Below, piece by piece: positions 1-46,236 of a stretch of DNA of 46,236 nucleotides (positions are counted from its first letter, which is position 1; every line of letters starts with the position of its first letter). Under the pieces are notes generated by a model. That model ran no database searches and was not told the origin of the DNA. It saw only the letters and a program-made list of their open reading frames with translations. Both the position numbers and the translations under genes were made by a program. Origin of the DNA: a virus (lineage: Duplodnaviria > Caudoviricetes); IMG/VR virus record IMGVR_UViG_3300035180_002546, positions 1 through 46,236 of that record. The stretch is one strand, 5' to 3'.

Positions 1-127
1 GTTTGCGCGTGCAAAGACTGCTTCAAAGGAGAATTCAGAAGCACTTGCGGGAGTCCACGCGGAATACGTCTTAACAGTTGCTGACGAAGCATCTGGTGTC
101 CCCGAACAGATTTTCAACACCGCAGAA
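1..127. repeat. Exact direct repeat of 46110-46236 (circular-assembly overlap)
   Basis: GTTTGCGCGT...ACCGCAGAA is identical at both ends. It lies inside the terL frame, and 127 is a common assembler k-mer. Non-redundant circle is 46109 bp. Confidence 0.95.
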
Positions 128-1081
128 GGTGCATGGACAAGCGGTAACATTCTCGTCATCCTCATTTCTAACCCCACCCGTATCAACGGGTACTTCTATG
201 ACACGCACCACAAGCTATCAAGTAAGTGGCAAAACCTCACCTTCTCTTCCATTGATTCCCCAATTGTTGATAATGATTATGAGGCTCAAATTGCCGAACG
301 TCATGGTCGGGATAGTACTGAATATGGTATCCGTGTGCTTGGTAAGTTTCCACGTGAAGACTCAATGGATGACTCCGGGTACGTGGCCCTTGTTACTGAG
401 AAAAATATCAATGAGCAACCTGACTTTGGGGACGATATACAGTTCAAAACAACCTCAATCCTCGGCGTTGATCCAGCGGGAGATGGAGACGATAAGACCT
501 CATGGGTCATTCGCGATCAATTTAAGGCACGCAAACTCCACGAAGAGGCTAAGTCAACTGCTAAGTCTATCGCTGAAAAGACTCTCTACTTCATTGAAAA
601 GTATGATCTTGCCCCCCGTAATGTAGTTGTCGATAGCTTTGGTGTGGGTATGGGTGTGGGTAAAGAGATTGCAATAGCTTCAAAGGGACGTGTGAGTGTC
701 ACAATGGTCAACACCGGGGACTCTTGTGAGAATGAGTCAGATGATGAGCTATATCTTAATCAACGCGCTGAGGCCTTCTACAAGGCAAAGCAATGGCTTC
801 AATCAGGGGGAGAGCTTGTTGAAAACAAGAACCTCAAGGAAGAACTCCTCTCAATCAAGTACAAGCGTAATCTTAAGGGTAAGATTCAGATCATGCCAAA
901 GCTTGATATGAAGAAGAAGTACGGGAGTAAGAGTCCAAATGATGCGGATGCATTCTCGCTCACATTCTTGCGTAACATCTCAAAACTTGGTAAGGAACAG
1001 CGAGAGGCTCAAGAAAAACTCCTTAATGGACTCGCGGAAGAGAACCATGATGATCCAATCTTTCGTCCTGGAGACTACTAG
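2..1081 (+). CDS. terL: Terminase large subunit, 3' part (continues from 45577 across the junction)
   Basis: The frame from base 2 reads FARAKTASKENSEALAGVHAEYVLTVADEASG (Walker B), then ILISNPTR, the nuclease motif ILGVDPAGDGDD and SPNDADAFSLTF. The joined ORF is about 537 aa. Confidence 0.95.
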   Translation, partial: FARAKTASKENSEALAGVHAEYVLTVADEASGVPEQIFNTAEGAWTSGNILVILISNPTRINGYFYDTHHKLSSKWQNLTFSSIDSPIVDNDYEAQIAERHGRDSTEYGIRVLGKFPREDSMDDSGYVALVTEKNINEQPDFGDDIQFKTTSILGVDPAGDGDDKTSWVIRDQFKARKLHEEAKSTAKSIAEKTLYFIEKYDLAPRNVVVDSFGVGMGVGKEIAIASKGRVSVTMVNTGDSCENESDDELYLNQRAEAFYKAKQWLQSGGELVENKNLKEELLSIKYKRNLKGKIQIMPKLDMKKKYGSKSPNDADAFSLTFLRNISKLGKEQREAQEKLLNGLAEENHDDPIFRPGDY

Positions 1082-1090
1082 TGGTATAAT
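1082..1090 (+). promoter_or_regulatory. Extended -10 promoter TGGTATAAT for a near-leaderless csp mRNA
   Basis: TGnTATAAT ends 6 nt before the ATG at 1097; no SD sequence. Confidence 0.6.
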
Positions 1091-1096
1091 ATTTGC

Positions 1097-1303
1097 ATGA
1101 TAGGTATTGTATTGCGAACTAATGGAAAAGATTTTGGATTCATGGCAGTTGATGGATATGAAAATGACGTCTTCTTTCATGAGCGCGATCTCCTTGGTCT
1201 AACAATTGTTGAACTAAAGCGCGGAGAAAAGCTTAGTATTTCTCGTGTTGAAGATAATATCAATGGCAAAGGCAAGTGTGCGCGCAATGTAAAACTTGCA
1301 TAA
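1097..1303 (+). CDS. Cold-shock domain protein
   Basis: 68 aa with RNP1-like KDFGFM, RNP2-like DVFFH and a C-terminal GKCARNV. Confidence 0.85.
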   Translation: MIGIVLRTNGKDFGFMAVDGYENDVFFHERDLLGLTIVELKRGEKLSISRVEDNINGKGKCARNVKLA

Positions 1304-1374
1304 CGCCAAGATGTATATGATAATAATTCAATAGACGGTCCTCGTAGTTTGTAGTTGTTTAGTCAAATCCATAA

Positions 1375-3393
1375 ATGGCAACCGACTCACTACAAAACCC
1401 TCCAGTCAATTCAAACGCAAGCCCTGTTGTCGTGCTTAATGTTGAAGCGCCAAAACTCACTGAAGCTGAAGTAGCGGAACGCTCATTCGATCTCAATAAA
1501 CTATACTCAATCTCTCAGGTGCGTGAGTCCCCACAGCCTCAATTCGATGGAATGGGATACATGAAGTACAACGAAACCAATGAAATGGCTGATATTTCAT
1601 TCATTCCTGCAAAGAAAAACAAGATGGACTCACGTGTTGTGTCTGGTATTACCCATGAGAAGGACTCATCTCTTCTCTCTTTGGTCCAATCATTCAATTT
1701 TGAGGGTAAGGTTCGTATCTTCTACAAGAACGAAGAGAACTATGCAGCTTCAAATGCAATGACTGCATGGGTACGCAAGACCCGCGAGCTTGAAAACTAT
1801 GATGCAAAGCGCCCTCAGTACTACCGAAATATGTTTGTACAGGGTACTTCATTCGTAGAAGAAGCGTATGTAGAGCATTACGTGCCAAAGAAAGTCATCA
1901 CCGGCACTATTGATCCAACCAAGCTTGAGAATGTTGACTGGGTGAATGCTGGTATGGAAAAAGTGTCTGACGGATGTGTTTCACACCTTGTTGACGGCAA
2001 GAAAGTGTTCATGGAAGATATCCGCCAGCCAAATATCCAACTCCAACCAGGTGTATACACTGTTGAATACGTACCTCGTGAGTATGTTCGCACCATATGG
2101 GGAGACTCATCCCGATGGAAGAACGTGCCATATAAGGCAACTCCCTCTGCAACTAGTGGATATGTCACACAAGGATCAATCTACTCAGACTGGACATTCT
2201 CTGAGGTTGACTACACGAAATGCGAGATCATCAAGGCGTACCGCCCATTTGAAGCGCGCTACCAGGTATACATCAATGGTGTACCAATGCTTCCAGCAGG
2301 CTTTCCTTTGAAGGCTATCTCCCCATCTGGGCTCATCCCTATTGCTAAGGGAGATCTTGACCTCATGAACATGTACGCATACTCAAAGAGTATCCCAGCT
2401 AAAACAAAGATGGATCAGGCCGTCTATGATGAGTTTATTCGTGTACTCCTCATCAAATTCCAACAATCAGCCTTTCCTCCTCGTGGAAATATGTCTGATC
2501 AAGTGCTCAGTTCAAATATCCTCATGCCAGGACGTATGAACCAGGATCTCACCCCTGATATGATCCCCTCTCTCCTTGGGGAAAACCATGGTCCAACAAC
2601 AGCAGACTTCTCAATTGTGAACATGCTGAAAGAACAGATCGACTCAAAGAGCATCTCAACTCTCCTTGAAGGCAACCCAAATGGACAAGATGTCACCCTT
2701 GGACAGTACATGGATATGCAAAAGAAGCAGATGCTCAAGCTTGGAGGTATCTTTGATGCGTTTATCAACTGGGAGAAGGAAATGCTCAAACTCCGCACAC
2801 TCAACCTGATTGGAAATGGTGCACAGCCTATAGGCAAGATTAAGAGTCCATATACCGGCCAAATGATCAATCAGTACCGAGATGTCTCTATGGATGATAA
2901 TTTTGGTGATACAACAGGCACTCACGTGCTCAAGTTCACTGAGGATAGCAACACAGGTATCCGATCTTCAGAAGATATCGCAGCGCAAGAGCTCAAATAC
3001 AAGGAAGAGACAGGGAAGGCTATCAAATATACATACATTGATCCAGGACTCCTCCGGGAAATTCTCGATGATCCAGACTACTACCTTTGCTATGAGGTGG
3101 TCCCAGTAGATAAGAACAACGACAAGCTCACCCAGGCGCTCTTTGTGGCTATGATCACTCAGGCTGCAAACATCTTTGGTATCGACTCTATGAACGTAGA
3201 AGAGCTCAAGAAACGCTATGCATCTGTTATGGGAGAAGACTTTGATGATCTATTCCTTGATCCACAGGCACTCCAAATGAAGCAACAGCAACAACAAGCT
3301 GCGGCAGTAGCTGCCGGCGCAACACCAGGAGCAACTGAAAAGGTACCGTCCCCAACAAGTTCGCTCCCCCAGGTTCAGAAAATGTTTCAATAA
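1375..3393 (+). CDS. Portal protein (P22-like size, Q/A-rich C-terminus)
   Basis: 672 aa, first large gene after terL, with a QQQQQAAA tail. Called from position and size. Confidence 0.8.
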   Translation: MATDSLQNPPVNSNASPVVVLNVEAPKLTEAEVAERSFDLNKLYSISQVRESPQPQFDGMGYMKYNETNEMADISFIPAKKNKMDSRVVSGITHEKDSSLLSLVQSFNFEGKVRIFYKNEENYAASNAMTAWVRKTRELENYDAKRPQYYRNMFVQGTSFVEEAYVEHYVPKKVITGTIDPTKLENVDWVNAGMEKVSDGCVSHLVDGKKVFMEDIRQPNIQLQPGVYTVEYVPREYVRTIWGDSSRWKNVPYKATPSATSGYVTQGSIYSDWTFSEVDYTKCEIIKAYRPFEARYQVYINGVPMLPAGFPLKAISPSGLIPIAKGDLDLMNMYAYSKSIPAKTKMDQAVYDEFIRVLLIKFQQSAFPPRGNMSDQVLSSNILMPGRMNQDLTPDMIPSLLGENHGPTTADFSIVNMLKEQIDSKSISTLLEGNPNGQDVTLGQYMDMQKKQMLKLGGIFDAFINWEKEMLKLRTLNLIGNGAQPIGKIKSPYTGQMINQYRDVSMDDNFGDTTGTHVLKFTEDSNTGIRSSEDIAAQELKYKEETGKAIKYTYIDPGLLREILDDPDYYLCYEVVPVDKNNDKLTQALFVAMITQAANIFGIDSMNVEELKKRYASVMGEDFDDLFLDPQALQMKQQQQQAAAVAAGATPGATEKVPSPTSSLPQVQKMFQ

Positions 3394-3408
3394 TAAATAA
3401 TTAACAAA

Positions 3409-3951
3409 TTGAGTATGGCAATTACAAAAACAATCAAACAATGGATTTTCAAGACCTTCTTTAAGGATCGTCTTCGCTTTATTGAACAAACACTTGAAGA
3501 GAAAGCCTATTGGGAGATAAAGTATAAGGAATCTCTTGATCGTATTTCAGAAATGAAGCACATGAGCAATGCTGAAAGTGTACTCCCACGCCCTACTATG
3601 GCTGATCTTATGCGTGAAGTACTTGGCACACATGTCATGAATATTTCTCACGTAGATAAGCAAAATAAGCCACCAAGCCCACTCGACGTTCCCAAAGCTC
3701 TTAGAGATCATCGTATTGCACAACTTGCAATGGTATACAACAATGAGACATTTAACCTCTTGTGTGATTATCTTGTGGATATCCAAGGCAATTTTATCGC
3801 TCGTGAAGCAAATGGAGACGTACAAATGACGTTTGGCCGTGGCAGTATCAATGGTATTGAGACTATCCGATCAGAACTAGCAAAGGCACAAGCACTATAT
3901 GAAGAGGCGACTTCGCCTCCTGAGGAGTATGACGAACATGCACCTATTTAA
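3409..3951 (+). CDS. Hypothetical head-module protein
   Basis: 180-aa ORF directly after the portal; the start may be 3415. Confidence 0.6.
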   Translation: MSMAITKTIKQWIFKTFFKDRLRFIEQTLEEKAYWEIKYKESLDRISEMKHMSNAESVLPRPTMADLMREVLGTHVMNISHVDKQNKPPSPLDVPKALRDHRIAQLAMVYNNETFNLLCDYLVDIQGNFIAREANGDVQMTFGRGSINGIETIRSELAKAQALYEEATSPPEEYDEHAPI

Positions 3952-3973
3952 TAATAATCACTAATATAAAAGT

Positions 3974-4591
3974 ATGGCAAAAGAAATAGAAAACGATGAT
4001 GGTACTAAAGAGACTTACTACAGCCCAGCTGAAGTAGAGGCAGCAGCAGCCGCGAAGGCAGCTGAAATTGCAACTGCAAAAGATGCTGAAATTGCAGCAA
4101 CTAAGGCAGAACTCGAAAGAATCAGTGCAATCCATGGTGCTCAGTCAGATAACTTCAAGAAATATAAGGATATGACTGAAGAAGAAAAGGGCAAGCTTAC
4201 CGCAAGTGAAACCGCGGAGCGTATTCGTGCAGATAAGCTCCAAGAAGACTTGGAAGCACTCAAGGGTACGATTGATGCAGATAAACAGGCGAGTGCGGCA
4301 GCTGCTAAAGAAGCTCTTATCAAGCAGTACTGTGGAGATGATAAAGATCTTCGAGCAAAGTTTGAAAAGAACATGGGCATTATTCAAGTGGACAATCTGG
4401 AAGAGAAGGCAGCAGCAGCAGCAGCTCTCACCGGCATTGCTCGTCCCGGTCAGATGAACCCACTTCACGTACACCTTATGGGTGATGCTCCTGGATTTAA
4501 GAAGGAACAAAACGAAAAGAAGGAATTTCTTGAATCTGACAAGGCAAAGGCAGCTATGGCAGCTATGGGAGATGTGCCAAAGGCTCAATAA
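3974..4591 (+). CDS. Putative scaffolding protein
   Basis: A/K/E-rich coiled coil between portal and capsid. Confidence 0.55.
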   Translation: MAKEIENDDGTKETYYSPAEVEAAAAAKAAEIATAKDAEIAATKAELERISAIHGAQSDNFKKYKDMTEEEKGKLTASETAERIRADKLQEDLEALKGTIDADKQASAAAAKEALIKQYCGDDKDLRAKFEKNMGIIQVDNLEEKAAAAAALTGIARPGQMNPLHVHLMGDAPGFKKEQNEKKEFLESDKAKAAMAAMGDVPKAQ

Positions 4592-4621
4592 TTATTAAAA
4601 TATTTAATTTAACACATATTT

Positions 4622-5386
4622 ATGGCAAAAACAGAAGAAGAAAAAGCAATAGCAGCAGCTGAAAAGGCTGCAAAGGCACGACTAGCAGAAGAGGCACAAC
4701 AGAAAGCTGAGGCAGATGCTGAGGCCGCGAAGATTAAGGCAGAGCAAGAAGCAGATCTCAATGGTCCTGAACTGACTGAAGAAGAGCTCAAGGCTCAATC
4801 AGATGCAGCTCAGGCAGCATTTGCAGCTGCACAAGCAAAGAAAAAAGATGCTGAAGGTATTGCTCCACAAGGAGAACGCATGTATTCAAAGGCTGAAATG
4901 CAAGCAATGATCAAGGCCGTTATGGATGGCAAGGATCTCGATGCTGAGGAAGAGGAAGAAGTAGCTAAGAAAAAGACTCTTCGTCTCTCACGTTTCCAGA
5001 ATAAGTTCATTACAAGCCTTAAGAACATGAATACTGATGAGTACTATCCAGATGGACAGGTATACGCCTATGATGTCTATGATGAGCGATCACGTTCAAA
5101 CATTGCTTGGGTAACCCTTGTATTCCAAGATGGTACTGATCTCGCAGTTCCACTTGAGACTGCTCTTCGCCGATCAAACAAGGTGAACTGTGAAATCGTT
5201 AAGATTGATGAAAAAGACAAGTCATACGACTTTGGAAAGGTTGAGAAGACAGAAGTCAAGGACTATAACGTCGAATCAACTGGGGAAATGATTAAGGCAA
5301 AAGTCACGCAAAAGGAATATACTTACCAAGTGAAGCTTCCATCTGGTGATGTAATCACCGTCGGACGGGAAGTAATCAACTGGTAG
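4622..5386 (+). CDS. Hypothetical protein with an A/E/K-rich N-terminus and globular C-terminus
   Basis: 254-aa ORF with an AT-rich leader, in the same operon. Confidence 0.6.
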   Translation: MAKTEEEKAIAAAEKAAKARLAEEAQQKAEADAEAAKIKAEQEADLNGPELTEEELKAQSDAAQAAFAAAQAKKKDAEGIAPQGERMYSKAEMQAMIKAVMDGKDLDAEEEEEVAKKKTLRLSRFQNKFITSLKNMNTDEYYPDGQVYAYDVYDERSRSNIAWVTLVFQDGTDLAVPLETALRRSNKVNCEIVKIDEKDKSYDFGKVEKTEVKDYNVESTGEMIKAKVTQKEYTYQVKLPSGDVITVGREVINW

Positions 5387-5426
5387 TAATGTATTTATCA
5401 ACAACATAATCAAGAGTAACAACACT

Positions 5427-5717
5427 ATGGCACCACGTAAGACACAAGAAGAGAAAGATGCTATCAAAGCCACTAAATTGGCCGAGAAAGAACAGGCTAA
5501 GGCAGCCAAAGCAGCACAAAAAACAGAAGCTAAGGCAGCTGTAAATAAAACAGATACTGTACCTTCAGTAAAAAAGCTTACTTATCAAGGACTTGAAGTC
5601 ACTTCATCTGTAATCCGAGTTCGACACAATGGGCATGACTTCATTAAGTTTCGGACAGCAGATAGTCAGAAGTTTATGATTGGCGAAAAAGACGCTGATC
5701 TTATCATTGAGGCATAA
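5427..5717 (+). CDS. Hypothetical basic protein
   Basis: 96-aa ORF with a K/A-rich N-terminus. Confidence 0.55.
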   Translation: MAPRKTQEEKDAIKATKLAEKEQAKAAKAAQKTEAKAAVNKTDTVPSVKKLTYQGLEVTSSVIRVRHNGHDFIKFRTADSQKFMIGEKDADLIIEA

Positions 5718-5721
5718 TTGT

Positions 5722-6429
5722 ATGACTATACCAACCCCAGACCCAAAAAAAGAAGCTGAACTAAAGGATATCTTTAATAAGGTTATCCTTTCCGAAGGCG
5801 TAAAAGTCTCCCAAGAGGAGGGTCTTACTGATGAGCTTGAAATCATTGCTCGAACAAATGCTATCCGAGAAGATGCAATTCTTGAGACACCGGTAACTGA
5901 AGCAGGAATCAAGGTCCGAGCAATTGCAGATAAGGCGGTAAGTGATATCGAAAACGGTATTCCTAGCCCATATACTCCAAAGATAAAGTTCGACTACAAT
6001 AAGCATCGAGATGAGACTGCAACCGTTGCTATTGAGCAGATTTTAAAGGAGATACTCCCAAAGTTTGATAATCTTGTTGCCCACATGACTGATGACGAGA
6101 CACGCCGAGAGCTCGTTGATGAAGAGTACAGTAAGGCATCATTTGAAACCCTCCAGATTCTTACAAAGAATAATGTAGGTATTGCAGCCTTCAAATACGT
6201 CTTTGAGATGCTTCGTAATGTGGTAACTACTCTTGAACAGGATTGTATGAATCAGGTAAATGGCCACCGAACTGAGATTATGGCTCGCCTATTGCGTGCT
6301 AAGAACCCAGGCACAGGTGACTTTGACCCTTCATACGCTACTTACCAGCAAGTCGTTGATCTCGTTATGAATACTCGTGAAGAAATTCCCGGAGATATTC
6401 AAGGATATGGCGGAGGATCTGCTGAATAG
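5722..6429 (+). CDS. Hypothetical protein
   Basis: The ATG at 5722 follows the upstream stop at 5717 and is preferred over 5680. Confidence 0.6.
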   Translation: MTIPTPDPKKEAELKDIFNKVILSEGVKVSQEEGLTDELEIIARTNAIREDAILETPVTEAGIKVRAIADKAVSDIENGIPSPYTPKIKFDYNKHRDETATVAIEQILKEILPKFDNLVAHMTDDETRRELVDEEYSKASFETLQILTKNNVGIAAFKYVFEMLRNVVTTLEQDCMNQVNGHRTEIMARLLRAKNPGTGDFDPSYATYQQVVDLVMNTREEIPGDIQGYGGGSAE

Positions 6430-6430
6430 T

Positions 6431-6598
6431 ATGGATGGAGATCAAGGTCTACAACCAAAACCAAGGCCAATGACTTTCAACGAGTTGAAGAATTGTCCTC
6501 GATGTTACCGACGAGAGATGAAAAAGAGAATAAAAGTGATGATACCAGGAGTACAAGATTTATCCCCAACTGAACAAAAGTTGCAGGAAAAAAGATAA
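6431..6598 (+). CDS. Small hypothetical protein (CPRC motif)
   Basis: ATG 2 nt after the previous stop; 55 aa. Confidence 0.45.
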   Translation: MDGDQGLQPKPRPMTFNELKNCPRCYRREMKKRIKVMIPGVQDLSPTEQKLQEKR

Positions 6599-6610
6599 GT
6601 GGTATATACT
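6581..6610 (+). promoter_or_regulatory. Sigma70-like promoter upstream of the capsid cluster
   Basis: TTGCAG (6581-6586) and TGGTATATACT (6600-6610). Confidence 0.55.
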
Positions 6611-6614
6611 ACAT

Positions 6615-6775
6615 TTGTTGAGTAACAATTTTCGTGTCAGGGATGACTCGCAAACGGCGCAAGCCAAACATCTACACCTCACCTCGTTGGGTTACGCCCA
6701 CCATTGATCCGAAAGGATACGCAATTATGGAACAGTAAAGGCAAGAACAGAAATGTGCTTGCCTTTTTGTTGTTT
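6615..6775 (+). ncRNA. Candidate structured leader or sRNA ending in a terminator-like hairpin
   Basis: Hairpins GGC-GCAA-GCC, TGGG-TTACG-CCCA and ATCC-GAAA-GGAT, then AAAGGCAAG..GAAA..CTTGCCTTTTT. Confidence 0.45.
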
Positions 6776-6804
6776 AGTCCACTATTAACTAATTTTTTCA
6801 AACC

Positions 6805-7218
6805 ATGACAGAACGAAACAATGGTACAGAAACCATCGAACCGAAGACATATGCAGCATCGCTTGCACAAGCTTCAGGATCATGGCTTATGTCAAATGGT
6901 ACAGGCGAATTTATCGCTCTTACCGCTACCAACCCTGTTGCTGGACTCCTTATGGAGACTATTGCATCAACTGATCCAAACTTTGCATCAGAAAAGCTCG
7001 TAAGTGTTGATCTTGTTACTTCTACTACCGACCGTTTCACTATGGACGTTAGTGCTGGTACTGCAACAAGTGAAATGGAAGGCCTCTTCTTTGATGTTGG
7101 CTCAAACCCAGGATCACTTGATGTATCAGCTCCAGGAACTCAATTCCAGGTAACTCGATTTATTTCAGCAACTCAAGTTGAAGTTCGAGTATCTAAGTTC
7201 GCAGCCGACCTTACATAG
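6805..7218 (+). CDS. Putative capsid decoration/cement protein
   Basis: 137-aa beta-rich protein immediately before the major capsid gene. Confidence 0.5.
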   Translation: MTERNNGTETIEPKTYAASLAQASGSWLMSNGTGEFIALTATNPVAGLLMETIASTDPNFASEKLVSVDLVTSTTDRFTMDVSAGTATSEMEGLFFDVGSNPGSLDVSAPGTQFQVTRFISATQVEVRVSKFAADLT

Positions 7219-7265
7219 TTAGTAATATAGCTATATTTATCAACCTTTAATCATCATTATTCACA

Positions 7266-8333
7266 ATGAATCCTAACCAATACTACGGCGCAGAGCCGAA
7301 CCCAGGAAATTCAGCACCTTTGATGGCGACCTTTACACAAAAGGAAATCTACAACCTCGTAGAGAAGTACTTTGTGGACTTCAAGGACAGTTATCCAATT
7401 GATGCTAAGCCTGTATTCATTTATCAGTCCGTTCCAATGCAAAACGGTATCATCAAGCGTTTTGATGAAAAAGACTTCTCAACTTATGCGAAGACGAAGC
7501 CAGAAGGTGCGCTCACAAAGCGTGCTAAGTACGGTATCGGCTACCACAAGGATGTGCTCATGAAGACCGTTGGTCTTGAAATGGCACTCACTGAGGAATC
7601 AATCAAGTTCAACAAGTGGGATGACGTCAAGGAAATCGGTGTAGAACTTGGTAAAACAGTTCCAAACCGCATGAACCTCGACATGACTCACTTCGCGTTC
7701 ACATTCGCTCAGTCAACCTCATACGTTGATATGGACGGATTTACGATTGATGAGACGACTGGTGACGGTGTTGCACTTGCTAGTGCTTCACACACGCTCG
7801 CTCACAGCGCTTTGACTTACACGAACATCATTCCTGGTGCTCCACAGTTTTCAAAGTCTGCTTTGATCTCAGCGGAAATCATCGCTCGTAACAACACTCT
7901 CGACAACTACGGTATTCCAAAGTCTATGAAGTTCTCACACATCTGGACAACTGGTAACCCTAACACTGTTGAAAACGTGTTGCAGTTCCTGAAGTCTATC
8001 TCTGATAACACTCAGGCCAACCCAAATGTCGAAAACACATACAAGAACCGCTACAAGCTCCTTGTTCTCGAACAGATCGACACTGACGTGTTTGGTCAGC
8101 GCGATACTACAAAGAGTAACTGGTGGGGTACTGGTGCCTTTGAAGGCGATGTGAAAGGCAAGCGCTTTACAGCAATTTATGCTGAATGGGAAGCTGCACA
8201 CATGAAGCCAGCTCCAACTTCTGACAACAATGCTAACGACTTTAGTCGAGACATTCAGAAGTACGGAACTCGTGGACGTTACAACGTTTGTGCCCTCAAC
8301 GGTATGGGTATTACGTACTCATTCGCAGTCTAG
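7266..8333 (+). CDS. Major capsid protein
   Basis: 355 aa with strong high-expression codon bias. DGVALASASH and KYGTRGRY resemble Mu gpT-like/HK97-fold capsids. Followed by a long hairpin. Confidence 0.85.
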   Translation: MNPNQYYGAEPNPGNSAPLMATFTQKEIYNLVEKYFVDFKDSYPIDAKPVFIYQSVPMQNGIIKRFDEKDFSTYAKTKPEGALTKRAKYGIGYHKDVLMKTVGLEMALTEESIKFNKWDDVKEIGVELGKTVPNRMNLDMTHFAFTFAQSTSYVDMDGFTIDETTGDGVALASASHTLAHSALTYTNIIPGAPQFSKSALISAEIIARNNTLDNYGIPKSMKFSHIWTTGNPNTVENVLQFLKSISDNTQANPNVENTYKNRYKLLVLEQIDTDVFGQRDTTKSNWWGTGAFEGDVKGKRFTAIYAEWEAAHMKPAPTSDNNANDFSRDIQKYGTRGRYNVCALNGMGITYSFAV

Positions 8334-8356
8334 TTCTAGTATTTATAAATTCAGCC

Positions 8357-8419
8357 CTTCGGGGTTGAATCCCGCTCCCGACTGCCATACTCAGTCAGGG
8401 GTGAGGTCCAACCCCGAAG
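8357..8419 (+). other. Long hairpin after the capsid gene (terminator, stabiliser or processing site)
   Basis: CTTCGGGGTTG...CAACCCCGAAG outer stem with an inner GACTG/CAGTC stem. An alternative TTCAGCCC-TTCG-GGGTTGAA hairpin overlaps it. Confidence 0.6.
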
Positions 8420-8437
8420 AGCACCTTAAACAACCAT

Positions 8438-8980
8438 ATGACATTCATTCAATATCGACGAAATGTTACTTGGGATGTCACGCTCGAACTTATTGGTTAC
8501 GGCGAAAACGGCCTTGTCGTTGATGCTGTCAAGAAGACGACTGGTGCTCCTAATACAAACGCAGGTAAATTTATTCCTGGCGCACAAATTACAAACAAGA
8601 TAGACGCAACTGTGTACTTAAACACTGGATCAACCGCTTCTCCTGTTTGGACACTCTGGAGTCCTGGTGTTACTGGTTCAACACGACAAGTTGTCGCAAA
8701 GACCAATGGCACTACACCTGTAAACGTATTTGCAAACCCTTCTGGTGTTGCAGGTACTATCCTTTCAGTGTCTGTCACTGCATTGGATGCTACAGCTGGA
8801 AACATCGTAGTAAAAGACACTGCTGGAACAGTTGCTACTGTAGCAAAGGGAACCACTGTTGGTGTTACAACTGGTGCTACCACTATCGCAAACCCAGGAT
8901 TTACTGCTGCTGGTATCCTTACCGTTGAATCCTCATCGGCTGGAAACGCAGTTGTAACAATCACCTACACGCAAGCGTAG
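8438..8980 (+). CDS. Virion structural protein (T/G/V-rich)
   Basis: YLNTGSTASPVWT motif is typical of phage head-associated proteins; located after the capsid gene. Confidence 0.6.
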   Translation: MTFIQYRRNVTWDVTLELIGYGENGLVVDAVKKTTGAPNTNAGKFIPGAQITNKIDATVYLNTGSTASPVWTLWSPGVTGSTRQVVAKTNGTTPVNVFANPSGVAGTILSVSVTALDATAGNIVVKDTAGTVATVAKGTTVGVTTGATTIANPGFTAAGILTVESSSAGNAVVTITYTQA

Positions 8981-8981
8981 T

Positions 8982-9023
8982 ACTCACTCAGCTCCTTAGA
9001 ACCCTCTAGGGGGTTGGAATGAG
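8982..9023 (+). other. Intergenic hairpin
   Basis: CTCACTCAGCTCCTTAGA-ACCC-TCTAGGGGGTTGGAATGAG imperfect stem. Confidence 0.45.
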
Positions 9024-9049
9024 CATTATCAATCAATTTATTATTCTCT

Positions 9050-9466
9050 ATGCCCCCATACAATGATTATCGCTACATGCCAATCCGAGACGCCGCTATT
9101 CTCACGACTAGTTATGTCGCAGGAAATGTTATTGGCGTAAAAGCACCACCATACATGGCTGGCCCCGTTGGACTCTACAACCAACTCATCCTCTATGTAG
9201 ACTTTACGAAAGGAAGTCTTACTACTGCTGAACTTCTTATTGAGTTTAGTGATAACCAAACCGATTGGTATCAAGAAACTGTTGATGATATCGCAGCAGC
9301 AACAGGTATTATTACTGAACATAATGCAGTACGTACCCTTACAGCAACTGGTAAATATCGTATTCCAATCAAGATCAATGATCAGTTTATCCGTGTCTCT
9401 ATCAAGGGAACCGGTACAGTAACTAGTTCTTCCGTAGCAATTAACGCCATCATAGGCAACAATTAA
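9050..9466 (+). CDS. Putative virion protein (all-beta)
   Basis: 138-aa ORF in the structural operon. Confidence 0.55.
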   Translation: MPPYNDYRYMPIRDAAILTTSYVAGNVIGVKAPPYMAGPVGLYNQLILYVDFTKGSLTTAELLIEFSDNQTDWYQETVDDIAAATGIITEHNAVRTLTATGKYRIPIKINDQFIRVSIKGTGTVTSSSVAINAIIGNN

Positions 9467-9468
9467 CT

Positions 9469-10344
9469 ATGACTGAAGCAGACCTCAAACAATTAAAGTC
9501 CAATATCCAGAAGCTGGAAGAGAAAAAAGCATTACTTCATGCTGATATTTCACAGTACGGGAAGGATCTTGAGGTACTTCAAGACAATGTAGTCAAAGCC
9601 GAGGCTCTCCATACCGATATTGATGCTCTTAAGAAGGAAATTGAGGTGTTGGAAGGCATTAAGAAAGATCTTCAAGCCTCTCAAAAGGAATTTACTGCTC
9701 TTGAAAAGATAAAAGAACAGGTACAAAATCAAGTTACTGGATATCAGGCTACGATTGCAGATATTGAAGCAAAAAATACTGAACTTATTACTAAAAATTC
9801 GGAGCTTTCGACTCTCAATGAGAAGATTGCAGTATCTGTTACCAAACTTACCGAGGTACAAGAGGCTATCAAAGAAGGTAAAGCACTTATTGCAAGCAAT
9901 GAGGCGAAGATACGGGATCAACAAGTTGTGTTTCAAACTGAAAATGCAGCTCTTGATGCAACACATAGATCAAATATTGTCGCTAGGCAGTCAGAACTCA
10001 ATGCAATAGTGCAATCTATCGTTACCAAGACGTCTGAAAAGGCTGCTATTGATACTTTGATTACACAAACGACTTCTGATCTGATGCAACTAGAAAAGAA
10101 GCTCTTAGATCGAAAAGAAGAGTACACAATAATTGATCAGACATATGATATCAAGGCTACTGAAAAGGAAGCAGTCTTTATTGCACGAGAAAAAGAACTT
10201 ACCGATCGAGAACTCTCACTCAATGAACGTGAAGGTAACATTTCACTTAAGGATTCAGTACTCGATCAGAAACGTAGATCTCTTGAGGCTATGAAAATGC
10301 GCCTTGAGAAGGAAAAGGGTACAACTATTAACATAGAAATATAG
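9469..10344 (+). CDS. Long coiled-coil protein
   Basis: Heptad-rich L/K/E sequence over about 290 aa. Confidence 0.6.
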   Translation: MTEADLKQLKSNIQKLEEKKALLHADISQYGKDLEVLQDNVVKAEALHTDIDALKKEIEVLEGIKKDLQASQKEFTALEKIKEQVQNQVTGYQATIADIEAKNTELITKNSELSTLNEKIAVSVTKLTEVQEAIKEGKALIASNEAKIRDQQVVFQTENAALDATHRSNIVARQSELNAIVQSIVTKTSEKAAIDTLITQTTSDLMQLEKKLLDRKEEYTIIDQTYDIKATEKEAVFIAREKELTDRELSLNEREGNISLKDSVLDQKRRSLEAMKMRLEKEKGTTINIEI

Positions 10345-10351
10345 TAATCGT

Positions 10352-11143
10352 ATGGCTGGATTCTATAATGAGTTTGATCAGGACGGCACGGGCGGAGGGG
10401 TATATGATCTTGCATCCCCTACTAATATAACCGTTGGTGGTATTCCATCCGGAACAGACTTAACGGGAATGACTTGGCAGGAGATTATTCAAATGTTGAC
10501 TATTACATATCTAGCCCCTCTCGCCTCTCTAACCGGTGGCGGAATACGTGAATTTGGTGCATCTCCGGATGTAACACTTTCTTGGATTGCTACTAAAAGA
10601 AGTAGAACTATTACTGGTATCACTGTAAATGGTACACCTATAGTCCCTACTGGTAGTACCCAATCAGGTACTGAACCTGCTACCGCAACTCAAAATGTAG
10701 ATACAACTTTCTCAATGTCAGTTACCGATGGAATAACAACTGCTACCGCAACGACTTCAGTTGTCTGGGAATTTAGGAAATATGTTGGGGTAGATTCCCA
10801 CGTGACCCTTAATGAGTCTCAAATAGAATCTCTATCATTAAGTAATAATCTTGCCACAACCTTAAATGGTACATATTCATTCGTACCATCAGCAACTTAT
10901 AAGTACTTCTGTTGCCCAGATTCATTTCCAACACCAACAGCAACTACTGGATTCAAGGATGCTACTACACTTCTTCCAATAGGAATGGCTACCATTTTAG
11001 ATGATCCATTTTATTCAAACAGCTCAAATGGTTGGTCGTATGGTCTTGTATCAGTGACAAATACCTATGGAGTGACAACAAATTATCGAGTGTACCGTTC
11101 AAAGAATGTGCTTAATGGATCAATTGATATAACAGTTTCATAA
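10352..11143 (+). CDS. Putative virion/fibre-associated protein (Ig-like, T/S-rich)
   Basis: VGGIPSGT N-terminal motif and TNYRVYRS C-terminal motif, as seen in phage structural proteins. Confidence 0.55.
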   Translation: MAGFYNEFDQDGTGGGVYDLASPTNITVGGIPSGTDLTGMTWQEIIQMLTITYLAPLASLTGGGIREFGASPDVTLSWIATKRSRTITGITVNGTPIVPTGSTQSGTEPATATQNVDTTFSMSVTDGITTATATTSVVWEFRKYVGVDSHVTLNESQIESLSLSNNLATTLNGTYSFVPSATYKYFCCPDSFPTPTATTGFKDATTLLPIGMATILDDPFYSNSSNGWSYGLVSVTNTYGVTTNYRVYRSKNVLNGSIDITVS

Positions 11144-11144
11144 C

Positions 11145-11645
11145 ATGTCAGCATACCCAGCATCATCAATCCCCCTATCCTCAAACATCGGAACGACAGA
11201 TATTGCCGATGTTTTTCCAACCCATCTTGATTTCCTGGGACGTGGTGGATTTCGGGCAGTTGCAGACAATACAGAGCGCGACGCGATCACGACTGAGCGC
11301 CGATCGTTTGGAATGCTAGTGGGTACACAGGATCAAAATCCAGCAGTTGTATATCAACTTTGTAACATTGCCATGGGCGGTGTATCGGATGACTTATTTG
11401 ATAATGCAAACTGGATTGTGTTTGCTATTGCAGGTCCATCTGGAGGTCTTCAAAAAGAAACTCCATCAGGAACAATCAACGATAGTAATGTCACATTTAC
11501 TGTAGCAAATGAACCATTTTTTATAAACGTGAATGGAGGTATCTATGAGGTTGGTGATGGTATCTATTTATCATATTCTTCTGGTACAATTACATTAGCA
11601 GCACCTGTCGGCACTGGTGGATTTATTAAAAGCTACTATCAATAG
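11145..11645 (+). CDS. Putative fibre/collar-associated protein
   Basis: GGFRAVADNTERDAITTERRSFGMLV module and ETPSGTIND..ITLAAP module. Confidence 0.55.
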   Translation: MSAYPASSIPLSSNIGTTDIADVFPTHLDFLGRGGFRAVADNTERDAITTERRSFGMLVGTQDQNPAVVYQLCNIAMGGVSDDLFDNANWIVFAIAGPSGGLQKETPSGTINDSNVTFTVANEPFFINVNGGIYEVGDGIYLSYSSGTITLAAPVGTGGFIKSYYQ

Positions 11646-11648
11646 TAT

Positions 11649-14600
11649 ATGAACAAATTATTCAAAAAAATATTTATCCCGCTCGTATTTAGTTTAGTAG
11701 CTTTTTCTGGAGTTGCACATGCCGCTTTTACCGTATTTCAAGGAGGAACAGGTCGCGATACTCTTACATCAAATCGTATACTTGTTGGTAATGGTGGATC
11801 TGCTGTTCAACTCGTTACTGTAGGGTCTGGACTTTCTCTTAGTGCTGGTACACTTTCGGCAACAAGTAGTGGCGTATCTCTTATCGGATCGACATCTGGA
11901 CTTCTATCAAACCCTACTCCTGGTTCATCATCAGAAACATGGCTTGGTGCAAATGCTGGGATAGGTGGTTCTAATGTTGGAACTGTATCTATTGGAGGAA
12001 GTGCTGGATTTGGGAATACAGGTAGTGATTATGCCGTATCTCTTGGATTTGGAGCTGGTACGAGTGCCACGGGATCATATCAAACAATCAACCTTGGTCC
12101 TGGAACTGGTCAATCAGCAATAAACTCAGTAAATAATGTGTTTATTGGTTCTATTGCTGCCGCTTATACAAATGGTATTTTTGATTCAATTTTCATTGGA
12201 CATAATACAGGTACATCTAATATTGGTCCTAGTACTCCTATTCATGCGGCGAATTCTATCTTTATTGGTGCAAATGCTGGTCTTGATGATACGGTAGATA
12301 ACCGAACAAACGATGTTGGGTCTATTCTCATTGGTGCATGGACAAATACAGGAGGATTTACTAACTCCATTCTTATTGGTAATGGTGACTTTGCAACAGG
12401 TGTAGCTATTTCAAATACAAAAAATAATCAGTTTATGATTGCTCCTGGGATACGATATACCCAATGGCGTGGCATAGATTATGAATTTCCAACTGCTCAA
12501 GCTGCGGGTTCAAACTACGCATTGGTAAATGATGGTACGGGTATATTATCGTGGGCACCATCATCTGGTTTAACAATACAAACAAATGGTACTAATAACG
12601 GTTCACAGTCGTTGCTCAATCTCGCTGCTGGAACTGGAATTACACTTACCGACAACGGAACTGGTACAGTAACTATTGATTCTAGTGGTAGTGGAGGAAC
12701 TACTATTTATACAGGAGATGGAACAGTCAGTGGTCCTCGTATTGTTTCATATGGCGATAACTTATGGTTTTTTGATAGTGCAACAAATAAAACTGGATTA
12801 TATTTAAGTCCTGGAACTCTTACATCTACCCTCGGTGATGTATCAGGGGGCACATATCTTACCGTAGATAACAATAATAATACCGTTGGAATTTTTGCTG
12901 GTAGTCTCTATATTCCTGGCGGAGCTACTGCTGGATATGTTCTTACTTCCGATGCTTCAGGTATTGCTTCTTGGGCACCTGCTTCAGGTGGTGGTTCTTC
13001 CCCATATTCAGTAGTAAATAGTACGTCTATCTTCTCTACAGGTCTTGTAGGGACAGGTAGTGGCTCTATAGCAATTGAATCCTTTATGACTGGTACAAAC
13101 GCTGGTAATGGGGCAACAAACGCTGATAATAGCAATTTCTTAGGTCAAAATGCAGGTAAGAGTGCAACGGCAGCCCTTGGTTCAAACTTCCTTGGATTAA
13201 ATGCTGGTAATTCAGCTACCAATGCAGCATATTCAAACTTCCTTGGTTATCATGCAGGTGATGGGGCAACAAACGCATCAGGCTCTAACTTCTTTGGATT
13301 TAATGCTGGTTTTGGTGCTACAGGAGCAAGTGATTCATTCTTTATGGGGAACTCTGCTGGATACTTAGCTACAGGCTCTTCAAACTCTGTTTTTATCGGT
13401 GCTGGCTCTGGCAATACAACAACACTTGCAAACTACTCAACATTCGTAGGTGATTCATCAGGATATCAAGCTACAAATGCTCAATTCTCAAGTTTCATAG
13501 GTTCTAGTGCTGGATATCAGGCAAGTAGTGCTGCAAACTCTAACTTTTTTGGTACTGCTGCTGGTCAAGGTGCTACAAATGCAGACCATTCAGTTTTTCT
13601 TGGAGATTCCGTAGGTGTTAGTGCAACAAATGCAAATCAATCAATCTTTATTGGTTCAAACACTGGTACAAGTGCTACAAATGCTTCAAACGCAATCTTT
13701 ATTGGGCAATCTGCTGGTTTTGGCGATACAGTAAATAACACAGGTAATCCAGATGACGGGTCAATTATTATTGGAGCATATGCAAATACTGGTGGATTCT
13801 CAAATAGTGTTGTACTTGGATCTGGTACATCTGCCACATCTATAAATAATACAAAGGCAAATCAGTTTTTACTTTCTCCAAATCTCCTTTATACACAATG
13901 GAGAGGTATAGATTATGAGTTTCCATCTGCACAGGCTGCTGGTGCTGGATACGTTCTTTCAAATAACGGCTCAGGCGTGCTTTCATGGGTACCAGGTGGA
14001 GGAGGTTCAGGTACAGTCACTTCAATCACTGCGGGTACAAACCTCACAGGGGGTACGATAACCACATCTGGTACGATAAACCTCGACACAACACTCACAG
14101 GTCTTACTAGTGTATCGTCTACTACTTTTGTAGGAGCACTCACTGGTACAGCGAGTGGTAATGAACTTCCTCTTACATTCTCAACAGGGCTTACCCGCGC
14201 AACAAATACAATTACCTCTAACCTTTCTACAGGTATTTCAGGAGGGCAGTCAGTCATTGGTGGTACTGCATCAGGAAATAATCTTACACTTTCATCAACA
14301 TCAAATGCTACAAAGGGAAAGATAAACTTTGGTACATCAAACTATGATGAAGCTCTTAATCAGCTCAATATCACAAACTCTTCACAGGATACATGGGTAA
14401 CTGCTACGGGTAACATTAACTCATCATTCCAAGCGAATATTCAAAATACAAACTCTGGTGCTTCTGCTTCGGGTGATTTCGTTATCACTGCAAATAATGG
14501 AACATCAACAACACACTACCTTGATTTGGGTATGAACTCATCTGGGGGGGGTCTTTCTCCATTTACAACTGCAAATGAAACATACTTATATTCTATTGAC

Positions 14601-15656
14601 GATACTCTTAACTTTGGTGCTCTTGGTGCGTCATCTCAAATCAAATTCTTCACTACGGGGGGTACATCTCCTGTACAACGAGCCGTAATTGATAATGCAG
14701 GGTTTTTTGGTATCAACGAAACAACCCCAACGGCATTTCTGCAAATTACTCGAAATTCTATCGGCTCTACTCTAAGTGATGCATATGGTATTTTGCTTAA
14801 AAATGGTACCGCAGCAGCAGCAGGGGCGCAGCAAGAATCACCTGCAATAGTATTTGCTGGTAATGGATGGAAGACAACAGCTACCGCAGCATCACAGGAC
14901 GTTCGTTTTCGACTTTCGACAACTCCTGTACAAGGAACAACTGCTCCAACAGGGTTATTTACCCTTGAGAACTCAATCAATGCTGGTGCATATACTACTG
15001 CCAATACATTTAGCTCAATCGGGACTATTGGATTTGGTGCAAACTCTGGTATGGGTATTGGTTCTACTCTTGCAAACACTACATTCTCTTCAGGTGGTGG
15101 TGGAATGCTCTTACAAGCTGCGGTAGGTAGTACGACAAACCTCAACAACTTTACATTCCAAAGTGCAAACGCTCGAACTACAACAAGTGGAGAAGCATCA
15201 GGGATTATGAATATGGTGTCGTTTGCACCAACTTCTGGTACCGCAGTATTTAATGGGTACACTCTTAACATGACAGTCAACCAGACTGGTGTAACAGGGT
15301 CGCCTATCACTCGTGGTATTTATATCAATCCTACACTTACATCTGCCTCAGACTTCCGCGCACTTGAAATTACCGCAGGTAAAATGCAACTCCCTTCAAC
15401 AGTAACAGCGACAGGTACAACAGGAAATCAGACTATCAACAAGATGACTGGTACAGTCAATGTGGCAGCAGCAGGAACTACGATAACTGTTACTAATAGT
15501 CTCGTAGGAACATCAAGTATTATTAGTGTTACAGCACGTACAAATGATGCTACCTGTTCCGTAAAAAACTATGTACCAGCGTCAGGATCATTTGTTATTA
15601 ACATGACGGCGGCATGTACAGCAGAAACGTCAGTAGGATTTATGGTAGTCAACTAA
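11649..15656 (+). CDS. Tail-fibre/adhesin-like protein with 14-aa beta-roll repeats and an N-terminal signal peptide
   Basis: 1335 aa, G/S/T/N-rich. Tandem SNFLGxNAGxxATN repeats and YVLxxDxxGxxSW neck motifs. Leader is MNKLFKKIFIPLVFSLVAFSGVAHA. Confidence 0.75.
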   Translation: MNKLFKKIFIPLVFSLVAFSGVAHAAFTVFQGGTGRDTLTSNRILVGNGGSAVQLVTVGSGLSLSAGTLSATSSGVSLIGSTSGLLSNPTPGSSSETWLGANAGIGGSNVGTVSIGGSAGFGNTGSDYAVSLGFGAGTSATGSYQTINLGPGTGQSAINSVNNVFIGSIAAAYTNGIFDSIFIGHNTGTSNIGPSTPIHAANSIFIGANAGLDDTVDNRTNDVGSILIGAWTNTGGFTNSILIGNGDFATGVAISNTKNNQFMIAPGIRYTQWRGIDYEFPTAQAAGSNYALVNDGTGILSWAPSSGLTIQTNGTNNGSQSLLNLAAGTGITLTDNGTGTVTIDSSGSGGTTIYTGDGTVSGPRIVSYGDNLWFFDSATNKTGLYLSPGTLTSTLGDVSGGTYLTVDNNNNTVGIFAGSLYIPGGATAGYVLTSDASGIASWAPASGGGSSPYSVVNSTSIFSTGLVGTGSGSIAIESFMTGTNAGNGATNADNSNFLGQNAGKSATAALGSNFLGLNAGNSATNAAYSNFLGYHAGDGATNASGSNFFGFNAGFGATGASDSFFMGNSAGYLATGSSNSVFIGAGSGNTTTLANYSTFVGDSSGYQATNAQFSSFIGSSAGYQASSAANSNFFGTAAGQGATNADHSVFLGDSVGVSATNANQSIFIGSNTGTSATNASNAIFIGQSAGFGDTVNNTGNPDDGSIIIGAYANTGGFSNSVVLGSGTSATSINNTKANQFLLSPNLLYTQWRGIDYEFPSAQAAGAGYVLSNNGSGVLSWVPGGGGSGTVTSITAGTNLTGGTITTSGTINLDTTLTGLTSVSSTTFVGALTGTASGNELPLTFSTGLTRATNTITSNLSTGISGGQSVIGGTASGNNLTLSSTSNATKGKINFGTSNYDEALNQLNITNSSQDTWVTATGNINSSFQANIQNTNSGASASGDFVITANNGTSTTHYLDLGMNSSGGGLSPFTTANETYLYSIDDTLNFGALGASSQIKFFTTGGTSPVQRAVIDNAGFFGINETTPTAFLQITRNSIGSTLSDAYGILLKNGTAAAAGAQQESPAIVFAGNGWKTTATAASQDVRFRLSTTPVQGTTAPTGLFTLENSINAGAYTTANTFSSIGTIGFGANSGMGIGSTLANTTFSSGGGGMLLQAAVGSTTNLNNFTFQSANARTTTSGEASGIMNMVSFAPTSGTAVFNGYTLNMTVNQTGVTGSPITRGIYINPTLTSASDFRALEITAGKMQLPSTVTATGTTGNQTINKMTGTVNVAAAGTTITVTNSLVGTSSIISVTARTNDATCSVKNYVPASGSFVINMTAACTAETSVGFMVVN

Positions 15657-15660
15657 ACAT

Positions 15661-16482
15661 ATGAAAAATATACTCACATACATTGCAATAACTCTCCTAA
15701 CGTTCCTAGTTCCGATAACAACCCTAGGTGCAAACTATACATTCTCTCCTTCTACAGCAACCTCATACATTGCAGCAGATGCGCAATATATCCCATCTCC
15801 ATGGTTGCAAGACCCTTCTGCTACCGATCAGTTTTCTGTAGTTGCAGATGGTTCTCAAACGGTAAGTGGATCTACTCTTATTCAGACAGTAAGAGACGGT
15901 TGGCGTTGGATTCAGCTCGGTAATCCTTCCTCAATAAAAGGATATGCACGAACTGAAGTTGCGCTTACCCGACAGATTGCTACTGGTAATCCATTCATTC
16001 CAGGACAACTCGCGACTATTGATTGGACGGGATACTATACAACACCTCTTCCTCCTGTAGTAACAGGTGGATATCTCGTAACACCTGGGCAAATTCATGA
16101 TAATACTCCTCTCTCCCCTCATTACACACTTAGTCTTAATAGTGGTACTGGGGTACTTTATATTGAGATTCATAACCTCGATAACTCATTCAAGAGTAGA
16201 ACTCCCATCTATACGTTTAATCAAATGGTCAATACATCCACTCAAATTGTCATGTATTACAAGCCAAATACCGCAATTGGGGTATCAGATGGGTCTTTTA
16301 CCATTGCAGTTAATGGTCGCCTTATCTTCTCAGAAGCAGGGCAAGAAAACTCAACAGATCCAGGACACGACTACTCAAAGTTTGGTATCTACGACTTTGG
16401 AAAAGCGATTGTTGACCCCGCTAATCCTGGTAGGGGGCAATCGTTGAGTATGGTTACAACAAATTATCAAGTAAGCAATTAA
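15661..16482 (+). CDS. Secreted jelly-roll / polysaccharide-lyase-like protein
   Basis: Hydrophobic leader. RTEV, GQIH, DGSFTIAVNG and YSKFGIYD resemble the PL7/heparin-lyase-like beta-sandwich. Confidence 0.5.
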   Translation: MKNILTYIAITLLTFLVPITTLGANYTFSPSTATSYIAADAQYIPSPWLQDPSATDQFSVVADGSQTVSGSTLIQTVRDGWRWIQLGNPSSIKGYARTEVALTRQIATGNPFIPGQLATIDWTGYYTTPLPPVVTGGYLVTPGQIHDNTPLSPHYTLSLNSGTGVLYIEIHNLDNSFKSRTPIYTFNQMVNTSTQIVMYYKPNTAIGVSDGSFTIAVNGRLIFSEAGQENSTDPGHDYSKFGIYDFGKAIVDPANPGRGQSLSMVTTNYQVSN

Positions 16483-16486
16483 ATTT

Positions 16487-16738
16487 ATGGAAGACCAAAT
16501 TACATTTACACCAGATATGACAACAGGAGAAATGGTTGAAACAGTACAGCCAGCAGCTATACAAACTCGCCATCTACCAAGGTACTATTTGGATACTATC
16601 AATGAAAATCGACAATACATTCAGGATGATGTGGTACGCCACGCTTCCAATGTGGCAAATTTTCAAGCAGTGATTGATAAAAACCAGGCAGCGCTCGATG
16701 CCTGTATAGCAGCTGGTTTACCAGACCCACGAGTATAG
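16487..16738 (+). CDS. Hypothetical protein
   Basis: 83-aa ORF, tightly packed with its neighbours. Confidence 0.5.
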   Translation: MEDQITFTPDMTTGEMVETVQPAAIQTRHLPRYYLDTINENRQYIQDDVVRHASNVANFQAVIDKNQAALDACIAAGLPDPRV

Positions 16739-16740
16739 CT

Positions 16741-16974
16741 ATGAATCATAGTCTCACTAAAATATCTTTCATCATTCTTGCCGTGTTTTTTATAGCAAAG
16801 GTTTCAATATTGATATATGCTTATAGAGAGATAAAAGATCGAAGAAACTGTATAGATTTTCCTTCTCAGGTGTATGCTCAAAAGATATATGAACAAGATA
16901 GAGGAGCATGGTCAAAGTTAGATGGAGACAACGACGGATTAGCATGTGAGGCACTTAAACGAAAAGTAATATGA
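16741..16974 (+). CDS. Membrane-anchored Excalibur calcium-binding domain protein
   Basis: N-terminal TM helix, then NCIDFPSQ..AQ..LDGDNDGLACEAL (DxDxDGxxCE). Confidence 0.8.
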   Translation: MNHSLTKISFIILAVFFIAKVSILIYAYREIKDRRNCIDFPSQVYAQKIYEQDRGAWSKLDGDNDGLACEALKRKVI

Positions 16975-17231
16975 CGGAACAAACACACACAAAGGTAAAC
17001 ATAAAAAACAATTTCTTCGATACAATCACTTCAAAGTGGCCTATTGTTATGGCCTTCTTTACGCTCGCAATATCACTAGCAGGACTCTTCTTCCGTGTAA
17101 GTACATCGGAAGCTCAAATTTCTGAAAACAAGAGTGATATCCGGGATCTCACGACTCGTGTCAACTCAGTAGAGGGAGACATAAAAGCTATCCGAGAAGG
17201 TGTAGATTTCCTTAAACAAAGAGCACAATAA
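16971..17231 (+). CDS. Single-TM plus coiled-coil protein (holin/XhlA-like)
   Basis: TM segment WPIVMAFFTLAISLAGLFF followed by a coiled coil. Confidence 0.5.
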   Translation: MTEQTHTKVNIKNNFFDTITSKWPIVMAFFTLAISLAGLFFRVSTSEAQISENKSDIRDLTTRVNSVEGDIKAIREGVDFLKQRAQ

Positions 17232-17232
17232 T

Positions 17233-18519
17233 ATGATTTCACGATACAACATAGACAGACTTAAAAAAGATGTTTCAAGAAAGCTCCATGGTGCTGGCTT
17301 TTCAGTATCAAGTGATTTTTACGGGTCAGTTGATGAAGGCCGTCGTGAACTCATTAGTAAAGTAAAACCAAGAGAGTTAAAGCGCATTGCATACATTGAG
17401 AATGCTCTATACGATCAGGTAGATCGCTACGCGGTACCAGGAGATATGCAATATGAGAATGTGAATGATATCCGTATGCTTGCCTCACGACGCAATTTAG
17501 ATACCTTAGAGCGACCATTAGAGATGGTGTATGAGAAGCGGTTTGATCAGAAGCGTCAGAACGCTGCAAATGTATTCACTATCAATTACTCAAACGGAGT
17601 AAAGTACATGAAGATTAACCATCCTCGCGGTCTTAAACAGTGCCAACACCTTGTTATTCAAGATTTTGAAAGCCTTAATGCTAATGGGACATTTAACGTA
17701 GGGGGTAACATCGGGAACCTTACACTTGATCGCCTTGATCACATTACAGGAAAAGCATCCCTTCGTTTTGACATAGATGCCTCAAGTACAAGTGGATTCA
17801 TTGAAAACTTCACTATGCAGCCAGTGGATATCACGGAATTTATGCAATTGGGAGCTATTTTTACATGGCTTGAGCTCACAAAAATCAATGTACTTACTTC
17901 GGCAACACTCCGGTTCGGATCGTCTTTGACTGATTATTACGAGTTCGCAGTCAATCAACCTCATGATGGAAATGAATTTATCCCAGAATGGAATCTTCTC
18001 CGATTCCCCCTAGAAGGCCTCACACAGGTTGGATTTCCTAATATCAAGAAAATCTCCTACTTCCGCCTTGAGCTCACTACTACGGGCACTGAGCCAATGA
18101 TAGGGTGCCATATAGATAACATTGTGGCACGTAAGGGTGTTGTATATCAAGTAAACTATAACTCCGCATTTATGATTGCCGATGAGTTTAATCAGGCATG
18201 GAAGCAGTTTGCCAACAAAAATACTGATGTTATCGTTGCAGAAGAAGATACATACCAACTCCTCCTCCTTGAGACAACAAAGGTTGTGATGCAGGGATCA
18301 TATGACAATACAAATAAAAGTCAGGATGATATTGCTAAAATAGATAACCAATTGAAAGAAAAATACGTCCAGTACAAGCGTAACCATAAACAAGATGCTA
18401 TTGAGGCATATGACTCGCTCTATATTTTTGGAGATGCGTATTCAGGGTACACTGATACTCCTATGAATAGGTATGAATCTGGTCACTGGAACGATGATGA
18501 CAACAACGATAATGAGTAA
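17233..18519 (+). CDS. Putative head-tail adaptor / tail tubular protein A with an inserted beta-sandwich
   Basis: Helical termini flank a CBM-like insert (WNLLRFPL..IDNIVA). Sits before the nozzle-sized gene. Confidence 0.5.
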   Translation: MISRYNIDRLKKDVSRKLHGAGFSVSSDFYGSVDEGRRELISKVKPRELKRIAYIENALYDQVDRYAVPGDMQYENVNDIRMLASRRNLDTLERPLEMVYEKRFDQKRQNAANVFTINYSNGVKYMKINHPRGLKQCQHLVIQDFESLNANGTFNVGGNIGNLTLDRLDHITGKASLRFDIDASSTSGFIENFTMQPVDITEFMQLGAIFTWLELTKINVLTSATLRFGSSLTDYYEFAVNQPHDGNEFIPEWNLLRFPLEGLTQVGFPNIKKISYFRLELTTTGTEPMIGCHIDNIVARKGVVYQVNYNSAFMIADEFNQAWKQFANKNTDVIVAEEDTYQLLLLETTKVVMQGSYDNTNKSQDDIAKIDNQLKEKYVQYKRNHKQDAIEAYDSLYIFGDAYSGYTDTPMNRYESGHWNDDDNNDNE

Positions 18520-18524
18520 CTATC

Positions 18525-21032
18525 ATGGCATCCAATAGACTACAACTTCAACAACTCACCGATGAACCTCGAAAGCTTTCCATGAATTGGGCGGGGTATG
18601 TAAACTTTACAGATAAAACACTGTTACCTTCAAATGTACTTACTTTCCCCACAAAAAACTGTTTTATTCCGAGTAGGGATAAAGTGGTTGTTCGACAGGG
18701 ATCAAAACTACTTGGAGAACCACCGCTTTCTGTAACAAATAAACCAATTATTGGAAACCATAAGAAGTTTGCAACAGTATCAGGCTACGTTGTTGAGGTA
18801 CGTGTGACACAGGCCTTTGATGCCGACAATTTTGACATAATGGAGGTTCTTTTTCTTAATCCAACGACTCTCCGGTATGAATGGTTTACATTACAAGATT
18901 TAGAGGAAAACTCAGGTGGTCAAAGGTATTATTTTACTGAATGGTGGGATGAAGCTGAAAATATTGGCCGGCTTATAGCAGTAAATGGATCTCATAGAGC
19001 AATTACATGGTCCGGTGGCATTGCTCAAATATCAGCAGTAACCGGGTCAACGGTGAGTATTGCTTCTGGTACATGGGATGCACTTGGTTTTAGAAATGGT
19101 GCTGGTATTACAGTCAATGGAACTTCCTACACTATCCTAAGTGGCGTATCAACAAATACCCTCACACTTACTACCACATCCGGAATATCAGTTGGTGATA
19201 TCGCTACCGACATTCTCTCGGTTGGTGTGCTTGTAGATCCAGAGGGAAATAACATAAATGCAGATTACGTTGAAACGATTAAAAACCATGTATGCTATGG
19301 AAACTTTAAGAATCGGACTCTGTGGGGATCAAGTGCTTTTGATATCGTAGCTACTGCTATAGTAACTAATGTCCATACTTCAACAAACGATCTCGTAATC
19401 ACAAATGCAGATAACTATAATGAGACAACTGCCCATTCAGTAAAAATACAGATCAGTAAGGCAACTCCAGCATCAACAAGGGATTATTCAGGTTCAACTC
19501 CTACAAGTAACGTACCAGAATACGATAATGCTATTTTCGGCGGAACTTTTAATGGTCCAATCCGTGACACCATGACAGCGGTTGTTCTTAGTGGAGGTGA
19601 TGATGTAAATGTTTTTCTTAATGGGAGTTTATTGGGCACCTTTACTATGTCAGCTCATGACGTAAATTCCCCTATTACATTTGGTAATGGTGTGGAACTA
19701 TACTGGGCTCCATTTCCTTCAGGTACCCATGAGCCAGGAGATGGTTGGCAATATGTTATTGGAGGTGAAGAAGAATATGACTGGTATGTTGATAACGTGT
19801 TACAAACTACCGGCAATCTACTCAGTGATGGTCTCACTGCTTTTAATGTTGATTTTAGTTGGATAACCTCTTCATTTACTCATGCAGTAGGAGATTTTTG
19901 GGTTATTTCACTTGAGCCAGAGGTCCGTGATGCATATAGAAACTTTTACTACTCAGTACCTTCTCGAAAACCAGGACAAGGATTCAAAGTTACGCTCCCT
20001 TCAAACTTCTGGACAATGATTGTTCAGGAAGATGTTTTATATGTAAACGTCCAATCTGGAAAGTGGATATATCTTGAGCTTATCCTTTCAGCAGACTTGC
20101 TTTCTGAAAAAGTAAGCGTAGAACCTCTCAAGAGTAATAATACCCTACGGGCAATATATCCTTATATGATAGGCCATTTCGGTGACTATATCGGATTCGT
20201 TACCACGAATAAGATTCTCAAACTGATTGGACGTAAGAAATTCCTCCAACTTCCACAGTCAGCAAACCTCTCTGATCCCGTTCGACTCGATTTCATTTCG
20301 TGCTCATTTGAAAATGGAAGTATGGAAGAATGGGATGATAAATGGTTTATCTCTTCTCCTAATGAGCAAAAACTTCTGTGTTTTGACAATGCGAAAAAGT
20401 ACTGGCAGCCACCACAAGAAATACCAGAATGTGGAATGTTGAGTGTAGTCAATTTAAGTACTGATTTTGTTAATCATAGAAGAGGCTTCTATTGGAATAA
20501 TTCCCAAGAACCGAGTCCTGGCAGTAGTGACTATCTGATTGCTCATTCAGATATTAGAAATCTCACAAATACGTTGTTTGTCGGGACAAATGATAATGGA
20601 AATGCTTTTCAGGTGCGTATGCGTACTGGGTATTTGTCTTACTCAAGCCGCTGGGCAACCTCTGAATACACCATGACGTTTATTGAGGGATATATGCAAT
20701 CACTCTTTAATATCCATATGACTATACTTGCCGGTATTGAAGGAGGTGAGGGTATGTGGACACACCTTGTAGTACCGAAATTCTATCAAGGGAAGGATCG
20801 ATCCGTACTTGGAGGAGGCTCACTTGCGAGTCACGAGCTTGGAAGTGATACACCATTTAATAAAACATACTTCCGAGAGATATATCCTAAACCACCACAA
20901 GAGTTTTATTTCGCAGCAATCGACCTCTACTGCAATGATTTAGATCAAACGTGGTCATTGTTGGGGGTAGGAATGAACGCGGTTGACTCACGAACGAACA
21001 ATGAAAGCCTACTTAATGTACAAGAAGACTAA
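18525..21032 (+). CDS. Putative tail nozzle / DNA stabilisation protein (tubular protein B-like)
   Basis: 835 aa, beta-rich, in the podovirus position; C-terminal region FQVRMRTG..WSLLGVG. Confidence 0.55.
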   Translation: MASNRLQLQQLTDEPRKLSMNWAGYVNFTDKTLLPSNVLTFPTKNCFIPSRDKVVVRQGSKLLGEPPLSVTNKPIIGNHKKFATVSGYVVEVRVTQAFDADNFDIMEVLFLNPTTLRYEWFTLQDLEENSGGQRYYFTEWWDEAENIGRLIAVNGSHRAITWSGGIAQISAVTGSTVSIASGTWDALGFRNGAGITVNGTSYTILSGVSTNTLTLTTTSGISVGDIATDILSVGVLVDPEGNNINADYVETIKNHVCYGNFKNRTLWGSSAFDIVATAIVTNVHTSTNDLVITNADNYNETTAHSVKIQISKATPASTRDYSGSTPTSNVPEYDNAIFGGTFNGPIRDTMTAVVLSGGDDVNVFLNGSLLGTFTMSAHDVNSPITFGNGVELYWAPFPSGTHEPGDGWQYVIGGEEEYDWYVDNVLQTTGNLLSDGLTAFNVDFSWITSSFTHAVGDFWVISLEPEVRDAYRNFYYSVPSRKPGQGFKVTLPSNFWTMIVQEDVLYVNVQSGKWIYLELILSADLLSEKVSVEPLKSNNTLRAIYPYMIGHFGDYIGFVTTNKILKLIGRKKFLQLPQSANLSDPVRLDFISCSFENGSMEEWDDKWFISSPNEQKLLCFDNAKKYWQPPQEIPECGMLSVVNLSTDFVNHRRGFYWNNSQEPSPGSSDYLIAHSDIRNLTNTLFVGTNDNGNAFQVRMRTGYLSYSSRWATSEYTMTFIEGYMQSLFNIHMTILAGIEGGEGMWTHLVVPKFYQGKDRSVLGGGSLASHELGSDTPFNKTYFREIYPKPPQEFYFAAIDLYCNDLDQTWSLLGVGMNAVDSRTNNESLLNVQED

Positions 21033-21057
21033 TATTTAATAGAATATAAACAACACC

Positions 21058-24000
21058 ATGGCAACTATCGTCACCACATCATATAAAAATCCAGGAACAG
21101 TCATTGCAAACGGTCAAACAACCGGCAATGGGTGGTCAAACCCAAACAACATCCTCATCGTTGATGAAGCAGTTGCAGAGTCAAATCCTTCTGCGGCTTC
21201 AGATATCATCATTGGTAACTATCCTTTTTCAGTACCAACAAATGCTATTGTTACTGGTATTTCATTCCGTATCCGTGCGTATCGTGGAGCTCAAGTATCT
21301 CCAGACCCTACAATTACTATCTATGCGGTAAACAATGAGACTGGTGAAGATGTGTTCACACCGTACACTACTCCTCTTACTGGACTTACCCCAGATATTG
21401 AATGGTACGACCTTGGTGGTCCAACCTATTTGTTTGGTGAGACATGGACAGCTGAACAAATCAATAACCTTAAGATCCAATTGGTAGCGAACGCTGATAT
21501 CTATGTAGATGCAGTACCTGCTCGCGTTTCATACTATGTACCAGATCCTTCTCCAATACCTGATCCAGTTGGGGAAAACGGGGATAACTGTAACTCACAA
21601 GTACAGGCACTCCCGTTCTCACTTAAGCTTCCATTTAATGCCGGAGATACTGTGGTGTATTTCAATAGTTTCAACCTTCCAAATGGTCAGCCAATCGAAA
21701 ATACTGATCTCGGAGACTTTGGTGGGGCATTTGCCTTTACCGTAGAGCCTGGCGTAGCTGCTGGAAATGGAAATAGTTTTATGGAAAACTTTGCTGCTAT
21801 TAAGGCTGATGTGCAGGATGTAGAAAATGCAGTCAAATTTGATGTGCTATTCCGTGGTATCGACTTCGTAACACCCTTTGGTCCCAAGGTAGAAAATCAA
21901 TCAAACCACGGTGCTACTTCTGAGGTTATCCTTACCAACAACGGGTACTATGAAGACCGATGGCTCAAAAAGTGCCACATTGGCGTTCTTGTTTCAGCAC
22001 CTATTACTACTCAGGATGAGGGGGTAAATGTAAACACAGCTACTGAGAAGTTTAACTTCATTGGTCCCAATGTACAGGCAACCCAAGATGGTGTTGATCC
22101 AACAAAGGTAAATATCACTATTCTTAGCACCTCTACTATCACTACACCTACAAAAGAGGATGATGGAGTAGGTACAACTGGCCTTACGCAAGCTACAACC
22201 CTCACGATCCCACGTACTATCGTGGACGCAAACTACCTCCGAGTATGGATATCAACTGAAGATAACGCAATTACGAGCGTTACCGATAATGGAAATGCGA
22301 TGACACTTATTGTAAGTGAGTCAAATACTCCAGAAAACATGAAGGTAGCACTGTATGGCATTACCAATCCTACAGTAGGGACACATGACATAGTCGTTAC
22401 CATGGGCGTTAGTTCATATATTACGGCTGGATTTATCTCTTTCCTCGATGTAGATACAACAAGTCCAACTGACGGGGTATCTTCTGGAGCAATTGGATCA
22501 AGTACAGCACCTTCCGATACTGTTACCCCTACTATCAATAACACTGTTTTACAGGACGTAGTTGGTACAAAATCAAACCCAACAACATTTACTCAATCAG
22601 ATCCATGGTCTGTAGTGAGTCAACAAGCAAGTAGCGCTACTCGACTAGGTGCTTCAAGTCTCCGTACCGTTCTTATCCCAGGTGCTATAACTGATACATA
22701 CACGATCAGTCCAAGTGGTCCATGGGCAATGATTATTGCTGGAGTTCGGGGTGTTGTTGAGACTGTTTCTGCTACTGTACTTACAGACAATGACACAATT
22801 GAAGGTGATGGTACTACCGGAAATGAAATTACACTCAAAAAGGTATATACCGATGCAACACTTACTGGTCTCGGTACGGCGGCAAGCCCTCTTTCTGTAG
22901 TTGGAGGTGGATCTACAGGTGGTTCTGTAGTAGGTTCTTCTCTGGCGGTTGAACAGACAGTCGGAGGAATACCATCACTCTACAATTCTGCTCTTAATGT
23001 TAAGGCTTCTGCGATTACTACATCTCAAAGTGGCTCGGTGTTATTCACATATCAAAACAATACACTTGTACGTTTTGAACGTGATGCGGGAACAGGTCTA
23101 TTTGTTAGAACGCATGGTGTTAGTACTACCACATCAGGAGGTGGAGACAACTACCGTGGAGGTATTGCCTATGATGAGACTAATAACTTTGTCTATGTAC
23201 GAGGTGACAATGCGAGCTTCCAACGATACGACGCAGACGACCTAACAGGATACACTGCTCTTACAGGTACATTCCCTGGAGAGGATGGGGTATGTACAGG
23301 AGGCTCAAATACTGTCTTTGGATCATACTCAGCAACAGGTCCTATATATGGAATTAAGCGCTACACAATATCAGGGACAGTTGTTACCGATGCAGCAACG
23401 CTCACGGGTGCGTCATTTACTGACGACATCGTGGGTCTTGGATTTGATACTACATTAAGTACCCTGTACGTCATAACATCTGCAAATATCGTACAAGCGT
23501 ATGAGTATGCAGCGGATGTACTCACTTTTATTGATGAAAAGGATTATTCTGTCAATGCTCTTTCAACTCAAATTGGAGATCCAACACCAAGTAATGTGAT
23601 GAACGGCCTACCGTATGGTATCGGCTTCTTCAATAGCAACACCATTTACTTGTCGTATGAGTTTTCTACTGCATGGACAGAGGGTGGTACAGGAAGTGAT
23701 AACTCTGCAAACAGTAGTATTCTCCTTAAAGCATTTACACGTCCTGAAGACGCTCCCACCCCTTCGGCATCAACACGTGTCACCTTTACAGCAATTGCGG
23801 GGGAGGATATTGATGGGTCAACAGAACCAAAAGCAGTTTTCATCGGATACCAAGCAAACCAACAAGTCACGCAAGTTGCTACTGCGGCTGCAAACCCATT
23901 CAGCAATACATATGATGTACTCGACTACTCAAGTGGTATTTCTGGACATCCACAAGATGCAAACGGTAGAAGATTTGCATGGCAACTTACTCCTTCTCAT

Positions 24001-24663
24001 GACATGACCATCAATACTCTTGATATGATTGGTGACGGTGCAAGTGGTGTACATGGTGTTCTTACAGTCAAATTCGATACCGACAATACTGGAGAACCAA
24101 GCGGATCTCCGTTCTACACAGTTGTTACGCCAAGTCATCTATTTGCAATCAACGACAACGACACGGTATTTCGATTTGCTGATTCAGTCCAATTGCAAGG
24201 AGGAGTCACATACTGGTTGGATATTACATATTCAATGGATAGTACCTACACTCCAGCGACATCGTCACCAAATCAGACAACCATGCTTGAGTATGTGACT
24301 GGCGCGTGGACAACGGTTGCATTTAATAGTTTTGACATAACATTGAACTTTGTCCCATTCTCAGAGCAGGTATACCAATCTCTCACTGAACCAAGTGGTG
24401 GTGGAGCTAGTTCAGGTATATATGGCCGCTCACGCTTCATCGGATTTACTACCGACACCGTTTCAAAGGGTGATACTGTTACAATCATCCATGACGGACT
24501 TGTACCTGGATTTACAAGTCTTGGATCTGTAGAAGAAGGAAAGCTGTATCTTTCAAGTACAACTCCTGGTGTGGTAGTACCTGACAGTGGAACAACTATC
24601 ATTGGCCATCAGATTGATGGAACGTCTCTTACAATTGCTCGTAATAGCAGCCCATACCAATAA
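21058..24663 (+). CDS. Multidomain tail/receptor-binding protein
   Basis: 1201 aa, T/S/G-rich. Contains DEGV..KFNFIG and GDGTTGN/GLGTAASPLSV fibre motifs and a propeller-like central region. Confidence 0.65.
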   Translation: MATIVTTSYKNPGTVIANGQTTGNGWSNPNNILIVDEAVAESNPSAASDIIIGNYPFSVPTNAIVTGISFRIRAYRGAQVSPDPTITIYAVNNETGEDVFTPYTTPLTGLTPDIEWYDLGGPTYLFGETWTAEQINNLKIQLVANADIYVDAVPARVSYYVPDPSPIPDPVGENGDNCNSQVQALPFSLKLPFNAGDTVVYFNSFNLPNGQPIENTDLGDFGGAFAFTVEPGVAAGNGNSFMENFAAIKADVQDVENAVKFDVLFRGIDFVTPFGPKVENQSNHGATSEVILTNNGYYEDRWLKKCHIGVLVSAPITTQDEGVNVNTATEKFNFIGPNVQATQDGVDPTKVNITILSTSTITTPTKEDDGVGTTGLTQATTLTIPRTIVDANYLRVWISTEDNAITSVTDNGNAMTLIVSESNTPENMKVALYGITNPTVGTHDIVVTMGVSSYITAGFISFLDVDTTSPTDGVSSGAIGSSTAPSDTVTPTINNTVLQDVVGTKSNPTTFTQSDPWSVVSQQASSATRLGASSLRTVLIPGAITDTYTISPSGPWAMIIAGVRGVVETVSATVLTDNDTIEGDGTTGNEITLKKVYTDATLTGLGTAASPLSVVGGGSTGGSVVGSSLAVEQTVGGIPSLYNSALNVKASAITTSQSGSVLFTYQNNTLVRFERDAGTGLFVRTHGVSTTTSGGGDNYRGGIAYDETNNFVYVRGDNASFQRYDADDLTGYTALTGTFPGEDGVCTGGSNTVFGSYSATGPIYGIKRYTISGTVVTDAATLTGASFTDDIVGLGFDTTLSTLYVITSANIVQAYEYAADVLTFIDEKDYSVNALSTQIGDPTPSNVMNGLPYGIGFFNSNTIYLSYEFSTAWTEGGTGSDNSANSSILLKAFTRPEDAPTPSASTRVTFTAIAGEDIDGSTEPKAVFIGYQANQQVTQVATAAANPFSNTYDVLDYSSGISGHPQDANGRRFAWQLTPSHDMTINTLDMIGDGASGVHGVLTVKFDTDNTGEPSGSPFYTVVTPSHLFAINDNDTVFRFADSVQLQGGVTYWLDITYSMDSTYTPATSSPNQTTMLEYVTGAWTTVAFNSFDITLNFVPFSEQVYQSLTEPSGGGASSGIYGRSRFIGFTTDTVSKGDTVTIIHDGLVPGFTSLGSVEEGKLYLSSTTPGVVVPDSGTTIIGHQIDGTSLTIARNSSPYQ

Positions 24664-24668
24664 TCTAT

Positions 24669-25868
24669 ATGCAGTACACTCCAATCACAGACCCGAATGC
24701 AACACCTCAGTATGGCCAAAGTGGTCCACAAGTAATTACAGCTCAAGCAAAATATAACCAGGATAACGCCGATGGTATCAAAAACGGTACCGTTACCCCT
24801 CTTGCAACAGATGGTATGTATGGTCCAAAGACTCAGGCTGCACTTTTAGGAGATCGACAAATGGTAAATGACAGTAGTAAGGCAATGTCTGGCTACAATA
24901 ATGCATCTCTCGCCCTCGATCAACACCTTGCCGGCCTTGCCACTCCAACTACGCCTACAGACGCCAAGAAGACCACTACTGATAGTAAAGATATCAATGC
25001 AGGAAACTACTCAGATGCATATACACAAGGCTTACAAGGTATCTCAGACCGTTCTAATGCATCTACAAAAAGCATGATTGCCACTCTTCAGGCTCAACAT
25101 CAAAATGAAGTAAATGCTATTGATAAGAATTACGACCTCTACTCTCGCGGTATGCAGCTTTTGGGTATTGAAAATGGTTCTGCACAATTCACCCCAGAGC
25201 TTCTCAAAGGACAACTTCTTGAGATAAAGAACCAGCGTCTTTCAAAGATCAGTGACCTCGATCAAAAACTCAATACAGCCGTTATGACAGCTGAAAATGC
25301 ACGCGCTGATAAGGAATTTAGCGTTATGAAGGAGCAAATGGATTACGTCAGACAGCTCAAGCAAGATAAGGCTCAAGCGGTCAAAGATCTGGCAAGTGGT
25401 GATCAAGACCTTATGAAGAAGGCTGATTTCTTTGGCAATGAAATTTATGACGCAATTTCAGGACTCAGTGGCGCACAAAAAACAGCAGCACTCACAAAAC
25501 TCAGTACGGAACTTGGTATACCTGTGGCCTATCTTCTTGGAGCAGCAGCAAGTACTAGACAGGATCGTATCAAAAAGACTTCTAGTAGTAGCTCTACATC
25601 AACAGCGAGTAAGAAAACAGCTATCACCAACATCACCAATCGACTCAATAGCCGAACTCCAGACTCAAAAGGATACTCAGTGAGAGGAAAGGATAACTAT
25701 GTTGATCCAGATGAGTATCTCAGTATGTATAAACAATGGTCAGATGCAGGGTATACTGACAAAGAGTGGCTCTCACAATTCCCGGCTAAAACATACATAA
25801 ACCCAGCTTCATACGGACTCTTGCCAGAAAATATGAAACCAAAGACCACCGCAGCACGAAAAGGATAA
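24669..25868 (+). CDS. Putative ejection (internal virion) protein with a peptidoglycan-binding-like motif
   Basis: LATDGMYGPKTQAAL (PG_binding_1-like) followed by a helical Q/A-rich body. Confidence 0.55.
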   Translation: MQYTPITDPNATPQYGQSGPQVITAQAKYNQDNADGIKNGTVTPLATDGMYGPKTQAALLGDRQMVNDSSKAMSGYNNASLALDQHLAGLATPTTPTDAKKTTTDSKDINAGNYSDAYTQGLQGISDRSNASTKSMIATLQAQHQNEVNAIDKNYDLYSRGMQLLGIENGSAQFTPELLKGQLLEIKNQRLSKISDLDQKLNTAVMTAENARADKEFSVMKEQMDYVRQLKQDKAQAVKDLASGDQDLMKKADFFGNEIYDAISGLSGAQKTAALTKLSTELGIPVAYLLGAAASTRQDRIKKTSSSSSTSTASKKTAITNITNRLNSRTPDSKGYSVRGKDNYVDPDEYLSMYKQWSDAGYTDKEWLSQFPAKTYINPASYGLLPENMKPKTTAARKG

Positions 25869-25880
25869 TATCAAATCAAA

Positions 25881-28800
25881 ATGCCATTCAATATATTCAC
25901 CGGACAAGATGATACAGTAACGAAAGAACCTTCATCCGGGAGTCATTTTGATATCTTTTCAGGGGAAAGCACAGCGGAGCAGCCTACTAAGCAACGCCCA
26001 AGTCTTGATAGAACTGGATTCTTTTCTTCTCCAAATCTACTAAAAGCGGATAGTGCTGTTTCAAATGTTGTAAGTCGATTAGTTGGAAAGTTCAAACAAG
26101 GGTTTAAGGTACCAGATACATCCTTAGCTCCTATTGTAAATGAGGCAAAAGACTTTGCTTCTACAGTCAAAGATACTGCTATAAATATAGGTAATAACGT
26201 GATTGAAGGGGTAAAACACCCTTTGGCTCGACTTGAATCAGTAGCTCCTGATATTACAAAAGTATTAAATCTCAATCAGCAATTTACACCTGAACAACAA
26301 GCCTATGAAAAAGATAAGTTTATAAACGCCGTAATTGGCTTTACTGGAAATGCAGATTTCAGCGCAGGCGCCATATCTGGTAGTAAAATTCCTAAACCAA
26401 TTCTTGATTTCTTTGCAAAAGAATCAAATCCAGAAGTCATTAGTACGGCTATACAAAAGACGTTTAAGCTTGATCCAATCCTTGCCGATGAAGTTAGTGT
26501 TGGCCTTTCAAAAGCAAAGACCGCTTCAGAAGTAAAACAAGCCCTGCTTGAGTTTAGAACATCTACTCCTACTGCATCTGTAGTGCCTGAAATTGCCGGA
26601 GTCCCATCAAAACAAGAGGCAAAATCAGTCGTTTCCCGTGTAGTAGAGGAAGTAAAAGCTACGGTACCAGCAGAACCTATTGCGAAAACACCTGTAGTAC
26701 CTAAAGAAGATGCACTCACTACTGAAGCTCGTAAGTATAAGAGTGCGGAGGAGTTCGTTGCTTCTCAAAGAAAAATGTATAGAGGTACTGCGACTCCTCA
26801 ATCAGGTGATCTTGATGTTGCAAATACATACGGTCTTGCTTATGGAAAGGGTGCATATCTTGCTTCTGAAGAGTCTTTTGCAAAGCAATATGGAAATAAT
26901 ATATCAGAACTCTATCCAGTTCTTAAAAAACCTTTTGCAATGGATAAAGAAGTTTCCCCACAATTTCTTGTTCAATTTAAGAAAGATTTCCCTTCATATA
27001 ATGAAAAATACGGTACGACAGGTGAAGACATTCATTCATTCTTGCAACAAGATGATGCAAATGAATATCTGCAAAAGCATGGATATGATGGACTTATTGA
27101 TGCTGCAAGTGAAGGGTCAAAGCAAACAATCGTCTTTGATCCAAAGAATATAAAAACAAAATCCCAACTCATAGATATCTACAACAAAGCAGTAGGAGAG
27201 ACTAAACCAAAGCTTCAAGTCTCAGAAGACCAAAATCTTATAACACAACACAATATATCTGAGAGAAAACTTCTATACGCACATGAAAAGGGTGGTCTTC
27301 CTGTTCCTAGTCTCGCTATTGCAAATAAAAATACACCACTAACAAACTTTGGTGAAATTACCCTTATTGGAGATAAGCAAATGATTGATCCTTCAGAGAA
27401 GGAGAACAAGGTATTTAATGCCGATGTATATTCAAAACGCTTTCCTCGACTTGAGACTACTGTAAAGTCAATGGATCCAGTACAAAAAGTTATTGATGAA
27501 ACGAAGGACTATTTCACAAACCTTGACCTTCCAGAATGGATAAACTATGACAAGGCAACTTCAATACAGTCAAATATTCAGGATGAAGGTATTGATGGAA
27601 TGAAAAGAGACTTTGCTGTTCAAAGAGCTTTTGCAGCAAAGAACGAAATATCACCTACTTCTACCTCAACAGAGATTGAAGACTATGTAAACAATAAAGA
27701 AAATCGGGCACGATATCAGTCTTTTGTAGAAGATCTTTATAAACAGATAGTACCATCTGAAAGAATATTTAAAGGTTTTACTTATTCAGGTCGCCGACGT
27801 TACTCTCCTGCTACTATAGAAAACATCATTAAAGAGATGAAAGGGGCAGTAAAAGATACAGAAGGTTTCAACTATGGGGTCGCTTCTATTCGCGCATCTC
27901 AAGCAAAACAGTTTAAAACACTTGATTCAATTCTTAAAAACAGAGGAAAAATTGTCTCAGAGAATGACATGGAGCTGATTAAAGATGGCTTCGATAGGGA
28001 ATTTAATGAACTACTAGATACATATGATATCTCAGATCTATCTACATTTACTGAAAATCTTAAAGATTTTTTGAAAGGAAAAATCCGTCTATCGGAATTC
28101 AAGCAATACACCGGTATCTCAGATGAGGGGGCTAGTGCGTTTGTACAATTTGCAAAACAACTCAAAGAAGCACCTACAGAGTATTTTGAAGTAAAAAAAC
28201 AGAGGCTTGTTGGAATTGGTGAATTTAAAACCGCAGTAGTACCAAATGATATATCTATAAATGCTAGAAAAGTACTTGAAGATCAAGGCATTGAAATTGT
28301 TGAGTATGATCCTCAAATAAAAGGCGATAGAGAAATAAAGATTAAAGATGCTGCCGATAAAAATAATATCGCATTTAGAAAGGGTGTAAATGAATTCTCA
28401 GATGGTATTACTCCACAAGAAGCGGAAGCAAAAATCCGTGAGCTTTTTGACGATCATGAAGTTCAACTCATTACAGGAGAAGATATTGGTTCTCTTATCA
28501 AAATGGATGACTCAGAGAGCATACTACGAGGTTTTCACCAGCCAAAGCGCGTTATTGCAGATCTTATTGGTCTTGTAGAGAGAGATGGAAAGGTATCCAA
28601 CTCAACCCTATACCATGAGTCATTTCACGCATACATGGAGAATTTTGTAGCACCCGCTGAAAAAGCCAATGTAATTAAGTACATAATGGAAAATAAGGTT
28701 ACAAATGCTGCAATGAGAGTGAAGTACTCAGATAAGAACTACCCTACTCTTGAAGAGAAGGCAGAGGAGTGGCTTGCAGATGATTTTGCTAATTTTGTAA

Positions 28801-31800
28801 AAACTGGCAATGCAGATGCGCCCCTCAGAAATTTCTTCCAGCGTATTCTTGATCGTATTCGCAAATGGATCAGAGGTATAGGAAAGCTGGATGATCTGTA
28901 TGAACGCATACTGAAAAAAGATCGTTCAACAGTAAATCCAAAGACTGCTTCAAAGAAACCCTCCATGTCAGTTGATGGTGAAAAAACACCGCAAGAAATT
29001 CTTGCTGAGGCAGAGGCGAGTGCAAAAAAACCAGGTGGACAACAGGATCGACTACGGGGACTCGCTGAAATAGCACGCAATAGTGACACCTATGAGGACT
29101 TTATCTATAACATTTCAAATAACTCTCTTCTTAAAGAGTGGCGTGCTGATGTGCAGGAATCAGGATTCAACCATTTTGCTAACTTCTACAAAACACAGAA
29201 ATCTCTTAAAGAAGGTGTTGCTCCTGTAATATCGAAGCCTATTGCAAAATCAGTTGCTCAAGTTATAGAAGAGTCTCCTTCACTTATTACCACCCCTGAA
29301 ATCAAAGTAGAATCTGCTCGATCAGTTCCAGAGAGTAAGATACAGCTATCCCCAGAACTTCAAAAGATGAGCGATGAGATCAGTATTAGAAAAGATAGTC
29401 TTGAAGGGTTCTCTCAAGGACTTCCTATTGGAGATCTTCAAAAGTATGTGATGACTTCAGGTGATATGGAAGGTCGTTTTCCTGAGGTAACAGGAACTGA
29501 TACCGCTTCATACCTTGCTGATATTAAAAAACGTCTCGCTTCTCCGAAACTCAAAAACAAAGATACAATCAAAAACCTTCAAAATATCCTTGATTTTGCA
29601 AAGAATGGCGATGCAATAGTTACTGAATATGGTTTTAACAGTGTTGAGGATGCCACTGATGCATTTGAAAAATACACTCAAGAGAAAAATGCTATACGTG
29701 ATCTTGAAAAAGAGTATCGTATGAAAAAGAGAGAGTTTATCGCTGAAGAACGCGACCGATACGCAATTGAAGGTATTGTAACTAAGCAGGAAAAGCTTGA
29801 TGCACTTAGAAAAGTTGAAGCAATTCTCCGAGAAGAGGGTAGAAATAGAGCCCAAAAGATCAAAGCAATTGCTGATCACTTTAAGATCCCGGATAGTCAA
29901 ATGAAGAAGATAGTTGGTACAAAAGATTTCAGACTTCTTAGTGATAAAGACTTTGAAAACCTGCTCAAAAAGGTACAGGGTATGGCCTATGATGAAGCAC
30001 AGCTCACAGAGGCGCGACTTATGGTCCAACAGACTATTGATGCAAAGGATCTAAAGAAAGTTGAAAACCTCCGACAAGCAATGAAACTTCCAAAGATTGA
30101 GAATATGAGCCTTAAGCAGCTTGATGAGTTTGATACTCTTCTCAATTCGTTTGAAATGGGAGATGAATTTCTTGGTATTCGACAACTTGAAACCCTCAAA
30201 AATACTGATATAGCAGATATCCATACAAAACGTGAAGCACTTGAGTCTCTCGCAAAGAGTACTGGATCTACGGTTGCAGATCTCCAAGACATTAAGATAA
30301 ATTGGCTCAATAAGTTTGAGTCTGGTACTTCTCTTGCCCGCCAAAACCCATTCTTTGAACGTATGGTAATGGATACGAATGCTGCAAAAATAAGTGCCGG
30401 TATTCGCTTCCATGAGTTCAAAAATGAACTTAACCAACTTCTTATCAATGCACGAAAAACACGATCCCGTGGTCTTGTTGATAGACTTGTACCAACTGAT
30501 GAACTGATATTCAGATGGCTTGAGGCAAGTGATAAAGAGGCAGTAGCAAAAACTATGACTCCACAAGAGATACAAGCTGCTCAATTTATACAGAAAAAAT
30601 ATGCAGAAATACGTGACTATCTTGTAGAACAGGGCGTACTCAAAAAGTATCGGGAGAACTATATCACCCATATTAGAAGAGGTTTTCTTGAAGCACTGAA
30701 GGATGGTGGTCCATTTAGAGGGTTCAAAAATGCTATAAAAGAGCTATTTGATAACTATAAAATGGAGGAAGCAAACTTCAATATCCTCAATGATCAAACA
30801 GGTGAAATCCTCCCGCTTGAGAAGTTTTTCAAGTACTCAATGGCACGATCAGATAAACTGATTCCATCAAAAAATGTTGCAAAGGCCGTAATGAATTACG
30901 TCCGAACATTTGAAACTAAAGTAGCACTTGACTCAATTGTTCCAAAGATTGATGTGTATGCTCACGCCCTTACCCCAGGACGTATGACTCCCCGTGGTCT
31001 TGAGTATGATTCCTCTATCAAGCGGTTTGTAAAACAATGGTTGAATACTCAAAAAGGACGTCCGGTCGATATAGGATTTATCAAAGCAGGGGATAAGCTT
31101 GATTGGGCTATCCGAAGTGGTGTTGCGCTCACTCGCGTGCTCGATCTTGCCCTTAATATACCTGTTGGACTTGCTTCAAATGTTGGTGAACAGGTTATGA
31201 CATTTACTGAGCTTGGTGCTAAACAGTATGCAAAAGGACTAGCTCGATCTCTCTCAACCCAAGGGAAGCTCATCATTAAACACTATGAAACCATGGTTGG
31301 TGAGACGCTCTGGACACGACTCTCTGACACCTCTAAGGATATAGGGGATAAGTTCACTGAAACATTCTTCTCACTGTTTAGTATTGCAGCACGAAAAGCA
31401 AACGTAGTGGAATTTCTAGGAATGCTCTCGCCTGAAGAGTTTAAGACAGGGGTTATTTCATCTCAACGTCTTGCCGAAATGAAAAATGCTATGGGCAAAT
31501 GGCGTGCTGTAGAAGATGCTCCGGGATCTCTATTGGGTAAAACGGCTATTGGCTCTGTGTTCAAACAGTACAAATCCTGGGCGTACCCTATTGCAAGTAC
31601 CACACGAAATAACATTAAGGTCCTTATAAAAATGGCAAAGGAAGGTAAAAACCCTACCAATAGTAAGGAATTTGCTGAACTCTTACGCGTAACTCTTGCC
31701 ACCGCCGCGATCCTCCTTGTTTCATACGGAGCATATAAAAAGCTTGATTCGACCAAGAGCCGCACATTTATGGAAAATCTCGCCTACAAATCAATGGGAG

Positions 31801-32801
31801 ATGGACTCTCACTCTTTGCAGGTCTTTCACCTGCTACATGGGGCACTACTCCTCGCCTGATTGCCTTTCTTAATGATCTCTCCACGTCAGTGGTAACGGT
31901 AGGAGCATCTCTTATAACAGGCAATCGAACATCGGAAGGAAACATTCCAGGTGCCACAGTTCTCAAACAAACGATCACTCCAAAGATAGTAAAGACTCTT
32001 AGTCCAAGTGCATCTAAGGATGATCCAGCAACAGCTGAAGTACGGAAGGTATATAACGAAGCTCAAGCTCTTATAGGTGAAGGTAGACAAGAAGAAGCAG
32101 ACGCTCTTGTATCAAAGGCATTTCCAGAAACTCCTGAGGGTGATGCTGGGTATGAGATATACAAAAAGCTCAAAACTGCTGATAAGAAAAAAGAGACTGA
32201 ACAGGCAGTTCTTGGTATGAAAGATACGGTAGACCAGGTGTATAAACTCAAACAAGATGGAAAGGATGATGAAGTTCAGGCCATTGTTGATGCAATGACT
32301 GATGATGAATACCATGCGTATGAACTTGCAAAAAAACGCTTCCCACCTGACGGATCAAAGCCTCAATACACTGCGGGGGAAGAGGTTCCAGAAGATAGTG
32401 TTATAAATTCAGTGCTCACCTATGCAAAAGCAATAGGTACTGATCCAGTTACTGCATTTAACCGGATATTTACCGGCCAGCATATTCGACGTGTTGATAA
32501 TGGGGCAATTATTGTAAACAGAATGTCTCTCTCTGATTCAGAAGCAGTCAAGAAGTCCCAGGGTGCTACAAAAGATATGAGACTTGACCACACGGTCCCA
32601 CTTGAACTTGGTGGATCGAACAATAAGGGTAACCTAAAACTCGTACCTGAAGCTGTATGGGCATCGTATAGTCCAGTAGAAAACTATCTTGGTAAAGCTC
32701 TTCGAGAAGGACGTATATCTAAAAAACAAGCACAAAGCCTCATTCAAGATTTCAAAGAAGGGCTCATCACCTTTGAAGGGATTCAGTCCCAGGTAAAATA
32801 G
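25881..32801 (+). CDS. Large polyvalent internal virion/ejection protein
   Basis: 2306 aa. ART-like segment (YRGT..YGKGAYL..GYDGLI..IVFDPKNIK), an HNIS..GGLPVPSLAI domain, zincin LYHESFH and a C-terminal DHTVPLELGGSN..NL. Confidence 0.8.
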   Translation: MPFNIFTGQDDTVTKEPSSGSHFDIFSGESTAEQPTKQRPSLDRTGFFSSPNLLKADSAVSNVVSRLVGKFKQGFKVPDTSLAPIVNEAKDFASTVKDTAINIGNNVIEGVKHPLARLESVAPDITKVLNLNQQFTPEQQAYEKDKFINAVIGFTGNADFSAGAISGSKIPKPILDFFAKESNPEVISTAIQKTFKLDPILADEVSVGLSKAKTASEVKQALLEFRTSTPTASVVPEIAGVPSKQEAKSVVSRVVEEVKATVPAEPIAKTPVVPKEDALTTEARKYKSAEEFVASQRKMYRGTATPQSGDLDVANTYGLAYGKGAYLASEESFAKQYGNNISELYPVLKKPFAMDKEVSPQFLVQFKKDFPSYNEKYGTTGEDIHSFLQQDDANEYLQKHGYDGLIDAASEGSKQTIVFDPKNIKTKSQLIDIYNKAVGETKPKLQVSEDQNLITQHNISERKLLYAHEKGGLPVPSLAIANKNTPLTNFGEITLIGDKQMIDPSEKENKVFNADVYSKRFPRLETTVKSMDPVQKVIDETKDYFTNLDLPEWINYDKATSIQSNIQDEGIDGMKRDFAVQRAFAAKNEISPTSTSTEIEDYVNNKENRARYQSFVEDLYKQIVPSERIFKGFTYSGRRRYSPATIENIIKEMKGAVKDTEGFNYGVASIRASQAKQFKTLDSILKNRGKIVSENDMELIKDGFDREFNELLDTYDISDLSTFTENLKDFLKGKIRLSEFKQYTGISDEGASAFVQFAKQLKEAPTEYFEVKKQRLVGIGEFKTAVVPNDISINARKVLEDQGIEIVEYDPQIKGDREIKIKDAADKNNIAFRKGVNEFSDGITPQEAEAKIRELFDDHEVQLITGEDIGSLIKMDDSESILRGFHQPKRVIADLIGLVERDGKVSNSTLYHESFHAYMENFVAPAEKANVIKYIMENKVTNAAMRVKYSDKNYPTLEEKAEEWLADDFANFVKTGNADAPLRNFFQRILDRIRKWIRGIGKLDDLYERILKKDRSTVNPKTASKKPSMSVDGEKTPQEILAEAEASAKKPGGQQDRLRGLAEIARNSDTYEDFIYNISNNSLLKEWRADVQESGFNHFANFYKTQKSLKEGVAPVISKPIAKSVAQVIEESPSLITTPEIKVESARSVPESKIQLSPELQKMSDEISIRKDSLEGFSQGLPIGDLQKYVMTSGDMEGRFPEVTGTDTASYLADIKKRLASPKLKNKDTIKNLQNILDFAKNGDAIVTEYGFNSVEDATDAFEKYTQEKNAIRDLEKEYRMKKREFIAEERDRYAIEGIVTKQEKLDALRKVEAILREEGRNRAQKIKAIADHFKIPDSQMKKIVGTKDFRLLSDKDFENLLKKVQGMAYDEAQLTEARLMVQQTIDAKDLKKVENLRQAMKLPKIENMSLKQLDEFDTLLNSFEMGDEFLGIRQLETLKNTDIADIHTKREALESLAKSTGSTVADLQDIKINWLNKFESGTSLARQNPFFERMVMDTNAAKISAGIRFHEFKNELNQLLINARKTRSRGLVDRLVPTDELIFRWLEASDKEAVAKTMTPQEIQAAQFIQKKYAEIRDYLVEQGVLKKYRENYITHIRRGFLEALKDGGPFRGFKNAIKELFDNYKMEEANFNILNDQTGEILPLEKFFKYSMARSDKLIPSKNVAKAVMNYVRTFETKVALDSIVPKIDVYAHALTPGRMTPRGLEYDSSIKRFVKQWLNTQKGRPVDIGFIKAGDKLDWAIRSGVALTRVLDLALNIPVGLASNVGEQVMTFTELGAKQYAKGLARSLSTQGKLIIKHYETMVGETLWTRLSDTSKDIGDKFTETFFSLFSIAARKANVVEFLGMLSPEEFKTGVISSQRLAEMKNAMGKWRAVEDAPGSLLGKTAIGSVFKQYKSWAYPIASTTRNNIKVLIKMAKEGKNPTNSKEFAELLRVTLATAAILLVSYGAYKKLDSTKSRTFMENLAYKSMGDGLSLFAGLSPATWGTTPRLIAFLNDLSTSVVTVGASLITGNRTSEGNIPGATVLKQTITPKIVKTLSPSASKDDPATAEVRKVYNEAQALIGEGRQEEADALVSKAFPETPEGDAGYEIYKKLKTADKKKETEQAVLGMKDTVDQVYKLKQDGKDDEVQAIVDAMTDDEYHAYELAKKRFPPDGSKPQYTAGEEVPEDSVINSVLTYAKAIGTDPVTAFNRIFTGQHIRRVDNGAIIVNRMSLSDSEAVKKSQGATKDMRLDHTVPLELGGSNNKGNLKLVPEAVWASYSPVENYLGKALREGRISKKQAQSLIQDFKEGLITFEGIQSQVK

Positions 32802-32804
32802 TAC

Positions 32805-32833
32805 TTGACATAGTAATGTATGAGTGGTACCGT
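32805..32833 (+). promoter_or_regulatory. Sigma70 promoter for a leaderless small gene
   Basis: TTGACA-17 nt-TACCGT with a TG extension; ATG 6 nt downstream. Confidence 0.6.
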
Positions 32834-32839
32834 TGTTAT

Positions 32840-32983
32840 ATGTCTACATTACGTGCACACAAAAACAAAGAAGGATTAAAAACAATATTCCAAGCAGCGA
32901 TATTTTATACAGCGCCAATGGTAGTGTTTGTTGCAATTATCCACCTTTTTCTTTTTGTTGCCTCTAAAATTTACGGAAACTAG
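32840..32983 (+). CDS. 47-aa single-TM protein (moron-like)
   Basis: MSTLRAHKNKEGLKTIFQAAIFYTAPMVVFVAIIHLFLFVASKIYGN, with its own promoter; below the ORF-track cutoff. Confidence 0.55.
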   Translation: MSTLRAHKNKEGLKTIFQAAIFYTAPMVVFVAIIHLFLFVASKIYGN

Positions 32984-32997
32984 GTTATAATAAACCA

Positions 32998-33063
32998 ATG
33001 ATAAAGTTGTTGATCCTAAATTCTCCTACAGAAATAGGGGGAGATATCAAAGTAATTTTTTAG
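32998..33063 (+). pseudogene. Orphaned 5' copy of the 33735 lysin gene
   Basis: MIKLLILNSPTEIGGDI here versus MIKILVLNSPTEIGVEI at 33735; similarity ends at the HNH stop codon. Confidence 0.85.
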
Positions 33064-33673
33064 GAATTCTCCCAGTTCTTTTTGGTTTTAAGGTAAGCGC
33101 TTTTTCTATAGACCAGCCATTATACATTCTAAAATATACAGTGTTGTATTTTAGTCCAAATTTCTCTGCCCATTGGGATAGTGTTCTTTTCTCACCTCTA
33201 AATTGTAAAATTTTATTTGTAGTTTTATTGTTAGACTGTTCTTTAGTAGAAGCCCATCGACAGTTTTCTTTGCAGTAACCTTTTGAGTTATCAATACGAT
33301 CCAAAGTCAGATTTTCTTTATAAGAAAATCCCATGTCTTCGTAAAATCCTTCAAATTTCAACCATTTCTCACAAACTTTCACCCCTTTCTCGTAATAGTC
33401 TTTATTTTTAGGGTTATTACATCTGTAATTCATTACATGCCATATGTTGTAAATCCTCATATTATACTTTCCATGAGTTCTATGATTATCTTTATGTAAA
33501 CATCCGCAACTATTTGTATTCCCTGAAATTACTGAACTTGCTACGAGATCTATCTTTTTTCCACAGTCGCACTCAAATAACCAGATAGCTTTATTAAAAT
33601 TATTGGATCCAATCCTACTAATAGCTCTTAATCTACCATATTTATTACCTTTTATTTGGTTTGCTATTCCCAT
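33047..33673 (-). CDS. Free-standing HNH homing endonuclease
   Basis: KYGRL..ECDCG..SCGC..LTLDRIDNSKGY..NCRWA..EQSNN. AT-rich and opposite in orientation to its neighbours. Confidence 0.9.
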   Translation of the reverse strand: MGIANQIKGNKYGRLRAISRIGSNNFNKAIWLFECDCGKKIDLVASSVISGNTNSCGCLHKDNHRTHGKYNMRIYNIWHVMNYRCNNPKNKDYYEKGVKVCEKWLKFEGFYEDMGFSYKENLTLDRIDNSKGYCKENCRWASTKEQSNNKTTNKILQFRGEKRTLSQWAEKFGLKYNTVYFRMYNGWSIEKALTLKPKRTGRIPKKLL

Positions 33674-33734
33674 AAGAATTTCAGATTATATATCATGTCT
33701 TTATATCATATAATATATATGTTACAATTTCAAT

Positions 33735-34499
33735 ATGATAAAGATTTTAGTATTAAACTCACCAACTGAAATAGGTGTAGAAATTTCTAGTTGGTTTAAG
33801 GATCTCGATATCCAGGTAACATATAAGGTCCTTGAACCTTCTCCTCTTCCAAAATTGAAAGCTACTGGAACATTCTTCAATGGGAATATACGGTATACCG
33901 TCGATGTTATTGATGATGTTCGATCTTTCATCGAACCAATGCAGTATAACTATGTTCTCTACCTCTACAATGCTTCAGACTACCCACAATCATGGACAAC
34001 GGGCGGCTATACCGAACCTCGACAAATCTTTCCGGGTACTGGTCTTGCAACGATCCGTCGTGACGGCAATGAAGCAGACTATGCTATTCATGAACTCCAT
34101 CACCTATTCAGTGGGAGGCTCTCTTTTCTAGGGTATCCCTGCAATGATCAGATGGATCGAACCCTCGTAAAAGGAATATACATGGACTATTGGAAGAACT
34201 GGGGACTCAGTAGGCTTGATAAGGACTCAAACCATGCACTCACCTGGCACGCAATCTATCCATACCGTGAACACTTGGGAGAATTTCCCCCTACTATGAA
34301 ACGTGAAATGAAAAATCCATGGGTATCAGCATGGCAGAGTATCCTTAATGAAAAGGGGTACTTCTACGCGGGGATCACAAGCTACTTTGGCCCACTCACC
34401 GAGAAAGCGACTATTGCTTTCCAAAAGAAGCACGGTCTTGTTACAGACGGTATCGTAGGTCCAAAGACAATGAAAGCTATATGCCTAAAAAAAAACTAA
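33735..34499 (+). CDS. Lysin: zincin-like metallopeptidase plus C-terminal peptidoglycan-binding domain
   Basis: AIHELHH (HExxH) and FGPLTEKATIAFQKKHGLVTDGIVGPKT (PG_binding_1). Confidence 0.8.
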   Translation: MIKILVLNSPTEIGVEISSWFKDLDIQVTYKVLEPSPLPKLKATGTFFNGNIRYTVDVIDDVRSFIEPMQYNYVLYLYNASDYPQSWTTGGYTEPRQIFPGTGLATIRRDGNEADYAIHELHHLFSGRLSFLGYPCNDQMDRTLVKGIYMDYWKNWGLSRLDKDSNHALTWHAIYPYREHLGEFPPTMKREMKNPWVSAWQSILNEKGYFYAGITSYFGPLTEKATIAFQKKHGLVTDGIVGPKTMKAICLKKN

Positions 34500-34912
34500 C
34501 AATTGACCCTATAAAGCAATACAAGCTCCTGCCACTTGTCGAACGTAAGGCGCTAGAACTCATCAGATTGTGTGCAGAAGCCGGTACACCGATACGAATC
34601 ACTGAAGGGTATAGATCACCCGAAAGGCAGGCTCAACTCTACGCACAGGGCCGTACAGCTCCAGGGAAGATAGTTACAAATGCAAAGCCAGGAGAATCAA
34701 TTCACCAATACGGATGTGCCTTTGACGTAGTGTTCGTAAAAACAGGATATGAAGGTAATTGGGAAAAACTAGGCCAAATGGGAAGAATGCTTGGTTTTGC
34801 ATGGGGAGGAGACTTCAAATCAATAAAAGATCGTCCTCACTTTGAACTTACTATGGGATATCGAATGATTGACTTCAAAAACAAGAAAGTGGACTACTCA
34901 AGATACCAATGA
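34481..34912 (+). CDS. Endolysin, M15 family L-Ala-D-Glu peptidase
   Basis: EGYRSPERQAQLYAQGRT..SIHQYGCAFD..WGGDF..DRPHFEL. Confidence 0.92.
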   Translation: MPKKKLTIDPIKQYKLLPLVERKALELIRLCAEAGTPIRITEGYRSPERQAQLYAQGRTAPGKIVTNAKPGESIHQYGCAFDVVFVKTGYEGNWEKLGQMGRMLGFAWGGDFKSIKDRPHFELTMGYRMIDFKNKKVDYSRYQ

Positions 34913-34952
34913 TGTATACTGAAGTAGTTATTATCAAGTAATTTATATATTT

Positions 34953-35270
34953 ATGGAACAAACTGGTCCAACAATTCAACAAGTGATCACACAGATCACG
35001 ACAACGGTAGCAGCCGTAAGTGCATTCACCACGCTTCTATCGCTTGGTATCACTGAGTATGCAAAAAAGTTCACGAATAGTTCAAAGGTAGTAGCAGTAT
35101 TTGCCCTTGTCTTTGGATTCCTCGCAGGGATCACCATCATGCACCTCACCGGACAAACATGGTTTTCTCCAATGTCACTCCTTGTAGCATTCACCGCATC
35201 TATTGCAGCTCCAGGTGTATACTCAGTGAGTAGCACTCTTCTCAAGAAGAAGGATGAGCAAACGGCATAG
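34953..35270 (+). CDS. Holin (about 3 TM)
   Basis: Hydrophobic helices and a charged C-terminus, directly after the endolysin. Confidence 0.7.
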   Translation: MEQTGPTIQQVITQITTTVAAVSAFTTLLSLGITEYAKKFTNSSKVVAVFALVFGFLAGITIMHLTGQTWFSPMSLLVAFTASIAAPGVYSVSSTLLKKKDEQTA

Positions 35271-35382
35271 TAAGCAACATACAACACAACAGCCCTATAA
35301 ACGGGGATGTTGGAGATGTAGAGCATTTGCTTTCTGTCTCTTTATCGTAGGTCACTATCTATGCAAGAAATGCACAAAATAG
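35254..35382 (+). CDS. 42-aa CxxC..CxxC zinc-finger protein
   Basis: MSKRHSKQHTTQQPYKRGCWRCRAFAFCLFIVGHYLCKKCTK, overlapping the end of the holin. Confidence 0.4.
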   Translation: MSKRHSKQHTTQQPYKRGCWRCRAFAFCLFIVGHYLCKKCTK

Positions 35383-35442
35383 TATACTGACACTCCAGAA
35401 TATGGACGATACGGCTCCGGCTATATCTATCCATCAATCTGC

Positions 35443-35471
35443 AAAACGACACCCATTGGGGGTGTTTTTTT
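35443..35471 (+). terminator. Intrinsic terminator ending the lysis operon
   Basis: GACACCC-ATTG-GGGGTGTT followed by a T tract. Confidence 0.7.
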
Positions 35472-35490
35472 GTTGGTTATCCACACAATA

Positions 35491-35532
35491 TGTATGCAAG
35501 TACTTGCTTGCATACAAGTATCACAATATACT
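35491..35532 (+). promoter_or_regulatory. Promoter overlapped by an inverted-repeat operator
   Basis: TGTATGCAAG-6 nt-CTTGCATACA overlaps TTGCTT-17 nt-TATACT. Confidence 0.6.
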
Positions 35533-35576
35533 TAATACACCATAAAAGGTATGGCTTTATAAGTAATCTTTAATTT

Positions 35577-35741
35577 ATGATCTCAAAAAAAACTCGCGTA
35601 AAAAATGGAAGACTTGGAGGACAGGCAACATTTGAAGCGTATGGATCTGAACACTTCAGTACTATTGCAAAGAAAATGCACCGAAAGCGAAGACGATTGT
35701 TGAGAATTGCAGAAAAAGAGGCGTCTGTATCGAAGAGGTAG
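35577..35741 (+). CDS. 54-aa basic KGG-like protein
   Basis: MISKKTRVKNGRLGGQATFEAYGSEHFSTIAKKMHRKRRR... Confidence 0.6.
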   Translation: MISKKTRVKNGRLGGQATFEAYGSEHFSTIAKKMHRKRRRLLRIAEKEASVSKR

Positions 35742-35986
35742 GGTGTGGATAATTTGTGAATTGTGTTCTTAGTGTGCACATCCTATAGGGATAGAATCAT
35801 CCCAAAAGTGGAAAAGTTCCTGTGGAAAACTTGTGAATAACAAAAGTTTTCCTTAGTTTGTCACAGTGAAATCACAGGTTTTCCACAGCAAAAATAGCTA
35901 AAACATTAAAAATAACCTTATTTATCAATGAGACGTATAGGTTTATCCACAGTTGGGTCACTATATATATGCTCTTGTAATTATTT

Positions 35987-36166
35987 ATGGATAAAAATCA
36001 AGTAGTTCAAAGGATCCCGGTTACTCAAGCGATCACGCCGGTCCAGGAAAGGTGGCTCTACGAACACGGAGGTAGAACCAAAGAACATGTACTCATACAA
36101 GATACTAGCCTCTACATACTCATGAAACTTGCCGGAGGCGGGTACGAAAAGATCTTATTACCATAA
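35987..36166 (+). CDS. 59-aa hypothetical protein
   Basis: MDKNQVVQRIPVTQAITPVQERWLYEHGGRTKE...KILLP. Confidence 0.5.
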   Translation: MDKNQVVQRIPVTQAITPVQERWLYEHGGRTKEHVLIQDTSLYILMKLAGGGYEKILLP

Positions 36167-36173
36167 TAATATC

Positions 36174-36243
36174 CTCCCCATACTTCTCTTTCTTATAGCT
36201 AGACATGTCAGTGCATATCTATAGGGTGGGGAAGTATGGGGAG
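36174..36243 (+). other. 70-nt imperfect hairpin (RNase III-like or leader structure)
   Basis: CTCCCCATACTTC...GAAGTATGGGGAG 13-bp perfect stem plus an inner TATAG/CTATA stem. Confidence 0.6.
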
Positions 36244-36256
36244 ATCAAAACAACTT

Positions 36257-36646
36257 ATGAAAAAACTGATTATTTTAACAAGTTCACTGCTCATTCTGGT
36301 ATCTTTAACAGGATCAGCACACGCCTACCAACTCCCACGTTGCTACTACCCTGCTACAGGCAAACGCTACATTCCCACTGAAATCCACAAAACTAACTCG
36401 GGATATAGTTGCTATGTCAATGTCGGAGGGAAACTAAAATCAATGGGTGTCGCAACTCTTGAAGAGCCTACAGGAATTAAAGGCTATGAGAACGACAAAG
36501 TACTCACCTCAATCGGCCTCCTTACGATTAAAAAAGTAAACGACAACATCTACGGTACAGGATTTTGTCTTATGGATAGAGATATATGCTACCCCCTACA
36601 GAGTGACTATGGGAGATATTTATTAGCTAATGGCACAATTCAATAA
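36257..36646 (+). CDS. Secreted hypothetical protein
   Basis: Signal peptide MKKLIILTSSLLILVSLTGSAHA; four Cys. Confidence 0.65.
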   Translation: MKKLIILTSSLLILVSLTGSAHAYQLPRCYYPATGKRYIPTEIHKTNSGYSCYVNVGGKLKSMGVATLEEPTGIKGYENDKVLTSIGLLTIKKVNDNIYGTGFCLMDRDICYPLQSDYGRYLLANGTIQ

Positions 36647-36857
36647 CATGGAACATGATATGTTTTATTGGGGTTTTGTATTCGGAGCATTATTTATCGT
36701 CATTGGTTTTGTAATTTCTGACATGGTAGTAAAGCCAGAATGGTACTGCGAAGTCGGACAATCAGACAGTATACGGGTGTGCTTCCGTACAGAATCAGAA
36801 CGGATTGAGTACACCAAAGGAAATCAATGTGTCAGTTTTAACCAAAAACAAGAGTAG
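36630..36857 (+). CDS. Small membrane protein
   Basis: One TM helix followed by a Cys-containing tail. Confidence 0.5.
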   Translation: MAQFNNMEHDMFYWGFVFGALFIVIGFVISDMVVKPEWYCEVGQSDSIRVCFRTESERIEYTKGNQCVSFNQKQE

Positions 36858-36863
36858 AGATAT

Positions 36864-36965
36864 ATGAAGAGATACAAAATCATATATGCCGATCCCTCGT
36901 GGTCTTATGAAAGCAGACCTTTGCTACCCACTCTCCAATCAATATGGACGATATTTATTAACTAA
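36864..36965 (+). pseudogene. N-terminal remnant of an MT-A70-family adenine methyltransferase
   Basis: MKRYKIIYADPSWSY matches the KYxIIYADPPWxY start, then stops after 33 codons. Confidence 0.7.
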
Positions 36966-36998
36966 TTCAATTATTCAGTAACGGAGTGAAACAGTAGT

Positions 36999-37223
36999 AT
37001 GAAATATATTATTACCGATAAAAACGAAGCAAAAATTGGTGGTATGTATCATCAAGACATGGGAAGAGAGTGTGAAGGAAAAGTTATTGCTGCTGGTCAC
37101 TGCTCAAAGAATGAAGATGGCACATATACAGTTTGGGGAAATAGCTATGGTTATGGAATAGAATCAAAACCCGAAGATGCAAAGCTCCTCACCGACCTAT
37201 TATCAGAACAAACAGTGAAGTAA
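36999..37223 (+). CDS. Hypothetical protein
   Basis: 74-aa ORF. Confidence 0.55.
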   Translation: MKYIITDKNEAKIGGMYHQDMGRECEGKVIAAGHCSKNEDGTYTVWGNSYGYGIESKPEDAKLLTDLLSEQTVK

Positions 37224-37401
37224 TGATGAAAACGAAGATAACATTTTTTTCTTCAGAACCATCTAAAAAATACCCACATCTTTGGAGTGATGGCTGGTGT
37301 GTATGTATTAAAAGGTTTTTAGGAATTAAATATCTGTATTGGATTAAATAATTACCAACCCAACCCACACCACAGGGCTAATCCTGTAGTGAGAGAGAAA
37401 T

Positions 37402-37626
37402 ATGAAAGTAAAAGATTTGATGGCACTGTTCGATGAAAAAGACATGGAGAAAGAGGTTTATATGGCTTCTGATGCGGAAGGTAATGATTATTCAAAACTT
37501 GCAGATGCTTCTGACCAAATAAAGGTTGCGCGAGAGGGTGGAGAAGTCGATATATATAACACTGATGAACCAGAAGAATACGAAGGAGAAAAAACCGAAG
37601 AAGTAATAGTTTTATGGAGAGTATAA
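37402..37626 (+). CDS. Hypothetical acidic phage protein
   Basis: MKVKDL..DAEGNDYS..VIVLW pattern, common among small phage proteins. Confidence 0.6.
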   Translation: MKVKDLMALFDEKDMEKEVYMASDAEGNDYSKLADASDQIKVAREGGEVDIYNTDEPEEYEGEKTEEVIVLWRV

Positions 37627-37654
37627 TTTAACAGCAAACAATAAGATAAGAAAT

Positions 37655-37819
37655 ATGAAAGAAAAAGAAAAAGCGTACTCTATTTTCCTTGATGCTATAA
37701 GTTATCGTTTGGAAGTACTCGGCGAAAATATCAATCAAAAGTATTTACCAGAGGAAGTAGTAAGAGATTATAAAGATAAAATTGATTATCTTTTAAAATT
37801 AAGGGATGTATTCTTTTAA
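37655..37819 (+). CDS. 54-aa hypothetical protein
   Basis: MKEKEKAYSIFLDAISYRLE...RDVFF. Confidence 0.4.
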   Translation: MKEKEKAYSIFLDAISYRLEVLGENINQKYLPEEVVRDYKDKIDYLLKLRDVFF

Positions 37820-37885
37820 TTATTAACAACGAGAGATCATTCTCTCACATAACAAGGTGGTATACCTCAAACCTATGACTAATAA

Positions 37886-38164
37886 ATTTCTAAAACGGGA
37901 TTTAGACCCAAGAACAATGACATATCGTTACTCTGGGGGAAGTTCAACATCCCACCAAAGAAATACCCAAAGTGGGAAGATGTACCAAAAAATCCAAACC
38001 TATACGTGAGACCAGGAAGACCAAAACCATCAATGGCATTCCTCCACAAGAGTGCAATCAAACATATCGAAGAGTTCAAGGATTTCACAGTGGATAGTGA
38101 TATGGAGTTTCGTTCGTTATGCTCACAGAAGTTTGCAGAAGCATTTTATCAAGTAAATAAGTAA
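37886..38164 (+). pseudogene. Start-less C-terminal remnant of a phage methyltransferase-like protein
   Basis: Open frame reading LLWGKFNIPPK...FRSLCSQKFAEAFYQVNK with no upstream in-frame ATG. Resembles the C-terminus of small phage cytosine-MTase-like proteins. Confidence 0.5.
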
Positions 38165-38233
38165 CACCTATGAACACAGACACACAAGAGTATGGTATAG
38201 CAAAAAAAGTGGTACAATTATAAAAACACTGTT

Positions 38234-38449
38234 ATGGAAAAATCACGCCATCACCGTAGACCAAAATCTCAAGGTGGAGCAGATCACCCACCTAACACCA
38301 TCAAAGTACCTCACCATCTTCATGTGGCATACCATATCCTTTTCGGGACTATGACACCACAAGAAATTGCAGAAGAGTTGAACGCTCGTTGGATTGATCC
38401 AAAATATCAGTTCTTAGTTTTACCCAAGGCTATTGAACCTCACTATTAA
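38234..38449 (+). CDS. Minimal HNH-like protein
   Basis: SRHHRRPKSQGG..NTIKV..HVAYHILF; TGGTACAAT promoter upstream. Confidence 0.65.
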   Translation: MEKSRHHRRPKSQGGADHPPNTIKVPHHLHVAYHILFGTMTPQEIAEELNARWIDPKYQFLVLPKAIEPHY

Positions 38450-38460
38450 ACCCAACCGTT

Positions 38461-38598
38461 ATGTTACTACTCTTATTTTTTGCAATCGTCTGGCTTCGTA
38501 TTGACCACGATGAACACCTCCTCAATGAAAAAGCTGGTATGAAACCAAAACTTCCAGACCATGAGGACTACTCCGTGATATACAAAGCTCGCTGCTAA
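38461..38598 (+). CDS. 45-aa protein with a hydrophobic N-terminus
   Basis: MLLLLFFAIVWLRIDHDE...ARC. Confidence 0.35.
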   Translation: MLLLLFFAIVWLRIDHDEHLLNEKAGMKPKLPDHEDYSVIYKARC

Positions 38599-38647
38599 AC
38601 GTACTTCCTTGAAAAACCAAGGATTCTAACCCTGTCTAAACAGGATG

Positions 38648-38676
38648 AAAGCCCCTTTATTGGTAAGGGGCTTTTT
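38648..38676 (+). terminator. Intrinsic terminator
   Basis: AAAGCCCCTT-TATTGGT-AAGGGGCTTTTT. Confidence 0.75.
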
Positions 38677-38678
38677 AC

Positions 38679-38725
38679 TTTTCCACATCTAACCGCTTGC
38701 ATACATTTTAGCGGTTAGATATACT
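38679..38725 (+). promoter_or_regulatory. DnaA-like box, inverted-repeat operator and promoter
   Basis: TTTTCCACA, then TCTAACCGCT..AGCGGTTAGA flanking the -35 of TTGCAT-17 nt-TATACT. Confidence 0.65.
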
Positions 38726-38765
38726 AAAGAAGTCGATCATTATTAGGTATGGAATAATTAACACT

Positions 38766-38912
38766 ATGAAAAATAAGCCAAAGAATCCAGCAGCAGTAGC
38801 ACTTGGATCCTTAGGAGGAAAGGCATCCTCAAAAGCGCTCACAAAGGCACAGCGCGTTGCACGTTCAAAGAAAGCGGTCGCAGTACGGGAACAAAAGAGA
38901 GCATTGAAATGA
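38766..38912 (+). CDS. 48-aa basic KGG-like protein
   Basis: MKNKPKNPAAVALGSLGGKASSKALTKAQRVARSKKAVAVR...; ATGA overlap with the next gene. Confidence 0.7.
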   Translation: MKNKPKNPAAVALGSLGGKASSKALTKAQRVARSKKAVAVREQKRALK

Positions 38913-39406
38913 AATCAGAAGGCTTTCTAAATCGCGGTACAAGCACGCTAGGAGGGGCTTCAACCCTTAATCGAGGAAATACTCGTCTAGGGTCCCAAAG
39001 TCGTATCAGGCACTCAGCAGGACGCTCAGGACGAATGGTACACGGCGTAGAGATATGGTCCCTCCAAGAAGCCGATAAAAAGATCAAGGAGTACATATTT
39101 AAGCGAGATGGATACAAATGTGTCGTAACAGGAGACTTAGACTTCCTCACCCCAGCCCACTTTCATGGCCGAGGAAACTACGCAGTACGTTTTGATCCGG
39201 ACAACCTCATCACTCTCAACCTATGGACACACCAGGTATGGGAGACAAAGGAGATGAAAGAAACTGAACATAAGGACTTTATGATCAAATTCTTGGGTGA
39301 AAAACGCTTCAGACACCTCAATTGGAAAGCAAACCGTCCAATGACAAAGGAGAAAAGTATCATCGAGTGCATGAAATTCTTGGGAGCATTACCAGTAAAC
39401 AAATAA
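38909..39406 (+). CDS. NinG/Rap-like HNH recombination nuclease
   Basis: ADKKIKEYIFKRDGYKCVVTG..AHFHGRG..VRFDPDNLITL..H; most zinc-ligand Cys are absent. Confidence 0.7.
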   Translation: MKSEGFLNRGTSTLGGASTLNRGNTRLGSQSRIRHSAGRSGRMVHGVEIWSLQEADKKIKEYIFKRDGYKCVVTGDLDFLTPAHFHGRGNYAVRFDPDNLITLNLWTHQVWETKEMKETEHKDFMIKFLGEKRFRHLNWKANRPMTKEKSIIECMKFLGALPVNK

Positions 39407-39409
39407 ACT

Positions 39410-39607
39410 ATGGACAATGAAAAAATAGGCATAACTTACCAAGCAGATGAACTAGAAGTGAGAGATGATCGCCATATCTTTTATGGAAGAGAACTTAGTG
39501 GAAAACAATTAGTCATCATCCCTAAAAATGCCTACAAGATGTTTGAAACTGACTCAACCTATGTATTAGAAATGATCCCTTGGCAAGAAAGGGAACCTAA
39601 AAACTAA
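39410..39607 (+). CDS. Hypothetical protein
   Basis: 65-aa ORF between the ninG-like gene and recA. Confidence 0.5.
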
Positions 39608-39611
39608 CCCT

Positions 39612-40670
39612 ATGGCAGCAAAAAAGAAAGCAGGAAAACAAATAGGTCTTAGTGTAGAAGAGACTCTCAAAGAGATCAATAGTAAGTTCGGTGCAGGAAC
39701 CGTAGGAACGCTTGAAGGAGCGGCTATGGACATCGAGTCAATCACGACTGGATCGTTTGGTCTCGACCTCGCACTCGGAGTCGGTGGACTTCCCAAAGGT
39801 CGCCTCGTAGAAATATCAGGTATGGAAGCATCGGGTAAGACAACTCTTGCCCTCCATGTGGTAGCAGAAGCACAAAAAGCAGGGGGATTGTGTGCCTTTA
39901 TAGACGCAGAACACGCCCTAGATCCTCTATACGCCCAAAAGATAGGGGTAAATACTGCAAACCTCATCATCAATCAACCAGACAACGGTGAGCAAGCCTT
40001 GGAGATTGTAGAGACAATGGTACGAAGTGAAAAGTTCTCTGTAATCGTCGTTGACTCCGTAGCTTCCCTTACCCCAAAGGCAGAACTTGAAGGCGAAATG
40101 GGAGATGCAAACATTGCACGTTTGGCACGCCTCCTTGGCCACGGCCTTCGTGTATTGGTCCCATTGGTATCAAAGAGTGATACAGTCCTCATCTTCATTA
40201 ACCAGATCCGAACCAATCCAGGAGCATTTCCTGGTACAAACCCAGAATACACACCAGGAGGAAAGGCATTAAAGTTCTACTCATCGGTCCGTATCGACAT
40301 GCGTAGAATCTCACAGATCAAAAAAGGAGAAGAGATAGTCGGATCACGAACACGAGCAAAAGTAACTAAGAACAAAGTATCTGCACCATACCGTCAGACA
40401 GAATTTGACATCATGTATGGACAGGGTATCTCATTTGAAGGTGAACTTCTTGTAACGGGTGAAAAATATGGCGTTATTTCAAAGAGTGGACACTCATACA
40501 AGTACGGAGAAACTGTACTTGGAAGAGGCTATGACTCAAGTCGTATCTACCTACGCCAAAACAAAGACATTGCTACCCTCATCAAGCAACAGATCGTAAG
40601 CGCAATCGAAGCAGAAAAGGTCGAACTATCTGAACAAGACATTGAAAGTAGTAACGAAGCAGGAGAATAA
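39612..40670 (+). CDS. recA: Recombinase A
   Basis: [53 protein letters not shown] and [12 protein letters not shown]. Confidence 0.97.
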
Positions 40671-40671
40671 T

Positions 40672-41064
40672 ATGGATTTATTCAAAATTGTAGTAGTAAC
40701 CGCCTTCGTTCTCATATTGATTTTTGCAGTTATAAAGAGCTGTAAAAAGGAATATATAGAGGGAGATGGTGAACCTCTCATACCCGCACCACGATACGAT
40801 CACGATGACATGATTGATTCAATGATTTATCTAACGCACTCAAAAAACTACCACTCACTACCTCCTCTTAAAAATCTATCCAAAGAGAAGCTACCGGATA
40901 ATCAATCAATACCAGGGGTACTATGCTTCACCATAGACGACAATGGTCCAGATGAGATCACTGTCTACAATCGAGCAGGAGAACCAACGACAATACAGGG
41001 TTATGAAACTTCAAAAGGAATCGACATCGACACATTACAAGCACCTAACGTAGCATCAAAATAG
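40672..41064 (+). CDS. Membrane-anchored hypothetical protein
   Basis: ATG directly after the recA stop; N-terminal TM helix. Confidence 0.55.
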   Translation: MDLFKIVVVTAFVLILIFAVIKSCKKEYIEGDGEPLIPAPRYDHDDMIDSMIYLTHSKNYHSLPPLKNLSKEKLPDNQSIPGVLCFTIDDNGPDEITVYNRAGEPTTIQGYETSKGIDIDTLQAPNVASK

Positions 41065-41065
41065 T

Positions 41066-41101
41066 ATGGCAAGATTTACTATTGAACAATATGAAATATA
41101 T
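41066..41101 (+). pseudogene. 5' stub (MARFTIEQYEIY) of the gene interrupted by the IS, probably the DUF1064 gene
   Basis: ATG 2 nt after the previous stop; the frame runs into the IS inverted repeat. Confidence 0.5.
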
Positions 41102-41130
41102 GGGATTGTACTAGATGACGGTAGCTTATG

Positions 41131-41157
41131 TAAAACCACCCAATCCGGGTGGTTTTA
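41131..41157. terminator. Bidirectional terminator just inside the IS end
   Basis: TAAAACCACCC-AATCC-GGGTGGTTTTA. Confidence 0.75.
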
Positions 41158-41159
41158 AT

Positions 41160-41522
41160 TTACTTCGATACTTCCGACTTCTTTATGACCCTCTTCAGGT
41201 GTCCGGCACTGAGCGCAAGACCGATCAGAAATAGTATTAACAATCCCTGTACTTGTAGCATCCCAATACCAATTATAAAAAGTACTGATATGGTGATTAA
41301 ATTGTCCGTATGCTTTATAGGATCTTTCTTGAGTTTAGTACCTTCACTAATAATCAAGATTCCCAAGAAAATGATTACTAAAGCAGCAAGAAATCCAACG
41401 GATTCAATTTGGTATAGCAACATAATTATCACAGCATTTACTATACCGGATAGTATTGCCAATCCTCCAACAACAAAAGATTCGATTTTCAAAATACGAA
41501 GAGTTTTATCTATTTTTGTCAT
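41160..41522 (-). CDS. Cargo membrane protein with about 4 TM helices (120 aa)
   Basis: MTKIDKTLRILKIESFVVGG...; four hydrophobic segments. The ATG at 41522 is preferred over 41552. Confidence 0.7.
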   Translation of the reverse strand: MTKIDKTLRILKIESFVVGGLAILSGIVNAVIIMLLYQIESVGFLAALVIIFLGILIISEGTKLKKDPIKHTDNLITISVLFIIGIGMLQVQGLLILFLIGLALSAGHLKRVIKKSEVSK

Positions 41523-41636
41523 ACCTGCAAGGTTTTTACTTAATAAATGCAAAACACCGCCACGGAGGTGGAAAACCTTGCAGGGTAAACCACTCCGTAG
41601 CGGAGCTTCAACTGCAAGGTTTAGATATTGTTTTGT
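41523..41636 (-). ncRNA. C4/CI-like antisense leader RNA
   Basis: The stem-loop loop CCUGCAAGGUUUU is complementary to an upstream copy and to a copy abutting the ATG. A TGnTATACT promoter lies at 41651-41643. Confidence 0.6.
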
Positions 41637-41684
41637 ACCTGTAGTATATCAGAGTTATGCACTTGTGTAGTTACGTAACACTGC

Positions 41685-41715
41685 TTGACAGGGAGCGTTC
41701 CCTGCGTAGTATACT
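41685..41715 (+). promoter_or_regulatory. Divergent promoter with a dyad in the spacer
   Basis: TTGACA-19 nt-TATACT; CAGGGA-GCGT-TCCCTG overlaps the spacer. Confidence 0.5.
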
Positions 41716-41807
41716 GAAAGTATTATCAATGGACCCAAAGACTGAAAAAGCCGCTATTGATCAGATAACGGCTCCTCAGTGAGTAATGACGAAAAAACAA
41801 AATCTGT

Positions 41808-41846
41808 GACGACGGCCTCAGGAAATTTCCTGAGGTTTGTTGTTTC
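41808..41846 (+). terminator. Hairpin/terminator between convergent cargo transcripts
   Basis: GACGACGGCCTCAGGAA-AT-TTCCTGAGGTTTGTTGTTT. Confidence 0.55.
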
Positions 41847-41863
41847 TCCTCAAAGAACAGGTA

Positions 41864-41974
41864 CTACCGGTACACCGTCTCACGAACAGTAGTACGAGGA
41901 TTACGACGAGCGTATTCTTCAGTAACTATATGCCCAGTGATGGCGTCACGATAGATGTAGTAAAGTTTGGTCAT
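41864..41974 (-). CDS. 36-aa small protein of the RDAxTGx(F/I)..AxxxPxTTVxET type
   Basis: MTKLYYIYRDAITGHIVTEEYARRNPRTTVRETVYR. AT-rich leader before ATG 41974; the upstream 42130 start runs through structured RNA. Confidence 0.65.
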   Translation of the reverse strand: MTKLYYIYRDAITGHIVTEEYARRNPRTTVRETVYR

Positions 41975-41994
41975 AAATAATTTATGTTCAAAAT

Positions 41995-42276
41995 TACTTC
42001 TACTAACTGGTTTCCAGGATGCACTACCGACGGCTATCCGGCGAATTGAGGGTAGTTCACCAACTCGGGTCACCATAAACGAAAAAATCGCGTTGACTGA
42101 AGACAACACCAAGGAGAATTGAAGATTCATTGTAGTAAAAATTCTATCCCTTTGATTGCTACACCAAGGTTTCCCTCGATGTTGCCTTCAACAAACGCGA
42201 TTAGTTTTGGATTAAATTTTACTTCATTGATTCTTCTTCAATAATTACACGATTACTCGCGCTTCTTAGTGTAGCA
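41995..42276 (-). ncRNA. Candidate large structured RNA with three interlaced helices and a downstream pseudoknot
   Basis: Pairings 42265-76/42157-68, 42209-42/42118-49 and 42171-202/42086-118; most deviations are G-U pairs on the minus strand. Promoter TTGCAA-18 nt-TATAAT is at 42311-42282. Confidence 0.65.
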
Positions 42277-42325
42277 GTAACATTATAAACCACTTTTAAT
42301 ATCTATTGCAAGCATTTTTCCACAA

Positions 42326-42622
42326 CTACACAGTAACTACTTCCCGATACTCCTCTTCAGTAAGGTTGAGATCGCATACTCGGCAATGGTAGATATATTC
42401 GGTATGTTCGACATTACCACTGTCGATATTCACACCCCCCTTATACTTATCGAACGCCTCATAGAAGCACGCTGGGCATTGCACTGTAACCATAGTCCAT
42501 TTTTGTGCCAATACACCTTGTGGTGCATTTTCAATCATACAAACTGCTATATCAGTCTCAGAGAGATTCTGAGCGGCAAATCTACTTGCTGCACTAGAAA
42601 CTTTTGTTCGAGGAAATTCCAT
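42326..42622 (-). CDS. Cargo zinc-ribbon protein
   Basis: CPAC...CRVC; 98 aa. Confidence 0.6.
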   Translation of the reverse strand: MEFPRTKVSSAASRFAAQNLSETDIAVCMIENAPQGVLAQKWTMVTVQCPACFYEAFDKYKGGVNIDSGNVEHTEYIYHCRVCDLNLTEEEYREVVTV

Positions 42623-42639
42623 ATAGGAATTATACCACG

Positions 42640-43578
42640 CTATTTATTGTCATTGTCTTCAGTTTCAGTAAATGGCAACTGCATCGTATCTCCAAATTTA
42701 GGCGATGCTCTTTGTAGCATTCTATAAAAACCGTCCCATGTTGTAGATCCTCTCATGAGAAAGATAAGATTTTCAAGATGTCTTTTTAGTTCCGGTGTTC
42801 CAAAATCTTCTGTCATATATTGATGATGAGTGCGCGCTCTATGCCCAGATATTTGACGCGGATTGAGTTCTTTGAGTTTCGCAACCACTCCAGGTGCAAG
42901 ACGTGAGTACACGATATCATTTGTCCAATGTCCAATATAACTGGGCTTGTTCTTTGTTGCCGGAGGATATGTCATATTCTTGAGACGGAATAGCTGTTGA
43001 TAAAATTCATCAGGAAATCTCTTTGTCCATTTTGCATATTCACCAGTGATGTATTTATCAAGGATCTTTTGAAGCGCATCTCGATCTCGTATCTCTTGAT
43101 ATCCGGTTGCCTCATCAACAAGTGCAACAATACCTACTACAGCAAGTCCCCTGACGAGGATTTCACATTGTTTTGCAATATGCTTTTGTCTTGGATTCAA
43201 AGCACCATTCTCTCTTGCCTCAAGAACAGCATTACAGATATCTGGTAACAGTGTTGCCTCATATCCGTTTGCTGTTTTTCCAGTAGGAAGTTTGAATACG
43301 AGTGGACTTTTCGTGCGCGTTAGCACTTCTGTTGAAATATAAGGCTTTAATGACTGTGTTTGTGCAAATTGCTCTAGTTTATTGATTGGTTGCGCGTTAG
43401 CACTTTGGAGTTGTTTTCGGCCACCTCCAGTGGACATTCCTAGTGCGGTAAGCATATCACTTTGTATTAGTACTCGCGTACCATCTTCCAAGACATATGC
43501 CTGTAATTCAAGCTTTCCGATTTTAAGAGGACGATCTGCCGCTCCGAATATAGCTTTGTTTATTTTTTCTGTTTCCAT
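42640..43578 (-). CDS. P63C-domain protein (Mx8 p63 C-terminal family)
   Basis: AYVLEDGTRVL, VGIVALVDEATGYQEIR, WTKRFPDEFY, TNDIVYSRLAPGV and HHQYMT. Confidence 0.88.
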   Translation of the reverse strand: METEKINKAIFGAADRPLKIGKLELQAYVLEDGTRVLIQSDMLTALGMSTGGGRKQLQSANAQPINKLEQFAQTQSLKPYISTEVLTRTKSPLVFKLPTGKTANGYEATLLPDICNAVLEARENGALNPRQKHIAKQCEILVRGLAVVGIVALVDEATGYQEIRDRDALQKILDKYITGEYAKWTKRFPDEFYQQLFRLKNMTYPPATKNKPSYIGHWTNDIVYSRLAPGVVAKLKELNPRQISGHRARTHHQYMTEDFGTPELKRHLENLIFLMRGSTTWDGFYRMLQRASPKFGDTMQLPFTETEDNDNK

Positions 43579-43579
43579 G

Positions 43580-44446
43580 TTATCTAATTGTTATTGCTTT
43601 TAATATGAGCGCGTCGAACACATCCTGCTGATTTCGCCGGTTATACCGGAAGCAGAACTCGTCGATGTAGCGGTTGAGGTGTTTATCGGTCACATGGTGG
43701 TACTGACCGATGATGCCGCGCTTCAAAAGCGCCCAGAAGCCCTCAATCGTGTTTGTATGTGCATCTCCGATCACATACTCGCCGCGGCCATGTCGAACCT
43801 TTGAGTGTTCGTATTTCTTCTTGTGAAGTCCGGTATAGCCGCCCCATTCGTCAGTCATGATCCGTGACCCTTCTTTTACTTGTTGTTTGATGATCCGCTG
43901 GAGAGACTTGGCAGACACATCTTTCACTTTGCCTGCTCGGACCGAACCACCACGCATCAGTAATCCAAATACCGCAGTCTTGTCCTTAGTGCTACGTCCC
44001 TGGTTGTCTCTCAGTCGTTTATTGAAATGTTTGTTTTTAGACTTTCCCCCGATATATGTTTCATCTGCCTCTATAATGCCTTCGAGCATATCACCGTCAT
44101 CGATCATTGCCTTACGAATGCGCATAAGCATGAGCCATGCAGTGTTTTTGTTTACCTCGATATCGCGTGCCAATTGACGGGCACTGATACCTTTGCGAGC
44201 ATTGAGTACCAGTGCGATCGCGAGAAACCATCGCTGGAGGTCAATCTTTGTCTTATGAAAAATAGTGCTCACGGTTACCGAAAAAGAGGTATTGCAAGCA
44301 TTGCAGTGATGACGGTGTTCGTTCGGTGTTACCCGGCGTGATTTGCAGTATGGACACCAAGGCTTGCCATGCCAACGCACTTCTTCAAGATGCGCAAGGC
44401 ACGCATCAGGCGTAGGAAACTGTTTGTAGATTGATATGATATTCAT
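43580..44446 (-). CDS. IS1595-family (ISXO2-like) DDE transposase
   Basis: Zinc ribbon CPYC..CNAC, an HTH, IEADETYIGGK, IMTDEWGGY, HTNTIEGFWALLKR and YIDEFCFRYN. Confidence 0.95.
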   Translation of the reverse strand: MNIISIYKQFPTPDACLAHLEEVRWHGKPWCPYCKSRRVTPNEHRHHCNACNTSFSVTVSTIFHKTKIDLQRWFLAIALVLNARKGISARQLARDIEVNKNTAWLMLMRIRKAMIDDGDMLEGIIEADETYIGGKSKNKHFNKRLRDNQGRSTKDKTAVFGLLMRGGSVRAGKVKDVSAKSLQRIIKQQVKEGSRIMTDEWGGYTGLHKKKYEHSKVRHGRGEYVIGDAHTNTIEGFWALLKRGIIGQYHHVTDKHLNRYIDEFCFRYNRRNQQDVFDALILKAITIR

Positions 44447-44476
44447 AGTAAAAGATAGTCGCTACCTTTATATGGG

Positions 44477-44505
44477 TATCCTATCAGGTACTATAAACCC
44501 TGTCA
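44477..44505 (-). promoter_or_regulatory. Transposase promoter
   Basis: Minus-strand TTGACA-17 nt-TAGGAT just inside the IR; coordinates approximate to 1-2 nt. Confidence 0.6.
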
Positions 44506-44538
44506 AACTTAATCACTACCTATATCTAGTACAATCCC

Positions 44539-44805
44539 AATTTTTATACTAAGCTCAAAACTCTCAAACATGCACATGATCCAAAAGATCGTATTACGCT
44601 GATTATTCCTCAGTTTCCTATTGACGTGTATATTAAGGGAAAGCATGTCTTTACTTATATTGTAGATTTCAAGGTCTCTACAGCATCTGGAGAGTGGAAA
44701 TATTATGACGTTAAGGGGATGAAATCTGGATCTGCATATGCAATGTTTCGACTAAAAAAGAAATGTGTAGAGGCGCAGGAGGGTATAGAAATTATAGAAG
44801 TATGA
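44539..44805 (+). pseudogene. 3' part of a DUF1064-family (PD-(D/E)XK-like) gene truncated by the IS
   Basis: NFYTKLKTLK..PQFPIDV..FTYIVDFKV..YYDVKGMKS..MFRLKKKCVEAQEGIEIIEV*. Confidence 0.8.
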
Positions 44806-44828
44806 TCAATTCAACATAAAACAACCTA

Positions 44829-45022
44829 AAACATTTATTCCATCCGCTCACCCTGAGCTGTTCTATGGCCAAAATAATGAGGGAGTATTTTCATACAAGT
44901 GCATTTAATGAGTACCTAGAGTGGGGAGCTATCGACTATGATCTAAGACTCGTTCATTTCATAGTACGCCCGATCAAAGTATGTTTCAGGATACCCATGG
45001 TGGACGGATAGAGGAAATGTTT
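44829..45022 (+). ncRNA. Candidate structured RNA upstream of terS
   Basis: Closing stem AAACATTT..ATCCGCTCACC / GGTGGACGGAT..AAATGTTT, several inner stems and a pseudoknot; G-U pairs fit the + strand. Confidence 0.5.
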
Positions 45023-45076
45023 GTATTATTTGAGTATATACATCTGAAAATGATTTTTTAGATTTTATATCTAGGT

Positions 45077-45577
45077 ATGGAAAAGAATAAAACAACTACT
45101 GAAAACAATAAGAAAAGTAAGAAAGGTGGTAAACAACCTGGTGCTGGTAGACCGAAAGGTATGAAAAACAAAGCCACTCTTGAAAAAGAGGATTTTCTCA
45201 AAGCCTTTCAGGAAGGAGTACAAAAGCGCACAATGGGATTACTCAGTGCCCAATCGTTTCTTGCTCATGGAACACTGAAAGTATTTCGTATTGATACTAG
45301 AACTGTTGGAAAAGGAAAAGATGCAAAACGTATACGCGAGAAGCCGGTTATTGTAGAAAGTGATGAGGAAATAATTGCAGCACTAGACTATGCTTTCGCT
45401 CAAGGGGAATCACCAAATGATGACGACACATACTACTTCATCTCTACAAAAGACCCAGATAATCAAGCGATCAACTCTCTCCTTGATCGAACTTTTGGAA
45501 AACCAAAAGAACAGATTGCTATTAAACATAGTGGATCAGTATCTCTTCTTGATTTACATAATGCGGTAAAAAGCTAA
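45077..45577 (+). CDS. terS: Terminase small subunit
   Basis: GGKQPGAGRPKG N-terminus and LLDRTFGKPK..HSG C-terminus; TAATG coupling to terL. Confidence 0.8.
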   Translation: MEKNKTTTENNKKSKKGGKQPGAGRPKGMKNKATLEKEDFLKAFQEGVQKRTMGLLSAQSFLAHGTLKVFRIDTRTVGKGKDAKRIREKPVIVESDEEIIAALDYAFAQGESPNDDDTYYFISTKDPDNQAINSLLDRTFGKPKEQIAIKHSGSVSLLDLHNAVKS

Positions 45578-46236
45578 TGGAAACACCCATAGTTAGTCCA
45601 GAAGAGATAGAGATATTCAAAGGGATGCAAAAATCATCCCTCTATTTCGTCCTCTTGATGTGGAAGTTACGTCCACAACCAGTAAAGAAAGAAAAAGAAG
45701 CTGAGTTTAATGCCATGATCTCTCTCAATGGAGAGTACTGGGAGGGCGCAAAACTCTTGATCAAAGCTGATTGGTTTGAGCCGTTTGTCAAAGGCAAACA
45801 TATTACGTGGCAACAACACTTAATTCTCCTCTCAGTGGATAAGGCAATGAGCGGAAAAGCAAGTCGAAAGATCTCTATTGCTTCTGGGCACGGAATTGGA
45901 AAGTCGGGATGTCTTGCATGGATCATCCTCTGGTTTCTCTTTTGCTTTTTTGAAGCTCAGGTCCCCTGTACTGCCCCTACTGCCGATCAAATGTATGACG
46001 TCTTGTGGAAGGAATTGAACTTGTGGATTGGGAAAATGCCCGACGGTATTCGTGAGAAATACGATTGGCAAACAAGTTATGTACGTATGGCAGATAGCCC
46101 CGAGACGTGGTTTGCGCGTGCAAAGACTGCTTCAAAGGAGAATTCAGAAGCACTTGCGGGAGTCCACGCGGAATACGTCTTAACAGTTGCTGACGAAGCA
46201 TCTGGTGTCCCCGAACAGATTTTCAACACCGCAGAA
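45577..46236 (+). CDS. terL: Terminase large subunit, 5' part (runs off the window end and continues at base 128)
   Basis: METPIVSPEE..ITWQQ..ISIASGHGIGKS (Walker A)..CTAPTADQ..; open to the end of the window. Confidence 0.95.
   Translation, partial: METPIVSPEEIEIFKGMQKSSLYFVLLMWKLRPQPVKKEKEAEFNAMISLNGEYWEGAKLLIKADWFEPFVKGKHITWQQHLILLSVDKAMSGKASRKISIASGHGIGKSGCLAWIILWFLFCFFEAQVPCTAPTADQMYDVLWKELNLWIGKMPDGIREKYDWQTSYVRMADSPETWFARAKTASKENSEALAGVHAEYVLTVADEASGVPEQIFNTAE

Follow-up and report, generated by a model that had tools for sequence, protein, structure and literature searches.

The stretch of DNA analyzed here (46,236 nt, hereafter the window) is an entire circular phage genome (a virus record with a 127-nt terminal overlap; 46,139-nt contigs in three runs). 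A Shine-Dalgarno-like motif was found at 0 of 25 gene starts of the phage, its promoters are sigma-70-like, and an IS1595-family transposase encoded in the genome has one close named relative (72%), which occurs in a Parcubacteria genome; the phage host is thus likely a member of the Patescibacteria. The phage also carries its own RecA and a 2,306-aa protein (window 39612-40670 and 25881-32801, respectively).

The transposase gene is part of an IS1595 element at 41101-44539. Along the minus strand, the element contains the transposase, a P63C protein, a 98-aa orphan, a unit made of a promoter, an RNA with crossing helices, and a small gene, and a 120-aa hydrophobic protein, as follows:

44516-44539, no strand, IS1595 terminal inverted repeat on the transposase-upstream side, its position matching the inverted repeats of related elements
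43580-44446, minus strand, intact IS1595-family transposase of 288 aa (PF12762, NF033547)
42640-43578, minus strand, P63C-domain cargo protein of 312 aa
42326-42622, minus strand, CxxC protein of 98 aa without a detected relative
41160-41522, minus strand, hydrophobic cargo protein of 120 aa
41101-41124, no strand, IS1595 distal inverted repeat

The inverted repeats are perfect over 16 bp and reach 88% over 24 bp, and the transposase is an ISXO2-like DDE enzyme with a zinc ribbon, a feature of IS1595 membership. No 8-bp target-site duplication was found at the window's element, which has intact ends but flanks that differ, while three related elements (L009, L011, and L012) have apparent 8-bp target-site duplications. 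A preliminary description of this DNA had called the RNA IS-borne. This holds for the present copy only; a comparable triple-helix structure is absent from the 16 viral IS1595 relatives examined. The leader of the 120-aa hydrophobic gene (41530-41620, minus strand) forms a long hairpin with an inner hairpin and has a 10-mer repeat adjoining the start codon, and it could be a further regulatory RNA.

Upstream of the small gene, the minus strand carries three segments and their three partners in the order X-Y-Z-X'-Y'-Z', within 195 bases, and each helix crosses both others. The features of this region are the following:

42282-42311, minus strand, promoter-like TTGCAA-18-TATAAT, with a +1 predicted from spacing near 42275-42276, at the start of X
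42265-42276, minus strand, X (12-mer copy c1)
42247-42262, minus strand, GUAA tetraloop hairpin H between X and Y
42209-42242, minus strand, Y
42171-42202, minus strand, Z, the 3' 12 nt of which (42186-42175) are 12-mer copy c2
42158-42185, minus strand, alternative local hairpin c2-GAAA-X' (about -16 kcal/mol), a nested intermediate
42157-42168, minus strand, X' (12-mer copy c'1)
42118-42149, minus strand, Y'
42086-42118, minus strand, Z', including 12-mer copy c'2 (42113-42102) and a local terminator-like hairpin (42109-42090)
42082-42087, minus strand, U6 tract directly after Z', a candidate termination site that would yield an RNA of ~195 nt

The X helix (42276-42265 with 42168-42157) has 12 bp with one G·U (-19.4 kcal/mol). 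The Y helix (42236-42209 with 42149-42121) has ~29 bp, comprising 24 pairs, four A·A, and one bulge (-20.9 kcal/mol), and can adopt an alternative register of 8 bp (42242-35 with 42125-18). The Z helix (42202-42171 with 42118-42086) is the strongest, with ~33 bp and 31 pairs; its energy is -42.1 kcal/mol on the minus strand versus -30.1 kcal/mol on the plus strand. The arms of hairpin H could alternatively base-pair to Z and Z' at their outer ends. The promoter and the U-tract exactly bracket the three helices. The promoter-like sequence is present where it had been reported, though such sites occur in the region at chance level (12 found versus 10.2 expected).

The three helices and the GUAA hairpin were recovered where the preliminary description had placed them. 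The triple-helix score is 126 versus a mean of 33 and a maximum of 90 in 400 dinucleotide shuffles, and the locus ranks first among 2,446 tiles drawn from the window and 23 loci. Fragments around each helix have fold z scores of -4.3, -5.6, and -6.8 (0 of 200 shuffles as good in each case), while the 3' part of the leader alone (42085-41975) is not unusually stable (z of +0.3). Deviations from Watson-Crick pairing on the minus strand number 10 for G·U and 0 for A·C; there are also four A·A, which all fall within Y. The bias of 10 G·U versus 0 A·C (P of about 0.001, in a test that is somewhat favorable because G·U was permitted when the helices were defined on the minus strand) agrees with the earlier proposal that the deviations point to an RNA on this strand. 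Contigs from four public runs, of which three may be the source of this DNA, carry the stretch unchanged and show no inversion joints, which argues against an assembly artifact. The structure occurs as a single copy in the phage genome. The earlier statement that the RNA falls outside known families was also borne out, as Rfam 15 gave 0 matches at gathering score in the window (best E value of 0.24 near the locus). A selected RNA structure lying outside Rfam is therefore supported.

Several features had been overlooked in the first reading, namely a four-copy exchange, the U-tract after Z', a helix around the small open reading frame (ORF), and a convergent promoter. The exchange arises because one 12-mer occurs in four interchangeable copies (X, the 3' end of Z, X', and the start of Z') that can pair in a crossed manner (X:X' and Z:Z') or in a nested manner (X:Z', and Z:X' as the GAAA hairpin). 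Crossed pairing gives 24 of 24 pairs and nested pairing 20 of 24, because two columns have changed on both sides, in step with their crossed partners; these two columns (U-A versus G-C and U-A versus A-U) are compensated only in the crossed pairing, and four further columns vary within wobble only. In none of 20,000 permutations of the hairpin columns were both crossed helices preserved. Exact direct repeats alone are not in excess (9-mers, 169 of 2,000). The 12-mer exchange is more than chance, and the compensation between copies is what this sequence offers as its sole covariation-like evidence. The detector used for such exchanges is too permissive in GC-rich DNA and missed the sense strand of the L164 locus described below.

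The small gene and its downstream control elements are arranged as follows:

42309-42332, minus strand, 24-nt imperfect repeat running into the -35 box, with its inverted partner at 41664-41687
42021-42042, minus strand, 5' arm of a long-range helix, inside which lie the start codon and the greater part of the ORF
41955-42005, minus strand, predicted local stem burying the AUG
41866-41895, minus strand, 3' arm of the same long-range helix, located in the final codons of the ORF
41864-41974, minus strand, 36-aa small protein with the motif R-x-A-x-T-G-x-x-V-T...P-x-T-T-V-x-E, of a widespread unnamed family
41814-41837, plus strand, terminator-like hairpin, better formed on this strand
41685-41712, plus strand, convergent promoter-like TTGACA-16-TAGTAT with a palindromic spacer

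The small-protein family has 98 representatives, and relatives start near the same Met (41974) as the 36-aa protein. The 88-aa ORF that adds 52 residues upstream gains no support as a protein, given that the relatives have their start near Met 41974 and that the in-frame upstream sequence of L164 is unrelated to that of the window. The frame of the small gene is open far upstream in both cases, for ~70 codons in the window (42190-41975, minus strand) and ~59 codons in L164 (L164:94-270), with dissimilar proteins. The 36-aa protein is charged and is modeled as a soluble beta-hairpin/helix/beta fold (pLDDT of 91.7). Sequence searches of Pfam, NCBIfam, PHROG, and PDB gave no match for it, and a fold search with the model returned no clear match (best Z of 3.0). 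The small-protein module is often tandem-duplicated or domain-fused (P0122-P0218), including in an HNH-like protein (P0165). At loci L044 and L049, in two distant bacteria, a tiny ORF with a V-x-A-Y-V-R-R-R...H-F-R motif precedes the small gene, which suggests a recurring two-peptide cassette.

The AUG of the small gene has a mean probability of being unpaired of 0.30, versus a mean of 0.56 for 25 phage starts, of which one is lower. The long-range helix between 42042-42021 and the last codons (-28.5 kcal/mol) was equaled by 3 of 3,000 synonymous recodings when the window of comparison was chosen post hoc and by 2 of 150 when it was slid along the sequence. From their positions, the convergent site and the plus-strand terminator would yield an RNA of ~125 nt (~41719-41845) antisense to the 3' end of the mRNA. 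This candidate RNA has a fold z of -3.5, and its complementarity to the leader does not exceed that of shuffled sequences, 49 of 60 of which pair as well. The small gene thus seems to be kept in check at more than one level, in the manner of type I toxin mRNAs. The 24-nt inverted repeats, each entering the -35 box of an inward promoter, bracket the unit of RNA and small gene and resemble a cassette or a shared operator; no third copy was found with a pattern drawn from the two.

No sequence homologues of the RNA were detected by blastn in phages and plasmids or by RNA-motif patterns in viral and metagenome contigs. The scan for the small gene in metagenomes extended over 29 of 64 parts and comprised 119 of ~260 stretches, 39 of them with a flank of 300 nt or less. 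Profile matches defined 172 loci, with 134 distinct upstream regions of at least 230 nt, including that of the window. A similar layout was seen in one of the 133 others, L164, which was picked out by eye. Profile searches of 351, 401, and 251 genomes of three phyla gave 14 analyzable upstream regions, none of which has the layout. The proposed tie between the RNA and the family of RDAxTG small genes is therefore weak.

The small gene of L164 shows 53% identity, and the matching features lie in L164:15-524, with a flank of only 300 nt. Its segments follow the same order (X 15-31, Y 32-54, Z 80-104, X' 105-120, Y' 121-144, and Z' 145-160 plus 231-240), and its exchange hairpin has a GUAA loop. 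The rod score is 54 versus a maximum of 40 in 300 shuffles, a crossing 10-bp helix was obtained in 55 of 20,000 trials, and the exchange test gave 36 of 20,000, although an earlier, more tightly trimmed version was weak (779 of 20,000). Nested and crossed forms are equal in energy (-26.1 and -25.7). The ORF of L164 is also enclosed by a 29-bp helix, which ranks first among 127 loci; in this test the window reaches +1.5 because its arm lies within the ORF. A convergent TTGACC-16-TAGTAT with a palindromic spacer is present too, any such site being found in 9 of 129 loci. On the other side, L164 was not flagged by the automatic triple detector (excess of 4.8), its AUG is locally ordinary (0.55), and it bears no significant sequence likeness to the window. 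Unlike in the window, no U-tract follows the last helix, Z' is interrupted by 70 inserted nt, and Y instead of Z is the strongest helix. Rfam gave 0 matches in L164 and 14 other loci. L164 is one layout analogue and possibly a distant homologue.

Other candidates were set aside. A 15-nt motif common to the window and L164 is explained by chance (788 of 2,000), and its six viral matches are not homologues. BLAST matches in L019 and L021 appear inside coding sequence. The long helix of L042 looks like the mirror motif of divergent Bacteroidota promoters, and other strongly folding upstream regions are simple hairpins.

The preliminary description had left three options for the helices, a co-transcriptional folding cascade or timer, a knotted RNA, and a multimerizing RNA, and the first is now the best supported. 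Prefix folding predicts X:X' at 140 nt, Y at 160 nt, the full nested rod at 180 nt, and Z:Z' at 200 nt, and the best nested states are successively more stable (-47.4, -53.9, and -56.7 kcal/mol). We tentatively favor, at slightly less than an even chance, a cascade of co-transcriptional strand exchange that takes place in the leader of the 36-aa gene, controls this gene, and has no single static fold. In the predicted order, X:X' would form first. Y:Y' would next close as a rod, while the GAAA hairpin captures X' and X shifts to the start of Z'. The emerging end of Z' would then dock on the start of Z, beside the U-tract, and branch migration would swap the 12-mers into Z:Z' and X:X'. On topological grounds, Z' of a nascent RNA, the 3' end of which is held by the polymerase, should be unable to thread the loop of Y:Y', and winding Z by three turns would twist open the weaker, A·A-rich Y:Y'. 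Since the 3' end could not thread and Y:Y' would be forced open, the cascade would act as a one-way ratchet ending in Z:Z' and X:X'. As its regulatory output, we infer that whether transcription terminates at 42082 or reads through into the small gene depends on when Z' docks. The buried AUG, the long-range helix, and the convergent RNA might further restrain this gene, a scheme that recalls type I toxin mRNAs. In the window, the accessibility of the AUG is constant over transcript lengths (0.30 to 0.31) and thus independent of the state of the leader, so a direct link from the cascade to translation is not indicated. It also counts against the cascade that the preference for crossed over nested pairing fits a stable crossed end state equally well.

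Known regulators provide partial precedents for such a cascade, as far as the accessible parts of the cited papers go. The Helicobacter pylori aapA3/IsoA3 system has metastable folds, a ladder of rising stability, and a 5'-3' long-distance interaction (PMC6733600), and the present locus shares with aapA3 the small ORF, the stability ladder during transcription, the helix around the start, and a candidate antisense RNA. Unlike in aapA3, the helices here are 12 to 33 bp long, cross each other, and exchange via four copies; there is no Shine-Dalgarno sequence to hide, the protein is soluble, and the antisense unit is convergent. A candidate convergent small-RNA promoter, a shared terminator region, the adjacent small ORF, and the location in a mobile element recall txpA/RatA, bsrG/SR4, and par Fst/RNAII (PMC8167048), whereas a transmembrane toxin is absent here and the leader is much longer and more intricate. 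Direct repeats of the par/Fst type with dispersed pairing between sRNA and mRNA were also not found, and 49 of 60 shuffles pair as well. At 36 aa, the protein is within the size range of type I toxins (<60 aa), and its start region is predicted to be locked by mRNA folding; the hydrophobic transmembrane toxin that is typical of these systems, though not universal, appears from the model to be absent in this charged protein. The locus is thus outside type I on toxin type, and its proposed control resembles that of known metastable-fold regulators. The 5' untranslated region of the maturation gene of levivirus MS2 likewise forms a transient structure that delays a final long-distance fold, but this timer is a cloverleaf of short helices in an RNA phage and has no crossing triple (PMC4615214). 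ROOL, GOLLD, and other orphan ornate RNAs of Rfam resemble this RNA as phage-borne structured RNAs with an undefined role; they differ in being much larger, in having many short pseudoknots instead of long crossing duplexes, and in their presence in Rfam.

It is unlikely that a stand-alone RNA of ~195 nt, terminating at the U-tract, forms all three helices together and so becomes a true knot. Such an RNA would tie itself into a pretzel-type knot with about 11 or more crossings, an outcome to which we likewise give a low probability; the pretzel-type designation is our own reasoning, and the term was not found in the accessible part of PMC13505510. The geometry, in which three helices would lie side by side and meet hairpin H at a four-way junction, is improbable to the same degree, as is the route, in which the very short ends would thread after a nested intermediate. 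Threading would become feasible if transcription stopped at 42082, leaving tails of a few nt, the predicted +1 lying on X and the U-tract right after Z'. An equally doubtful knotting pathway would use the 12-mers as a mobile Holliday-like junction that locks X:X' and Z:Z' around Y:Y'. The fully paired X:X' and Z:Z', with their two compensated columns, are consistent with a knot, as are estimated helix lengths of 34, 81, and 92 Å, which are roughly compatible with distal linkers of 7 and 6 nt. Helices X, Y, and Z span 2.2, 5.3, and 6.0 half-turns. With 12, 29, and 33 bp, they satisfy the threshold of at least 10 bp for interleaved helices in PMC4829277 and far exceed both its two-helix criterion and its best natural candidates (13/25, 18/10, and 22/9 bp). 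Interleaved helices of at least one turn are shared with those candidates (ColIb-P9 repZ, CCR5, and hTER), with the X-Y-X'-Y' designs of Seeman (PMC4829277), and with the RydC trefoil (cited in PMC11218946), from which the present RNA, as far as these sources were accessible, differs in having three crossing helices, two of them near three turns, and a built-in exchange, knotting here being hypothetical. Several threading events through narrow slots would be required, however; Y:Y' is weak, and the flush 3' end is missing in L164. Moreover, PMC11218946, in its accessible part, names one 65-nt RNA as the sole example known of a knotted RNA and regards deep entanglements as running against the folding hierarchy.

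A relic of nested duplications, or a DNA-level feature without an RNA role, is similarly improbable. Motifs in four copies and the empty homologue search would suit a relic, and sequence alone does not separate G·T-tolerant single-stranded DNA from RNA, according to the accessible part of PMC5737381. Against this stand the single copy in the genome, copies that differ by wobble-compatible and compensated changes, the excess of G·U over A·C, and the ordinary frequency of exact direct repeats. The helices also exactly fill the space from promoter to U-tract, and inverted forms are absent in the four runs.

We give a still lower probability to intermolecular closure, in which the X-H-Y, Z-X', and Y'-Z' strands would lie in different junctions of a dimer, trimer, or network. 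The order of the segments is that of one-strand junction tiles, and in L164, X-Y and Z-X'-Y'-Z' abut without linkers, which would strain a monomer. Natural RNA multimers exist, including, in the accessible descriptions, ROOL and GOLLD, but closed oligomers with helices of two to three turns would also require threading, and prefix folding predicts that local intramolecular states form first. Known natural RNA multimers rely, moreover, on short tertiary contacts. A trans-acting role is just as improbable as a multimer: an excised 5' half would act on X', Y', and Z' of new transcripts to cause termination, as P4 CI and P1 C4 RNAs do in trans, and whereas the same unit carries all three partners downstream, ahead of the small ORF, and Z' contains a terminator-like site, no C4-family match was found in Rfam and the 5' half lacks a stable cloverleaf with exposed loops.

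A three-helix crossing leader with four-copy exchange, or the protein motif, was not found in the literature searched, most of it open access, and six supplement files of PMC10690425, as far as accessible, gave no match. The feature is real and odd, as judged from one sequence and one analogue. Natural RNA knots are an open question, with published candidates of two interleaved helices of at most 13/25 bp; a 195-nt sequence with three interleaved helices (12, 29, and 33 bp), short ends, and a plausible route makes this question testable. If the RNA were knotted, it would be a natural RNA that contains a deep knot and encodes the pathway leading to it. If the favored cascade is correct, the leader would represent a natural RNA circuit operating by four-way strand exchange, which we did not find described in the literature searched, and it would point to tight control of a widespread, unstudied family of small proteins.
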